A DNA stretch of 64,000 nt from Coprococcus sp. (GTDB lineage: Bacteria > Bacillota > Clostridia > Lachnospirales > Lachnospiraceae), in NCBI GenBank assembly GCA_050874325.1, contig JBNMKK010000006.1:551-64550 (forward strand), written 5' to 3'. The position numbers and the translations under genes are program-made. Shown here piece by piece: positions 1-64,000 of the stretch. The notes beneath the pieces are model-generated. The model did not search any database and was not told the origin of the DNA. It saw only the letters and a program-made list of their open reading frames with translations. Position 1 is the first letter of the stretch. Every line of letters starts with the position of its first letter.

Positions 1-1222
1 CTCTCTGCTCCGCACCAGATACTCCACGCACCTCGCCTGAAAGTCCCATCTCACCAAACATTACCATATCTGATGGTATTGCACGATTCTTAAAGCTCGA
101 AACAAGGGCAAATACTATTCCAAGATCCGCAGACGGATCATCAAGTCTCATTCCGCCGGCAATGTTTACATAAGCATCGCACCCAGCCATGACTATTCCG
201 CCTCTTTTCTCAAGAACCGCAAGAAGGAGATTTACCCTGTTATAGTCAAGCCCCACACTTGTTCTCCTTGGAAGATTGAAACTTGACTGACACACAAGTG
301 CCTGTATCTCAAGAAGTATCGGTCTTGTTCCTTCCATAGTACACACGACCACAGATCCCGATGTGTCATCCGGTCTTCCATCAAGCATCAATTGGGATGG
401 ATTCTTCACCTCTGCAAGTCCTGTTCCCTTCATCTCAAACACGCCTATCTCATTTGTCGAGCCAAATCTGTTTTTCACGGCTCTGAGTACTCTGAACCCC
501 GCATTGCGCTCGCCCTCAAAGTAGAGGACTGTATCCACCATATGTTCCAAAGTTCTAGGACCCGCCACTGTTCCTTCTTTAGTTACATGTCCAACTATGA
601 ATATGGCTATACCTGTCTGTTTGGCCATTCTCATGAGCCTTGCGGTCACTTCCTTGACCTGAGACACACTTCCCGGTGCAGACTCTATATCGTCTGTAAC
701 GATCGTCTGTATAGAATCAATAACTATAACCTTAGGTGTATCTTTCTTGACATACTCCTCCACATCCTCGAGATTGTTGACACAGAGCAACAGCATATCC
801 TTTGTAAATCTGCCTATGCGTTCCGCTCTCATCTTTATCTGTGAAAGAGACTCCTCGCCTGATACATATAATATCTTCTGTCCCATCTCAGACATATTTC
901 TGCACATCTGCAGCAATATCGTGGACTTTCCTATTCCGGGATCACCTCCAACGAGCACCAGTGATCCACTCACTATTCCACCGCCCAATACTCTGTTTAA
1001 TTCGCCTATTCCTGTGGTAAATCGCGTCTCGTCGGTGGTCTCCACCTCCAAAATGCTTGTAGGCGCCACGACAGCCCTTCTACCGGACTGGCTCTTGGCG
1101 CCTACCGTCACTTTTTCCTCGCAAAATGAGTTCCATGCCTTACATCCAGGACACTGCCCCATCCATTTTGTCGATTCAAATCCACATTCCTGGCAAAAAA
1201 ACACTTGTTTTCCTTTTGCCAT
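1..1222 (-). CDS. radA: DNA repair protein RadA/Sms (3' end runs off the left edge)
   Basis: Manual translation from ATG at 1222 gives MAKGKQVFFCQECGFESTKWMGQCPGCKAWNSF (C4 zinc ribbon). Near position 1 it reads DAYVNIAGGMRLDDPSADLG...GEMGLSGEVR (Lon-like C-terminal domain). Missing from the ORF track because no stop lies in the window. Confidence 0.95.
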   Translation of the reverse strand, partial: MAKGKQVFFCQECGFESTKWMGQCPGCKAWNSFCEEKVTVGAKSQSGRRAVVAPTSILEVETTDETRFTTGIGELNRVLGGGIVSGSLVLVGGDPGIGKSTILLQMCRNMSEMGQKILYVSGEESLSQIKMRAERIGRFTKDMLLLCVNNLEDVEEYVKKDTPKVIVIDSIQTIVTDDIESAPGSVSQVKEVTARLMRMAKQTGIAIFIVGHVTKEGTVAGPRTLEHMVDTVLYFEGERNAGFRVLRAVKNRFGSTNEIGVFEMKGTGLAEVKNPSQLMLDGRPDDTSGSVVVCTMEGTRPILLEIQALVCQSSFNLPRRTSVGLDYNRVNLLLAVLEKRGGIVMAGCDAYVNIAGGMRLDDPSADLGIVFALVSSFKNRAIPSDMVMFGEMGLSGEVRGVSGAEQR

Positions 1223-1246
1223 AAATATCTCCTGTTTATATACCTA

Positions 1247-1663
1247 TCAGTCAAATGCTCTCTTTACATCAACCTTAACTGGTCTTCCCTCTTCAAGATC
1301 AACGCTTATGCTCATCTTGCCACCGAGATTTGTCTTGTTCTTGCCAACATATACATCATCAACATGAACCTTGTACTCTGTCTCAGGCTCAAGCTCCAGT
1401 GTGATAGATGCATTCTCCGGACCCTCGACAACAAATGTCACATCGTTCTCATCAGCCTTGAAACCATATACCGCTGTTCCCGGTACTGACTCATATACGA
1501 ACAAACCGTTCTTCTCGAGCTTTGTGATCTCATTAAATGTCTTTATTTTGTATATATCACCCTGAAACTCAAATCCATCTTTCTTGGTCTTTGATCCAAG
1601 TTCATAATTGCCAAACTCTAATGAATCTCCCTGTACATTTATCAAATCGCTTACTACTGCCAT
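1247..1663 (-). CDS. Small conserved protein of unknown function (family often labelled 'endosialidase' in Lachnospiraceae; label unsupported)
   Basis: 138-aa ORF with AGGAGG SD; motifs YKIKTFNEITKLEKNG.FVYESVPGT and KTNLGGK resemble that family from memory. Confidence 0.75.
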   Translation of the reverse strand: MAVVSDLINVQGDSLEFGNYELGSKTKKDGFEFQGDIYKIKTFNEITKLEKNGLFVYESVPGTAVYGFKADENDVTFVVEGPENASITLELEPETEYKVHVDDVYVGKNKTNLGGKMSISVDLEEGRPVKVDVKRAFD

Positions 1664-1706
1664 TTAAATTTATCCTCCTGTTTTTTACTATCCGTTAGTG
1701 CTTTTT

Positions 1707-1735
1707 ATTATACAGTAACTGGTCTCTTTTTTCTA
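1707..1735 (-). promoter_or_regulatory. Putative sigma-A promoter for the 1247-1663 ORF and radA
   Basis: Minus strand TAGAAA-N17-TATAAT. Confidence 0.55.
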
Positions 1736-1813
1736 CATAATTATACATTTTCACCAATTTTTAATAATATTTTCTATCATGTAAGCATATCACATATATC
1801 TAATCATTTATCT

Positions 1814-4285
1814 CTATTTATCCTTTTGTTTTGCAGTAAGTGATACTTTCTCCGTAACAGATCCATCCTCACCCTTGGCTTTCTTCACAGATACAGTGAC
1901 TATATCTCCCTTATGAACTTTTCCCACAAGAATAGCCTCCGCCAGTTCATCTTCAACGTAGGTCTGTATAGCACGCTTGAGTGGTCTTGCACCATACTTC
2001 TTGTCATAGCCCTTCTCAAAGATATATTTCTTCATATGATCTGTAAATTTGAGTTCTATATCCATCTGAGCCTGAACTCGCTTTTTGAGTTCCCTCAGCA
2101 TGAGACCTGCAATATCCCGGACATTTTTCTCAGTAAGTGCATGGAATACTATGGTGTCATCTATTCTGTTGAGGAACTCTGGCTTAAATGTCCGTTTCAG
2201 CTCATCCATGACATTTTTCTTCATGTCCTCATGTTCTTTACTATCATCCTGAACCGTTACAAACCCCAGCTGTTTTGGATCAATGATCCTCTGTGCACCT
2301 GTGTTTGATGTCATGATGATAATGGTGTTCTTGAAGTCTACTTTTCTTCCCTGTGAATCAGTTATATGTCCATCATCAAGTACCTGCAAAAGTATATTGA
2401 ACACATCACTATGTGCCTTCTCTATCTCGTCGAACAGTATCACTGAATATGGATTTGTCCTTACCTTCTCACTGAGTTGTCCGCCCTCCTCAAATCCTAC
2501 ATATCCAGGAGGCGAACCGATAAGCTTTGATACACTGTGCTTTTCCATGTATTCCGACATGTCAACTCTTATAAGTGCATCCTCACTTCCAAATACAACC
2601 TCAGCAAGAGCCTTTGAAAGTTCAGTCTTACCCACACCGGTCGGTCCAAGGAACAGAAATGTGCCTATAGGTCTTCTAGGATCTTTGAGTCCTACCCTAC
2701 TCCTCTTTATCGCCTTTGCCACAGCCGACACGGCCTCATCCTGCCCAACAACGCGCTTATGGAGCTCTGTTTCAAGCCTCTCAAGTCTCTTTGATTCTTT
2801 CTCCGTAAGTCTGCTCACCGGTATTTTTGTCCACACGGACACAACATCCGCAATATCATTTTCACCGATAACTATATTGTGTCCACCTGTGGCACGACTG
2901 CGTGCAGACTTTCTGGCGATCTCTTCCTGTCTTCGCCTGATATTTGCTGCCTCATCTATATTTCCTGACATGAGTGCAGCCTCAAGATCACTGTCAAGGG
3001 TCGCCAGTTCCGCCTCATTTTTGTCATGGGCTGTTCCCTGCATAGTGAATCCAAGCCGTCTTCGTGAACACGCCTCATCCATTAGATCTATCGCCTTATC
3101 CGGGAGGAATCTATCCGTAATGTATCTGACTGACAGATCTACAGCGGCCTCCACAGCCTCATCACTTATCTCTACCCCATGGTGCTGTTCGTAACAGGCC
3201 CTAAGTCCTTTTAGTATCTCAACAGCCTCATCTCTCGTCGGTTCCTCCACATTTACAGGCTGGAACCTTCTCTCAAGGGCTGCATCTTTCTCTATATATT
3301 TCCTGTATTCTGCCCTCGTAGTGGCACCTATCATCTGGATCTCACCACGAGAAAGGGATGGTTTTAGTATATTTGACGCGTCTATTGCGCCCTCCGCATC
3401 ACCCGCGCCAACCAAGGTGTGAAGTTCATCCACGAACAGGATCACGTCACCGGAGGCTACCACCTCCTGGATAACCTTCTTTATCCTGTCCTCAAATTCT
3501 CCTCTGTATTTGGAGCCAGCAAGCATACCAGATATATCCAGTGACAAAAGTCTCTTTCCCCTCACCGTATCCGGCACATTATCATGGGCTATCATATATG
3601 CTATGCCTTCAACCACAGCAGTCTTACCAACTCCCGGTTCACCAACCAGACAAGGGTTATTCTTCATTCTCCTGCTGAGTATCTGCATAACTCTCTGGAT
3701 CTCCTTCTCCCTACCGACAACCGGATCCAGATTACCAAGTCTTGCCTCCTTTGTGATATCCCTCGAATACTTATCGAGTGTCGGTGTAGAAGAACCTGCC
3801 TTTGCCTTTTTCTTCTTGATAGCAGCATATTCTTTCTTTGCCACACTCAAATCCAACCCACAGGTCGTGAGTATATCCGTATACACCTTTTGCATATTTA
3901 TTTTTTCTATCTGCATAAGTCTGACGGCAACACTGCTCTGTTCCTTTAATATGGCAAGCAGCAAATGTTCCGTTCCAACCTCCTCAGACGACAGCCTTGC
4001 AGCCTCAACCTGAGCATCGTCCAGTATATTTTTTGCAGTCTCAGTATATTTGTCTTTTTCCCTTGTAACTGTTCCACCCGGTTCTAGGATAAACTTCAAG
4101 GCATGTGTGACCTTTGTTATATCCAGCCCATTACTGTTAAGTATACTGTATGCTGTGGTATCCGAAACCGACGCCAACGCAAGTATCATATGCTCACTTC
4201 CGACAAAGTTCTGTCCCAGCTTTCGTGCTACCCTGTTAGCCTCTTTTAAAACTACCTCTGTTTCTTTGCTATATGGCAATTTCAT
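1814..4285 (-). CDS. clpC: ATP-dependent Clp protease ATP-binding subunit ClpC
   Basis: Clp-N repeats ([15 protein letters not shown]), two Walker A motifs ([16 protein letters not shown]), DAALERRF and GARPLKR. Start moved to ATG 4285 (MKLPY), which has a GAGGTG SD. Confidence 0.95.
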
Positions 4286-4355
4286 ACATCTCACCTCGCC
4301 TCTATTGAACATCAGCCCAATTTTTTCTTTTTACTCCTCTTTTATAATGCAGAGT

Positions 4356-4392
4356 AAAAAAGGTTTTGAAACATTATATCTCAAAACCTCTT
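4356..4392 (-). terminator. Intrinsic terminator after purD
   Basis: AGGTTTTGA/TCAAAACCT 9-bp inverted repeat followed by a T-run on the minus strand. Confidence 0.7.
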
Positions 4393-4453
4393 TCGTGTGT
4401 ATAAATATTTGTTTATAATTTCAAGCCCGTAGATTCAAGCTATAAAAGTTCTC

Positions 4454-5725
4454 CTACTGTTCGTCAATAGCTTTACCTATATCGTGTCTCATATACTTGT
4501 TGTCAAATGTGATCCACTCTGTTGCAGCATATGCATTTGCACGAGCCTCAAAGAGATCCTTGCCCTTTGCGGTAACTCCGAGGACACGACCGCCATTTGT
4601 CACGATCTCATCGCCGTCGAACTTTGTTCCGGCATGGAATACAAAGTAATCATCCTTGCCGTCAAACTTCTCAAGTCCATGTATTGGATAACCCTTCTTG
4701 TATGATACAGGGTAGCCATCTGATGCAAGGACTACACAAACTGCTGCATTGTCCTCAAACTGAAGATCTACCTTATCCAGTGTTCCATCGATACATGCCT
4801 CCATAACATCGATGATATCATTCTTCATACGTGGAAGAACTACCTGAGCCTCCGGATCGCCAAATCTCGCGTTGTACTCAAGGACCTTAACACCGTTTGG
4901 AGTCATCATGAGTCCGCAGAACAGAACGCCCTTGAACTCTCTGCCCTCAGCCTTCATGGCTGCCATGGTTGGCTTGTAGATATTCTCCATGCAGTACTCG
5001 TCTATCTCTTTTGTATAGAAAGGACTTGGTGAGAATGTTCCCATACCACCTGTGTTGAGTCCCTGGTCTCCATCCTTTGCTCTCTTGTGATCCTGCGCTG
5101 AAGTCATCGGCTTGATGGTTGTTCCATCACAGAAACAGAGGACTGATACCTCACGTCCTGTCATGAACTCCTCTATTACCATAGTATTGCCCGCTGAACC
5201 AAAGTGCTTGTCAAGCATGATCTCCTTGACACCTGCCTTTGCCTCCTCAAGATCATTACATATGAGAACGCCCTTGCCCAGTGCAAGTCCGTCAGCCTTT
5301 AAGACTATAGGGAATGTTGCTGTCTCAAGATACTTGAGCGCTGAGTCTGCATCTGTAAAGTTCTCATAAGCTGCTGTAGGTATACCATACTTCTTCATGA
5401 GATCCTTGGAGAATGCCTTTGATCCCTCTATGATCGCTGCATTTGCACGAGGTCCGAATGCTCTGATACCAGCTGCCTCAAACGCATCGACCGCACCTGC
5501 AACAAGTGGATCATCAGGTGCAACAACTACCAGATCAACTGCCTTATCCTTTGCAAATGCAACCAACTTGTCAAAATCCATCACACCTATGTCAACGCAC
5601 TCTGCAAGTGCTGCGATACCTGCGTTGCCAGGTGCACAATATATCTTGGATACTTTATCACTCTTTGAAATACTTGTAACTATAGCATGCTCTCTTCCGC
5701 CGCTTCCTACTACCAATACTTTCAT
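4454..5725 (-). CDS. purD: Phosphoribosylamine--glycine ligase
   Basis: MKVLVVGSGGREHA, KADGLALGKGV, GLNTGGMG, EYNARFGDPE, TNGGRVL. Start at ATG 5725 after AGGAGG. Confidence 0.97.
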   Translation of the reverse strand: MKVLVVGSGGREHAIVTSISKSDKVSKIYCAPGNAGIAALAECVDIGVMDFDKLVAFAKDKAVDLVVVAPDDPLVAGAVDAFEAAGIRAFGPRANAAIIEGSKAFSKDLMKKYGIPTAAYENFTDADSALKYLETATFPIVLKADGLALGKGVLICNDLEEAKAGVKEIMLDKHFGSAGNTMVIEEFMTGREVSVLCFCDGTTIKPMTSAQDHKRAKDGDQGLNTGGMGTFSPSPFYTKEIDEYCMENIYKPTMAAMKAEGREFKGVLFCGLMMTPNGVKVLEYNARFGDPEAQVVLPRMKNDIIDVMEACIDGTLDKVDLQFEDNAAVCVVLASDGYPVSYKKGYPIHGLEKFDGKDDYFVFHAGTKFDGDEIVTNGGRVLGVTAKGKDLFEARANAYAATEWITFDNKYMRHDIGKAIDEQ

Positions 5726-5736
5726 GGATATTCCTC

Positions 5737-6363
5737 CTAATCTTCCACCACTGCAATTCCATCTTCCACATGAACCTTGCCGTGGGCTATCTTGTCTATA
5801 ACCGCAGGCAGAAGTTTCCACTCAGCCTGCTCCATCACGCGCTGCTGCAGAATCTTTGGGGTATCCCCATTCTGTACCTCAACTGCCTTCTGCATGATGA
5901 TAGGACCTGTGTCAGTACCTTTGTCTACAAAATGAACTGTGGCACCCACAACCTTGACACCTCTTGCAAGAGCTGCCTCATGAACTTTAAGTCCATAGTA
6001 ACCTGTTCCGCAGAATGCCGGTATGAGTGATGGATGAATGTTGACTATCTTATTCGGATAAGCATCTATCACTATCTCAGGTATAACCACAAGATATCCT
6101 GCGAGAACTATGAGATCAGCACCAGTCTCCTTAAGTTTTGCGAGAAGTGCCTCGTTAAACCTAGCTCTGTCCTCGTAATCCTTAGGGCTTACGACCTCAG
6201 CTGCTATACCTGCCTTCTTCGCTCTCTCAAGTGCAAATGCATTTCTGTTGTTGCTTATGACTGCAACTATCTCTGTATCTGTTATGACTTTATTCTCTAT
6301 GGCATCTATGATGGCCTGAAGATTAGTTCCGCCACCTGATACCAGAACTGCAACCTTTAGCAT
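5737..6363 (-). CDS. purN: Phosphoribosylglycinamide formyltransferase
   Basis: [35 protein letters not shown]. Confidence 0.97.
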
Positions 6364-7382
6364 AAGTCTACTCCCTTTTCACCAGCTACAACTGTACCGA
6401 GAACAAATGCCTTGTCTCCGGCGCTTTCTATAGCTGCTATTGTCTTGTCTGCGTCTGCAGGATCTATAGCAAGGCACATACCAACACCCATGTTGTATGT
6501 GTTGTACATCATATGCTCATCTATATCACCCTTCTTTGCAAGGAGCTTGAATATAGCTGGCACCTCGTATGAATCCTTCTTAACCTGTGCGCGCACTCCG
6601 TCTGGGAGCATTCTTGGAATATTCTCATAGAATCCGCCACCTGTGATATGGCTGCATCCCTTAACTGTCACGCCTGCATCTTTTACTGCCTTGAGAGCCT
6701 TCACGTATATTCTTGTCGGCTCGATGAGCGCCTCACCGAGTGTCTTGCCCAGCTCGTCATAATATGTATCAAGAGATTCCTTTGTCATCTCAAACACCTT
6801 ACGAACCAGAGAGAAACCATTGCTGTGTACACCGCTTGATGCTATACCAATGAGTGTATCTCCCGGCTTGATACTCTCTCCTGTGATAAGGTCCTTCTTC
6901 TCAACAACGCCCACTGCAAATCCTGCAAGGTCATACTCGTCCTCAGGCATAAGTCCTGGATGCTCTGCTGTCTCACCGCCTACAAGGGCTGCTCCTGACT
7001 GGTTACATCCCTCTGCAACACCGCTTACTATAGTAGCGATCTTCTCAGGGTAATTCTTACCACATGCTATATAATCGAGGAAGAAAAGTGGCTCTCCACC
7101 AGAACATGCGATATCATTTACACACATTGCTACTGCATCGATTCCGATCGTGTCATGCTTATCCATAATATAAGCCAGCTGAACCTTTGTTCCACATCCA
7201 TCTGTTCCTGACAGAAGTATAGGTTCTTCCATGTCCTTGATCTTAGCAAGGCTAAACGCACCTGCGAATCCACCGATTCCACCAAGCACCTCAGGTCTCA
7301 TGGTTGTCTTGATGTGTTTCTTCATAAGCTCCACAGACTTGTATCCAGCTTCAATATCTACTCCGGCATTCTTGTAATCCAA
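6357..7382 (-). CDS. purM: Phosphoribosylformylglycinamidine cyclo-ligase
   Basis: TTG start after GGAGG; [42 protein letters not shown]. Confidence 0.97.
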
Positions 7383-7489
7383 TTTCTTGTCCTCCTGTTA
7401 TCTGTTTTGAGCAGACGCTATCATGACTCACATGTGCCACGCCCACTTTCATCATATGGGATCTCACTCCCGTTCAAATATTCCCATAA

Positions 7490-7518
7490 ATTATAGATTA
7501 TAAAGATTGCTTTGTAAA
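7490..7518 (-). promoter_or_regulatory. Putative sigma-A promoter of purMND
   Basis: Minus strand TTTACA-N17-TATAAT, about 100 nt upstream of purM. Confidence 0.7.
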
Positions 7519-7547
7519 GAATGATTATCCCTTTTCATTATTACAAA

Positions 7548-7576
7548 TTGCTAATAAATGCAGCCTGTGTTATAAT
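7548..7576 (+). promoter_or_regulatory. Putative sigma-A promoter of the GGDEF gene
   Basis: TTGCTA-N17-TATAAT with an extended TGn -10; the -10 box is flanked by the inverted repeat CAGCCTGT/ACAGGCTG. Confidence 0.7.
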
Positions 7577-7672
7577 TACAACAGGCTGTGATCTAAATTC
7601 GAGCAAAATTATTGACTTTATATCCATCAATGATTTTGTGCAACGGTAACTATAACACAAAGGAGTACCCAC

Positions 7673-9982
7673 ATGACAAACAACAGACTTAATATCGGAA
7701 TTTTTACATGCCATATCGATAACGATTACGCTATCGAAGTATGCAAAGGAGCTGAATTTGCAGCAAAAGAACTTGACTGCAATCTCATAGTATTCCCGGG
7801 TATGTTCCTGAATGCGTCTTTCAACGATCCAGCCAACCAGTTATATGATTATCAGTACAATTCTATTTTTTATTACGCACATCCTGAATGTCTCGATGCA
7901 CTCATAATATCAGTGGGCGCGATATCATCATTTTTATCGGAAAAGGATCTGAACGCCTTCTTCTCACATTTTGAAGGGATTCCTATATTGACACTTGAAG
8001 AAAAAGTTGACGGATATCCATGTATCATGACAGACAATTCCGGCGGCATGAGATCTGCTGTTGAGCATCTCGTACTGGAGCACAACAGAAAGCATATATG
8101 TTTTGTTGCAGGCAAAGAGGGCAACTCAGACAGTGACCAGCGTCTTGGCATATATCTCGATGTCCTCGCTGAACACGGATATGAAGTGACTGACAACATG
8201 ATCGTACACGGCGACTTTTCCGAGTACTGTGGCGCACAGATCGGTACTCTTATAGACAACAATCCGGATATGGATGCGATAGTATTTGCAAATGATCAGA
8301 TGGCGATAGCCGGCTACGCCGAGCTTAGAAAAAGAGGTCTCCGCATCGGTGAGGATCTGTCTGTTATCGGATTTGATGACTCCACCTCATCGGTCAATAT
8401 GGATCCCCCCCTCACAACTGTAAATATAAATTCCTGTGAACTTGGCTACCGTGCGGTATACGGTGCTGCAGATCTTGCCAAGACAGGAGCTACTGTGTCA
8501 AAGACGTTAAACTCGCACTTCATCAAAAGGCTTTCGTGTGGTTGCAGATTGTGCCGTGAAAAAGATATTATCTCACCTCAAACAGAACTGCTGTCTCTTG
8601 GCGCGTCAGAGATCGTTGATTTCCTTGATACAACACTTTTTGGCGAGATCAGAGAATCTTTCTTTTCTCACCGAGTGATTGAATCATTCAATGACATATT
8701 TGCGGACATAATCAAGGTACTCAAAAGCGATGATCCAGATCCGTATCTTCAGAGGAACATCATCGATAAGATAAAGAACCGCCTTGAATCTGACATAACT
8801 GATTTCTATCCGGTTCAGAAGATAACATATATGTTCAGGGAAATGGCATCCATATTCTCCAGCTGCAGCATGAGTCCAGCCAGAAGGTTAGAGTTCAACA
8901 ACCTGAATGCTGCCATCACCAACGCCCTGTCGTTGTTCATGTCAAACAGTCTGTACAGTCAGATGCAGGAGAACAAGATGCTTGGCTGGTCATCTATCTA
9001 TATCACGAGAGATACCCTCACCTATGGTGATGACCTGGATAGAACATACTCTTCTATATTGAAGAAACTCAAAGCTCTAAATTACAACGGAGCCTACATA
9101 TACACATACGATGATGAGATCCAGATCACAGAATCAGGAAGTTGGATCGTACCAAAGTCTCTGTTTTTGCAGGCTTTCTACAATCCAAACAATACACAGG
9201 TACTGTTCGGCGAATCCAGGAGGATCCCGTCAACCGAGATCTTTGACAATGAATATACATACTACGAACAGCGTTTCACATCAGTGATAGTTCCTATATT
9301 TACAAATGAGGATCATCACGGAGTATTTATCTGCAATACAGATGTTTCCGGTTTCAGCACCATATATTCTACAAGTCTGCAGCTTGGCGCCGCACTTAAA
9401 TATATGACACTGCTCAGGGAACAGAATATCACACAGGAACAGCTAAAACTCTCTCTCAACGAGATCCACGAGAAAAACGAACTGCTGAACCATCTGTCAA
9501 CCTCAGACGAACTCACGGGCATATACAACAGACGCGGATTCATGGAGAGAGTTGAGTATTACATCAACATCCCGTCAAACCATGGGCTCAAAGCAATACT
9601 GCTCTTTGCCGACATGGACTCTCTCAAGGTTGTAAATGACAAGTTTGGTCACAAGGACGGTGATTTTGCTCTTAAGAATATCGCCAACATCCTTTCCATG
9701 AGTTTCGGACCTCACGATGTCATAGGCCGAATCGGCGGAGATGAATTCGTATGTTTTGCCTTCACCGATGATCCCGATTATGTCTCCCAGGTGCAGAACA
9801 GGATCAAACAGTACTCTGCAGAACTCAATGCGACATGCGGCAAGCCATACTTTATAGAGATGAGTGTAGGTGTAACAGAGTTCACATGTGACGGCGAACA
9901 GACCATAGAAGATCTGCTCTCCCAGGCGGACAGCGCCCTATACTCCAACAAGAGATACAAGAGAATGTCCATTCTCAAATGA
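7673..9982 (+). CDS. Diguanylate cyclase with an N-terminal LacI-type (periplasmic-binding-protein fold) sugar-binding domain and no HTH
   Basis: N-terminus has LacI effector-domain motifs (DAIVFANDQMA, IGEDLSVIGFDD, PPLTTV). C-terminus has DELTGIYNRRG, DMDSLKVVNDKFGHKDGD and RIGGDEF. GGAG SD. Confidence 0.9.
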   Translation: MTNNRLNIGIFTCHIDNDYAIEVCKGAEFAAKELDCNLIVFPGMFLNASFNDPANQLYDYQYNSIFYYAHPECLDALIISVGAISSFLSEKDLNAFFSHFEGIPILTLEEKVDGYPCIMTDNSGGMRSAVEHLVLEHNRKHICFVAGKEGNSDSDQRLGIYLDVLAEHGYEVTDNMIVHGDFSEYCGAQIGTLIDNNPDMDAIVFANDQMAIAGYAELRKRGLRIGEDLSVIGFDDSTSSVNMDPPLTTVNINSCELGYRAVYGAADLAKTGATVSKTLNSHFIKRLSCGCRLCREKDIISPQTELLSLGASEIVDFLDTTLFGEIRESFFSHRVIESFNDIFADIIKVLKSDDPDPYLQRNIIDKIKNRLESDITDFYPVQKITYMFREMASIFSSCSMSPARRLEFNNLNAAITNALSLFMSNSLYSQMQENKMLGWSSIYITRDTLTYGDDLDRTYSSILKKLKALNYNGAYIYTYDDEIQITESGSWIVPKSLFLQAFYNPNNTQVLFGESRRIPSTEIFDNEYTYYEQRFTSVIVPIFTNEDHHGVFICNTDVSGFSTIYSTSLQLGAALKYMTLLREQNITQEQLKLSLNEIHEKNELLNHLSTSDELTGIYNRRGFMERVEYYINIPSNHGLKAILLFADMDSLKVVNDKFGHKDGDFALKNIANILSMSFGPHDVIGRIGGDEFVCFAFTDDPDYVSQVQNRIKQYSAELNATCGKPYFIEMSVGVTEFTCDGEQTIEDLLSQADSALYSNKRYKRMSILK

Positions 9983-9986
9983 ACAT

Positions 9987-10026
9987 AAAAAAACAGTCTG
10001 ATATATCATATATCAGACTGTTTTTT
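9987..10026. terminator. Bidirectional intrinsic terminator between convergent genes
   Basis: AAAAAACAGTCTGATATA-TCA-TATATCAGACTGTTTTTT, a perfect inverted repeat with A/T tails on both sides. Confidence 0.9.
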
Positions 10027-10027
10027 A

Positions 10028-12136
10028 TTACATACCCTTTTGAAGAGGTTCATTGAGTTTCTCTGTTCCCGGAAGAACAAATCTTCCATCCTTTATGATG
10101 GCAGTCTCCGTGCCATCCGGATGTACTGCATATATACCGCCTATCTCATCATATGGAATCGTTATATCTGTATGACAATTGAAATATGCCTTCGCCAGAT
10201 CTGTCTTTCTCAGTATAGAGCACTCATTATCCTTTGCGACTATCTCCTTGCCATCTGGGTTATAGAGTCTGTTGTCCTCACTCCAGCTATAACATGTATC
10301 TCCCACCGCAAAATGCGGTCCCATCTTCTCTACTATAAGGATCGGAAGTTTGTAGACAATATTGTATTTGTTCGCCATCACATACGCTGTGGTGTTCGTT
10401 CCTATGGCAAATTCTCCTATAGGCAGTGTATCCCTGCCGCCGAGGAGATTCTCACGAATGAACTTCTGGTTCATGTCATGGTCGCTGTAGTTATCGCAGT
10501 CATATCCTGCAATCTTTCCATCCTCGAACTTAAGCTTGAGGTTCACATACCTAAGTCCATCCAGATACACCTCACTTACATTTAGAACACCATGAGTTCC
10601 TGTGAGTTTCGGAGATGTAAACACCTCGCCAACCGGGATATTGACATCCGCGACACAGTTTTCAAATTTTGTCTCTTTTTCAGGATCTGCCAACTCATGC
10701 AGCATGACCAGCATATCTGTCTCATTGGCACCTTTGCCCACAACTCTCACTCGTTCCGCCTTGTCCAGCTCATCTATTATACTCTGATGGATCGTCCTGA
10801 ACAGATCGTTGTCAAGAGTGTTGATCTTCACCGTATCTTTGAATATATCGCGGTATCTGTCACCGATCTCCGGTATTGGATATGCGATTATAGTAAAGCT
10901 GCATTTGTCCTGCGCAATATATTCATTTACTATCTGTGCTCTCTCTGTGCGATACTCAACCTGGATCTCCTGCTGCTTTTTGTCAAGCGATGGATTTGCA
11001 TCACTTGATACAGGCTCAAATGGATCCTCACCGAACACCTCTATAACCGCAGGTCCTGCATATACCGCAGCCTCGTGCGCAAGATTTTTATATGCCTGTC
11101 TGAGAACTTCCAGTTTTCTCTCCATGAGTTTTTTGTCAAGGAATAAAGCTTCATCCATTCTGTGATCGTATTCAAGCTGCTTGTTCGGAACCGTTGAGGA
11201 ATATCCCACCCTGCTGATGAGTCTTCTGTTTATACGTGAGACAGCATATCTGTAACATATAGGTTCAAGCCCCATTGCACGGAATTGCTCTATGGCTGCC
11301 CTCACTATCCTCTCCTGTCCAAGGAAGTATCTTATGTTCACCGTCTTCTTTGCTGAGAGATCTATCTTGGCAGCCTCGAACCCAAGCCTGTACCCCTCAG
11401 TATATGTTCTCGCCATCGCGTCAATCTCTTCATCTGTAAATGTGCTGAGATATATCGCCGTATCGATCTCATTTTTACTGATGTACTCACCGTACTTATA
11501 GAGATACGACACATCCTCAAGATCACTGTTCATGATTATGTCCGTTGCAAATGTAAGGTCAGGACTTAACTGTTCCCTTATCCTGTATGACATAAAAAAC
11601 TCAGCATAATCATTTTCAAAGTAGTATATAACTGACTCGAGATCTTTGGCAGTAAAGTCATCCTGAAACATAAAATATATCTGGACAAACAGCTCCGCGA
11701 GCAATGTTATGTCAACTATTCTACCCTCAAATGCATATACTGTCATGCCCCTTATCTCGTTGTATACAAAGCCAAGTAGCTGGGCAATCTTCTTTACCTC
11801 TTCCTTATCCCTTGAGTAATCCTTTATAAACTCATCTGCGATATATCTGTAATTGGCATAACTCTTATTATAGTTGTCCCCCAGAATATCACTGTAAAGG
11901 CCATGGTTCATTGCCTCAAGCTGTGACAGGCTCCTGTCAGACAATGCATCTTCCCTTACCAGTTCGAGCACATCACCTATACGTGTTATAAAAGCTGCCA
12001 CACAGGCAAAGTAACTTCCATACGGCTGTTTTACGACCGACTCGTGTGTTATCTGTCTTATCCTGCCAAGCACCAGTTCGTATCGCTCTTCTATGTCATC
12101 AAACTCTTCTATAAAATTGTCATAATAATTCATCAA
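10028..12136 (-). CDS. Aminopeptidase, M29 (AmpS/PepS-like) family with a long N-terminal extension
   Basis: C-terminal NIPVGEVFTSP, IGEFAIGTN, EKMGPHFAVG, HTDITI. Confidence 0.85.
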   Translation of the reverse strand: MMNYYDNFIEEFDDIEERYELVLGRIRQITHESVVKQPYGSYFACVAAFITRIGDVLELVREDALSDRSLSQLEAMNHGLYSDILGDNYNKSYANYRYIADEFIKDYSRDKEEVKKIAQLLGFVYNEIRGMTVYAFEGRIVDITLLAELFVQIYFMFQDDFTAKDLESVIYYFENDYAEFFMSYRIREQLSPDLTFATDIIMNSDLEDVSYLYKYGEYISKNEIDTAIYLSTFTDEEIDAMARTYTEGYRLGFEAAKIDLSAKKTVNIRYFLGQERIVRAAIEQFRAMGLEPICYRYAVSRINRRLISRVGYSSTVPNKQLEYDHRMDEALFLDKKLMERKLEVLRQAYKNLAHEAAVYAGPAVIEVFGEDPFEPVSSDANPSLDKKQQEIQVEYRTERAQIVNEYIAQDKCSFTIIAYPIPEIGDRYRDIFKDTVKINTLDNDLFRTIHQSIIDELDKAERVRVVGKGANETDMLVMLHELADPEKETKFENCVADVNIPVGEVFTSPKLTGTHGVLNVSEVYLDGLRYVNLKLKFEDGKIAGYDCDNYSDHDMNQKFIRENLLGGRDTLPIGEFAIGTNTTAYVMANKYNIVYKLPILIVEKMGPHFAVGDTCYSWSEDNRLYNPDGKEIVAKDNECSILRKTDLAKAYFNCHTDITIPYDEIGGIYAVHPDGTETAIIKDGRFVLPGTEKLNEPLQKGM

Positions 12137-12161
12137 ATGTCCTCTCTTTTCCTGCTTATTA

Positions 12162-12476
12162 TCACAAACCCATCAACAAAAATATTATCGACAATCCAAA
12201 CACTATTCCATTCAATATGATTGCCATCTTCTTGCCCGTTATTCCACCATTATCAGCTCTGTATCCTATCACTGAGAATACTATTCCTGTAAATGCCATT
12301 ATCAGGGCACTGACCATAAGGACTCCATACACTCTCTGAACTTTTCCCTGTGTCAGTATTGACTTTATTATGGAGATGATGATAAACAATCCACCAAAAC
12401 CTCCAAGAAAGTATCCTATTATCGTGTCCGTCGGCATACCTGGTGCCGATACCCTGAATTCTTTACTTCTTTGCAT
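12162..12476 (-). CDS. Small three-TM membrane protein (DUF6142-like, by size and context)
   Basis: Three hydrophobic segments; start moved to ATG 12476 after AGGAGA; overlaps the end of the VanZ gene. Confidence 0.65.
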   Translation of the reverse strand: MQRSKEFRVSAPGMPTDTIIGYFLGGFGGLFIIISIIKSILTQGKVQRVYGVLMVSALIMAFTGIVFSVIGYRADNGGITGKKMAIILNGIVFGLSIIFLLMGL

Positions 12477-12927
12477 GATATCTCCTAAGCAGCTTTGCTG
12501 TGACATAATATATACAATAGCCAATAAGTCCCCCCAGCGTATTCATGATAATGTCATCGACATCAAACACGCCAAGTTTCGTTATGTACTGGGCAGTCTC
12601 AATGGCAAGCGTGAACATAAGTGAATACAACAACGCCTGCCAAAACGTCGTATTTTTATTTCTCGCCCATCTGAGCAGCATGCCAAATGGTATAAATGCG
12701 ATAATGTTACCGTACAGGTTCAGAAAAACACTCCAGCCTGACATCTGATCCCTGTATACTATAAATCTTTCTATCTCCTGCAGTGGATGAAGATTATATC
12801 TTCTTTCGTCATATCCGTTTCTTCCAAACATATCACTGAAAATAAGGAAATAAACGATACAGATTATATAAAGCACAAACAGCACAAAACATATCGTCCT
12901 GAGCTTTTTTCTATCTATTTGCTTCAA
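12463..12927 (-). CDS. VanZ family membrane protein
   Basis: NL.P, NLYGNIIAFIPFG, IETAQYITKLGVFDVDDIIMNTLGG. Confidence 0.9.
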   Translation of the reverse strand: MKQIDRKKLRTICFVLFVLYIICIVYFLIFSDMFGRNGYDERRYNLHPLQEIERFIVYRDQMSGWSVFLNLYGNIIAFIPFGMLLRWARNKNTTFWQALLYSLMFTLAIETAQYITKLGVFDVDDIIMNTLGGLIGYCIYYVTAKLLRRYHAKK

Positions 12928-12947
12928 GATAACACTCCTACTATGAC

Positions 12948-14159
12948 TTAATCAGCAGAACGCATCTCCATTATCCTGTCCAGGAGTCTGTCTGCACATT
13001 CTTCCTTTGACATCATTGGCAGTTCACTGATCTCGTCATTCGTTATAAGAGTGAGAACGTTGGTGTCTACACCAAATCCCGCTCCCGCGACCTTTAAATT
13101 ATTTGCCGCTATCAAATCTATATGTTTAGAATCGATCTTTTTTCTGGAGTTCTCGATGAGATCCCTAGTCTCCATCGAAAAACCGCAGATGATCTGATTC
13201 TTTATCCCCTCTTCCATTCTCTGGGTTCCAAGTGCAAGAAGTATATCCTTTGTCCTGCAAAGAGGTATACTCATGTCGCCATCACTTTTCTTTATCTTGT
13301 GTTCAGCGATCTCCTCTGGTCTGTAATCAGCCACCGCAGCAGCCTTTATGATCACATCCTGTTCCCTGCTCCTGGACATTACCGCATCATACATGTCCTG
13401 TGCTGACGTTATGTCGACCACATTCACAAATCTCGGCGGTTCTATCTCAACCTTGCCTGTGACAAGTGTGACATCGGCTCCCCTTAGCATCGCCTGTCTT
13501 GCTATGGCATATCCCATCTTGCCCGTTGAATGGTTGGTGATATATCTGACAGGATCAATCGCCTCCCTGGTAGGACCCGCCGTAACAAGCAGTTTCACGC
13601 CTGCCATATCCTTTTCCTTTGCAATTGCCTTCAGTATATAATCCTGCAGCACCTCCGGATCGGGAAGCTTTCCCTTTCCGGTGTCGCCACATGCAAGATA
13701 TCCACAGGAGGATTCCACTATCTCGTATCCGTATGATGCAAGCTTTTTGATATTGTCCTGCACTATCGGATTCTCTATCATTCCGGTATTCATAGCCGGT
13801 GCTATTATCTTCGGACACTTTGCTGGCATGATAGTAGTGCTTAGCATGTCGTCAGCTATTCCGCCGGCTATCTTGCCTATGATATTCGCTGATGCCGGAG
13901 CTACCATGAACACATCCGCACGCTTTGCAAGTGCTACATGCTCAACATTGAACTGAAAATTTCTGTCAAACGTATCCACCAGACACTTGTTTCCGGTAAG
14001 TGTCTCAAATGTGATAGGATTGATAAAATTAGTAGCGTTTTCCGTCATTATCACATGCACATCCGCATGTTTTTTCACCAGCATACTGGCAAGATTTGCT
14101 ATCTTATATGCCGCAATACTTCCCGTAACACCGAGAACAACCGTCTTTCCTTTTAACAT
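12948..14159 (-). CDS. coaBC: Bifunctional phosphopantothenoylcysteine decarboxylase/ligase
   Basis: GVTGSIAAYK, HVALAK, PAMN, LACGDTGKG, TAGPTRE.IDPVRYITNHSTGKMG. Confidence 0.97.
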   Translation of the reverse strand: MLKGKTVVLGVTGSIAAYKIANLASMLVKKHADVHVIMTENATNFINPITFETLTGNKCLVDTFDRNFQFNVEHVALAKRADVFMVAPASANIIGKIAGGIADDMLSTTIMPAKCPKIIAPAMNTGMIENPIVQDNIKKLASYGYEIVESSCGYLACGDTGKGKLPDPEVLQDYILKAIAKEKDMAGVKLLVTAGPTREAIDPVRYITNHSTGKMGYAIARQAMLRGADVTLVTGKVEIEPPRFVNVVDITSAQDMYDAVMSRSREQDVIIKAAAVADYRPEEIAEHKIKKSDGDMSIPLCRTKDILLALGTQRMEEGIKNQIICGFSMETRDLIENSRKKIDSKHIDLIAANNLKVAGAGFGVDTNVLTLITNDEISELPMMSKEECADRLLDRIMEMRSAD

Positions 14160-14160
14160 T

Positions 14161-15006
14161 TTATAACTCCTCTATAAAGTTATCTATAAGTCTCGCCTTG
14201 CCAAACTTTACTGCCATGGCACAGAGTACATGTCCCTCCGCCTTCTCGATGGACTGCATGGTATCCATGTTGACCATCTCCACATAGTCTATTGTGGCAA
14301 GCGGCTCTGCTGATATAAGCTCCTTCATAGCTCCGACTATCTTTGCTGCCTCACGCTCACCGTCAGCTATCATCTGCTGTCCAAGCTTTACTGCCTTGCT
14401 GAGAACAACAGCAGCTTTTCTCTCTTCAGCTGTCAGATATATATTTCTTGAACTCTTCGCAAGACCGTCTGCCTCCCTGATTATAGGACAGCCAACTATC
14501 TCTATATCAAAGTTCAGATCTTTTACCATTCTCATGATTATGGCAAGCTGCTGCGCATCCTTCTGTCCAAAATATGCTCTGTCAGGTGTCACTATGTTGA
14601 AAAGCTTACCTACAACTGTGCACACACCCTTGAAATGTATAGGTCTTGTCAGACCACAGAGCGCATTTGGAAGACCTGTCATATTTATGAATGAAACAAA
14701 TCCATCAGCATACATCTCCTCAGGTTCAGGATTGAAGATTATATCTGCGCCTGTTGCCTCGCAGAGCTTTGCATCTGCCTCAAGGTCTCTTGGGTAACTC
14801 TCAAGATCCTCATTTGGTCCAAACTGAATAGGATTTACGAACACACTTACAACTGTTCTGTCATTCTGCTCAACCGACTTTTTGATAAGGCTCTGATGTC
14901 CCTCGTGGAGATATCCCATTGTAGGTACAAGACCTACTGTGAGTCCCTGTTTCTTCCATTCCTTTACCTGTGCTCTTACTTCATCTATCTTCTTTAAAAT
15001 AACCAT
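14161..15006 (-). CDS. panC: Pantoate--beta-alanine ligase
   Basis: PTMGYLHEGH, SVFVNPIQF, FGQKDAQQ, DGLAKSSRN, ARLIDN. Confidence 0.97.
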   Translation of the reverse strand: MVILKKIDEVRAQVKEWKKQGLTVGLVPTMGYLHEGHQSLIKKSVEQNDRTVVSVFVNPIQFGPNEDLESYPRDLEADAKLCEATGADIIFNPEPEEMYADGFVSFINMTGLPNALCGLTRPIHFKGVCTVVGKLFNIVTPDRAYFGQKDAQQLAIIMRMVKDLNFDIEIVGCPIIREADGLAKSSRNIYLTAEERKAAVVLSKAVKLGQQMIADGEREAAKIVGAMKELISAEPLATIDYVEMVNMDTMQSIEKAEGHVLCAMAVKFGKARLIDNFIEEL

Positions 15007-15025
15007 GACATTTTTCTCCTGTTCT

Positions 15026-15853
15026 TTAGTATAACTTCTCTATAACTTCATCGTCTATCTTGTATGTGTGCTCCGGTCCCGGGAATGTTCCGGCATTTAC
15101 CTCATCAATATATGCCTTTACAGCCCCTCTCATGGCATCTCCCACATTTGCGAACTGCTTTACAAACTTTGGAACGAAGTCTGAGAACATACCAAACATA
15201 TCCTGATTTACAAGAACCTGTCCATCACAGTATCTTCCAGCGCCAATTCCTATGGTAGGAATACTTATGCTCTCTGTTACGATCTTTGCAAGTTTCTCCG
15301 GAACGCACTCAAGCACAAGCATATATGCACCCGCTGCCTCGACAGCCTTCGCGTCCTCTATGAGTTTCTTTGCCGCTGCCTCGGTCTTGCCCTGAACCTT
15401 GAATCCACCAAATGCGTTGATAGACTGTGGTGTAAGTCCCAAATGTGCACATACAGGTATGCTCGCCTTCACTATGGCACTTATCTGAGGACACATGTCC
15501 TGACCGCCCTCAAGCTTTACCGCTCCGGCACGTCCTTCCTTCATGATCCTTCCGGCATTTACAACCGCATCATAGACACTTGCCTGATATGACATAAATG
15601 GCATATCGGTTACAACCAGGGCATTCTTTGCTCCCCTTGCAACCGCCGCACTGTGATGGATCATGTCGTCAACTGTGACAGATATAGTATCCTCATAGCC
15701 GAGGATAGTGTTGCCCAGTGAATCTCCCACCAGTATCGTGTTGACACCGCATTCATCCAGTATCTTTGCTGTGGTGTAATCATATGCAGTGATCATGGAT
15801 ATCTTCTTGTCTGTACCCTTCATCTGCATAAGTGTCGTCGTTGTGTTCTTCAT
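15026..15853 (-). CDS. panB: 3-methyl-2-oxobutanoate hydroxymethyltransferase
   Basis: [38 protein letters not shown]. Start moved to ATG 15853, which overlaps the upstream stop codon. Confidence 0.97.
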
Positions 15854-16737
15854 AATTTTAATTCTCCTATTCCGTCCAAAACCCGTATCAAATCCCCATA
15901 ATCTCTGTCCGGATGTTTCTTCTGTGCAACCGGCACAAGGCATCTGGAAACCGCAGTATAAACCTGCAGCTCGTCCCCGGAAAGCACAGCCATGTGCTTT
16001 TTCACGGTCTCAATATCACACCTCTCAACAGGTCCGGTCAGACTGTCTACCGGTCCCTTTGCCGCGGCATTTTCCGCATTGCCAAGAAACAACGGCATGA
16101 TCGCCATCTGTGCTTCCTCCTCAGAAAATCCGCACTGTCTCAGAAGTTCCTGTGATGCGGCGAGAAGCCCCGTCACCAGATTGCTGGCAAATACAGCCGC
16201 GCCGTGATATTTAACCTTGTCCTTTCCCGATATCTTCACACATCTGTTGCCGAGGGACTCTATGACTGAGCATATGCTGTCCGCATATCTGTCATCCCCC
16301 TCAACGGTGAAAAACGAATTGTCCAGTTCTTTATAGGATTCGTACTTTGAACTTATTGCATACATAGGATGAATCGAATAACCAAAGGCTCCCGCCTCCG
16401 TTATACCTGAGAAAATGTCTGATGTCATGGCCCCACTGGCATGACAAATAATCCTGCCACGTATGTCAAGATCTCTTAGTCTCCTCCAGACCTCCCCTAT
16501 CTGTCCATCTGGAACAGTAAGGAAGATAACTTCACTTTCACTGCAAAGTTTTTCCAAGCTATTGTACATAACGGTCTCGGTAAATTCTGCTGCGTCCGAG
16601 GCACTCTCACTGTGGGCACTGTAATAACCACTGACTTCAAGCTGAACCTTTTCAGTCTTTGAAACAGCCATCTTTGTGGTAATATATTTGCCAAATGTGA
16701 CTCCTACTTTCCCAGCTCCAATAAATCCAATCCTCAT
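15850..16737 (-). CDS. Rossmann-like plus DUF2520 oxidoreductase, probable ketopantoate reductase (PanG type)
   Basis: [35 protein letters not shown]; first gene of the panB-panC operon. Confidence 0.8.
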
Positions 16738-16886
16738 ACAATCACCTGCTTATATACGTCTCTTCAGTATCTGTAAAGTATATGTAATCCTCTGTCTGGC
16801 GGAATAAAATCCAGGTATAGTTTCTTTCGAATACCATCCATTCCACATACTAACATTACCTATTTTAAAAGTAAAGAAACAAAATC

Positions 16887-17381
16887 TTACTTAAACTTCT
16901 CTATTACCTCTTCATTTGCCTTCATCGCTGCCTTTTCCATATCCTTGCGCTCCTGCATAAGTCTGAGCTTTACTGACTCATTGCTCACTCCGATGATCTG
17001 AAGTGCAAGATATGCCGCATTCTTGCTGCCATTTATGGCAACTGTGGCAACAGGTATTCCTGAAGGCATCTGTACTATTGAAAGCAATGCATCCATTCCA
17101 TCTAATGTCGCGCCTGAGAGAGGTACACCGATTACAGAAAGTACTGTCTGTGATGCAACTACACCCGGGAGAGCTGCTGCCATTCCCGCTGCCGCAATGA
17201 TAACCTCTGTACCATTGTTGTTTGCCTCCTCTATAAACTCTGAAAGTCCTGCGTGAGCTCTGTGTGCTGACAGACATCTCACATCCACCTCAACACCATA
17301 GTCCTTAAGTATCGCTACTGCTGGCTCCACCTTTGGAAGGTCACTTGTTGATCCCATGATTATTGCTGCTCTCATTTTCAT
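16887..17381 (-). CDS. purE: N5-carboxyaminoimidazole ribonucleotide mutase
   Basis: IMGSTSD, SAHR, AGMAAALPG, SIVQMPSGIPVATV. Confidence 0.95.
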   Translation of the reverse strand: MKMRAAIIMGSTSDLPKVEPAVAILKDYGVEVDVRCLSAHRAHAGLSEFIEEANNNGTEVIIAAAGMAAALPGVVASQTVLSVIGVPLSGATLDGMDALLSIVQMPSGIPVATVAINGSKNAAYLALQIIGVSNESVKLRLMQERKDMEKAAMKANEEVIEKFK

Positions 17382-17420
17382 TTTCCTCTTTTCTTGATTT
17401 ATATTTTTATAATTTTTATC

Positions 17421-20400
17421 TTATATACTATTCAGATACTGATCTATCATCTCACTTGATGTCTGATAGTCACCGGATGCCACATAATCTTTGAGTGCTG
17501 TGAAAAATTCTGTGTCTATATCTCCATACTGGTATCTGTCAATCTCACTGATAAGGCTCTCCACCGGTTCTCTGTCACCAGCTCTGAGGAACGCCCTCAT
17601 CTCCTTGAGTTTTCCCTTGTTGATGCCATCCCGATATTCCTTTTCTTCAACTTTCTCAACATGGTTTATCTTTGCCATGTATTTGTCTATCTGCTTGAAG
17701 AAATCGTTCATCATCGCAATGAAATCCCGGGTGTTATCCCTGGCATACTGCTGATTTCCTATATTGATAGCGGATTCCAGGTTGGCAGCTTTTCTCTCTA
17801 TTCCATACGCGCCTATATTGGCACTGCTGCTCTTGATGTCGTGGATTATATTCTTATACCTTCTCACATCATCATCTATATAGTTCCTGAGCATCTGAAC
17901 CTCGTCCTTATACTCTTCCATATAGTTTCTCACAAATGTATTGAAGGTCTTGAAACTTCCTCCCATGACTCTCACTGTATCCTCAACCGCGATGAACCGT
18001 CTGAGGAGGACCGCATCCTCCATGTAATTGATATCATCCTCACTCTGGGTGAGATCAGTATTCTTCTCCTTAACCTTATCCACTGCCACATACGTTCTGA
18101 GCATGGACTCCGCCTGATCAAGTTCTATCGGCTTGACTATGATATCATTGAAACCTGATGTGAGTATCTCCTCCCTGGATGTCTCCACAGTATTTGCAGA
18201 AAGTGCCACGATCGGAATCTTCTTGAATTCCTCTCCATCGAGATTTCTTATCTCACGGACAGTGTCGATACCGTCCATTACCGGCATAACCGTGTCTATA
18301 AATACCATATCATATCCGTTGACCATAACCTTATCAAGCGCATCAAATCCTGATGTAGCTGTGTCGCAGTCGAGACCATATGTGTCAAATATAGTCTTTT
18401 CAACCTGCAGTCCTATCTCTGAATCATCAACTATAAGGATCTTTACGTCAGGCAGCCACAAATGTGAATTGGCATTTCTTCTGGCCATCTCCTTACGCTT
18501 TCTTTCATTATAGTTGACATAACTATAGTCAAATACCGACTGTCTGACACTAAACCTGATGGTCGTTCCTGCGCCATATATGCTCTCAACGCTTATGTCA
18601 CCGTCAAGAAGTCTTACAAGCTCCTTTGCTATGGCAAGTCCCAGACTCACCCTGAACATTCCGATATCCGATCTCTCATAGGAATCATCCAGTTCAAACA
18701 TAGTGTCAAGTCTCTCTTCCTTGACTCCGAGTCCTGTATCGGACACCTTGAAATCCAGATATATCTCATCGTGATCACGATCAAATATCCTGGATATCTC
18801 TGTCTCCGGCTCATCTATGTAATCACCATATTCAGAACTGCCAGCCATATCCTCCGGCTCGTGTTCGTCATTTTCCGCAGTTCGCGCCATATGCCAATCC
18901 ACATCTATACTGATGTAGCCTTCCTTTGTCGTGCTGGCAGACCATGTAAATATGTTCTCAATTATCTCACGGATAGCCTGCATGTCACCGATGAGACCAT
19001 TAGGTATCTTGTCCTCTATACTCACCTTGAGATCTATCAGATCTCTGTTGATCATGCCGCCCAGTTCCTCCGACAGTTCCTCTATCAGGTCAGATGCAAA
19101 ATACTGTTTAAACTCTGGATCTATGATATCATCCTTGAGATTTGACAATTTTGATATTCCATCCGACATATCAAGAATCTCTCTTCCGGCTGAATACAAT
19201 CTGCTGTACTGTATATATTCATCACTCTGTGGATCCTGACATCCACGCATTGCAAGCTCCGAAATAGATATGATATTGTTGAGCGGTGTTCTTATCTCGT
19301 GGTTCAGATAGTTTACATAATCATTTTTTGCCTGGTTGGACTTCTCGGCCTCCTCGCTCTTTTTGCTCAGCTCCTCCACCTGTTCATTCTGCTTTCTGAG
19401 GGTCCTGAATATACTCCTGGCAACACCTATTCCTATCAGTATGAGCAGCAGGATCAATACAATTCCAAGCATCTTTGCCAGGTTTGTCTCAAAGAATCCA
19501 AGCTCCTTGTCTATTACAAATGTCAGAGGCTGTTCGCACTCAACACCGTCGGCATTGTTCGCCGTGAGCACAAATTTGTAGGTACCTCCCTCGAGGTTAG
19601 TGTACTCAACCTCCATCTTGTCTGTTCCTGTAAGGGTTCTCTTCTCGCTCTCGAATCCCTCAAGATAATAATTAACATTGATATCCTCTCTGTTTACATA
19701 ACTCAGAACAGAGAACCTGATCGTAATTCTGTTGGTGTTCTTGGGAACGTCTATCTGTCCATCAAGCTCAGATACCGGATATTCCTCTCCATCCACCTCC
19801 ACCGATGCCACTCTGACCTTCGGTGCGATCTCATTCACATATTCAGACTCCAGGTTTATCTTACAAAGGCCCTCATCACAGCACACATATACAGTGCCTG
19901 AATTGGACACGTAGTTAGTGGATTTCTCTGTTATGTTTGATATTATTCCATCATTTTTTGAGAAACTTATAAACTCCGGTGACGCACTGCTCAGTATATC
20001 CTTTTCATAGTACCGATACATTCCTCTTGAGCCAAATATCCACAGATATCCCGTTGAATCCAATATCATATCGTATATACTATTGGTGTTGTCCACGGTC
20101 GTTATCTGTCTGACCGCGCCCTCCTTGTAGTACAGGCCATTATCAGTTCCGATCCACAGACCACTGCTGCCCTGAACCATACTTGTGACAACGCTCATCT
20201 TCTGGTTATCTTCGAGTGCCATATTTGTCACTCTGTAGTCTTTGTTTATGATGTATATACCTGCCCCATTTGAGCCTGCATACAGATCACCATTCTCAGA
20301 CATATACAGGCTGATAATATCAGGATTGTCAAGTCCATCCATTCTGGATATATTCCTGATCACCTCATCGGTTCCCACTATGGATATACCATTCTCAGTT

Positions 20401-21734
20401 CCGACTGCAACGTTCCCCTGACCTATCTCTGTTATACAGTTTACCGAGTTGCTCACAAGGGACGACTCACTTCGGTTGAAACTCTTGTACTGCCAATTTC
20501 TGTCAACCCTGATAACTCCATATATCTTATATGTAGCTATCCAAAGCTGATCATTTGTATCTACATACAGATCTCTTATACTTATTCCATATAACTTGGA
20601 TACAAGCTCATTGTCACTTCCGACCACAAGTTTCCCCTTTGAATCCACAACATACAGTCCCTCATCAGTTCCGATGAAAATGTTGCCATTGTAACTTGTG
20701 ACACAGTTGACGATGGAACTGTCTATTCCATATTTCATCGTCACGTTCTGGAACTTGCTCTGTTCAAGGAAAAGCAGTCCTTTTCTATAAGATGTGAACC
20801 AATAATTGCCCTCAAAATCCTTTATCATGTCACTCATAGACTCGTTGAATCTGAGGCTTTCCACATTGACTATCTTATTCTCGGATGTGACATATCCCAC
20901 GCCATCATCAGCTAGAACCCATATCTTTTCTCCGTCATCATATATCTTATTGATACCGTGAAGACTTCCCGTATTTATCACACCGACCTTGCCGCTGTTC
21001 GTTATTGTGAGGATACTGTATCCGGCTGATCCATAGTATCTTGTACCATTTTCATCTACAAACAAGGAGTTGATATCATCTATTCCATAGTTGGATTTTG
21101 ATGTGACTGTGACATCCCCGTTATTTCCTACTCTGATAAGCACATCATTGTTCGCAGTGGCATATATCGTTCCGTCATATCCTGATATATTTCCAATGTT
21201 ATATCCTGATATGCTCTCATCCTCAACCATCTTTACACCGTCTGCTGTCAGATAATATATTCCTGAAGATGATGCAAGCCATAATTGATTTTCCTCGTCC
21301 TCGTACATCGCATTTATCGTTGACACCCCGAGATTATATGTCTCTGCAACTCTGTGAAACGCTCCACTATCATATACATACAGACCATAATTGTCAGTTC
21401 CCACATATAGCTTGTCATCACTGGTGAGGTATATGCAGTTTATTGAATACTTCGTTCCGTCCTCATCGCTGTCAAGCGGGAAAAGTGTGAACTCACTGCC
21501 ATCATATCTGTATATTCCATTGTCTGTTCCTATCCATATATATCCACTTGTGGACTGGCATACGCAATTTGCCTCACCGCTGTCAAATCCCTCATCACCG
21601 GCAAATGTGTGCTGACTGTAATCCGATGTAAAATCACTGTCTGCACGCACCTTTTGCCGTGGCAGTATCACCACCGCCACGGCAAAAACAATTGCAAATA
21701 TTCTTATAAGCCCTCTGCTAAGCTGGTTTCTCAT
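17421..21734 (-). CDS. Hybrid sensor protein: signal peptide, beta-propeller (Reg_prop) repeats, Y_Y_Y domain, TM, HisKA, degenerate HATPase, REC, Hpt
   Basis: Repeated IWIGT/LYVGT blades, YTNLEGGTYKF, HEIRTPL, DTGLG, IVDD..FIDTVMP..KP, IHDIKSSSANIGA. Confidence 0.9.
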   Translation of the reverse strand: MRNQLSRGLIRIFAIVFAVAVVILPRQKVRADSDFTSDYSQHTFAGDEGFDSGEANCVCQSTSGYIWIGTDNGIYRYDGSEFTLFPLDSDEDGTKYSINCIYLTSDDKLYVGTDNYGLYVYDSGAFHRVAETYNLGVSTINAMYEDEENQLWLASSSGIYYLTADGVKMVEDESISGYNIGNISGYDGTIYATANNDVLIRVGNNGDVTVTSKSNYGIDDINSLFVDENGTRYYGSAGYSILTITNSGKVGVINTGSLHGINKIYDDGEKIWVLADDGVGYVTSENKIVNVESLRFNESMSDMIKDFEGNYWFTSYRKGLLFLEQSKFQNVTMKYGIDSSIVNCVTSYNGNIFIGTDEGLYVVDSKGKLVVGSDNELVSKLYGISIRDLYVDTNDQLWIATYKIYGVIRVDRNWQYKSFNRSESSLVSNSVNCITEIGQGNVAVGTENGISIVGTDEVIRNISRMDGLDNPDIISLYMSENGDLYAGSNGAGIYIINKDYRVTNMALEDNQKMSVVTSMVQGSSGLWIGTDNGLYYKEGAVRQITTVDNTNSIYDMILDSTGYLWIFGSRGMYRYYEKDILSSASPEFISFSKNDGIISNITEKSTNYVSNSGTVYVCCDEGLCKINLESEYVNEIAPKVRVASVEVDGEEYPVSELDGQIDVPKNTNRITIRFSVLSYVNREDINVNYYLEGFESEKRTLTGTDKMEVEYTNLEGGTYKFVLTANNADGVECEQPLTFVIDKELGFFETNLAKMLGIVLILLLILIGIGVARSIFRTLRKQNEQVEELSKKSEEAEKSNQAKNDYVNYLNHEIRTPLNNIISISELAMRGCQDPQSDEYIQYSRLYSAGREILDMSDGISKLSNLKDDIIDPEFKQYFASDLIEELSEELGGMINRDLIDLKVSIEDKIPNGLIGDMQAIREIIENIFTWSASTTKEGYISIDVDWHMARTAENDEHEPEDMAGSSEYGDYIDEPETEISRIFDRDHDEIYLDFKVSDTGLGVKEERLDTMFELDDSYERSDIGMFRVSLGLAIAKELVRLLDGDISVESIYGAGTTIRFSVRQSVFDYSYVNYNERKRKEMARRNANSHLWLPDVKILIVDDSEIGLQVEKTIFDTYGLDCDTATSGFDALDKVMVNGYDMVFIDTVMPVMDGIDTVREIRNLDGEEFKKIPIVALSANTVETSREEILTSGFNDIIVKPIELDQAESMLRTYVAVDKVKEKNTDLTQSEDDINYMEDAVLLRRFIAVEDTVRVMGGSFKTFNTFVRNYMEEYKDEVQMLRNYIDDDVRRYKNIIHDIKSSSANIGAYGIERKAANLESAINIGNQQYARDNTRDFIAMMNDFFKQIDKYMAKINHVEKVEEKEYRDGINKGKLKEMRAFLRAGDREPVESLISEIDRYQYGDIDTEFFTALKDYVASGDYQTSSEMIDQYLNSI

Positions 21735-21778
21735 TTATTCCTCCGGAAATGTGTGAAGAATACCACATATCTGAAATC

Positions 21779-23158
21779 CTAAGCGTTCTTCAGAAATGCT
21801 ACATATCCCTTCTTGGTCTCATATATGTCTGCCTTTGATGTCACTTCCCATGGCGCATGCATGTTAAGGACAGCGACGCCACAATCTATAACCTCCATAC
21901 CGTACAGTGAAAGTATATAGGCTATGGTTCCGCCACCACCCACATCTACTTTTCCAAGCTCTGCTGTCTGATATGTTATCTCTGCATCGTCCATTATCTT
22001 TCTGATCGCCGCCATATACTCAGCATTTGCATCATTGGATCCTGACTTTCCTCTGGAACCGGTAAACTTGTTGAATACCATTCCCTCTCCAAATATAGCT
22101 GCATTTTTCTTGTCAAATGCTGACTCAAATGTAGGATCAAAGCCCGCTGACACATCTGAGGACAACATTCTTGATGATGCAAGGCATCTTCTGAGAGAAA
22201 TCTCTGAAAATCCTCCCATTGCATTCATGATCTCTGCAACTGTGTTCTCAAAGAAATGTGACTGCATTCCTGTAGCTCCCACACTGCCTATCTCCTCCTT
22301 ATCTGTGAGCAGACAGCATGTTGTCCTCTCCGGTGTCTCAGCCTCGATCATGGCAACAAGAGATGTGAACGCACACACTCTGTCGTCCTGTCCATAAGCC
22401 ATTATCATGCTCTCATCTATACCACAGTTTCTTGCCCTTCCGGCAGGAACGATCTCCAGTTCTGCTGAGAGGAAATCCTCCTCCTTCATGTCGTACTTCT
22501 TTTCAAGGAGTTCAAGCACTGCTGCCTTTACTGCCTCCTTCTCCTTACCCTCAAGCGGTCTGCTTGCAAAGAGTATATCAAGCTGTTCTCCCTCTATCAC
22601 AGAATCAGCTCTCTTCTTCAACTGCTCCTGAGAGAGATGTATGAGCAGATCAGTCACACAGAAAACAGGATCATTTTTGTCCTCTCCTATGTTGACTGTC
22701 AAAACATCACCGTTTGTCTTTGCCACAACTCCATGTATGGCAAGAGGAAGTGTGACCCACTGATATTTCTTTATTCCTCCATAATAATGAGTGTCAAGAT
22801 ATGCAAATCCCCCCTTTTCATACAATGGATTCTGCTTTACATCCATACGTGGGGAATCTATATGCGCTCCAAGTATGTTCATACCCTTCTCAAGTTTCTT
22901 TTTGCCTATATTGAACATGGCTACTGTCTTATTCATCCATACTGCGTATACTTTGTCGCCGGTCTCAAGTTTCTCCTTATTTTTTATAACCTTTTTGAGA
23001 TCTTTGTAACCATTTTCCTCAGCCTGTCTGACTATCTCCTTCACACATTCTCTCTCTGTCTTTCCATTATCCAGGAAATCCCTGTAGTCCTTACACAGGC
23101 TCTCAAGCTCCTTTATCTCTTCTTTCTTGTACTTACTCCATGCATTTTTCTGTGTCAT
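21779..23158 (-). CDS. M18 family (aspartyl) aminopeptidase
   Basis: AHIDSPR, YYGGIKKYQW, GQDDRVC, DKEEIGS, SSDV, NMHAPWE. Confidence 0.93.
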   Translation of the reverse strand: MTQKNAWSKYKKEEIKELESLCKDYRDFLDNGKTERECVKEIVRQAEENGYKDLKKVIKNKEKLETGDKVYAVWMNKTVAMFNIGKKKLEKGMNILGAHIDSPRMDVKQNPLYEKGGFAYLDTHYYGGIKKYQWVTLPLAIHGVVAKTNGDVLTVNIGEDKNDPVFCVTDLLIHLSQEQLKKRADSVIEGEQLDILFASRPLEGKEKEAVKAAVLELLEKKYDMKEEDFLSAELEIVPAGRARNCGIDESMIMAYGQDDRVCAFTSLVAMIEAETPERTTCCLLTDKEEIGSVGATGMQSHFFENTVAEIMNAMGGFSEISLRRCLASSRMLSSDVSAGFDPTFESAFDKKNAAIFGEGMVFNKFTGSRGKSGSNDANAEYMAAIRKIMDDAEITYQTAELGKVDVGGGGTIAYILSLYGMEVIDCGVAVLNMHAPWEVTSKADIYETKKGYVAFLKNA

Positions 23159-23226
23159 TTTCCTTACCTCCTGTAATTTTGAACATCAGCACTTTCTGAC
23201 ATGTGCTTTTAGCACACAGTGCAGGT

Positions 23227-24897
23227 TCATTCACTGTAAACATCAGTGTCTATATTCCTTTCGCTCATCTTCATCGTGTATCTTCGCAAAATGATGAGCA
23301 TAGCTCCCAGGATCATTAAATAAAGTATATATACTGCAATAGACGGTATCCGTGTAAATCTGAACAACAGGTAACCCGCCCCGCAAAATACGATCGCAAC
23401 AACGATCGCTATTGCCATATTGAAGAAAGCGTTCAGATTTCCTCTGAGCGCACCATACTCATCCTCCCAATCTATCTTTGGGTGGGTGGAATCCAGCAAG
23501 ATTCCGGTGTATGTACATATCGCAACACATAAAATTCCTATAATGACATAATATACGCTGTCAATAAAACTGCAATCCATGTATATACTGAGTATCACGG
23601 TGCTGATCGCCACTGTCACGCCGCTAAATACCAGGCTTATCCAAACTTTGACACGTATCTGCGTCCTGTATGCCATAGGTATGTGTTTGATAAATGATAT
23701 ATGACTTCCCTCTCTGGTGAACGCCGTTGAGGCTATACTGTTCATAGCAGTTGCAAAAAAAGCTATGGCTGTCACGGCTATGAGTACCAGTACATCAGAA
23801 AGGAAAAAACCTTTCTCAAATGTCGCCCTGAATCCCCTTATAGAATCAGCTGTTGCAGGTATTTTGAATAACGCCACAACAAGAATCGGCCATATTATAT
23901 TTACAACAACACAATACTTTCTGTATGCCGGAGTTCTGACCAGAGTCTTGAGTTCCTTGTCAAAATATGCCTTAAACTGTGTCCTTATGGCAAAACTTTC
24001 AAGCTTATCCTTCTCTCTATGTCTTCGTCCGGATCTTCCGGTCGAAGAAACCAGATACACTCCCTTTAGATAAAGGGCATTTCCAAGGAAAAGCAAAAGA
24101 GCTATACACACTGCATTTACCAGGACAAACAGCAGCATATATATGATACTGTCACCCTGGAGTGATCTCAGAAACAGCGGCACAGTGAAAAACACTTTGT
24201 TCATTATGTTGATAAATATATTGTCACCATTTTTAAGGCTGTCTATGTAATTATTTATATTTACAGAATCCATCTGTGCAAATGACCATATGAAGAGTCC
24301 TGCAAACACCACCATTGCAAGTCCCACCATAAAATCAACATTTTTCAAAAGCTTTGCTTTGCTGAAAAATGCCATGACTATGAGTGAAAATATACCGCAA
24401 TACACCAGCGGCAGCACCGGAAGAAGAAACACTCCTATTATGGATGTGATGACCGATACCGGTCTTATCTCCGCAGCCACAAAATAACCTATGAATCCAC
24501 AGAACAAAACCATAAATTCCATAACACTCTCAGCGAAATATGCATGGGTAAACTTAGCAGCAACAAGCTCCGCAGGTCTTACCGGAAGCGGCAGCAGATG
24601 ATCCAGATCCGACGAAAAATAAAGCAGATTGAATATGACCATTATGCTGAATATAACACCAAATACAGACATCAGCTGTATCACAAGATTCAGTCCCTCG
24701 GTCTGTCCACCAGCCTCCATGAGTGCCGCAGTCATTATGTAAACTATAAACCCAACAACAACACAGCAAGGTATCATGATACATCCCATGGCTATATAAC
24801 CCATGACCTTGTATCCCTTTGCCTTCTCACCGTGCTCCGGCATCTCCATGTCATTATTTCGACTGATCATCTTGAGCAAAGTCCTAAAATTCTTCAT
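23227..24897 (-). CDS. ABC-2 type transporter permease
   Basis: About 12-14 TM segments; motifs DLDHLLPLPV, AFTREG, WEDE; coupled to the ATPase gene. Confidence 0.85.
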   Translation of the reverse strand: MKNFRTLLKMISRNNDMEMPEHGEKAKGYKVMGYIAMGCIMIPCCVVVGFIVYIMTAALMEAGGQTEGLNLVIQLMSVFGVIFSIMVIFNLLYFSSDLDHLLPLPVRPAELVAAKFTHAYFAESVMEFMVLFCGFIGYFVAAEIRPVSVITSIIGVFLLPVLPLVYCGIFSLIVMAFFSKAKLLKNVDFMVGLAMVVFAGLFIWSFAQMDSVNINNYIDSLKNGDNIFINIMNKVFFTVPLFLRSLQGDSIIYMLLFVLVNAVCIALLLFLGNALYLKGVYLVSSTGRSGRRHREKDKLESFAIRTQFKAYFDKELKTLVRTPAYRKYCVVVNIIWPILVVALFKIPATADSIRGFRATFEKGFFLSDVLVLIAVTAIAFFATAMNSIASTAFTREGSHISFIKHIPMAYRTQIRVKVWISLVFSGVTVAISTVILSIYMDCSFIDSVYYVIIGILCVAICTYTGILLDSTHPKIDWEDEYGALRGNLNAFFNMAIAIVVAIVFCGAGYLLFRFTRIPSIAVYILYLMILGAMLIILRRYTMKMSERNIDTDVYSE

Positions 24898-25609
24898 GCG
24901 TCATCTCCACAAAAATCTCCTCAAGAGATTTGTTCTTATGCTGGTCTTCAAGTTCTTCCAAAGTTCCCTGATATATATCTTTTCCTTTGCGGATCATTAT
25001 TATCTTGTCACACAGTTTCTCCGCGACCTCAAGCACATGGGTCGAGAAAAATACACAGTTGCCCGCATCTGCGTGTTCCCTCATCATCTTCTTTAACTCG
25101 TACGCCGCGTTCGGATCAAGTCCTGTCATGGGCTCGTCAAGTATCCATACTGGCGGATTATGTACAAGCGCAGCTATGACCATCATCTTCTGCCTCATGC
25201 CATGAGAATAACTCACCATCTGTCTGTTCAGACTGTCCTCCATGCCAAATCGCTCAGCCATCTGTTCGATGCGCATTTTTCTATCAGACACCGACACGCC
25301 GTATATATCAGCGATAAAGTTTACATACTCAAGCCCGGTGAGTCTGAGAAAAATATCCGGGTTATCTGCTATATACCCCATGGACTGTTTTGCCTCCATA
25401 GGTTTCTCCCTCATGTCGTATCCATTTATGACAACTCTGCCCTCGGTTGGCATAAGTATTCCAGTGAGCATCTTTATAGTGGTTGTCTTTCCTGCACCAT
25501 TCTGCCCTACAAATCCAACGATCTCACCCTTATTTATATGAAAGCTCAGATCGTCAACTGACACGAAATCTCCACCATATATTTTTTTCAGATTTTCCGC
25601 TTTTATCAT
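24884..25609 (-). CDS. ABC transporter ATP-binding protein
   Basis: GQNGAGKTT, YSHGMRQK, ILDEPMTGLDP, STH. Start moved to MIKAENL. Confidence 0.93.
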   Translation of the reverse strand: MIKAENLKKIYGGDFVSVDDLSFHINKGEIVGFVGQNGAGKTTTIKMLTGILMPTEGRVVINGYDMREKPMEAKQSMGYIADNPDIFLRLTGLEYVNFIADIYGVSVSDRKMRIEQMAERFGMEDSLNRQMVSYSHGMRQKMMVIAALVHNPPVWILDEPMTGLDPNAAYELKKMMREHADAGNCVFFSTHVLEVAEKLCDKIIMIRKGKDIYQGTLEELEDQHKNKSLEEIFVEMTHEEF

Positions 25610-25715
25610 GTGTATAAACCCTTTCGCTATATCTGCCATATGCTGCTGTATGTACATCCAATTCTATATTACAGATATACACACTTATGTTTATTATATC
25701 AATTCATGATACTGT

Positions 25716-28700
25716 TTACAAGTTTACTGTGCTGTCAAGACAGAATGAATATATGATCTTCTCCTTAACTTTAAGTCCCGTGAGTTGCTCCAGGACATCA
25801 GCGTATTTCTCAAGCTGCACATGATATTTTGTAACAAGCTCATCCGCAGCTTTAACCGTGTCTGTCTTGTAGTCCATAAGCACTATCTGCCCATCCTCAA
25901 CAAAATATGCATCTATTATTCCCTGGACAACAACCGTCTCATCTGATTCGTTATTCACCCCGGCTGCATTCCCCAGGATCTCCTCAGGAGTCATCATCAT
26001 ATAAAACTGCCTCTCCCTGTACAGTTCTCCTCTTCTGTCAGCTGCTGCCATCCTCTGTCCGAGGATGCTGCCTAACATTCTTGATATCTTGCTCGGATGT
26101 ATCTTTTCCCTGTAAATATCATTGAATATTCCAAGATCAAATATCCTGTCTATCTCCACCTGCACGCCGCTGTCTGTGGTCTGCTGAAAATCCACAAGTT
26201 CCATTATCTTATGATATACCGTTCCTATCTCATTTCCTGCTATGGCCTTCTCACCGCTCATAAATTCCGGAATCGGAGAATCTTTTCTCTCCACATACTT
26301 CTTTTCACTTCCTATATCCACATAGTCATCCTGTTCATACATGTACTGAAGTCTCTTTATCTCCGTTATGGACATTTTACTCTTAAGCCCGGATGATTCA
26401 TGGGCATACTTAAATCCCAGCCCTCTCCTGATCTTCTCATAAAATTCATCATCTATATCACCGGCTGCCACATTTGTCTTCTCGTCATCACCATCCTTCT
26501 CTGCTGCCGCTATGAGATCTGAAGATTTTATCTCGTGTACCTCAAGAAATCCTTCATAGTCCACATACCTGAGCGCTGTGTATATCCATTCCAAAAAGCT
26601 ACTGCCACTCAGCAAAGCTACGCTGTTCATCTCGGAGCCGATCGCATATACACCACATTTTTCCTTGAATTTATCAATAGATCTTGGGCAGCCCGTCATG
26701 TATAGCTTTTCTTTTGCCCTTGTGAGTGCAACATAGAGAACACGGAGTTCCTCCGCATAATTCTCTGTCCTCATCTCAGATGCCATCACCCTTCTGATGA
26801 ATGTATCCTTCTTCACCCTCGCATCTGAGTCTATAGCCAGTGATGCAAGGTAGTATCTCTGATGAACCAACACCTTTTTCTGCAGTTCCTTCATGTTGAA
26901 CCTTTTGCCAAGCCCTGCAACAAAAAGCACAGGGAATTCCAAACCTTTGCTCTTGTGCATTGTCATCACCCGGACCACATTATCGTTGTCACTCACAGTA
27001 TCCGCCTCTGCAAAATCCAGCGAATGTGTCTTGAGTTCATTTACATAGCGGATGAAATTGAAAACTCCCTTGCTGTTCTGCTCAAAGTCATCAGCTTTCT
27101 TTATAAGCATGTCTATATTTGCCTGTCGGCGCCTGCCCATGGGTCTTGCCCCAACAAACCAATAAAAACCTGTCCTGTCAAGAACATATCTTATGATGTC
27201 ACTTATGGACATATAACTCTTGTTCTCCTTCAGGTAATCAAGCATATTTACAAATGCACGTATCTTTAAAAGAGTCTGTCCATCCTCATGCATCTCCATA
27301 TAATCTATGAGCTTATCATATAGACGGACATTGTAATCCCTCTTATCCCGCTCATATCTCATTCTGTACTCACCGACTATCCTGGCAAGTTCCTCCTCGT
27401 CAAGTCCTACCATAGGCGACCTGAGCACCGCTGCCAGATCCGCATCGACATAGCTGTTGTCTATGACTGACAGCATGCTGACCAGACAGCTCACTTCAAC
27501 AGCTCCAAAATAGCCGCTTTCACTCTGTATATATATAGGAATACCCGCGTCCTCAAGCACCTGGTCAAATACTGTGGCTGACCCGGAAACACTTCTCAAA
27601 AGTATCACTATGTCACTGTACTCAACTTTTCTGGTGTGCACTCCATCCTCAGACCGTATATACATCGGTTCTGGTCCGTCAACTAGTTCCTTTATCTTGC
27701 CGGCAATATATCCCGCCTCTATCTGCGCGCAGCTGTAATCCTCATCCATATCGGCTGATATCGTATCGCCATCTATCATGACAAATTCAGACTTTGGTCC
27801 CTGATACACTTCCTCCGGCTCACTCATGCTGCCATCCATATCCTCAACTGCATACTTTGAGTTGAGCCTGGCTGCCGCATCATACTCTATGTCACCTATC
27901 TCTTTCCTCATAAGCTGGGAAAAAAGAGCGTTAACTGTCTTGAGTACATTGATCTCACTTCTGAAATTTCTCGTAAGAACTATACAATTTCCCACCGCCT
28001 CCGCAGATGCCTCATCCTCATCTCCAAGCCTGGTATAAGTGTCATATTTTCCTATGAACAGATCCGGTCTTGCCATCCTGAACTTGTAGATGCTCTGTTT
28101 CACATCTCCAACCATGAATATATTGTTGATATCTTCGCCGTGACCTGCCACACTTCCAAGAATATACTCCTGGATAAAATTGCTGTCCTGATACTCGTCG
28201 ATGAATATCTCTCTATATCTGCGAGAAACCTCCATTCCAGACTTTGACGGAATCGGTCTTCCGTCCTTGATGCCATCACACAATATCCTGTATGCGAACT
28301 CCTCGATGTCATGGAATTCGAATATATTTTTGTCCATCTTCACTTTCAGCAGCTCATCCATATACAGCTCTGTTAGATCAAGGAGAGAACCGAGTATCGG
28401 TGCTGTAAGCTTTGCCTGCAAAAGCACTTCATCCACATCTGTGATCACCGCCATAAGATCTGTTATGATCTCTTTGTACACATCCCTTCGGTTCTTTACA
28501 AACAGTCTTTTCTCCTGATCTACATCACCTCTCACTGCAACAAGCTTGTCAAATGCATAGTATATCTTTCTTCCGGACTCATCCTCCACCGTCTTTTCAC
28601 TCTTTGGTCTAAGCGAATCCATGTATACTTTCTTGAGTTCAAACAGATTTACTCCATACTCCTCATCGGAATCACATATCCTCACCATATGGGTGAGCAT

Positions 28701-29546
28701 ATCCACATCCCTGTCAATCCTCTCCCCATACTTTTCAAGACCGTATTCCTCGGTTGCATACAACTGACACTCAATTGCCATTTTATAAGCCATGCGCACC
28801 GTGTTTTTTGCCCGCTCAGCGAACAATTTCACAACGGGAAGACTCATAACTGCCCTGCTCTTATCCTCAAATCCTGCATCGCCATCAACTGATATCTCAA
28901 GTGCTTTTCGCGCATCACTTATCCACCCATGCCGATCCGGATAACTGGATATCACCTGCATCAGATGCTCAACGAGTTCCGGAACTTCCGTATCTCTCTC
29001 CTTCACCGCAAATGTCCTGATGAGCTTTATAAATCCCGGCACCAGATCCTCGTCCTCATAGCAGCTCTCCATGACCTTGTCCATGACATCTTTTTTTATG
29101 ATCTCCATCTCCGTCTTGTCCGCAATGTCAAACGAAGAATCCAACTGAACCTTTGCAAAAAATTCTTTGACAATATGAAGACAGAAACTGTCTATTGTAC
29201 ATATCTCAGCGTGGTTTATGAGTGTCATCTGCTTTATAAGATGCTCGTCATATATCCCATGTGCCATGTATTCATCAATCTTCTTTTGCAGGGCGGCACC
29301 TATCTTTTCCTTCATCTGGGCTGCAGCCGCATTGGTAAATGTCACGACCAGCAGTTCGTCCACATTTACGCGTTCCTGATCCGGGAGTTTATTGCCCCTG
29401 GAATCCACACCCATGACCATCTCTATTATGCGCTCCACAAGCACCGCCGTCTTTCCTGAGCCGGCAGCCGCCGCAACCAGAAGGTTGCCCTTTCTGGTAT
29501 TGATCACATGTGCCTGCTGTCTTGTCCACGACATCTTACTCTCCAT
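25716..29546 (-). CDS. addA: ATP-dependent helicase/nuclease subunit A
   Basis: AAAGSGKT, VTFTNAAA, IDEYQD, VGDVKQSIYKFR, MTMHKSKGLEF, RVLYVALTRAKE; nuclease motif QGIID..MDYKTD. The start could be 29546 or 29534. Confidence 0.97.
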   Translation of the reverse strand: MESKMSWTRQQAHVINTRKGNLLVAAAAGSGKTAVLVERIIEMVMGVDSRGNKLPDQERVNVDELLVVTFTNAAAAQMKEKIGAALQKKIDEYMAHGIYDEHLIKQMTLINHAEICTIDSFCLHIVKEFFAKVQLDSSFDIADKTEMEIIKKDVMDKVMESCYEDEDLVPGFIKLIRTFAVKERDTEVPELVEHLMQVISSYPDRHGWISDARKALEISVDGDAGFEDKSRAVMSLPVVKLFAERAKNTVRMAYKMAIECQLYATEEYGLEKYGERIDRDVDMLTHMVRICDSDEEYGVNLFELKKVYMDSLRPKSEKTVEDESGRKIYYAFDKLVAVRGDVDQEKRLFVKNRRDVYKEIITDLMAVITDVDEVLLQAKLTAPILGSLLDLTELYMDELLKVKMDKNIFEFHDIEEFAYRILCDGIKDGRPIPSKSGMEVSRRYREIFIDEYQDSNFIQEYILGSVAGHGEDINNIFMVGDVKQSIYKFRMARPDLFIGKYDTYTRLGDEDEASAEAVGNCIVLTRNFRSEINVLKTVNALFSQLMRKEIGDIEYDAAARLNSKYAVEDMDGSMSEPEEVYQGPKSEFVMIDGDTISADMDEDYSCAQIEAGYIAGKIKELVDGPEPMYIRSEDGVHTRKVEYSDIVILLRSVSGSATVFDQVLEDAGIPIYIQSESGYFGAVEVSCLVSMLSVIDNSYVDADLAAVLRSPMVGLDEEELARIVGEYRMRYERDKRDYNVRLYDKLIDYMEMHEDGQTLLKIRAFVNMLDYLKENKSYMSISDIIRYVLDRTGFYWFVGARPMGRRRQANIDMLIKKADDFEQNSKGVFNFIRYVNELKTHSLDFAEADTVSDNDNVVRVMTMHKSKGLEFPVLFVAGLGKRFNMKELQKKVLVHQRYYLASLAIDSDARVKKDTFIRRVMASEMRTENYAEELRVLYVALTRAKEKLYMTGCPRSIDKFKEKCGVYAIGSEMNSVALLSGSSFLEWIYTALRYVDYEGFLEVHEIKSSDLIAAAEKDGDDEKTNVAAGDIDDEFYEKIRRGLGFKYAHESSGLKSKMSITEIKRLQYMYEQDDYVDIGSEKKYVERKDSPIPEFMSGEKAIAGNEIGTVYHKIMELVDFQQTTDSGVQVEIDRIFDLGIFNDIYREKIHPSKISRMLGSILGQRMAAADRRGELYRERQFYMMMTPEEILGNAAGVNNESDETVVVQGIIDAYFVEDGQIVLMDYKTDTVKAADELVTKYHVQLEKYADVLEQLTGLKVKEKIIYSFCLDSTVNL

Positions 29547-32500
29547 CTGTGCAGCCCCCCTTCCTTATATCTATATCATCCATGCCAAGCTCTACCGCTC
29601 TGTGCCTGAGGTTTTCCGCATCAGAAAGCACACCGGAAAGCGCACTCTCAGCATCAGCAAGCACCATCTCAGCAGTTTCGAGATTCTCCTTCATCTTCGC
29701 AGTTGCCTTGTCCCCACGGCTTAATACCTTTTCCTCAGCAGCATCAAACTTCTTTTTTGCACTGTCCCGTTTTTTCTCAGCCGCCTTTATCTTTTTATCA
29801 TTTGCTGCAATTTCTGTTCGTATCTCGTCAATGACATTCTTCCTGTTGCTGTAACATTCCTGCTCCCCTTCATACATTCTGGAGTATGTGTTGCCACCAT
29901 ATTTGCTGTCAAACATGCAGACCGATCTGTATGAACAATAGGTACATGCACTCTTGTTCCCCTGTCTCACCGGATTGATCTCAACATCACCGCCTGCGAT
30001 ACTGTTGCCAAGCCTCTCTATATTCCTTCGGTTTGCCTCCATAAGTTCCTTTATGAGGATCTCATCCATAGCCTGTTTGCCCACCAGTGTATCCTTAGAG
30101 CTGTCCATGATCTGAACTGCCTGATTGCTGCCATTGTATATTCCGGCATATCTCGATGCATCGAGCAGCCTTCTCTCTATCGCATCTACCTGGAACCCGC
30201 CAAATGTTCCGACATCATCAGTTACCAGTTCTCGTCTGTCTGCATCATATCTAATATCTCCCTCAAAATCCGTCATATCCACGATTGGATCGTCAAATGT
30301 ATAGTAGAGGAGTCCACCGACATGCACATCCTCCCTGGATCTTCTGAGCCTGTCCATCCTGCGCTTTTCAAGCTCATACGCGATGGCACCGTACGTCACA
30401 AGCTGCATCTGAAGCCCTGCCAACACTCTATCCTGATCTATCTTCTGATCGGATGACTTGTAATCTATGATCTTGAAATATACATTTCTGTCGCTCACAT
30501 ACTCATCCAGCCTGTCTATAACTCCCTTCAGGCTCATCGTCATACCATTTGCAAGTTCAAACACATAATCATCGATGCCATCCGCCGATCTTGACGTATT
30601 GAAATGCCTCTCAAAATTCTCAGGATGCATATCTCCGCAGAGTACGAATGTCCTGAGCGTCCTGGCTGTTCTCACCGCAATATCCTCTAGGAATCTCTTC
30701 ACATACGCTGACCTGCTGGAGTCCTCAAAAAATTCGGCAGCCTCCGCATCCGCTGATATGTTCACGAACTCCACAACTTTTTCAGAGATCTCGCTCTCCG
30801 TGATACCTGCCCAGTCATTGTCCCGCTCAGCCTTCATATACTCAAACATCTTCTCCATGGAACCGTGCAGGATTATTCCCACATTTGCCGCATTCAGCTG
30901 ATATGTCTCCCTGTCCATAAGCCCGAGTCCATATTTTAGGAAATATTTAAACTGACACTCCGCATACTTCTCAAGTTTCGACACGCTCTCAACAAGCTCT
31001 GTTCCATACAGCAGTCTCACAGTCTCCGGGGTCAACTGCTTTGTTGAGTTTACATAATCGTGTCCATTTTGCATCGCTGCAAGCCATGTATGATAATCCG
31101 CCTTGCCATCCTGATCATCCATGCCGCCATCATATCCATCTGTGATAAGACTTCTCACAGCCTGCAGTGTCCCATCATCACCAACTGTGTCATACCTGCT
31201 GACAAGATATCTGAGCACACCGTTCACCGTCTCTGGCACCTGCTCCTCAATATCAAAATCTGATACTTCCAGATCAGGGAAAATATTGCGTATCCTGTCC
31301 ACCAGATATGAAGGATTTACTGCATTCAAGTCCTCCCCCATCTTCCTGTAGACGATATACAGTCTGTCAGACGGCTTTGTGAGACAGGTATATATATAGA
31401 ACTGTTCAATGTAAGCATTTGTCTTGTCGGATGGGGCAAGTGTCACACCACATTCCTCAAGATTCTGCCTGTCACTGTTTGACAGTATCTTGCCTTTTTT
31501 GGCAGGCTTAGGGATAATCCCCTCATTTACTCCTGTGAAGAACAACACCTTCACATGGTTCAATCTCGATCTGGTCATATCACCAACCACCACTCTGTCT
31601 ATGGTCGGCGGCACTATACCTATCTCCATATCAGATATTCCTGCATCCAGAACTCCTGCATATTCCTTGACCGTCATCTTCTCATCGCCGAGTATCGTGA
31701 CAACCTTGTCAAACAATGCAACCATCTTGTCAAATATCTGACCATAAGCATCACCCTCGTCAAAACGTCCCTCATCGTACAAGCGTCTTTTGTGTTTCTC
31801 AAGCTTTCCACACACATCCAGTTCATCCAGGAAATTGTACAGTTCCATCGTATATTTTTTTACAGTATCTTTTGATCCCGGACTGGACGGCTTGTACACA
31901 GCTATACAATCTCCACTGAAAATGGAAATGATCTGCAGCCTTATAGAATCAAGTTCCCTGACATAATCGCTGTCATCCTTATCTGTTATCTCCTTGATCC
32001 AGGACTTATACCCTCTCAAGTTGCGCTTTAACGCATAATTCTCCATGCGTTCCACGTCCGTCTGATCCACATCCGTCATCCCGGTCTTCAGAAGTCTGAA
32101 TACACTGTCAAATGAGAAATTATCCGACATTACCGCAAGAAATCCGCGTATGGTATCCGAGCACGGATCCCCCCTCATGGCAGTATTTTCATCTATGAAA
32201 ACCGGAATGTCATACTCCCCCATAGCCTGTCTGTAGTAACCGGCTACATCGTGAAGATCCCCCGCGACAACAGCGATATCCTTGTATCGATATCCTTTAC
32301 ATTCAACAAGATTTCTGATCTGTGACGCAACATATAAAGCCTCATCTCTTGCCCTGTCCGTTCTCACGAGCTTTATACTGTCCGCTTTTCCTTTTATCCT
32401 CTGATGCGGATATCTGAATATGTTCCGCTCAAACGCCGCAAGTGATGCATTATCTCTGAACCTGTATGGGACCTCCCCATTTTTGCACATCACAACATTA

Positions 32501-33312
32501 TCCAGAATGTCCACATGGGCATCCGCAGCAGCCTTGCTTATCGCCGCCACTGTCTCCTTTGTCAGTCTAAACAGTTCATATTCCTTTGGTTTTCCAGGAC
32601 CTATCTGATCTGAATCTATATCAAATGCAAATACAACTCCTGCCGAATGACTGATAAGCTTTGACACAAGTTTCATCTGTACAGGGGTAAAACCGGTGAA
32701 CCCATCAAAATAAAGATAACTCTTTGCCATAAACTCCGATTTTTCCACATTTTCGGCAAGCAGTTCCGAGAGCTGCTCCGCAACGACATAACTGTCATTT
32801 GAATTGTGTTCCTCAAACTTTTCATATATGAGTCTTATATCATGAAGTTTTCTGTATGTGGAACTGTCGCTATCCATCTGATCCATGGCAATATCTATCT
32901 CATCCCTGTCAACCGCATACTGAAACAGCTCGGACATCATGGATTTCATCTCATCCACAAATCCCATCTTGTCCATATAACTTCCATACATCAACAGATC
33001 AGACTGGTTATCCATAAGTATCTTTTTGACAAGCATACTCTTTCCAAAATCCTCAAGCACCTGACCCGGATTGATGGACAACTCATCAAATACTCTGTAA
33101 GCAAGTCTGTTCAAACCTATGGCATCAATATTCATGGATCCATGTCTGGGATGCCTGACAACTATATCTCTCTGTGCCTCCATACTGAACTGCTCAGGGA
33201 CTATATATAGATAATTCATGTCTTCATGATCCATCGACTCATCTATCAATGTTCTTATCATGTACTCTGTCTTGCCGGATCCCGCCGGTCCAAGAACAAA
33301 CTGTACCCCCAT
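29536..33312 (-). CDS. addB: ATP-dependent helicase/nuclease subunit B with a C-terminal helical extension
   Basis: GPAGSGKT, VPEQF, DGFTGFTP; Fe-S cysteines (ECQF; CTYCSYRSVC); GVIDRLD..IIDYKSS. Start at ATG 33312 after GGAGG. Confidence 0.95.
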   Translation of the reverse strand: MGVQFVLGPAGSGKTEYMIRTLIDESMDHEDMNYLYIVPEQFSMEAQRDIVVRHPRHGSMNIDAIGLNRLAYRVFDELSINPGQVLEDFGKSMLVKKILMDNQSDLLMYGSYMDKMGFVDEMKSMMSELFQYAVDRDEIDIAMDQMDSDSSTYRKLHDIRLIYEKFEEHNSNDSYVVAEQLSELLAENVEKSEFMAKSYLYFDGFTGFTPVQMKLVSKLISHSAGVVFAFDIDSDQIGPGKPKEYELFRLTKETVAAISKAAADAHVDILDNVVMCKNGEVPYRFRDNASLAAFERNIFRYPHQRIKGKADSIKLVRTDRARDEALYVASQIRNLVECKGYRYKDIAVVAGDLHDVAGYYRQAMGEYDIPVFIDENTAMRGDPCSDTIRGFLAVMSDNFSFDSVFRLLKTGMTDVDQTDVERMENYALKRNLRGYKSWIKEITDKDDSDYVRELDSIRLQIISIFSGDCIAVYKPSSPGSKDTVKKYTMELYNFLDELDVCGKLEKHKRRLYDEGRFDEGDAYGQIFDKMVALFDKVVTILGDEKMTVKEYAGVLDAGISDMEIGIVPPTIDRVVVGDMTRSRLNHVKVLFFTGVNEGIIPKPAKKGKILSNSDRQNLEECGVTLAPSDKTNAYIEQFYIYTCLTKPSDRLYIVYRKMGEDLNAVNPSYLVDRIRNIFPDLEVSDFDIEEQVPETVNGVLRYLVSRYDTVGDDGTLQAVRSLITDGYDGGMDDQDGKADYHTWLAAMQNGHDYVNSTKQLTPETVRLLYGTELVESVSKLEKYAECQFKYFLKYGLGLMDRETYQLNAANVGIILHGSMEKMFEYMKAERDNDWAGITESEISEKVVEFVNISADAEAAEFFEDSSRSAYVKRFLEDIAVRTARTLRTFVLCGDMHPENFERHFNTSRSADGIDDYVFELANGMTMSLKGVIDRLDEYVSDRNVYFKIIDYKSSDQKIDQDRVLAGLQMQLVTYGAIAYELEKRRMDRLRRSREDVHVGGLLYYTFDDPIVDMTDFEGDIRYDADRRELVTDDVGTFGGFQVDAIERRLLDASRYAGIYNGSNQAVQIMDSSKDTLVGKQAMDEILIKELMEANRRNIERLGNSIAGGDVEINPVRQGNKSACTYCSYRSVCMFDSKYGGNTYSRMYEGEQECYSNRKNVIDEIRTEIAANDKKIKAAEKKRDSAKKKFDAAEEKVLSRGDKATAKMKENLETAEMVLADAESALSGVLSDAENLRHRAVELGMDDIDIRKGGCTDGE

Positions 33313-33391
33313 GCTCAAACCTCCTGAAAAAAGTCATAAATACATTTCCCCCTGAATAAAATATATAAATAAAACGCAGGGAGAGAAAATT

Positions 33392-33880
33392 ATGTCATCA
33401 ACAAAACTGATCGTACTAAAATCAAAAGAACTTATATATACCGCAATACTTCTGGCTCTGATAGTCGTATTTGTCATAATCCTCATAAACATGTTCAAAC
33501 ACGATGACAAGTCAGATTCCGGGAAAAGCAGCTCCACAAACGCAGTCTCTGCATCAGCATCAGCGGATCCCGGAAGTGGAATATATGAAACCCGATATAC
33601 TCCGGGCACATATTCATCCCCGCTTATTCTCGGTGAGAACACACTGTCAGTCATGGTGACCGTGGACGACAGCCAGATCACTGATGTGTCGTTCCAGCAG
33701 ATGGATGAAACCATAACCACCATGTATCCTCTCCTGGAATCTTCACTTGAGGACATCAACACTCAATTGCACTACATATCGTCAGTTGACGACATAACGC
33801 CATCCGGCGACAGCACCTACACGACAAAACTCATCATAGATTCTATCAAAAATGCCCTGAAAGATGCCGTCATCAACTGA
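33392..33880 (+). CDS. Membrane-anchored protein with an FMN-binding-like domain
   Basis: N-terminal TM helix, S-rich linker, YTPGTY..VTVDD..ITDV and a C-terminal SGDSTYTT..AL motif. Confidence 0.65.
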   Translation: MSSTKLIVLKSKELIYTAILLALIVVFVIILINMFKHDDKSDSGKSSSTNAVSASASADPGSGIYETRYTPGTYSSPLILGENTLSVMVTVDDSQITDVSFQQMDETITTMYPLLESSLEDINTQLHYISSVDDITPSGDSTYTTKLIIDSIKNALKDAVIN

Positions 33881-33897
33881 AAATAATCTTTTTACAG

Positions 33898-33953
33898 AAA
33901 ACGGACAGACGCATATGTAATTACACTTTACATATTCATCTGTCCGTTTTTTT
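33898..33953. terminator. Bidirectional intrinsic terminator
   Basis: AAAACGGACAGA...TCTGTCCGTTTT inverted repeat between convergent genes. Confidence 0.8.
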
Positions 33954-33970
33954 GTACCGGCATATCACCA

Positions 33971-34660
33971 CTACTGCTTTTCTACTATATTATCCTTATC
34001 CTTAAATATACTGTGTGATGGCACGTAACCTCTCACTCTGGATACCGGATAGATATTGCTGAACGGTCCTATGACTGTACCCGGATTTAACACGCTGTTA
34101 CATCCTACCTCTACATTATCACCGAGCATTGCGCCAAATTTCTTAAGTCCCGTCGGTATGTCAAATGCTTTGCCACACGAAAAACCTTTCACATGAACCA
34201 GTGTCTTGTCCGACTTTACATTTGAAGTGATGCTTCCAGCTCCCATATGTGACTTATATCCAAGTATAGAGTCGCCTACATAATTGTAGTGAGGCACCTG
34301 AACATTATTGAATATGATAACATTCTTAAGCTCTGTTGAATTGCCTATCACGCAGTTCTCTCCGACCAGAACGCTGCCCCTGATAAAGGCTCCAGGTCTC
34401 ACCTCTGTGCCTGCACCTATAATAGTTGGTGCAAGTATTGTGGCTGTTCCATACACCTTGCAGCTCTTGTGTATCCACACATTCTCACTGATCTCATTGA
34501 ACTCATTTTTATCAAGAGTCTTTCCAAGTTTTAAGACAAATTCCTTTATGAGTGGAAGCGCCTCCCATGGGTATGTGAGTCCCTCGAGCAATGATCCTGC
34601 CATGGTCTGGTCAAGTGAATAAAGCTCTTTTATTGTTAATGATGTCTGAATATCTTCCAT
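33971..34660 (-). CDS. Stand-alone left-handed beta-helix acyltransferase (GlmU C-terminal-like; usually labelled UDP-GlcNAc pyrophosphorylase)
   Basis: Hexapeptide repeats, HYNYVGDSILG, GAGSITSN, KKFGAMLGD; no N-terminal nucleotidyltransferase domain. Confidence 0.8.
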   Translation of the reverse strand: MEDIQTSLTIKELYSLDQTMAGSLLEGLTYPWEALPLIKEFVLKLGKTLDKNEFNEISENVWIHKSCKVYGTATILAPTIIGAGTEVRPGAFIRGSVLVGENCVIGNSTELKNVIIFNNVQVPHYNYVGDSILGYKSHMGAGSITSNVKSDKTLVHVKGFSCGKAFDIPTGLKKFGAMLGDNVEVGCNSVLNPGTVIGPFSNIYPVSRVRGYVPSHSIFKDKDNIVEKQ

Positions 34661-34665
34661 TATTC

Positions 34666-36711
34666 CTATTCTCCTTTTTTACTATTCTTCGCATTTGCGT
34701 TTTTCTTTGCATCTGTCGATCTTTTTGCCGGTGTGCCGCTGCTTTTTTCATAATACACTTTCGTCTTGTCAAACACACCCGTTATTCCGCCCTGATTCTG
34801 TATCTGCTTTACTCGATTGGTATACTGTGTCACATAAGTTGTCATCTTCTGTGTATATTCTTCCTTTGAGATCTGGCCTTCCGCCACTCCCTCAAGTCCT
34901 TTTTCCCAGCTTGCAGTGAGATCTGCACGCAGCAATCCATTTATAGAATAATATACTATATCGTAGATGATCTCCCCCAGAAATGTCGGTGTGACTATCT
35001 GAGTTTTTTTGTTCAGTGATATGTATTTATTATTCTCAAGTTTCGTGATTATCCCATCCCTTGTGGCACTTGTTCCGATACCTGCGCCCTTTATCTGCTC
35101 TCGGAGATCCTCATCCTCTATGAACTGTCCTGCGTTCTCCATTGTCAGGATGAGAGATCCTGAGTTATATCTCTTCGGAGGGGATGTCTCACCTTCCTTA
35201 ATCTCTATATTCTGTACATTCAGCGTATCGCCCTTTTTGATCTTTGCCAGTCTGTCTATAAATTCCTGACTGTACTTCGGCTCATCCTTCTTCTTGGAAA
35301 AACTGTTGGCAGCGACCTTGAGATACCCCTCACTTATGAGGTATTTAAAATTCGCAAAAAGCTTTTCACCGTTCTTTGTAAGGGTCATAGCTACCTTCTG
35401 AAATTCTGCTGCCGGATAGAATATGCTCAGAAATCTTCTGCAAATGATCTCATAAACCTTGAGCGCCGTCGGTGCCAGACTCTTAAGTGCGCCAAATCCC
35501 TGTCCCGTGGGAATGATCGCATAATGGTCGGTGATCTGTTTGTCATTGACATATTTGGTCTTGGCTATTCCTTTGTATGTGCCGCTCTCCATCGCTCCCT
35601 GTGCAAATGCCGCCACCGGCTGAAAATTCTTCAGTCCTGAGATGTTTCTCCCAATCTCCTTCGCAACCGCCGTGGAGAGAACCCTGGCATCCGTTCTCGG
35701 GTATGTCACAAGCTTTTTCTCATAAAGCTCCTGGACTATCTTTAACGTATCTGATGGGCTTATCTTGAAAAGAGCAGAACAGTCATTTTGTAGTTCGGCA
35801 AGATTATAGAGCATAGGAGGCTGTTTCTTCTCCTTCTTTCTCTCGATTGACTCCACCACTGCCTCCGGTGCCCCTTCATTGAGTTCCCCAAGAAGCCTTT
35901 CTGCATCTGCTCGTTCCTTGAATCCATTCTCCTTGTAGAGCAAAGGCGACTCAAAATACTTCGTGTCCTTAACAGCTTTCCACTCAGCGTCAAATGTCTG
36001 ACCTTTCTCACCCACGCTTGCCACAAGTCTGTAAAATGGTGTCTTCACAAACTCCCTTATCTCACGCTCTCTCTTCACTATGATACCGAGCACACACGTC
36101 ATAACTCGTCCAACAGCTATCACACATCTGTCCATGCCAAGATATCTCTGGACAACATTGGAAAATTTGAGTGAAAGCGCCCTGGAAAAATTGATACCCA
36201 TGAGGTAGTCCTCCTGAGCCCTCAAATATGCCGCATCACTTAAACTGTCATACTCAGAAAGAGGTTTTGCCTCCCTGATCCCTCGAAGTATCTCCTCCTC
36301 GGTTTGGGAATCTATCCATACCCTTCTCTTTTCCTTACCGCTCACCTGCGCCATGGAATCTACGAGTCTGTATATGTATTCTCCCTCTCTTCCCGAATCC
36401 GTGGCAACATAGATGCAGCCCACATCATCTCGGTTGAGCAGTCCTGCAACTATGTTGAACTGTTTCTTTGTATTCGGAAGTATCTCATACTTGTATTCAG
36501 TTGGAATAAAGGGAATCGTCGCAAGATCCCACTTCTTCAAAGCTGGATCATACACGTCCGGATAACTCATGGTGATAAGATGTCCCACACACCAGGTCAC
36601 AACCGCCGTGTCAGACTCCAGATAACCATTTCCGGCATTTCCCTTAACCCCCAGCACATCGGCAAACTGCCTTGCAACGCTAGGTTTCTCTGCTATATAT
36701 AAATTCTTCAA
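34666..36711 (-). CDS. topB: DNA topoisomerase III
   Basis: IAEKPSVA, TWCVGHL, ATDSGREGE, GRVMT, TYPRTD (catalytic Tyr), DHYAIIPT, GIGTSATR; TTG start. Confidence 0.9.
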   Translation of the reverse strand: MKNLYIAEKPSVARQFADVLGVKGNAGNGYLESDTAVVTWCVGHLITMSYPDVYDPALKKWDLATIPFIPTEYKYEILPNTKKQFNIVAGLLNRDDVGCIYVATDSGREGEYIYRLVDSMAQVSGKEKRRVWIDSQTEEEILRGIREAKPLSEYDSLSDAAYLRAQEDYLMGINFSRALSLKFSNVVQRYLGMDRCVIAVGRVMTCVLGIIVKREREIREFVKTPFYRLVASVGEKGQTFDAEWKAVKDTKYFESPLLYKENGFKERADAERLLGELNEGAPEAVVESIERKKEKKQPPMLYNLAELQNDCSALFKISPSDTLKIVQELYEKKLVTYPRTDARVLSTAVAKEIGRNISGLKNFQPVAAFAQGAMESGTYKGIAKTKYVNDKQITDHYAIIPTGQGFGALKSLAPTALKVYEIICRRFLSIFYPAAEFQKVAMTLTKNGEKLFANFKYLISEGYLKVAANSFSKKKDEPKYSQEFIDRLAKIKKGDTLNVQNIEIKEGETSPPKRYNSGSLILTMENAGQFIEDEDLREQIKGAGIGTSATRDGIITKLENNKYISLNKKTQIVTPTFLGEIIYDIVYYSINGLLRADLTASWEKGLEGVAEGQISKEEYTQKMTTYVTQYTNRVKQIQNQGGITGVFDKTKVYYEKSSGTPAKRSTDAKKNANAKNSKKGE

Positions 36712-36858
36712 AATCTACTCCTGTTCCGGGGGCAATCGCTCATTTTATACACATCGCAATCGCCTGTAATACATCACAACACATCTTATTATAATAACAG
36801 AATTACGGTAGTGGGGCAAGTCTGCCACCGAATCTACAATCCTAATAAATTACATACG

Positions 36859-36905
36859 AAAAAGAACCAGGTTCAAACGATAATAAACACTATCAGTTGG
36901 ACCTG
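36859..36905 (-). terminator. Probable terminator after the Rpn gene
   Basis: Minus strand CAGGTCCAA..TTGAACCTG hairpin followed by GTTCTTTTT. Confidence 0.6.
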
Positions 36906-36938
36906 ATCCATAAAGTATAATATTACTTTTGCCGATCA

Positions 36939-37421
36939 TCATAAATCAGCTAATTTTCTCTTAAGTTCTTCAATCTCTGCATTCTTTACAGCTATTTCTG
37001 CATCTTTTTTTGCCATCTCCGCCTGGATCTGTTCTTCTCTCTTCGCTGAGATTTTGCTCATCTCCGCCTTTATCTGGTTTTCTCTCTCCGATGAAATTTT
37101 GCTCATCTCCGCCTGGATCTGTTCTTCTCTCTTCGCTGAGATTTTGCTCATCTCCGCTCGGATCTGTTCTTCTCTCTCCGCTGAGATTTTGCTCATCTCC
37201 GCTCGGATCTGTTCTTCCCTCTCCGCTGAAATTTTGCTCATCTCCGCTCGGATCTGTTCTTCTCGCTCTGCCGAAATTTTACTCATCTCCGCTCGAATCC
37301 TTCTATCCCGCTCTGCTAAAGATTTACACATTTCTGCCCGGATTCTCTCATCTCTCTCTGCTAAAGATCTGCACATTTCTGCTCGGATCCTCTCATCTCT
37401 CTCCGCTAAAACTCTGCACAC
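36939..37421 (-). CDS. Candidate internally initiated small protein (RpnS-like antitoxin), 160 aa, in frame with the Rpn gene
   Basis: AAGGAGG at 37439-37433, 11 nt before an in-frame GTG (V of VCRVL) at 37421. Confidence 0.55.
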   Translation of the reverse strand: MCRVLAERDERIRAEMCRSLAERDERIRAEMCKSLAERDRRIRAEMSKISAEREEQIRAEMSKISAEREEQIRAEMSKISAEREEQIRAEMSKISAKREEQIQAEMSKISSERENQIKAEMSKISAKREEQIQAEMAKKDAEIAVKNAEIEELKRKLADL

Positions 37422-38198
37422 TTGCTGTTTTCCCTCCTTTGATTCTATCGCCGTATAATAAAGGTTCGGATCGCCAGATAATATCCCAGCTAACGCTATG
37501 GTTGAATTATCGACAACAGTTTCGTTCCAATCAGCTGTATCTGAATAAATCGAATATAATACATTCTTTAGTTCATCAAGTATCTTATTATTGAATGATA
37601 AATCCTTATCATGCCCTATGTCAATAACATATAATGGATAGTCTGGAACTAATGCCCCTATTCTCTCATCCATATCCATCATATCGTGCAAAGACTTTGG
37701 TCCGTCCCAAGGTTCCTCTCCCGTATAAAAAACAACAGTTACTATCGGTGTTACCTTAGTTCCTTTTTTTATTCCTGACAGTCTCTCATCAACAGTCCAT
37801 TCAACCTTATCCTGAATACTTTCAAGTGCTGAAAGCTCTGAACTGTACCCCAGGGAATCATATAGCATCTTTCTGACCGGCATTGAATAGTGAACTTTGT
37901 TCTGATCCTCGACTCCTAATATAACAAAATACCCCAGCATTGTCCTTCGAATATTATCTCTGTACTTGTTGATTTTCTCAATTTTGAACTTTTGCTTACC
38001 ATTATTGATTTTTATCGTCTCCGCATAAGCAGTATCATCAGATTCCAGGTCATCAGACTTAATAACCTGTTCATTATCAAAGAAATATCCATTAAACAGT
38101 GCTGCAAATACTTCATTGTCCCTAAAAAAATCCTTCAAAGCCGAATCTGGACTTGGCATCTTTTGTGGCACATTTCCCTCCTGTAATATTACTGCCAT
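36939..38198 (-). CDS. Rpn-family (PD-(D/E)XK, 'putative transposase') nuclease with a C-terminal tandem-repeat coiled coil
   Basis: DSALKDFFRDNEVFAALFN, YRD, LGVEDQ..HYSMPVRKMLYD, PIVTVVFYTGEEPWDGPKSL are typical of Clostridial Rpn/YhgA-like proteins. The start may be GTG at VPQKM (after GGAGG) rather than 38198. Confidence 0.85.
   Translation of the reverse strand: MAVILQEGNVPQKMPSPDSALKDFFRDNEVFAALFNGYFFDNEQVIKSDDLESDDTAYAETIKINNGKQKFKIEKINKYRDNIRRTMLGYFVILGVEDQNKVHYSMPVRKMLYDSLGYSSELSALESIQDKVEWTVDERLSGIKKGTKVTPIVTVVFYTGEEPWDGPKSLHDMMDMDERIGALVPDYPLYVIDIGHDKDLSFNNKILDELKNVLYSIYSDTADWNETVVDNSTIALAGILSGDPNLYYTAIESKEGKQQVCRVLAERDERIRAEMCRSLAERDERIRAEMCKSLAERDRRIRAEMSKISAEREEQIRAEMSKISAEREEQIRAEMSKISAEREEQIRAEMSKISAKREEQIQAEMSKISSERENQIKAEMSKISAKREEQIQAEMAKKDAEIAVKNAEIEELKRKLADL
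37017..37421 (-). repeat. Nine tandem 45-nt (15-aa) coding repeats
   Basis: VCRVLAERDERIRAE / MCRSLAERDERIRAE / MCKSLAERDRRIRAE / MSKISAEREEQIRAE x3 / MSKISAKREEQIQAE / MSKISSERENQIKAE / MSKISAKREEQIQAE; no spacers. Confidence 0.95.
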
Positions 38199-38247
38199 CT
38201 TTTATCTTCGGCAGCATCTTATTATTGTTTTTCCAGCTGGTAGGCAT

Positions 38248-38276
38248 ACTTTAATTCATGGAAAGTACAATGTCAA
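38248..38276 (-). promoter_or_regulatory. Putative sigma-A promoter of the Rpn gene
   Basis: Minus strand TTGACA-N17-TAAAGT. Confidence 0.7.
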
Positions 38277-38370
38277 TGGTTTTAGACAAACGTGCGAATA
38301 AAGCGAATTAATGCGCTGAACACGCGAATTATCAGGCTTTTTCAGCATATTTTTTACTTATTAAAATGTG

Positions 38371-38409
38371 AAAAAAGCACCCCGCCTGCGCCTTGCGCAG
38401 ACAGGATGC
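38371..38409 (-). terminator. Intrinsic terminator of glnA
   Basis: GCATCCTGTCTGCGC-AAG-GCGCAGGCGGGGTGC (15 bp including G-U pairs) followed by TTTTTT. Confidence 0.9.
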
Positions 38410-38458
38410 CTCCAAGCAATTTATATGCAATTTAGAAGGATTTAACAAACTTAAATAT

Positions 38459-40567
38459 TTACTGCTCGAATAACAGCTGCTCGTATGTTGGGAATGGCCA
38501 AGCTGTCTTTGGAAGTTCCTTCTCAAGTTCATCAGCAGGTTTTCTCACTGAATCAAATGCTGCAAATACTGTGTTGTGGAAGTACTTAGCCCAAGCCTCT
38601 GTATCTCCCTCGTAATCTGCAGCCTTTGCGACCAGCTCCTCAAGGGCTACTGTAGCGCTCTTGAGCTCTGTGAGTTTCTCTGAGATAGTGTTAAGAAGTG
38701 ATACCTGAACTGTAGGATCAATTCCAAGAGCCTTGATCTCAGCAGCACCCTTTGCAAGCTCTGCCTGATATTCCATAACTGCAGGGATGATCTCCTCGTT
38801 TGACATCTCGATCATTGTGAGTGCCTCAATGTTGATCTTCTTTGCATAGTTCTCAAGCATTACATCAGCTCTCGCCTCAAGCTCTGCCTTGTTCATGACT
38901 CCAAGTCCCTCGAAGATCTTGACGCTCCCCTCTGCTGCAAGATAAGGAACAGCGTCAACCATGCACTTGATATTTGGAAGACCACGCTTTGCAGCCTCCT
39001 CAACCCACTCGTCTGAGTAACCGTTGCCGTTGAAGATGATCCTCTGATGTGCTGTGAGCTCTCTTCTGATGAGTGCCTTGCATGCTGTCTCGAAATCATC
39101 AGCGCCCTCAAGCTCATCTGTCATCTTCTTGATCTGATCTGCAACTATTGTATTAAGTACCATCATTGGGAATGCGATGGACTGTGTTGAACCAACCATT
39201 CTGAACTCGAACTTGTTACCTGTGAATGCAAATGGTGATGTTCTGTTTCTATCTGTGGCATCCATTGTAAATGTAGGAAGTGTTGATGCACCTGATACAT
39301 ATGTCTTACCCTTTGGTGACTCTGTAGCCTCGCCCTTCTCAATGATCTGCTCAACGATCGACTGGAGCTGCTCTCCAAGGAATGCTGAGATGATTGCTGG
39401 AGGTGCCTCGTTAGCTCCAAGTCTGTGATCGTTTCCAGCCGATGATGCTGAAAGTCTCAGGAGCTCAGCGTTGTTATCTACTGCTGCCAGAACCGCTGCA
39501 AGGAAGAACTGGAACTGGAGATTTGTCTCAGGGTGCTTTCCTGGGTCTATAAGATTCTCGCCCTCGTCTGTTGAGATCGACCAGTTGTTGTGCTTACCTG
39601 AACCATTTACTCCGGCAAATGGTTTCTCATGAAGTACACACTCAAGGTCATGCTTTGCTGCGATCTTCTTCATAGTTGCCATAACCAGATGGTTCTGATC
39701 TGTAGCAATGTTGGTTGTTGAGAAGATTGGAGCAAGCTCATGCTGTGCAGGAGCAACCTCGTTGTGCTGTGTCTTTGCAAGGATGCCGTACTTCCACAGC
39801 TCCTCATTCAGCTCTGTCATGTATGATGCGATCTTATCCTTGATCGCTGCGAAATACTGATCGTCAAGCTCCTGTCCCTTTGGAGGCATTGCTCCGAAAA
39901 GTGTACGTCCGCAGAGCTTAAGATCTGTTCTCTTTGCAAATTTCTTCTTGTCGATCAGGAAGTATTCCTGCTCAGGACCAACTGATGAGGTAACTTTCTT
40001 AGCTGTTGTGTTGCCGAACATTGCAAGAGCCTTAAGAGCCTCCTTGCTGATGGCATCCATTGAACGGAGAAGAGGTGTCTTGTAATCAAGTGACTCTCCT
40101 GTATATGATGTGAAAGCTGCTGGGATGCAGAGGATACATGTTCCCTCATCTGTTGTCTTTACAAATGCAGGTGATGTACAATCCCATGCTGTATATCCTC
40201 TTGCAGCGCATGTCTCACGAAGACCGCCTGAAGGGAATGATGAGGCATCCGGCTCTGACTTGATGAGCTCCTTGCCTGTGAACTGGAGGATAACGCCACC
40301 GTCACCGACTGTGCTTACAAACGAATCATGTTTCTCTGCTGTTGTCTCTGTGAGTGGCTGGAACCAATGTGTATAATGTGTTGCACCAAGCTCCATTGCC
40401 CATTCCTTCATAGCTGCTGCAACTGAATCTGCGATTGATGTATCGAGAGGCTCTCCCTTGTCAATAGTCGCCTTGAGTGACTTGTAAACTGCCTTTGGAA
40501 GTCTCTCTCTCATGACCTGATCTGAGAATACGTGTGAGCCAAATACGGCTGAAATTTTGTTCATCAT
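38459..40567 (-). CDS. glnA: Glutamine synthetase type III
   Basis: HYTHWFQPLT..AEKHDSF, EPDASSFPSGGLR, GPEQEYFL, HNEVAPAQHE, GSGKHNNWS, DRNRTSPFAFTGNKFEFR. Start at ATG 40567 after AAAGGAG. Confidence 0.97.
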   Translation of the reverse strand: MMNKISAVFGSHVFSDQVMRERLPKAVYKSLKATIDKGEPLDTSIADSVAAAMKEWAMELGATHYTHWFQPLTETTAEKHDSFVSTVGDGGVILQFTGKELIKSEPDASSFPSGGLRETCAARGYTAWDCTSPAFVKTTDEGTCILCIPAAFTSYTGESLDYKTPLLRSMDAISKEALKALAMFGNTTAKKVTSSVGPEQEYFLIDKKKFAKRTDLKLCGRTLFGAMPPKGQELDDQYFAAIKDKIASYMTELNEELWKYGILAKTQHNEVAPAQHELAPIFSTTNIATDQNHLVMATMKKIAAKHDLECVLHEKPFAGVNGSGKHNNWSISTDEGENLIDPGKHPETNLQFQFFLAAVLAAVDNNAELLRLSASSAGNDHRLGANEAPPAIISAFLGEQLQSIVEQIIEKGEATESPKGKTYVSGASTLPTFTMDATDRNRTSPFAFTGNKFEFRMVGSTQSIAFPMMVLNTIVADQIKKMTDELEGADDFETACKALIRRELTAHQRIIFNGNGYSDEWVEEAAKRGLPNIKCMVDAVPYLAAEGSVKIFEGLGVMNKAELEARADVMLENYAKKINIEALTMIEMSNEEIIPAVMEYQAELAKGAAEIKALGIDPTVQVSLLNTISEKLTELKSATVALEELVAKAADYEGDTEAWAKYFHNTVFAAFDSVRKPADELEKELPKTAWPFPTYEQLLFEQ

Positions 40568-40707
40568 AATTACTACTCCTTTCTTTGAACACCAGCCATT
40601 GATAATTGCCTTCGGCAAGGCTGGTGCCGCATGTCAGCTTTTCTCCGAAAACCTGACACATATCATGATAAATAAATTTGATTAAAAATGAATCCTTAAC
40701 GTATTCT

Positions 40708-40752
40708 CAAAAAAAGAGAAAGGTGTCCTCCTTCTTGAGAACACCTTTGTCC
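40708..40752 (-). terminator. Intrinsic terminator or attenuator upstream of glnA
   Basis: Minus strand AAAGGTGTTCTC-AAGAAG-GAGGACACCTTT followed by CTCTTTTTTT. Confidence 0.75.
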
Positions 40753-40826
40753 ATTTCGTATCATCTAATTGTTGACTATAAAATACTCCAAATCATTCCA
40801 AAAATCAACCCCTAATTTTAAAAAAA

Positions 40827-41546
40827 TTAAATATAGCAGATACTGTCCTCATCCACGCAGTAGCAGGCAAGCCTTCCGCCCCTGTTTCTCTCTCCATTTC
40901 CGCAGTCAATATCCATATAATAAGGTGTCATGTAAACATTGTAGGAGTGATCTTCATTAAGCCTGTTCGTTGTCACATGCCCACAGAACACATACCTGTC
41001 AAAAGCCTTCTTGTCTGCAAATGGAACATTGTGGATATCAGGCGAGATGAGAAATCTGTATTCATCTCTTTTTACGGCATTTGTTATGGACTCAGTGATA
41101 TTGATCGTCCTGTCATCATTCCTTATATATGAACCACAATGAATGCCCGAATGGGTTACAACACAATCTCCGTACTTCGGCGACTTGATCTCAGTGTAAT
41201 GTGGCAGATGTGCAAGATACCCATGCAACTTCATCTGATCATCCACATTGAGCTTTTTGATATCTCTGACTGTTCCACCACCGCCGAATATGATCCACTG
41301 ACGCTCTGATATACTTCCATCTATGTACATCTGGGCAAACAGCTCATGGTTACCCTTTATGAGCTGCAGGGAACCATTCACAAGATAGGCCGACATAAAC
41401 TCAAGAAGAGGGATTCCCTCATCGTTCCAGTCGAATATGTCTCCCATGACTATCATCTGATCCCTGATCGGATCAAAACTTATATTTTTCAGCATTTTCC
41501 TGAATGATATGACATCACCATGGATGTCGGATATAAGATATAACAT
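40827..41546 (-). CDS. Calcineurin-like metallophosphoesterase (Ser/Thr phosphatase-like)
   Basis: SDIHG, GDIFD, KGNHE, THSG, GHVT, IDCG. Confidence 0.9.
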   Translation of the reverse strand: MLYLISDIHGDVISFRKMLKNISFDPIRDQMIVMGDIFDWNDEGIPLLEFMSAYLVNGSLQLIKGNHELFAQMYIDGSISERQWIIFGGGGTVRDIKKLNVDDQMKLHGYLAHLPHYTEIKSPKYGDCVVTHSGIHCGSYIRNDDRTINITESITNAVKRDEYRFLISPDIHNVPFADKKAFDRYVFCGHVTTNRLNEDHSYNVYMTPYYMDIDCGNGERNRGGRLACYCVDEDSICYI

Positions 41547-41572
41547 TTATACATCCTTTGACAATCATTATA

Positions 41573-42076
41573 TTATCCCAGTCTTTTCACAAGCTCCTCA
41601 TATATCTCCTCCGCCACCGCCAGCTTGTACGCAAGCCTTGTCGGCTGAGGCGGGAGTTCAACATAATACGTCTGCACATCGCCATCTATGTCCATGGCAA
41701 AATACACCTGTCCCGGAACTGACGCGTTCGGATTTGCCGGATCCACATTGCCCATGGTACCTGTCACCCCGATCCCTATATTCGCATTATATGTCTTTCT
41801 ACAAGCCTGCGCCATTGAACCTGCAGTTTCCTTTGAGTAGACTGTGTACTTGTCTATGATCTCCGCCGGGACTCCCTGCATGATCTTCGCCTCATTGCAG
41901 TAGGTGACAAATGCGCCCTTAAGCACCGCGGATGAACCTTCCGTGTCTGTGATGAGGGATGCAATCTGCCCTGAGGTGGCGGACTCCATAGTTGTGATTG
42001 TTAGGTTGCGTGAGATAAGGATTTTAGTCAGCTTATGATAGTTTTCTCTTATATTATTCTCATTATATTGTTTCAT
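41573..42076 (-). CDS. CinA C-terminal / PncC-like (NMN amidohydrolase fold) protein
   Basis: TTMESATSGQIA, GSSAVLKGAFVTYCNEAK, IGVTGTMG. Start moved to ATG 42076 after GGGAGA. Confidence 0.85.
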   Translation of the reverse strand: MKQYNENNIRENYHKLTKILISRNLTITTMESATSGQIASLITDTEGSSAVLKGAFVTYCNEAKIMQGVPAEIIDKYTVYSKETAGSMAQACRKTYNANIGIGVTGTMGNVDPANPNASVPGQVYFAMDIDGDVQTYYVELPPQPTRLAYKLAVAEEIYEELVKRLG

Positions 42077-43184
42077 ATTGTCTCCCATTTTTCGATACAT
42101 CTCCAAAATAAAACATACGCAGACATAATATCATAGCCGGAATAACCACATCTGTAATAAGGAGCAATGTCTCTGCCGGCTTAATATAACCAACCTCCGC
42201 CAATACAGTGTATATGAGCAGAAATGCCTCGACCATGTATAAACCTAGCACAAATACCCCTCGTCTGGCAGAAAACTTCATAATTTTCACAGCCGACCAA
42301 ATAACTGCCAATGACAAAATTGCAAATAATACGAACCACAATACACACACGGCTATTCCCGCCTGAGTCTCAATTATTGTGATATTATATCTTGCCTCAA
42401 AAAACTGGTCTGGTATACTTCCGGACTGTGACATGTCATTTACAATTGATGCACCAGATATCTTCTGTCTGCTGGTAAATATATCTTCACATCCTGCAAG
42501 CAACAGTATCACTCCACACAATAAAGATACAAGACAAACTGCAATATTCAATCTACGCTGCACCGACATATATATGATAAACATAACGGTTTCGGCACAT
42601 ACAATCGCAAATGTAAGATCATCTTTACATGTCACAAGCTTTACACTTGCCACATTTGCAAGCCCGATCAAGAACCATATCGACATTGCCCCCCATTTAC
42701 TCTTTACAAGTTCTACACTCTTGATCATTACTACAAATGCAAGTATCGTTATAATGAACGCATATATCCTGTCACTTCCAGATCCAAATAATCCCCAGTG
42801 ACCACCATCATCAAATCCACTGTCGGTATGTATCGAAAACATTGTCCCCATCAAGCAGATCAATGCATACAGAAATACTAACAAAAACACCGAAGTTTCA
42901 TCTATATATTTCTTTTTGTTCGTCATAAATGAACCGCAGTAACGTATAACACCATATGTCTTCTCAAATATTTTCTCAAGTGGCAGTACAAAAAGTATCA
43001 CACCGACAAGAATACATATAAGGATATGTTTAACTTGATCTGCCGTTCCAACTCCACCTATGTACCCGGCAAAAAATGTATTTTCGGTTCTTGCCATTAT
43101 CGCCCACATCACCGCATAACAGATAGATGATGTTATGAAAGCCGGTATGGCTTTTTTTAATATATCTAATTGTTTATCCTTCAT
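42063..43184 (-). CDS. Multi-pass membrane protein with weak FtsW/RodA (SEDS)-like layout
   Basis: About 10 hydrophobic segments; start at ATG 43184 after AGAGG. The SEDS resemblance is by eye only. Confidence 0.6.
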   Translation of the reverse strand: MKDKQLDILKKAIPAFITSSICYAVMWAIMARTENTFFAGYIGGVGTADQVKHILICILVGVILFVLPLEKIFEKTYGVIRYCGSFMTNKKKYIDETSVFLLVFLYALICLMGTMFSIHTDSGFDDGGHWGLFGSGSDRIYAFIITILAFVVMIKSVELVKSKWGAMSIWFLIGLANVASVKLVTCKDDLTFAIVCAETVMFIIYMSVQRRLNIAVCLVSLLCGVILLLAGCEDIFTSRQKISGASIVNDMSQSGSIPDQFFEARYNITIIETQAGIAVCVLWFVLFAILSLAVIWSAVKIMKFSARRGVFVLGLYMVEAFLLIYTVLAEVGYIKPAETLLLITDVVIPAMILCLRMFYFGDVSKNGRQYETI

Positions 43185-43216
43185 TTGTACAACCTCTCTT
43201 CCAATCGACATACAAG

Positions 43217-44857
43217 TTATTTGATTTTAAAACTGGCCTCTCCCAACAACTCTCCAGTTGTATAATCGTATACTGTTAACGATGCAGTTCCCGGATATAT
43301 CCCATTGTCACCACCAGCCATGTATACATAACATGCAAATCCAGGCGTCACTCCATAAAAAACATCTTCAAATGATTCGCCATCCGTAAAAGTTCCCACA
43401 TACCTTAGACTTGTTCCCTCTGGCGGGGCAGATATTACTTTCCAATGAAAATATATGCAGGTAACTCCCTGTTCGTATACCCTTTTATCAGTCGTTAAAT
43501 CATCCTCTGAATCATTGACCTTTATTGCCGATATTTTTACTCCTACACCACTGCTCTGCTCTCCAATACTTTCATCTGCATTTCCTGCATCTGTATAATC
43601 TGTATTGTCTTCTACATCTGCCGCCCCTTCATCACTACTAGTTTCTGTATTGTCAAACTTTTTGACATTCCCGGCTTTTCGTAAAGCAGGCTTGCTCTGA
43701 TCATCCTTTAAACTGCCAGCCTTCATTTCTGTTGTACTGCCCGTTATATTTTTTGTCAGATTTTCGGTCGTTGTGTCAGACGCAACGGATGTGAATTCTT
43801 CTGTGGTATTTCTTCTTTTAGGGGCTGATCTATTCAGCTGAACGGCTAGAACAATACAGATGGCTACAGCAGCTACACCTATTATAGGCGCACAAATCAT
43901 GACAATCTTTCTAAGCATGCTTACATTATCTATATTGTCATGTCCCATCAAATCTCTTCTCAATGCATCAACACTTTGGTAACGACTTTCCGTTTTGACC
44001 TCCATGGACTTCATGATCACATCACTTAAGTACTTTGGAATTTCGTTATTTATAGCATCAGGCGCTGGCAGCTTATCTTCTACCATCCTCTCAACGGACT
44101 CCTGTGGCATCACACCTGTAAACATTCTGTACATTGTGGCTCCAAGTGCGTATATATCAGTCCATGGTCCAAAATCACCACGACTCAGATACTGCTCAGG
44201 GGGTGCATATCCATGTTTCAATACTATTGATACAGTCTGAGTATATGTATCAATAGTCTGTTTTGCAGCACCAAAGTCAAGCAGTTTTACCGTGGAATCA
44301 TTACATATAAAGATATTTTCCGGGCTGATGTCCCTGTGTATGATCCCCGCTCTATGAACAGCATCCAGCGCGGTAATCAGACTGTCCATCATATACAATC
44401 CTGTATTGATATCTATCCGCTCCCCATTTAACCTAATATACTCCCTGAGCGTACATCCTTCAAGATACTCCATAACCATATATGCTGTGTTGTTCTCCTC
44501 AAAAAAATCGAACACACTTACTATACCCGGTATTTCATTAAACCGAGCAAGGTCCTTTGCTTCTTTCAGGAACCTATGTATACCTCGATTAAACTCATCA
44601 GCATTCATAGACGTAAACACACTGACAGAGGAGTCGCCAGGCATTCTATTTACAACGCTTTTAGGGAAATATTCCTTTATAGCTACATATGAGTTCAGCA
44701 AAGCATCCCACGCCTTATATGTAACCCCAAATCCACCAGAACCTAATACATTTTCTATAACATACCTGCCCCGGAGAGATACCCCTTGCCGTAAAAATGG
44801 GAGATCACTTACAATTTCTCTTCCTGACACCCTAATATTATTATCATAAGTACTCAT
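43217..44857 (-). CDS. Hanks-type Ser/Thr protein kinase with TM and extracellular C-terminal domain
   Basis: LGSGGFGVTY, VAIKE, HRDISPEN, DFG, GYAPPEQ, DIYALG; TM near aa 320-340; T/S/D-rich linker. Confidence 0.95.
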   Translation of the reverse strand: MSTYDNNIRVSGREIVSDLPFLRQGVSLRGRYVIENVLGSGGFGVTYKAWDALLNSYVAIKEYFPKSVVNRMPGDSSVSVFTSMNADEFNRGIHRFLKEAKDLARFNEIPGIVSVFDFFEENNTAYMVMEYLEGCTLREYIRLNGERIDINTGLYMMDSLITALDAVHRAGIIHRDISPENIFICNDSTVKLLDFGAAKQTIDTYTQTVSIVLKHGYAPPEQYLSRGDFGPWTDIYALGATMYRMFTGVMPQESVERMVEDKLPAPDAINNEIPKYLSDVIMKSMEVKTESRYQSVDALRRDLMGHDNIDNVSMLRKIVMICAPIIGVAAVAICIVLAVQLNRSAPKRRNTTEEFTSVASDTTTENLTKNITGSTTEMKAGSLKDDQSKPALRKAGNVKKFDNTETSSDEGAADVEDNTDYTDAGNADESIGEQSSGVGVKISAIKVNDSEDDLTTDKRVYEQGVTCIYFHWKVISAPPEGTSLRYVGTFTDGESFEDVFYGVTPGFACYVYMAGGDNGIYPGTASLTVYDYTTGELLGEASFKIK

Positions 44858-44869
44858 ACCAATCCCCCA

Positions 44870-45457
44870 CTAATCGACCTGCAAATAACTATAATCTGAT
44901 TTTATAGCATTCTTTATCTGCGCTATAGCATCATCCACCGATGTAAGATTGCCATGATTATAATTCCATGACGCATCCAAAATATAACTGTAAAATGCAA
45001 CGTCATAGTCACACAAATTATTACTGTTTATTTCCAATCCATTTCTTTTCCATGTGCTGAGGGGATTTTCACCGCCTAATATTTCTGTAGAACCATACCC
45101 ATCTGATATTGCCCGATCTACCGCAGCTGTATTGTTGACAAAATCGACATTATCGCATTGCATCTGATACATTACATCCGTATCGCAGCATAATGTATAC
45201 AATACAAGTGCAGCCAATTCTTTATTACTACATTTGGTCGTTACCGTAAGGTATGTCCCACCCCAATAATATGAATTTGGTCCCTGGCATACATTTCTCT
45301 TTCCATATGTTGCAGATCCCTTGCTGTCATTTAAAGTTGAATAGACGAACCAAGGAGATCCAAAGTATCCAAATACATTTCCTGTCATTCCATCAAACCA
45401 AGTACTATCCCATACATCGCTCTCATACCTCAGTAATGTAATTGCTACGGACAGCAA
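44870..45457 (-). pseudogene. C-terminal fragment of a carbohydrate ABC solute-binding-protein-like domain, lacking its N-terminus and a start with an RBS
   Basis: VFGYFGSPWF, QGPNSYYWGGTY, DFVNN, LGGENP resemble the C-lobe of Clostridial sugar SBPs. In-frame stops lie just upstream (45464-45469); no signal peptide. Confidence 0.6.
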
Positions 45458-45650
45458 TCTTACTCATTACTGTACTTTATTTAAATGTACATCTCCGTCA
45501 GAGTATCTTGCGACCATTCTGCTATATGCTCTATTTGATGATGTCAACTTCCCTGAATATGCATCGGAGGTTGCCATCACAAGAAAAGCATCAGTCAGCA
45601 GAAGGTCTAAAGCAGCAACCGATCTCAACAATCCTCACTTTCAAAAGCTT

Positions 45651-46970
45651 ATGAACGATGCCCGCAGGGTTGACAAGCTGCAGGCATTTGCCACATACAC
45701 ACTGATCGTATTGTATTCTATCCAAATGCTTGCGACCATATTCTCATCAGTGTGGATAAGCAGCTATGATGCGACCAGTTTCAAGGGAACGCTTTTCAGT
45801 ATCGTGATGCTATGTGCATCCATAATACTGACGGCTCTAAGATTTATACCATTCTCTCTTCATAAGAAATACTCGGAGCTGAGTCTTGTACTTGAACATT
45901 CTGTACTTGACGAGAATCATAACACTTACAGTATCACATACAACCATTTTCAGAACTGCTCTGAATCATTCAATGCCATACAGCATAATCGGAGAATGAT
46001 CATAACCCTTTTCTGCATTGTTAGCGTGCTGTACGTTGTGGTATCGTTTGTATTTGACAGTTTTCCACTCCTGGTAGCACTGGTCAGCATAACATTTGGC
46101 GGCGTAATGCTCATAGACAGCATGCTGTACGACCACATTGCATACCGAAAGTATGATCTTTTCTTTTCCGATAAGGATACCAGACATACACCCTCTTCGG
46201 GATTTGGTGTTGCACGCATGTGTTCATGGGATTATGATCCAAAAATGGATTCTTTCAGACACACCGGATATAACAGGCTCACCAATTACAGTGAAGACTG
46301 CATAAGACATATATATGATCAGGTTGCCGACTGCTCAAGATACAGCTGGGCGACTCTGACTGCATTTATCATCACATTGTCATCCATCGGTGTAATAGCA
46401 GAGATTTTGCAGCTGGTGAAACCTGATTTCGGATATTTCCGTATGCCAACCGCATCAATGCTGTATTCCGTATCAATGATACTGATACTTTTGAATGGAA
46501 TACTCAACATTCTGATACTTCTGAGAGCCAGAGCGCACTATCAGAAAATTGCTGATTTCTCGTTCTTTGCCGGAAATCCGGATTCCGATAATCTCGCGGT
46601 GAGTCAGCTGTTCAGACACCATATGTATGCGGGTAACATATCAGACCTGGCAATTGCCAGAGGAATCTACAACTACAACTTTTGCATGTTCGAAAGCGGT
46701 ATCAGCACATCTGACATACAGCCTCCTGATGACAGATATCATCCGATGTATATCGTCAATCAGAAGATCCACCTCATCACCGATGTGGCTATATGTATAT
46801 TGGTCGCTTACTTCAGTATGGCTGTATGGCACACCAACAACCTGTCGAACATCGCCGTGCTGCCAATACTGGTGATCGTATATGTAGTGTATGCCTTTCT
46901 TATATATCCGGCACTCAAGTACAGAAAGATAAAACACAATATACGCAAACTTTTAAACGAACACAAATAG
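45651..46970 (+). CDS. Unknown membrane protein with about 8 TM segments, possibly 5'-truncated
   Basis: 439-aa ORF with four pairs of hydrophobic helices. No SD before ATG 45651, and the frame stays open upstream to 45345 without a start codon. Confidence 0.65.
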   Translation: MNDARRVDKLQAFATYTLIVLYSIQMLATIFSSVWISSYDATSFKGTLFSIVMLCASIILTALRFIPFSLHKKYSELSLVLEHSVLDENHNTYSITYNHFQNCSESFNAIQHNRRMIITLFCIVSVLYVVVSFVFDSFPLLVALVSITFGGVMLIDSMLYDHIAYRKYDLFFSDKDTRHTPSSGFGVARMCSWDYDPKMDSFRHTGYNRLTNYSEDCIRHIYDQVADCSRYSWATLTAFIITLSSIGVIAEILQLVKPDFGYFRMPTASMLYSVSMILILLNGILNILILLRARAHYQKIADFSFFAGNPDSDNLAVSQLFRHHMYAGNISDLAIARGIYNYNFCMFESGISTSDIQPPDDRYHPMYIVNQKIHLITDVAICILVAYFSMAVWHTNNLSNIAVLPILVIVYVVYAFLIYPALKYRKIKHNIRKLLNEHK

Positions 46971-46977
46971 ACATAAT

Positions 46978-47029
46978 AAAACTCCCGGAGATGATACATA
47001 TCAATCGTGTATCATTCCCGGGAGTTTTT
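46978..47029. terminator. Bidirectional terminator between convergent genes
   Basis: AAAACTCCCGG..ATGATACA....TGTATCAT..CCGGGAGTTTT. Confidence 0.8.
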
Positions 47030-48363
47030 CACGCCTGACGGTCTGTTTTGATTTTCAGATTTCTATTTATCACAATCACCGCTGTCACAAGCGGTATACT
47101 GAGGAATATCAGTTTCGTACACCGCATTCCGGCTATCCCCACCACAAGACTGACGGCAAATATTCCAAACTGATTCCCTATTCCATAGGCAAATGTCGAC
47201 ATAGCCGAGGCTCTGCCTCTCACCTCCGGAGCGGCACACTCCATCACCATCATATTGATGAGCTCCTCTGAGGAATAATAAAATCCACTCATGCATCCCC
47301 ACAGTATTCCCAGCAAAGCAGGCGATGTTATATGATCAACGCCAAATATAAATACACAGCCTGTCAAGAGGCTTAGCACGATTCCTGCCGCAACCACATT
47401 TTCACGGCGCAGTCTGTCAGCCGCAATGCCCGTGATAACATTCACCACAAGTGCAGTCACCGGCTGCCACATCAGAACAAGGTTGACATTTTTCTCACTC
47501 ATTCCACCAAATGCCAAAAGGGGCTCATTGTAATACTGTATTCCAGCTGTGGCAAGTCCGACAGCGCAAATGGATATAAGCAATGCCTTGGTTTTGTTTT
47601 GTTTACACAATTCCTTAAGTGTATGTATAAAATGTAACTTTCCATCCTTTACATATTCCCCATTTATGGATGTTCCGTTTGTGGACGTTTCATTACTTAT
47701 CTCATATAGACTTGAAGTATCGGATGACCTGCTATTTCCCGCTGCAGTTCTAACCACCACGTATATTCCCATACACACAAGTATTCCAACACCGCCGGCA
47801 ATCCCCACCATATATATATCCTGCCAGCTATGCCCGGATCTATTGGCAATCCAAGATCTCATCAGTGGAATACACATAGCAGCCGCCATGGCTGTTCCTC
47901 CGCATATTCCCCTCACCGTGGCGCGTCTGTTTGCCGGGAGCATATCCACTATGTATATCATATGGATGTCCAATGAATAGCCAAGTATCAGTATCCCATT
48001 CCCAAGGAGATAGATTATAAGGCTGTCTGCCAACATACAGATGGCACTGCCCACAGCAAGAAGTGCTACGTTTATGAACAGCATCACCTTTCTCCCCACT
48101 ATATCCGCATAGGATCTCACAAAAGGCGTGAGCATCCCAATGAGATAAAATGGCAGCATCATCCTGCTCATATACGCCACTCCTTCATCCGCACTCATTC
48201 CGCGGGCATCTATAAGAAATGTTGTAACCGACAGCGACTGCGTCCTCCCGAATATCTCTGTGCAGTAGGAATCTATGAACTGGATTAGTATTATTACGGA
48301 GGCAACGGCAATAGCCGTTACCCCCAGATTTTTCTTATTGCGATCTACTGTACCGTTATTCAT
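47029..48363 (-). CDS. MFS transporter
   Basis: 12-TM pattern, ADIVGRK loop motif, IAADRLRR, PEVRGRA. Its ATG overlaps the stop of the PBECR4-like gene (ATGAATAA). Confidence 0.88.
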   Translation of the reverse strand: MNNGTVDRNKKNLGVTAIAVASVIILIQFIDSYCTEIFGRTQSLSVTTFLIDARGMSADEGVAYMSRMMLPFYLIGMLTPFVRSYADIVGRKVMLFINVALLAVGSAICMLADSLIIYLLGNGILILGYSLDIHMIYIVDMLPANRRATVRGICGGTAMAAAMCIPLMRSWIANRSGHSWQDIYMVGIAGGVGILVCMGIYVVVRTAAGNSRSSDTSSLYEISNETSTNGTSINGEYVKDGKLHFIHTLKELCKQNKTKALLISICAVGLATAGIQYYNEPLLAFGGMSEKNVNLVLMWQPVTALVVNVITGIAADRLRRENVVAAGIVLSLLTGCVFIFGVDHITSPALLGILWGCMSGFYYSSEELINMMVMECAAPEVRGRASAMSTFAYGIGNQFGIFAVSLVVGIAGMRCTKLIFLSIPLVTAVIVINRNLKIKTDRQA

Positions 48364-48970
48364 CCAACTCTATTTTCTCCTGTATCTCATCTTTAAGATT
48401 TTTCAACCTGCCTATATCACCATATGTCACTATATGATATTTTTTCTCACCTGTTTTTTTCTTCAATACATGTGATACCGGATATATATTATCTGATTTA
48501 CTACTATCTATCCCCTCTACTCTAAAAGAATATGGTACTTTACACTTTCCCTGTATCTCTCCCAGCGAATTTTTGTCATCCCCTAAGCATACTGTAAACT
48601 CCTGATTTGCAACTCCTAATTTATAAGAAAACGTCTTCGTCTCTATGTCTGTGATTACGCTCGCGTCTTTATCGGTAATATCACTCAATTCAATAAGGAT
48701 ACCAGTTTTCTTATCTGCAAGGTCATAAGGATGATCTTCATTGAAAAAAATCTCTCCCGGTCGTAATCCCCGCTGTGCCAAAGCATGATTATAAAAATCG
48801 TCAGCCCTAAGTAATGATGCCACTCCCGTCAAATGCATAAATGAGGATTTCTTAAACATAACCTCAAAATAATCATCATCAAATACAAACATATATGTAT
48901 TTCCTACAAATATCTCCTTATATTTTAATGCTGCGTTATGTATCCTTCTTATTATCTGTGATTTTCCCAC
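48356..48970 (-). CDS. PBECR4-like (BECR-fold) putative ribonuclease / toxin
   Basis: AALKYKEIFVG..YMFVFD..FEVMFK..FMHLTGV and DHPYDLA resemble PBECR4-domain proteins as I recall them. The true start is likely GTG at 48970, 6 nt after AGGAGG (204 aa). Confidence 0.75.
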   Translation of the reverse strand: MGKSQIIRRIHNAALKYKEIFVGNTYMFVFDDDYFEVMFKKSSFMHLTGVASLLRADDFYNHALAQRGLRPGEIFFNEDHPYDLADKKTGILIELSDITDKDASVITDIETKTFSYKLGVANQEFTVCLGDDKNSLGEIQGKCKVPYSFRVEGIDSSKSDNIYPVSHVLKKKTGEKKYHIVTYGDIGRLKNLKDEIQEKIELDE

Positions 48971-48992
48971 TCCACTCCTCCTTATAGTACAT

Positions 48993-49021
48993 AAAAAGGG
49001 AAGCTCATCGCTTCCCTTTTT
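48993..49021 (-). terminator. Intrinsic terminator immediately upstream of the PBECR4-like gene
   Basis: Perfect 12-bp inverted repeat AAAAAGGGAAGC-GATGA-GCTTCCCTTTTT, ending 22 nt before the GTG. Confidence 0.92.
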
Positions 49022-49203
49022 GAATAACCACTGGCCGTTCGCCTTGATATCATTCAAGGCATCAGCGTATGACCTAATCCTCATACTGGATATGATATTG
49101 TACTTAAGTACTTTCGTATCACCCGAATCATTATATTGATATCATCGCAATAATATAGCCACGGATTCTTTGTTGCTCCGTGTGCAACCCAGTGCTTTCT
49201 TAT
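48993..49203 (-). ncRNA. Candidate structured non-coding RNA (putative RNA antitoxin), about 210 nt
   Basis: Bounded by a sigma-A promoter and a terminator; contains an H-type pseudoknot (49160-49188) and the hairpin GCCTTGA/TCAAGGC (49041-49060); no SD-supported ORF. Confidence 0.55.
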
Positions 49204-49208
49204 CTATT

Positions 49209-49237
49209 ATACTATACTAAACATTTGTAAATGTCAA
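49209..49237 (-). promoter_or_regulatory. Sigma-A promoter directly after the tyrS stop codon
   Basis: Minus strand TTGACA-N17-TAGTAT (overlapping TATAGT and TATAAT also present). Confidence 0.75.
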
Positions 49238-49247
49238 CGTATATCCC

Positions 49248-50468
49248 TTACTTACTAACCTTCCTGAAGTTCTTCTTACCACGTCTGACAACAACTCCCT
49301 CACCGTCAAACTTCTCCTCAGGGATTGCAGTCTGGACATCTGTAACTTTCTCACCGTCAACTGCGACACCGCCCTGCTCTACGGCACGTCTGCCCTCGTT
49401 TCGTGATGTTACAAGTCCTGACTTTACAAGAACTGATACGATATCAATGGCTCCATCCTTGAAGTCATCTGCTGCAAGTGTCACTGATGGCATGTCTGCT
49501 GCAACGCCCTTTGAGAACAGCGCTCTTGCACTCTCCTGAGCCTTTACAGCCTCCTCCTCGCCGTGTACAAGCTTTGTGAGCTCGTATGCAAGGATCTCCT
49601 TTGCCTGGTTGAGCTGGCTGCCCTCCCAGCTGTCCATCTTGTCGATCTCCTCAAGTGGAAGGAATGTCAACATACGGATACACTTCAGAACATCTGCATC
49701 TGCGACATTTCTCCAGTACTGGTAAAACTCAAATGGTGAAGTCTTATTAGGATCAAGCCAAACAGCACCCTTCTGTGTCTTACCCATCTTCTTGCCCTCT
49801 GAGTTGAGCAGAAGTGTGATAGTCATGGCATATGCATCCTTGCCAAGCTTTCTTCTGATAAGCTCTGTACCACCGAGCATGTTGCTCCACTGGTCATCAC
49901 CGCCGAACTGCATGTTGCAGCCGTACTTCTGGTACAGTGCATAGAAATCGTAGCTCTGCATGATCATGTAGTTGAACTCAAGGAAACTAAGTCCCTTCTC
50001 CATACGCTGCTTGTAGCACTCTGCGCGGAGCATGTTGTTTACTGAGAAACAAGCACCAACGTCACGGAGAACATCAACGTAGTTCAGATCAAGCAGCCAG
50101 TCTGCGTTGTTGACAAGGAGTGCCTTGTCCTCTGAGAAGTCGATGAACTTGCTCATCTGTTTCTTGAAACAGTCTACATTGTGCTGGATAGTCTCCTTTG
50201 TCATCATCTGTCTCATATCTGTACGGCCTGACGGATCACCTATCATGGCTGTACCACCGCCTATCAGCGCGATAGGCTTGTTGCCTGCCATCTGAAGTCT
50301 CTTCATCAGACAGAGCGCCATGAAATGGCCTACATGCAGGCTGTCAGCAGTCGGATCAAATCCAATATAGAATACTGCCTTACCATTATTTACCAAATCT
50401 CTAATTTCATCTTCATCTGTTGTCTGCGCTATAAGCCCTCTGGCTACAAGCTCGTCATAAATCTGCAT
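49248..50468 (-). CDS. tyrS: Tyrosine--tRNA ligase
   Basis: [43 protein letters not shown]-terminal S4 domain (RRGKKNF). Confidence 0.98.
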
Positions 50469-50569
50469 GTCCTATAGACCTCCTACTTTTTTCTTCTATC
50501 ATAGCTAGTCGCAAAGCAACTATCTATTTTCTTATATTAAATATGTAGCAACTTGCCACACAGACAGTT

Positions 50570-50599
50570 ATTATAACATTTAACCATGTCCAGTGACAA
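50570..50599 (-). promoter_or_regulatory. Putative promoter of tyrS
   Basis: TTGTCA-N18-TATAAT with an extended TGn -10. Confidence 0.55.
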
Positions 50600-50634
50600 G
50601 TAAGTTCAACCATAAATATGGCTGTTTTACTATA

Positions 50635-52248
50635 TTATTTACTATTTTGCATTTGCATCTTCCTGTTTCTGTAGATTCCTGCAGCCATAGCGGTAAGCAG
50701 GAAAATGTAAGGTGTTGTGAGCGACTGGTTGAGGTTGAAGAATGCCTGGGTCGCATAGCCTGCTATTCCCAGGGCGACTGCTATACACTCACAGAGATTT
50801 CGGTCGGTACCGCCGAATGCACACTTTATCATGCTCACAAATGCTGACACGATAAGTCCTATATATGTCACAGCGCCCAATATTCCCGTTGTCACCAGAT
50901 ACTGCAGATACTCATTGTGAGCATTGTCATACACAACTCCAACTTTTGCCATCATCTCGTCATAGAATCCGGATGTCATTATATCCATAACAGATTCATT
51001 TCCATTCCCGAACAACTTATTCACAAATGGGAGATCGCTATATACTCTGGCAAGCCGCCTCCACACATAACCGCGGAAGTTTCCCCAGGAGTCGTCAAAC
51101 TTAAATATCCCGCCAGCTTTCACTGAACTGTAGATTACCATGCCAATGACTCCTGCTATGACTATCGCCAAACTTATCACAAACGGAACTTTTCCGCCAA
51201 ATTTGCCAGATGTTTTTTCATTTTGGTCCTGTGATCGTCCAAATTTTTCCACAGCCAGCAATATGATCCTTATCACCGCAAGCGCGCCCGAAACCGCTGC
51301 GATCAAGCCTGTGTATCTTGCAAAATTGCTGATACCATCGAGCTTTGCTATGCTGTCCGGTGAAGTCTTCAGCATCAAACTCACAGTAAGAAATCCCAGC
51401 GACATTGCAAGTACAAGCTCCAGAAATTCCTTGAACTTTCCACCATATGCAGACACAAGGAACACTATGACAACCGCTGCACTGACACCTGCATACGCCA
51501 GATTTGCATTTGTGACAACTATGGCTGCTGCCCCTGTGAACACCGCCGCCCACGCCGAGAGCTTTGACCAATTGAACTTCCAGATAGCATCGCCGTCATA
51601 TATCCTCCGTTCATCAAGGCCAGCCCCCAGTGTAACCGGGATCAATATACACAGAAAGCTTGCGAATATATCGATATTGCCAAATGTCGATATGTATATA
51701 TCCCTTATGCTGGATGCAAGGCCATCCCTTATCTCAAGGAAATCAATACCTATATACTGGAATACTGCAACTATACATGTGAATGCACCAACGAACATAA
51801 ACGCCGGAAGTACAAACTTTTTAAGTCTGAGTTCACGTCCCATACAGATATAAAGGATAAAGGCAAGGATCATGAACTGAAGTCCGCATCTCCTGCCCTC
51901 CTCACCTGTGTATGCTGCCATCTTATCTGACGCCATGACAAACGCCATGATGTTGGCGAGGAAAAATCCTGCCATAAACCAATCCGTTGCAATGAAATTC
52001 CTTTTGTCTTTGAACTTTGAAAATGGATTTCTTCCGTCAAATATATCAAGCAGAACCGCAAGCACCATGAGCACGGCGTATATACACAGAGCCACCTCAA
52101 ATGCCTTATATTTTGTCAGTGTTATATCAAAATATTTGTCATGCATTATCAATGGATATACAGCTCCCATATATAGCAGAAATGCAATGCTGAGCCAGTT
52201 CTGTGTTGTCATTCCATCGTCGCATTTCTTTTTATATATCTTATTCAT
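50635..52248 (-). CDS. O-antigen ligase (Wzy_C) family membrane protein
   Basis: Many TM segments; STFGNID, RGYVWR, GNGNE and NAHNEYLQYLVTTGILG. Confidence 0.85.
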   Translation of the reverse strand: MNKIYKKKCDDGMTTQNWLSIAFLLYMGAVYPLIMHDKYFDITLTKYKAFEVALCIYAVLMVLAVLLDIFDGRNPFSKFKDKRNFIATDWFMAGFFLANIMAFVMASDKMAAYTGEEGRRCGLQFMILAFILYICMGRELRLKKFVLPAFMFVGAFTCIVAVFQYIGIDFLEIRDGLASSIRDIYISTFGNIDIFASFLCILIPVTLGAGLDERRIYDGDAIWKFNWSKLSAWAAVFTGAAAIVVTNANLAYAGVSAAVVIVFLVSAYGGKFKEFLELVLAMSLGFLTVSLMLKTSPDSIAKLDGISNFARYTGLIAAVSGALAVIRIILLAVEKFGRSQDQNEKTSGKFGGKVPFVISLAIVIAGVIGMVIYSSVKAGGIFKFDDSWGNFRGYVWRRLARVYSDLPFVNKLFGNGNESVMDIMTSGFYDEMMAKVGVVYDNAHNEYLQYLVTTGILGAVTYIGLIVSAFVSMIKCAFGGTDRNLCECIAVALGIAGYATQAFFNLNQSLTTPYIFLLTAMAAGIYRNRKMQMQNSK

Positions 52249-52260
52249 CGTATGTCTCCT

Positions 52261-53790
52261 TTAAAGCAGCGGTGACAACAGATTGAGAATTGGTCCTATC
52301 AGTGACACTCTGCTTATATTTTTTCTGCACCACAGTATATCTATCTCCTCCGACTCCTCAAACGTGGTGAACATATCCTTCTTGACATCCTCTATCGCCT
52401 TGCAGTCATACAGCAGCGCACCACATTCAAAGTGGTGGTAGAAACTTCTGTTATCCATATTGATAGAGCCGACAGATGCAAGTCTTCCGTCCATGAGCAA
52501 CGTCTTGGAATGAATGAATCCCGGTGTGTACTGATATATCCTCACGCCTGCAAGCAGCAGTTCTTTGTAGTTAAACTGTGTCATCTTGTATATATATTTC
52601 TTATCCGGAATGGCTGGTGTCACTATACGCACATCCACTCCTCTCTTGGCTGCCAGTTTCAACGCCGTCATGAGTTCATTGCACACTATCAGATACGGAG
52701 TGAATATGTATATATACTCCTGTGCGTCATTTATCATCTGGATATACAGGTTCTCTCCCACATTTTCACCGGTGAGAGGACTTGACTTGTACGGCTGCAC
52801 ATACCCATCCTCTATGGATGTGAAATCAACCTCTGGCTTATAGCTCAGATAGCTGCCTTCCGAATAGCGGAAATAGTTCCACATCTGAAGAAACATAACT
52901 GTGAAACTCCACGCGCCCTCTCCCTCAAGTCTCACTCCGCTGTCCTTCCATCTTCCATACTTTGTGATACGGTTTATATATTCATCCGCCATGTTATATC
53001 CACCGGTGTGAGCGATCTTGCCGTCGATCACCGTTATCTTTCTGTGGTCACGGTTGTTGAATATCGTTGCAAGGAATGGAACCACCTGGTTAAATGCCAT
53101 ACATTTGATCCCGCATGCCTCAAGTTCCTTCCAGTAATACTTCGGAACATTGAACACTGAGCCTATATCATCATACATAAATCTGACATCCAGCCCCTCG
53201 GCAGCCTTACGTTTCAGGATATCCAGGATCGTATCCCACATATATCCCTTATCCACAATGAAATACTCCATGAAGATATATTTCTCTGCGCTCTCCAGAT
53301 CTCGTATAAGATCATCCATGACATCATCACCGATGGCATAATACTTCACTTTTGTATGTCGATACAGAGGCGCCTGTGCGATATTCTCCATGTAATTACA
53401 TATCCTGTATGTCGGCTCATCCTTGATATCCGAGGCCTGACACACGTTGTCGCCCTTGACATTCTCATACACTTCCTGCTGCATGACTCTGAGCATATTC
53501 TTCTTGAGTCTCTTCGGGATAAGAACATGACCATAAAGCACATACATAAATCCACCAAGCACAGGGAACAGCAATATAGGTACCATCCATGCCATCTTTA
53601 TCATAGGATTGGTATCCTTTGTTATGAGATGAAACACCACTATGACACTCAGAAGTTTCAGTATTCCGGAAATATATATATACCTTTCCTGCAGCAATAC
53701 GATCCCAAATATCATCACAGCCAGCTGGACGACAACCAACAGACACGTTATCACCATCCTGCTAAGGAGTTTGTTAAGTATTTTTTTCAT
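52261..53790 (-). CDS. cls: Cardiolipin synthase
   Basis: N-terminal TM segments and two HKD motifs (RDHRKITVIDG, FIHSKTLLMDG); YIFTPY. Confidence 0.93.
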   Translation of the reverse strand: MKKILNKLLSRMVITCLLVVVQLAVMIFGIVLLQERYIYISGILKLLSVIVVFHLITKDTNPMIKMAWMVPILLFPVLGGFMYVLYGHVLIPKRLKKNMLRVMQQEVYENVKGDNVCQASDIKDEPTYRICNYMENIAQAPLYRHTKVKYYAIGDDVMDDLIRDLESAEKYIFMEYFIVDKGYMWDTILDILKRKAAEGLDVRFMYDDIGSVFNVPKYYWKELEACGIKCMAFNQVVPFLATIFNNRDHRKITVIDGKIAHTGGYNMADEYINRITKYGRWKDSGVRLEGEGAWSFTVMFLQMWNYFRYSEGSYLSYKPEVDFTSIEDGYVQPYKSSPLTGENVGENLYIQMINDAQEYIYIFTPYLIVCNELMTALKLAAKRGVDVRIVTPAIPDKKYIYKMTQFNYKELLLAGVRIYQYTPGFIHSKTLLMDGRLASVGSINMDNRSFYHHFECGALLYDCKAIEDVKKDMFTTFEESEEIDILWCRKNISRVSLIGPILNLLSPLL

Positions 53791-53833
53791 GCATGTATAC
53801 CTTACCTTTCTTCACGTTCTCTTTCTATAAGCC

Positions 53834-53867
53834 AAAAACCGGTATATGTTTTGTGGCACATACCGGT
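53834..53867 (-). terminator. Terminator after copA
   Basis: Minus strand ACCGGTATGTG..CATATACCGGT followed by TTTTT. Confidence 0.75.
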
Positions 53868-53892
53868 CTGTCATATATTATACTGTTCAAGG

Positions 53893-56535
53893 TTACTGTA
53901 CTGAGATCACCTTATAGTCCTGATCCTCAACAGCCTTTGTGAGAACTGCATCATCCACATCAGCGTTCAATGTCACAACAGCTGTGCCCTTCTCGTGACT
54001 TACCTCAGCCACATCTACCTGTGGCAAAGCCTCAAGACTCTTCTTTACTCTTGCCTCGCAATGTCCACACATCATGCCTTCGATCTTCATTGTCTTCTTC
54101 ATATTATCATTTCCCTTCTTATCTTCATCTCTTACTATATTTTTACTGTTTTCATCTTTTTTATCCAGGCTGCCAGATTCTTCCTCTTTAGCTCCAACAG
54201 ATCTGTATCTGTATTTCTCCTTGATTCTGTATCTATTATTTTTATCATAAATATCAGCCAAATTCAACCTCAGTGCATTTGTAACTACACAAAAACTTGA
54301 AAGACTCATTGCAAATGCTCCAAACATCGGATTTAATGTCCATCCAAATATCGGTATCCACACGCCAGCCGCAAGCGGTATTCCTATTACATTGTAGATA
54401 AATGCCCAGAATAGATTCTCCTTGATATTTCGCATTGCCGCCATGCTGAGCCTTATCGCCGCCGGAACATCCATGAGTGAACTCTTCATCAGCACTATAT
54501 CCGCCGCATCTATGGCAATATCCGTTCCTGCTCCTATGGCAATTCCTATATTTGCCCTGGTGAGAGCCGGTGCATCATTGATCCCGTCACCCACCATGAT
54601 CACATTTGCATCCTCCATGAGCTCTCTGACAACCTTTTCCTTGCCATCTGGGAGGACTCCGGCAATGACTCTGTCAACTCCGACCTGTGATCCTATGGCA
54701 TTTGCAGTTCTCTCATTGTCTCCTGTCAGCATGACGACCGAGAGTCCCATCTTCTGCATCTCCTCTATAGCATTCCTGCTCTCCTCCTTGACCACATCTG
54801 CAACAGCAATTATTCCAAGCACCTTCTTTTCTTCTGCCATTGCAAAGAACATCGGCGTCTTACCCTGACCTGCCAGCCTGTCCGCCTCGGAATCCAACTC
54901 ATCAGAGATCATCGCAAATCCGCTTACATAACCCCTGTTGCCACCGACCACAGACACGCCATCAATCACTCCCGAAAGTCCATGCCCAGGAGCCGCCTTG
55001 AATTCTGTCACAGTCTGGTTCCCGGATCTCTCTCGTATATCATTGTATGCGGAATTTTCGTTCCACTCATCAACTATTGCCTTTGCAAGAGGATGCTCAC
55101 TCTTTCCCTCCAGCGCCGCCGCCAGCATGACAAGCTTTTCACCACTTATACCCTCCACCGGTATTATATCAGTCACAACCGGAGTACCCTTTGTGATCGT
55201 GCCTGTCTTATCCAAAACGACTATACCTGTCTTCCCAGTCTCCTCGAGGGCTGTTGCGGTCTTAAAAAGGATTCCATGTTTTGCACCCATTCCATTTCCT
55301 ACCATGATAGCAACAGGAGTTGCAAGCCCCAGCGCACACGGACAACTGATAACAAGGACTGATATTCCCCTTGCCAGTGCGTATCCCACTTCCTTCCCGG
55401 CTATGAGCCACACTATCATAGTAACCACCGCAATTGCGATGACAATTGGCACGAACACGCCTGATACCTTATCTGCGATCTTGGCTATAGGTGCTTTTGA
55501 TGCCGCAGCATCACTCACCATATTTATTATCTTGGACAGTGCTGTATCAGTTCCAACCTGTGTTGCCCTGCATTTTAAATAACCGGACTGATTTATTGTT
55601 GCCGCTGACACCCGGCTTCCTGTACTCTTATCAACAGGTATGCTCTCACCTGAGAGCGCCGATTCATCGACAGCGGAATCACCCTCTATGACCACTCCGT
55701 CAACAGGTATACTCTCACCAGGCTTTACAGCAAATATATCTCCGACAGCCACCTCGTCTATTCCTACTGTCACTTCCCCTCCGTCCCGTATGAGTACTGC
55801 TGTCTTCGGGGCAAGATCCATCAGTCCCTTAAGGGCATCTGTTGTACGGCCCTTCGAATACGCCTCAAGAGTCTTTCCCACGGTTATGAGCGCAAGTATC
55901 ATGGCAGCTGATTCGAAATAAAAATCATGCATCAGCGTCATGACCTCCGCATCATTTCCAGCTGTCTGTGCCGCAGTCATAGCAAATAACACATACACAC
56001 TGTATATAAATGATGCACCTGATCCCATAGCTACCAATGTATCCATATTCGGAGCACCATGTATCGCTCCCTTAAAACCACTTATAAAGAATTTCTGATT
56101 TATGACCATCACCAAAATGGTGAGCAGCATCTGAGTTAGCCCCATCGCCACATGATTTCCATCGAAAAATGACGGCAGTGGCCAATTCCACATCATATGT
56201 CCCATTGATATATACATCAGTGGGATCAGTATTATGATCGATGCTATGAGTCTGGTCTTCATCTTTGACAATGCGGCATCATTTTCCGATCCCACTCCAG
56301 CATCTTGTTTTTTTTCAAGTGCGTTCTGTCCCGCACCACCCGCAAGTGTGGCACCATAACCTGCCTTCTCAACCGCTGATATGATAGCCCCGCTCGAGGC
56401 ATCGCCATCTACCATCATGGAGTTTGTCAGAAGGTTTACCTGGCATGTCCTGACGCCATCCACCTTTGAAACTGCCTTTTCAACTCTTGCGCTGCATGCA
56501 CTGCAGCTCATTCCTGTAACATTGTATTTATCCAA
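53893..56535 (-). CDS. copA: Cu(I)-translocating P1B-type ATPase with N- and C-terminal HMA domains
   Basis: MSCSAC, TGES-like SGES, CPCALGLATP, DKTGT, EHPLA, GDGINDAPAL, YN and MSLSS, C-terminal MMCGHC. TTG start after AAGAAGG. Confidence 0.95.
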   Translation of the reverse strand: MDKYNVTGMSCSACSARVEKAVSKVDGVRTCQVNLLTNSMMVDGDASSGAIISAVEKAGYGATLAGGAGQNALEKKQDAGVGSENDAALSKMKTRLIASIIILIPLMYISMGHMMWNWPLPSFFDGNHVAMGLTQMLLTILVMVINQKFFISGFKGAIHGAPNMDTLVAMGSGASFIYSVYVLFAMTAAQTAGNDAEVMTLMHDFYFESAAMILALITVGKTLEAYSKGRTTDALKGLMDLAPKTAVLIRDGGEVTVGIDEVAVGDIFAVKPGESIPVDGVVIEGDSAVDESALSGESIPVDKSTGSRVSAATINQSGYLKCRATQVGTDTALSKIINMVSDAAASKAPIAKIADKVSGVFVPIVIAIAVVTMIVWLIAGKEVGYALARGISVLVISCPCALGLATPVAIMVGNGMGAKHGILFKTATALEETGKTGIVVLDKTGTITKGTPVVTDIIPVEGISGEKLVMLAAALEGKSEHPLAKAIVDEWNENSAYNDIRERSGNQTVTEFKAAPGHGLSGVIDGVSVVGGNRGYVSGFAMISDELDSEADRLAGQGKTPMFFAMAEEKKVLGIIAVADVVKEESRNAIEEMQKMGLSVVMLTGDNERTANAIGSQVGVDRVIAGVLPDGKEKVVRELMEDANVIMVGDGINDAPALTRANIGIAIGAGTDIAIDAADIVLMKSSLMDVPAAIRLSMAAMRNIKENLFWAFIYNVIGIPLAAGVWIPIFGWTLNPMFGAFAMSLSSFCVVTNALRLNLADIYDKNNRYRIKEKYRYRSVGAKEEESGSLDKKDENSKNIVRDEDKKGNDNMKKTMKIEGMMCGHCEARVKKSLEALPQVDVAEVSHEKGTAVVTLNADVDDAVLTKAVEDQDYKVISVQ

Positions 56536-56570
56536 TGCACACACCTTCTTTCTGTATCTTTGATCCTTTA

Positions 56571-56882
56571 TTACTTCATAAGTCTGGTGACTGTGTTTAC
56601 CAGATCCTCTATTGTCTCATCCTTGCCATTTCTTATATCGTCAGCCACACATGTCCTGATGTGTTCTGCAAGAAGTGCCTTGTTAAAGCTGTTGAGGGCA
56701 GCATTGATCGCCGATACCTGAAGTACTATATCCGTACAGTAGGCATCATTTTCAAGCATCCCTTTCACGCCTCTTATCTGTCCCTCTATCCTGTTGAGCC
56801 TGTTCATCAGCCTTTTATACTCTTCATCTGTTCTCTGCCGCTTTCTATCACCGCCGCAACAGCACGTATGCTCATCACTCAT
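56571..56882 (-). CDS. csoR: CsoR family metal-sensing repressor
   Basis: RLNRIEGQIRG, YCTDI, HIRTC. Start moved to ATG 56882. Confidence 0.93.
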   Translation of the reverse strand: MSDEHTCCCGGDRKRQRTDEEYKRLMNRLNRIEGQIRGVKGMLENDAYCTDIVLQVSAINAALNSFNKALLAEHIRTCVADDIRNGKDETIEDLVNTVTRLMK

Positions 56883-56935
56883 AGTATCCACCTTTCCTCT
56901 GCAAATATTTGCCTCAATTTGCTCTTTTCGAATTA

Positions 56936-56965
56936 TTTATATACCCCCTAGGGGTATTTTGTCAA
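56936..56965 (-). promoter_or_regulatory. csoR-copA promoter with a CsoR operator in the spacer
   Basis: TTGACA-N18-TATAAA (or N16-TATATA) containing the palindrome ATACCCC-CTA-GGGGTAT (56941-56957), which matches the known CsoR-type TACCC..GGGTA site. Confidence 0.85.
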
Positions 56966-57003
56966 TAACAAATTATCTTATTGATAATATTATCCCAATA
57001 CAC

Positions 57004-57043
57004 AAAAAATACCCACCTTACCGTTCATTTGGTAAAGTGGGTA
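57004..57043 (-). terminator. Terminator after the lipoprotein gene
   Basis: TACCCAC-T-TTACC..GGTAA-G-GTGGGTA followed by TTTTTT on the minus strand. Confidence 0.8.
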
Positions 57044-57078
57044 CTTCCTATATCTTATAATCTTATTATATTCTTTCT

Positions 57079-58659
57079 TTACTCCTCGGCTGTTGTATCC
57101 GACTGAACATCGAGATCGTCTATATCAGCTGTGCCATCTGCAGAATCACTTGAATCACTGTCATCCACTGAATCTGATTCATCTCCCAGATCAACTGAAT
57201 CTGATCCATCACCGCCGATTATCATCTGGTCTGACATTGAACTGTCATCTATAGAATATGTCTGTGATGAGAGTACACTCTTCAGATCGATAAGGTCTCC
57301 TGTTACAGCATCAAGCATAATGAGCTGTGATGGATATGATGTATCAAGTCCACTCTCATTTGCTGAGGAATCTCCATCCTCTGCCTTCTCACACTGTGCG
57401 AAAACCCATACAGGAGTATACTTGTATTTATCTCCATCCTTTATCTTGTAGTATGCAAGTTCAACGTCATTGAACTCAATACTGCTGTACTGTGTCTTGT
57501 TGTCTGTGTAATATGTGTTTATGGCCTTAGGAAGTGCCTTCAGCGCATCCTTCCATGATATGAGATCTACATTCTCATCCTTGTCACCTGTTGCCTTGAA
57601 ATAATCATAGCAATATCCTGATACTATGCCATTGTCGTCTATATTGATCTCAAATGTCTCATCCATAGTATCATACCACGTATCGTCTGAGTTCAGTGAG
57701 TCTATGTTGTATACATATGGTGTGTATGGAGCAATACCGTCAACTGAACGCTTGTATGTAACCACATATCCATTTTTCTCTGTTGCAACTGTATTGTATG
57801 ACGAATCACTGTACTCCCATATAAGATCTGTACACTGAGTCTCTATGATATCTGATATTCCGCAGCTTGCAAGGAAGTCGATTCCTTTCTGTATAGCAGC
57901 ATCCTGAGTCATGGTTGCTGTGTTCGCTGAATCCTCGCCATCATAATAATCACTGCTGTAGCAGTACAGGGTTGATGCACCCTCCTTTGGCTTATAATTG
58001 ATGAGCTGATCTGACGGATAATAATCTATTGAGAATCCGCTGCTCGCACCTGTCTCCGTTGAGTTGAATGAGATCATGTACATATTCTCACCCTTTGAAC
58101 CTACAAATGCATCTGCCGAATAATCACCGGCGCCCTCTCTCTCATCACTTGCTGTCTTGAGCTGCTCCTTGAGTGATTTAATATAATCATCAAAGAAACT
58201 CTTGTCGTCATCAGACGTTGCCTGATCTGCAAGGCTCTGGAAATTCTCTATCTCTCGCTCAAGATCTCCCTTGTATGGTTTCTCCCAGCTGTAAGCATAT
58301 ACGCCCGCACTCACATCAAAGAAATTCTCACATACTCTCTTCTTGTACTCGTTATCCATCGTATTCTGCTGATAATAGAGAACTGACATCTTGTCTGTAT
58401 CAGGAACAACTATCTTGGATGCATCGATCTTCACTTCTTTAAGTCCTGTCTCGCTATCTATGTCTTCGATAGCACCCTGATATGAATCAGGGACATCCAG
58501 TCTGGATACAAGCTTTCCACCACCGCCGCCTGAACCATTCTCATCATCACCCATATTGTAGTCTACCTTCTTCTTGCCGCATCCTGTGAGGACCGTTCCT
58601 GCCACAAGTGATGATACAAGAATAAGGGTCAACGCTTTTCCATAACCTTTTTTCTTCAT
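57079..58659 (-). CDS. Lipoprotein of unknown function (paralog 1) with an acidic D/S-rich tail
   Basis: Lipobox VLTG-C, AGGAAAGG SD; clearly similar to the 58808-60212 gene. Confidence 0.85.
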   Translation of the reverse strand: MKKKGYGKALTLILVSSLVAGTVLTGCGKKKVDYNMGDDENGSGGGGGKLVSRLDVPDSYQGAIEDIDSETGLKEVKIDASKIVVPDTDKMSVLYYQQNTMDNEYKKRVCENFFDVSAGVYAYSWEKPYKGDLEREIENFQSLADQATSDDDKSFFDDYIKSLKEQLKTASDEREGAGDYSADAFVGSKGENMYMISFNSTETGASSGFSIDYYPSDQLINYKPKEGASTLYCYSSDYYDGEDSANTATMTQDAAIQKGIDFLASCGISDIIETQCTDLIWEYSDSSYNTVATEKNGYVVTYKRSVDGIAPYTPYVYNIDSLNSDDTWYDTMDETFEINIDDNGIVSGYCYDYFKATGDKDENVDLISWKDALKALPKAINTYYTDNKTQYSSIEFNDVELAYYKIKDGDKYKYTPVWVFAQCEKAEDGDSSANESGLDTSYPSQLIMLDAVTGDLIDLKSVLSSQTYSIDDSSMSDQMIIGGDGSDSVDLGDESDSVDDSDSSDSADGTADIDDLDVQSDTTAEE

Positions 58660-58807
58660 ATAATACCAACCTTTCCTGCTTTATAAGCACCACGACATCC
58701 ATGTACTCCCTGTCTCTTTAGGCGCATTTATTAAAATTATAATATATTTTAAAGTTAGTTACAACAAATATGTCATTCGTTAACATTTGTTCAGCTTTGT
58801 GATGATC

Positions 58808-60212
58808 CTAATATCTCAAAAGTGCTGACTTCAGATCTATGAGACTGCCATCCACAGCATTTATCATGATAAGCTGTACCGGAGGGAGAATGTCACTGTT
58901 GCCCCCATCTTGATCCAAGCTGCACTCTGTAAATGCCCACACTGGAACATATTTGTATCCATCGCCATCCTTGACCTTGTAATATGTCAATCTTACATCA
59001 TTGAATGTTATCTCGCTGTAATTCGTCTTATTCTCTGAAATAAAATGTGTTTACCGCATCCGGAAGAACCTTCAAAACCTCATCCCATGTCATAAGCTTT
59101 ACATTGTCATCTTTCTCACCCGTTGGTCTCGATATATCGACAGCATCTGCACTCAATATGCCATTGTCATCTACAGTGAGCCGATACACCTCATCAGCCT
59201 GTTCATACGTCACACTGTCATCTACATTTTCCAAGTCCCCTGAGGACGAATTTAAGGCATCAAGATTGTAGATTACAGGAGTATACACCGGTACACCGTC
59301 AACTCCTTTTTTGTACTTTATCACATAGCCATCGAGATCAAATCCAATATTTCCCATATCCTGGTTGGAATACTCCCACATATTGTCATAGCAATCCGTC
59401 TGCACTACATCATTTATACCGCAGCTTGCAAGAAATTCTAAGCCTTTTTTTATCGCATCATCCTTACTTATCTTAGCTGAATTATCGGGAAGTGTTCGTC
59501 CATTGTTGTATTCTGAACTATAACAGTTCACAAATGTAGCATTTTCCATAGGTCTGTAATCCAGGTAATCCCCAAATAAACTTATGTTAAATCCGGTATC
59601 ATATTGCTCGTCACTTCCAAATGATACCTGCCACATGTGCCCCTCTTTATAACCGACATAGTCATCAGCTGTATAATCCCCGGCACCTTCTCTCTCATCA
59701 GATGCCGTCTTCAGCTCATCACGCAGTTCTTTTATGGTTTCCCCATACTCAGCCTTTAAGGTCTCGTCAGTTTCACTGTCAGCATACTCCTGAAAGTCCT
59801 CTATCGTCTTCTCCAGATCTCCCTTGTACGGTTTTTCCGGATCATACACATACACGCCTTCGTTTACATCCAGAAAATTTTCACATATGCGTTTCTTGTA
59901 TTCACTGTCTATAACATTCTTTTGGCAGTATACAACGGACATCTTGTCTTTCTCCGGAACCGATATCTGCGCCGCGTCTATCCTGACCGCTGAAAGTCCT
60001 GTATCACTGCTTATCCCAGTGATGTCACCTTTGTAAGATTCTGGAACATTGAGTCTTGAAACCAGCATAGCTCCTGTATCCGCCTGCTCAGACTCTCCCT
60101 CCAGACCATAATCCACCTGTTTTTTTCCTCCACAGCCCGTGAGAGCTGTTCCGGATATAAATACCATGGCAAGAGCAAATGCCACCGTTTTCATGTAACC
60201 CCTTTTTCCCAT
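58808..60212 (-). pseudogene. Lipoprotein paralog 2, split by a single extra T (+1 frameshift) at about 59038-59040
   Basis: Lipobox ALTG-C. The frame ends NTFYFRE*, while the shifted frame continues SENKTNYSEITFNDVRLTYYKV, matching paralog 1 TDNKTQYSSIEFNDVELAYYKI, into ORF 58808-58990. Confidence 0.85.
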
Positions 60213-60288
60213 AAAAAATCTTATCCCCCTTAATTTGTATCTACACTATTTCATCCAGCGACGCCTCCACACTTTGTATACAGATCCA

Positions 60289-61365
60289 TTACTCCTTCGT
60301 GATGATGACCTTGCCATCGACAACCTGCACCTTTACTTTATTGCTGTCAATTCCCGCCGCAGCAAGCATATCAGGACTGATCTGTACACGGTTTGCCTTA
60401 TCGAGGATTGAGAACTCCTCATGTGAATCATCAGACGAAAATCCATCCGTGGACAGCTCGTTCATTCTGTCTTTATATGACTCCTTCATGATCTTCTCTG
60501 TGCTTATCTTTCCATCAGCGATCATGACCACACGGCCAACCTTGTTGGCAAGACTTATATCATGTGTAACTATGATTATCGTGATCCCAAGCTCCTCGTT
60601 CAGCTTTCTGAACAGATCCTGTATCATATTGGAGGTCTTGGTATCAACTGCACCGGTTGGCTCATCCGCGAGAAGTATCTTTGGATTGTTTGCAAGCGCT
60701 ATGGCTATGGCAACTCTCTGCTGCTCACCACCTGACATCTGTGAAGGATATGAGTCTATCTTATCCTCAAGTCCAACCCTGCAGAGCAGGTCATGGGCTC
60801 TCGCATATTTGTCTTCCTTGTTGCTCTTGTCAAAGTACATTGGAACCTGCACATTCTCTATGGCTGTCATATATGGAAGCAGATTTCTTGAGTTCTTCTG
60901 CCACACAAACCCCACCGTGTGCTTTCTGTACTCAACCAGTTCCTTGTCTGTCATGGCAAACAGATCCTTGCCGTCGACATACAGTTTTCCGGCTGTTGGT
61001 CGCTCAAGTCCACCTATCATGTTGAGCAGTGTGGACTTTCCTGATCCAGACTTTCCTATGACTGCCATAAGCTCACCATATTTTATGTTGAGTTCAAGAC
61101 CCTGTAGTGCCATTACCTCGACATCATCTGTCTTATATATCTTTACAAGACTGTCGCACTCTATGATATTCTCATTTGTCTCATTATTTTGCTCGGGTAC
61201 ATCCGTCTCGCTTTCCTCTGCAAGCTGCTGCTCCATACCATACACAAATTCCGGCGTTTCCTGCTCCTGTTCATCATGTGAACCATCGCCGGCATTTTCG
61301 AGTTCCGGTGCAATAGTCTCCGGATCATCATTCTTTTTCTTCTTAAATAAATGCTTATCGCCCAA
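60289..61365 (-). CDS. ABC transporter ATP-binding protein (LolD/MacB type) with an acidic N-terminal and a C-terminal extension
   Basis: GKSGSGKST, MSGGEQQRVAIA, LADEPTG, VTHD. Confidence 0.93.
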   Translation of the reverse strand: MGDKHLFKKKKNDDPETIAPELENAGDGSHDEQEQETPEFVYGMEQQLAEESETDVPEQNNETNENIIECDSLVKIYKTDDVEVMALQGLELNIKYGELMAVIGKSGSGKSTLLNMIGGLERPTAGKLYVDGKDLFAMTDKELVEYRKHTVGFVWQKNSRNLLPYMTAIENVQVPMYFDKSNKEDKYARAHDLLCRVGLEDKIDSYPSQMSGGEQQRVAIAIALANNPKILLADEPTGAVDTKTSNMIQDLFRKLNEELGITIIIVTHDISLANKVGRVVMIADGKISTEKIMKESYKDRMNELSTDGFSSDDSHEEFSILDKANRVQISPDMLAAAGIDSNKVKVQVVDGKVIITKE

Positions 61366-62107
61366 CTATCTCACCATCCTCTATCTCATATACCACATCT
61401 CCGAGTTCCATAAGTTTTGGGTCGTGGGTAGTCATAACTATCGTTATTCCTTCCTTGTACACCAGCTCCTGGAACAGTTTCATTACTGCAAGTCCTGACG
61501 CTGTATCCAGAGCTCCTGTAGGCTCATCCGCAAATATGACCTTCGGCTTGTGTGCCACCGCCCTTGCGATCGCAACTCTCTGCTGCTCACCACCTGACAT
61601 CTGATTTGGGAAATGTGTCATTCTGGATGAGAGCCCCACGAGGTCAAGCACCTCTCTGATCCTTGCATCCCTGTTGCCATCATACTCGGCAAGCCTGAGT
61701 CCGAAATCAACGTTCTCATACGCACTCATGATCGGGATAAGTGCCACCGACTGAAATACAAATCCTATATTGTATCTTCTGAGTTTCTCTTTTTCCTTCT
61801 CGTTCATCTGACTGTATACATGCTCTCCCACGATGACCTCGCCCTCTGTGGGGTCATCCAGTGCACTCAGTATATTCAAAAGTGTGGTCTTACCTGAACC
61901 AGAACGCCCCTTTAAGATAGTGAGCTTTCCGGTTGGCACAACCATATCAATACCTTTGAGGGCATAAAAGTCTTCGCCGCTTCCGAGTCTGAAACACCTC
62001 TTTATGCCCCTTGCCTCTATCATTATGTCATCAGCCGTCACATCCGCCTGCATATCGCCTGCAGAAGGATCAAATATATATTCTGTGTTCATTTCATTTT
62101 CACTCAT
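61355..62107 (-). CDS. ABC transporter ATP-binding protein (LolD/MacB type)
   Basis: GRSGSGKTT, MSGGEQQRVAIA, FADEPTG, TTHD. Confidence 0.93.
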   Translation of the reverse strand: MSENEMNTEYIFDPSAGDMQADVTADDIMIEARGIKRCFRLGSGEDFYALKGIDMVVPTGKLTILKGRSGSGKTTLLNILSALDDPTEGEVIVGEHVYSQMNEKEKEKLRRYNIGFVFQSVALIPIMSAYENVDFGLRLAEYDGNRDARIREVLDLVGLSSRMTHFPNQMSGGEQQRVAIARAVAHKPKVIFADEPTGALDTASGLAVMKLFQELVYKEGITIVMTTHDPKLMELGDVVYEIEDGEIVGR

Positions 62108-62110
62108 AGA

Positions 62111-64000
62111 TTAATCCTCCCCCAGTTTCAATGCCTGTGTGATATTCATCTTCTTCAATATAGTTCTTATTACCACGAAACATATGATGAACATGAGTAT
62201 TACAACTGCTGTAAGCTTTATCAGATCATATGGATCTACAGCTATTGATATAGCTATGTTGTGTGCCTCCGGCAGATATACTATAGCCACAAGTTTTACA
62301 AATAATATCGTGGCTGCAGCTCCAACTCCGTATCCCGCAAGGCTGGCGAGTACCGAGCTGAATATCTGCTCATTTATCAGCATCTTATTGATCTCATGCA
62401 TACTCATACCCATGGCTCTGTATATACCAAACAAAAGCTCTCTCTGTTTTATGGATGTTATCCAGTATATGAGGAATCCAACCATACAGAGTATTATCGC
62501 TATTATAAATGACAGTGAGAACAGTCCATTTGTGATAAGGACAAGAGGCGACTCCTGCATCTCCTGAATATCCTTATCAAGGCTGTCATACTGAACTATG
62601 TTTATGTCCTCCGCGTCAAGCGCGCTGAGTGCATCCCTGTAACTCTTGCCATCTGCAAGCCTCATCCATACCTGATATGGGGTCTGACTGAAAGCACTGA
62701 CAACATACGCATAGTTTGCCACAACGAGATATCTCTCAACTTCCTCCATCTCACCGTCAGAATTCTTCTGGTACACATACTGCTGGAATCCAGGGAATGC
62801 ATCCACTATCGCACATACCGTTCCGCTAGGTGACGCTATCTCTTCCTTCTCCTTGCCCTTTATAGGACTGTATCTTGCATAGTTTATTGAGTCTCCAACT
62901 TTGATATTGTACTTCTTTGCAAGGTTGGATGAAATGATGACACCATTTGACACCTCTGCAAGATCATTCAGGTAATTGAACCAGTGCTCCTTGTTCAGAC
63001 CGCTCTGTAGTTTCGCAGTCTCACCAAATTCTTTGGTGTTTATTCCCATAAGAACACTGCCCGCAAGCTCCTCTCCGCCTGCCTTGATCACCGCATCATC
63101 ATCATATATGACTCTTGTCACCTTGTCGCACACAGAACCCTCAAGCTTTGTATATCTCTCAAAATCTCCCTCTGTGTAATACCAGTGGGTCTTTTTGCTC
63201 TTGTCTATGTACATTCCTCTGGTCCACTGCTCCTGGACCACCAGATCAGTTCCAAGATTATAATTTATACGCTTTGTCTTATTGTCATTTATCGTTCGCG
63301 CCATATTGGAGTTGAACATTCCCATCGCGATAGTCATTACGAGGAACACGGATATAAATCCCTGTTTCTTTACAGTTCTTGTGATCTGAAGGAATGATGC
63401 GTACACAGCAGGTGACCATCTCTTCCTGCCGATCTTGTATATAAGTCTTATCAGATATTTGATAAGTCTGAGTACAAGAAGTCCAACCGCAAATATAAAC
63501 AGTGATGAATTCAGGAATATGACCGGATCAGGTCTCTTGCCTGAGAGTATATCCAGCGCTATCGTGGACTTCTGCTTGTTGTAATTGTATAGCAGATAGA
63601 TCGACAGTAATACAAGGATCACATCCACGAAAAACTTCTCCCAGAACGGCTTGTAATTTACCTTTCCTGTTCTGCTCTTCTGCTCCACTATCGAGTTCTT
63701 TGCATATTTGAGAACCGGAAGTGTCACAAACAGTATTGCTATGAGCGCTGCAGCCAGACTGTAAACCACCATCCACGGATCTATTCCATAAAAATGTGTA
63801 TCCTTAAACTCAAATTTCAGGAATGAACTTGCACTCGCAGCCATCTTACAGAGAAGATATCCCACAGGTATTCCTATTATTATCGCTATGATCGAAAGTA
63901 TAGCCGACTGTCCAAGATATATTCCAAGAACCTGTCTTGTACTCGTACCTCGGCTTTTTAACATGGCGATCTCTCCATCTTCCATCTCAAGTATCTGGCT
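62111..64000 (-). CDS. FtsX/MacB-type ABC permease (5' part beyond the right edge)
   Basis: The frame stays open to position 64000 (SQILEMEDGEIAMLKSRG); repeated FtsX motifs EIAMLKSRG and RELLFGIYRAMG. Confidence 0.9.
   Translation of the reverse strand, partial: SQILEMEDGEIAMLKSRGTSTRQVLGIYLGQSAILSIIAIIIGIPVGYLLCKMAASASSFLKFEFKDTHFYGIDPWMVVYSLAAALIAILFVTLPVLKYAKNSIVEQKSRTGKVNYKPFWEKFFVDVILVLLSIYLLYNYNKQKSTIALDILSGKRPDPVIFLNSSLFIFAVGLLVLRLIKYLIRLIYKIGRKRWSPAVYASFLQITRTVKKQGFISVFLVMTIAMGMFNSNMARTINDNKTKRINYNLGTDLVVQEQWTRGMYIDKSKKTHWYYTEGDFERYTKLEGSVCDKVTRVIYDDDAVIKAGGEELAGSVLMGINTKEFGETAKLQSGLNKEHWFNYLNDLAEVSNGVIISSNLAKKYNIKVGDSINYARYSPIKGKEKEEIASPSGTVCAIVDAFPGFQQYVYQKNSDGEMEEVERYLVVANYAYVVSAFSQTPYQVWMRLADGKSYRDALSALDAEDINIVQYDSLDKDIQEMQESPLVLITNGLFSLSFIIAIILCMVGFLIYWITSIKQRELLFGIYRAMGMSMHEINKMLINEQIFSSVLASLAGYGVGAAATILFVKLVAIVYLPEAHNIAISIAVDPYDLIKLTAVVILMFIICFVVIRTILKKMNITQALKLGED

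Follow-up and report, generated by a model that had tools for sequence, protein, structure and literature searches.

On the minus strand of the window (the whole 64,000-nt stretch of Coprococcus sp. DNA that was analysed), the tyrosyl-tRNA synthetase gene tyrS is followed by a promoter, approximately 210 nt without a credible open reading frame, a terminator, the sequence AGGAGG, a GTG start codon, a gene for a PBECR4 protein and a gene for an MFS transporter (Table 1). From the position of the promoter, we place the start of transcription at about 49203-49201; homologous loci keep the same distance between the promoter and AGAAAGCACTGG. The stop codon of tyrS lies 10 nt upstream of the -35 box, with no separate tyrS terminator between the two; tyrS transcripts should therefore run into the RNA as well. 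The space between the RNA and the PBECR4 gene is too short for a second promoter. According to model R1, this genome holds one copy of the RNA.

Table 1. Features of the RNA-PBECR4 locus (window coordinates; A3 is the alignment of 16 class A RNAs described in the text; MFE, minimum free energy).
Feature	Position	Strand	Description
tyrS (tyrosyl-tRNA synthetase)	49248..50468	-	Pfam tRNA-synt_1b, E 1.6e-80
Promoter	49209..49237	-	TTGACA 49237-49232, 17-nt spacer, TAGTAT 49214-49209; 10/12 matches in consensus scan
Whole RNA gene, ~210 nt	48993..49203	-	Structured core and intrinsic terminator
P1 5' strand CACTGG	49189..49194	-	Pairs with 49034-49029
PK1 (29 nt)	49160..49188	-	H-type pseudoknot; sequence read and covariation
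PK1 S1	49188-49184 with 49176-49172	-	GTTGC pairs with GCAAC; 5 bp
PK1 L1	49183	-	A; L2 of PK1 is 0
PK1 S2	49182-49177 with 49165-49160	-	CACGGA pairs with TCCGTG; 6 bp
PK1 L3	49171-49166	-	AAAGAA; A-rich
P3 hairpin	49130..49154	-	ATTATTG ... CAATATAAT, with bulge and conserved loop; 80% paired, 5/7 pairs changed on both sides
P4 hairpin	49113..49127	-	TTCG-GGTGATA-CGAA, conserved GTGRYA loop; 83% paired, 3/4 pairs changed on both sides
P5 hairpin	49100..49111	-	GTAC-TTAA-GTAC; in MFE fold, only 27% paired in A3; weak
PK2, second H-type pseudoknot	49067..49091	-	ATCC-A-GTATGA-GGAT-TAGG-TCATAC; covariation (A3)
P7 hairpin	49041..49060	-	GCCTTGA-ATGATA-TCAAGGC; 87.5% paired, 4/7 pairs changed on both sides; in MFE fold
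P1 3' strand CCAGTG	49029..49034	-	Covariation (A3)
Intrinsic terminator	48993..49021	-	AAAAAGGGAAGC-GATGA-GCTTCCCTTTTT; 12-bp stem in MFE fold
RBS and PBECR4 gene, 204 aa	48356..48982	-	AGGAGG 48982-48977, GTG 48970-48968, TAA 48358-48356; Pfam PF18813

The start of the PBECR4 gene is fixed by two observations: MGKSQIIRRIH is the conserved N-terminus of PBECR4 in our protein alignment (A2), and the start codon at the MGKSQII position is TTG or GTG in sister strains of Coprococcus. We rejected a 242-aa open reading frame beginning at ATG 49084 as the real gene: its N-terminal 38 residues cross the 3' half of the RNA and the terminator, and these extra residues are conserved only among close relatives. 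Public records of 242, 232 or 230 aa (e.g. P0002, P0005 and P0026) start at upstream in-frame codons (window 48971-49084), and such long PBECR4 records translate through the 3' half of the RNA and the terminator.

The window protein matches PBECR4 (Pfam PF18813) at 83.6 bits against a cut-off of 27 (E 3e-23), over positions 1-187 of the 188 in the model. Both the toxicity and the RNase activity of PBECR4 are predictions (Pfam; Iyer et al. 2017, PMC5512222). Residues that are invariant or nearly invariant in A2 include H46, T48, H80, K88 and R150 (window protein numbering), and these fit the predicted metal-independent RNase. An AlphaFold2 model made from a 22-sequence alignment reached a pLDDT of 90.5. 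A Foldseek search of this model against the PDB found no neighbour, with BECR-fold proteins and ToxN included (best E-value 0.75), a profile search of PDB sequences found no PBECR4 relative, and PADLOC gave no match for PBECR4. The protein falls in a PHROGs family of unknown function, and BFVD contains two unnamed viral proteins with the same fold (TM 0.72 and 0.65). PBECR domains have been described within polyvalent proteins and as solo genes, in phages and mobile elements, and no RNA partner is mentioned for them (Iyer, Burroughs, Anand, de Souza and Aravind 2017, PMC5512222). The window protein is likewise a solo PBECR4; it differs in having a putative RNA partner. Outside that study, we met the name PBECR4 in the literature in an unrelated context only.

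Homologous loci were gathered by protein search, alignment A2 and a species-genome scan (49 loci) and then by eight look-ups of encoding contigs; 56 loci were tabulated in total. We found the gene order promoter, RNA, intrinsic terminator, toxin gene in 53 of these 56. Moreover, a leader RNA is present at every one of the 43 tabulated loci that have both a full-length PBECR4 gene (at least 200 aa) and adequate upstream sequence; 42 were found by pattern match, and the remaining one (L069) is a variant recognised by eye. The layout at these 43 loci is a promoter, a structured RNA of 175-270 nt, a terminator, a ribosome-binding site and the start codon. The only locus without a leader RNA, L036, has a gene cut to 156 aa. 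At another (L068), only 82 nt of upstream sequence are available, yet the 3' end of a class A RNA is visible there. The RNAs form two classes that track the clade of the protein: class A RNAs go with PBECR4 proteins 41-87% identical to the window protein, and class B RNAs with proteins 30-39% identical to it.

The sequence-only reading had singled out an H-type pseudoknot, here called PK1, and had put it about 14 nt after the predicted transcription start. We found the sequence GTTGC-A-CACGGA-GCAAC-AAAGAA-TCCGTG exactly as described at 49188..49160 of the minus strand, with 11 of 11 pairs Watson-Crick, and the start inferred above makes PK1 begin 14-16 nt into the transcript. To gauge chance, both strands of the whole window were scanned for perfect knots of this size in a relaxed search (S1 of 5 bp, S2 of 6 bp, L1 of 1-3, L2 of 0-1 and L3 of 3-8 nt; 36 loop geometries). 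Two were found, against approximately 1.1 expected; the other perfect 11-bp pattern, at 35145-35174 on the plus strand (TCAGG-ATG-AGAGAT-CCTGA-GTTAT-ATCTCT), is consistent with chance. Because the bare pattern occurs at chance frequency, it is not significant alone, and homologues were needed to decide.

We therefore turned to 16 class A RNAs from unrelated loci, aligned with MAFFT (A3). This alignment was fitted to no structure, and was scored against a structure written from inspection; slid controls gave 39-47% pairing, and none of 500 shuffles attained the observed scores. We found that S1 of PK1 is 100% paired, with both sides changed in four of its five pairs, and that S2 is 97.9% paired, with both sides changed in all six: overall, 10 of the 11 pairs have changed on both sides. 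The S2 variants include CACGGA/TCCGTG, CACAGA/TCTGTG, CGTAGA/TCTACG, CGTAAA/TTTACG, CACAAA/TTTGTG, CATAAG/CTTATG and others. The genome G065 adds CACAGG/CCTGTG, bringing the number of different S2 sequences to nine, every one of them paired. The loops are conserved as well, with a purine L1, a zero-length L2 and an A-rich L3; across class A, L1 of 1 nt spans the 6-bp S2 and L3 of 6-11 nt spans an S1 of 5-6 bp. A short L1, no L2 and an A-rich L3 fit the geometry of a coaxially stacked H-type knot (Pleij's rules). PK1 thus has the crossing, covarying stems of an H-type pseudoknot and loops long enough to span the grooves. The covariation in homologous loci that had been proposed as a check is present, and it is on this conservation with compensatory changes, not on the bare pattern, that we count PK1 as real: it is almost certainly a conserved structure.

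PK1 might instead be no knot at all, with S1 and S2 forming mutually exclusive hairpins or the pattern arising by chance. This would accord with the chance frequency of the bare pattern (2 found, ~1.1 expected) and with the nested MFE fold, which uses S2 only; covariation, too, speaks for the formation of S1 and of S2 each, and by itself does not prove that they form simultaneously. However, both stems covary strongly in two RNA classes, and the conserved loop lengths (L1 of 0-1 nt, L2 of 0, an A-rich L3 of 6-11 nt) are those that a coaxially stacked H-type knot requires, a constraint that a model of switching hairpins does not predict. We regard the absence of a knot as highly improbable.

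The rest of the RNA is also structured. The nested MFE fold of the window RNA has a free energy of -67.8 kcal/mol (z = -5.48) and recovers P1, S2 of PK1, the S2 stem of PK2, P7 and the terminator. The P1 helix closes a core of approximately 175 nt in which PK1 is the first domain, followed by hairpins and PK2. P1 (CACTGG/CCAGTG), with its strands 170 nt apart, is 100% paired in the 16 sequences; two of its six pairs changed on both sides, with compensatory variants CACCGG/CCGGTG and CGCTGG/CCAGCG. Both stems of PK2 are 100% paired in A3, with changes on both sides in one of the four pairs of S1 (ATCC/GGAT) and three of the six pairs of S2 (GTATGA/TCATAC). PK1 and PK2 differ in sequence and share a design: L1 of 0-1 nt, no L2, and an A-rich or AU-rich L3. 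The sequence of P5 is lineage-specific and poorly aligned in A3, and the terminator stem GGGAAGC/GCTTCCC is conserved at class A loci of other genera (A3).

This architecture bears on two proposals of the sequence-only reading, namely that PK1 is a separate 29-nt module and that it may be excised by the nuclease at flanking A-rich sites. The first does not hold, as the 5' flank of PK1 is a strand of P1, the helix that closes a fold of ~175 nt containing a second pseudoknot. Since that flank is one strand of a covarying helix, excision at the A-rich flanks is unlikely; in addition, the L031 group does not conserve the A-rich 5' flank.

We found the same two knots in class B. In an alignment of 24 class B RNAs (A5), the equivalent of PK1 stands directly after P1 (e.g. 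CTGC-A-GATGGA-GCAG-GATAAAAT-TCCATC), with S1 97.9% and S2 95.8% paired. The second knot (AGTCC-A-CGTGGG-GGACT-TAATGATT-TCCACG) has stems that are 97.5% and 94.6% paired, and the whole structure is 94.6% paired, compared with ~40% for slid controls. Because both knots covary in class B and hold the same place relative to P1, PK1 can be considered one of two hallmark modules of the RNA family. One further RNA, at L193 (G261:C29, 380-600), is intermediate between the classes: it begins with a 5' hairpin carrying a CAGAAATG loop, as in class B, continues with a class A-like layout of P1, PK1 and PK2, and precedes an intact PBECR4 gene. This intermediate suggests that class A and class B are homologous. 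A cmscan of the window RNA against Rfam 15 (4227 models, including ToxI and drum, RF02958; E up to 10) returned only terminator-driven noise, and a scan of class A and class B leaders from eight loci gave no family match. Classes A and B are an RNA family absent from Rfam 15.

How might such an RNA act? We searched for antisense pairing with the toxin mRNA, and found that the longest complement is 9 nt, a length attained by 69 of 200 shuffles. As there is no match beyond chance, any action of the RNA would be on the protein; a type I or type VIII-like antisense action on the toxin mRNA was rejected, the 9-nt complement being at shuffle level.

The RNA could be a cis-acting leader, that is, a riboswitch or a protein- or signal-responsive attenuator whose core senses a small molecule or an infection signal and sets terminator readthrough into the PBECR4 gene, with no neutralisation involved. 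The order of structured leader, intrinsic terminator, ribosome-binding site and gene is that of such an element, the junction and loop nucleotides are invariant across genera, and the strict linkage of RNA and gene fits a 5' UTR equally well, since the promoter lies upstream of the RNA. Moreover, H-type pseudoknots are classic small aptamers, as in preQ1-II and SAM-II. Like the preQ1-II, SAM-II and SAM-V aptamers, the RNA presents a compact H-type knot in which L1 is short and the A-rich L3 can lie in the S1 groove, within a 5' leader before a terminator. In contrast to them, it has no Rfam match and no antiterminator, places two knots within a much larger fold, and precedes the gene of a predicted nuclease rather than a metabolic or transport gene. 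A riboswitch or attenuator would have a conserved antiterminator that overlaps the sensor and competes with the terminator. In the 16 sequences, we found no conserved antiterminator or alternative pairing with either terminator arm: the best complement in the core was 4-6 nt and was not conserved. The terminator stem and the 3' strand of P1 are separate and share no nucleotides. In addition, the RNA has its own consensus promoter even directly behind another gene, and loci with a dead or missing gene still hold RNAs whose structure is preserved, as described below. We consider a cis-acting leader of this kind unlikely.

RNAs without a functional toxin gene were found in both cellular and viral sequences. 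G065 has an intact RNA with an internally deleted toxin, and at several MAG loci an intact RNA accompanies a truncated toxin gene; the truncated toxins in MAGs may be assembly errors. The Lachnospiraceae genome G424 carries two class A copies 5 kb apart (L191, G424:C3, 109-285 and 5002-5187). In the first, the RNA and its terminator are complete, no PBECR4 start follows, and the end of the contig is 108 nt away. The second breaks off within PK2, where it is fused to the region upstream of a gene for a 333-aa protein. This protein, rich in cysteine, is probably secreted. Among viral sequences, the 21-nt class B motif occurs in 54 IMG/VR contigs, with PBECR4 directly downstream in 44; about 10 of the 54 have no PBECR4 within 1.1 kb. 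These contigs with orphan class B RNAs may include host flanks. In four of them, the class B RNA and its terminator are present with no open reading frame, and the RNAs show a compensatory hairpin difference between them. The toxin-less RNAs in viral contigs are of class B only: scans of IMG/VR with the class A motif gave only chance matches without flanking features, and blastn of the window RNA against 50,697 phage records gave no match. Modules of class B RNA and PBECR4 (L195-L248) occur commonly in gut-metagenome viral contigs 70-165 kb long, and in one case (L207) a class B RNA lies ahead of an open reading frame resembling a small terminase subunit.

The cassette has decayed in close relatives. 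Within the genus, the full leader is found only in G004, an uncultured Coprococcus sp. that is 97% identical and has an identical PK1; the contig of G003 ends inside PK1. In G008 and G013 the promoter is kept, 132 nt (49211-49080, PK1 included) are gone, and the toxin gene survives as fragments only. G018 keeps part of the promoter and has a different deletion end from that of G008 and G013, and in G012 the first codons of the toxin gene survive. In G015, G010, G011 and G021, the RNA gene is reduced to its final ~83 nt (P7, the 3' strand of P1 and the terminator), which follow the stop codon of tyrS directly. This relic (window 48985-49067, minus strand) is 90-99% identical at L020, L021, L022, L023 and L026, and it appears to serve as the terminator of tyrS in these cassette-less sister species. 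The 3' part of the RNA, including GGGAAGC/GCTTCCC, recurs at unrelated loci in other genera, which argues that the cassette is ancestral in the clade and that the terminator was retained for tyrS. A relic of an RNA gene would thus explain the conserved 83-nt tail after tyrS that sister Coprococcus species share. Imperfect direct repeats, ATACGTTGAC (49232-49250) and ATACGCTGAT (49057-49068), lie on either side of the 5' part of the RNA gene (~180 nt), and relic-only species have a single repeat copy (ACGTTGAC / TCGTTGAT). The 5' part was probably lost by recombination between the flanking repeats. The losses of the RNA core and toxin in sister species are independent deletions, as would be expected of a dispensable selfish or defence cassette.

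We hypothesize that the RNA is a type III-like RNA antitoxin of PBECR4, and put the probability of this reading at roughly 55%. It is supported by the linkage at 43 of 43 loci, the match between RNA class and protein clade, the terminator between RNA and gene, the lack of an antiterminator, and the RNAs that outlive the toxin. Several features count against it. The RNA is large and single-copy, its junction and loop nucleotides are invariant and a terminator comes next, all of which is riboswitch-like; it forms no repeat array and shows no processing sites; and the orphan RNAs are of class B only, with class A absent from the phage collections searched. The structure, conservation, gene order and co-occurrence are observations; we infer binding, neutralisation, toxicity and any role in phage defence.

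In the mechanism that we propose, a sigma-70-type promoter dedicated to the RNA would drive its transcription, and tyrS transcripts would probably carry the RNA at their 3' end as well. The RNA would fold into the P1-closed core, with two H-type pseudoknots and hairpins, and end in the strong intrinsic terminator. Only transcripts that read through this terminator would carry the gene for PBECR4, the predicted metal-independent RNase. RNA in excess would then bind PBECR4 and hold it in an inactive state, in the manner of type III toxin-antitoxin systems; PK1 and PK2 would be the likely units of protein contact. PK1 may plausibly bind the toxin.

The RNA might also be a positive partner of PBECR4, serving as a scaffold, a specificity or guide subunit, or an activating sensor in a working RNP. 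Obligate co-occurrence and the co-diversification of RNA class with protein clade speak for such a partner, the fold is larger and more elaborate than simple inhibition would seem to need, and the protein has a novel fold without solved relatives. However, a terminator that gives an excess of RNA over the protein message follows the logic of a type III antitoxin, RNAs found without the protein are easier to understand as antidotes or decoys, and we saw no evident variable, guide-like segment: the variable parts are base-paired stems. We judge a positive partnership to be quite improbable.

To our knowledge, there are three established families of type III toxin-antitoxin systems, all with ToxN-like toxins and repeat-array RNAs. 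The antitoxin that we favour would resemble these in part. The H-type knot recognised by the sequence-only reading does lie shortly downstream of a promoter, and the RNA that contains it precedes a terminator and the gene of a predicted nuclease, which is the type III gene order: as in ToxIN (ToxI RNA, ToxN/AbiQ toxin), one transcription unit runs from promoter through a pseudoknotted non-coding RNA and a Rho-independent terminator to the gene of a predicted endoribonuclease. A further resemblance to ToxIN is that the cassette, chromosomal or mobile, has a patchy distribution and is readily lost. The identification of PK1 as a ToxI-type unit fails, as there is no tandem repeat (TRF, minimum score 30, 48950-49260), the protein is PBECR4 without a structural match to ToxN, and the RNA has no Rfam family. 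ToxI consists of 5.5 near-identical 36-nt repeats cut by ToxN, whereas here a single P1-closed fold of ~175 nt contains two knots of distinct sequence, and the toxin has neither sequence nor fold match to ToxN. With CptIN and TenpIN the locus shares about two RNA units; their RNAs are, however, tandem direct repeats and their toxins ToxN-like, and neither feature is found here. CptIN occurs in gut Firmicutes of the Coprococcus/Eubacterium type, and in CptIN and TenpIN the RNA antitoxin and the toxin form an RNP (Blower et al. 2012; recent work, PMC8860590, PMC13682666, PMC12283969). The toxin here is not of the ToxN/AbiQ/CptN/TenpN type, and a tandem direct-repeat array is absent: the module is type III-like and is not a member of ToxIN, CptIN or TenpIN.

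More tentatively, and at odds that we would set below even, PBECR4 and the double-pseudoknot RNA may represent a fourth family of type III-like modules, toxin-antitoxin or abortive-infection, that is widespread in gut and rumen Firmicutes and their large phages, with an RNase fold that has no solved relative and a single, non-repetitive RNA. Each knot would hold one protomer, and the orphan RNAs of phages would be antidotes that disarm the host toxin. If so, RNA antitoxins would have evolved more than once, with an unrelated RNase and a single large RNA in the same gene order; the catalogues would gain a new RNA family, PBECR4 a testable biological role, and phage counter-defence the use of RNA decoys.

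Two of the homologous loci have other structured RNAs nearby. In an uncultured Lachnospiraceae MAG (L029), a Clostridiales-3 RNA (RF02942, 134.7 bits, E 1e-35) lies at 3945-4158, approximately 0.8 kb downstream of PBECR4. At L045, a pemK RNA motif (RF02913) occupies 12-68 on the minus strand, approximately 2.4 kb upstream of a module of class B RNA and PBECR4, and scores 36.0 bits against a gathering score of 34.8.
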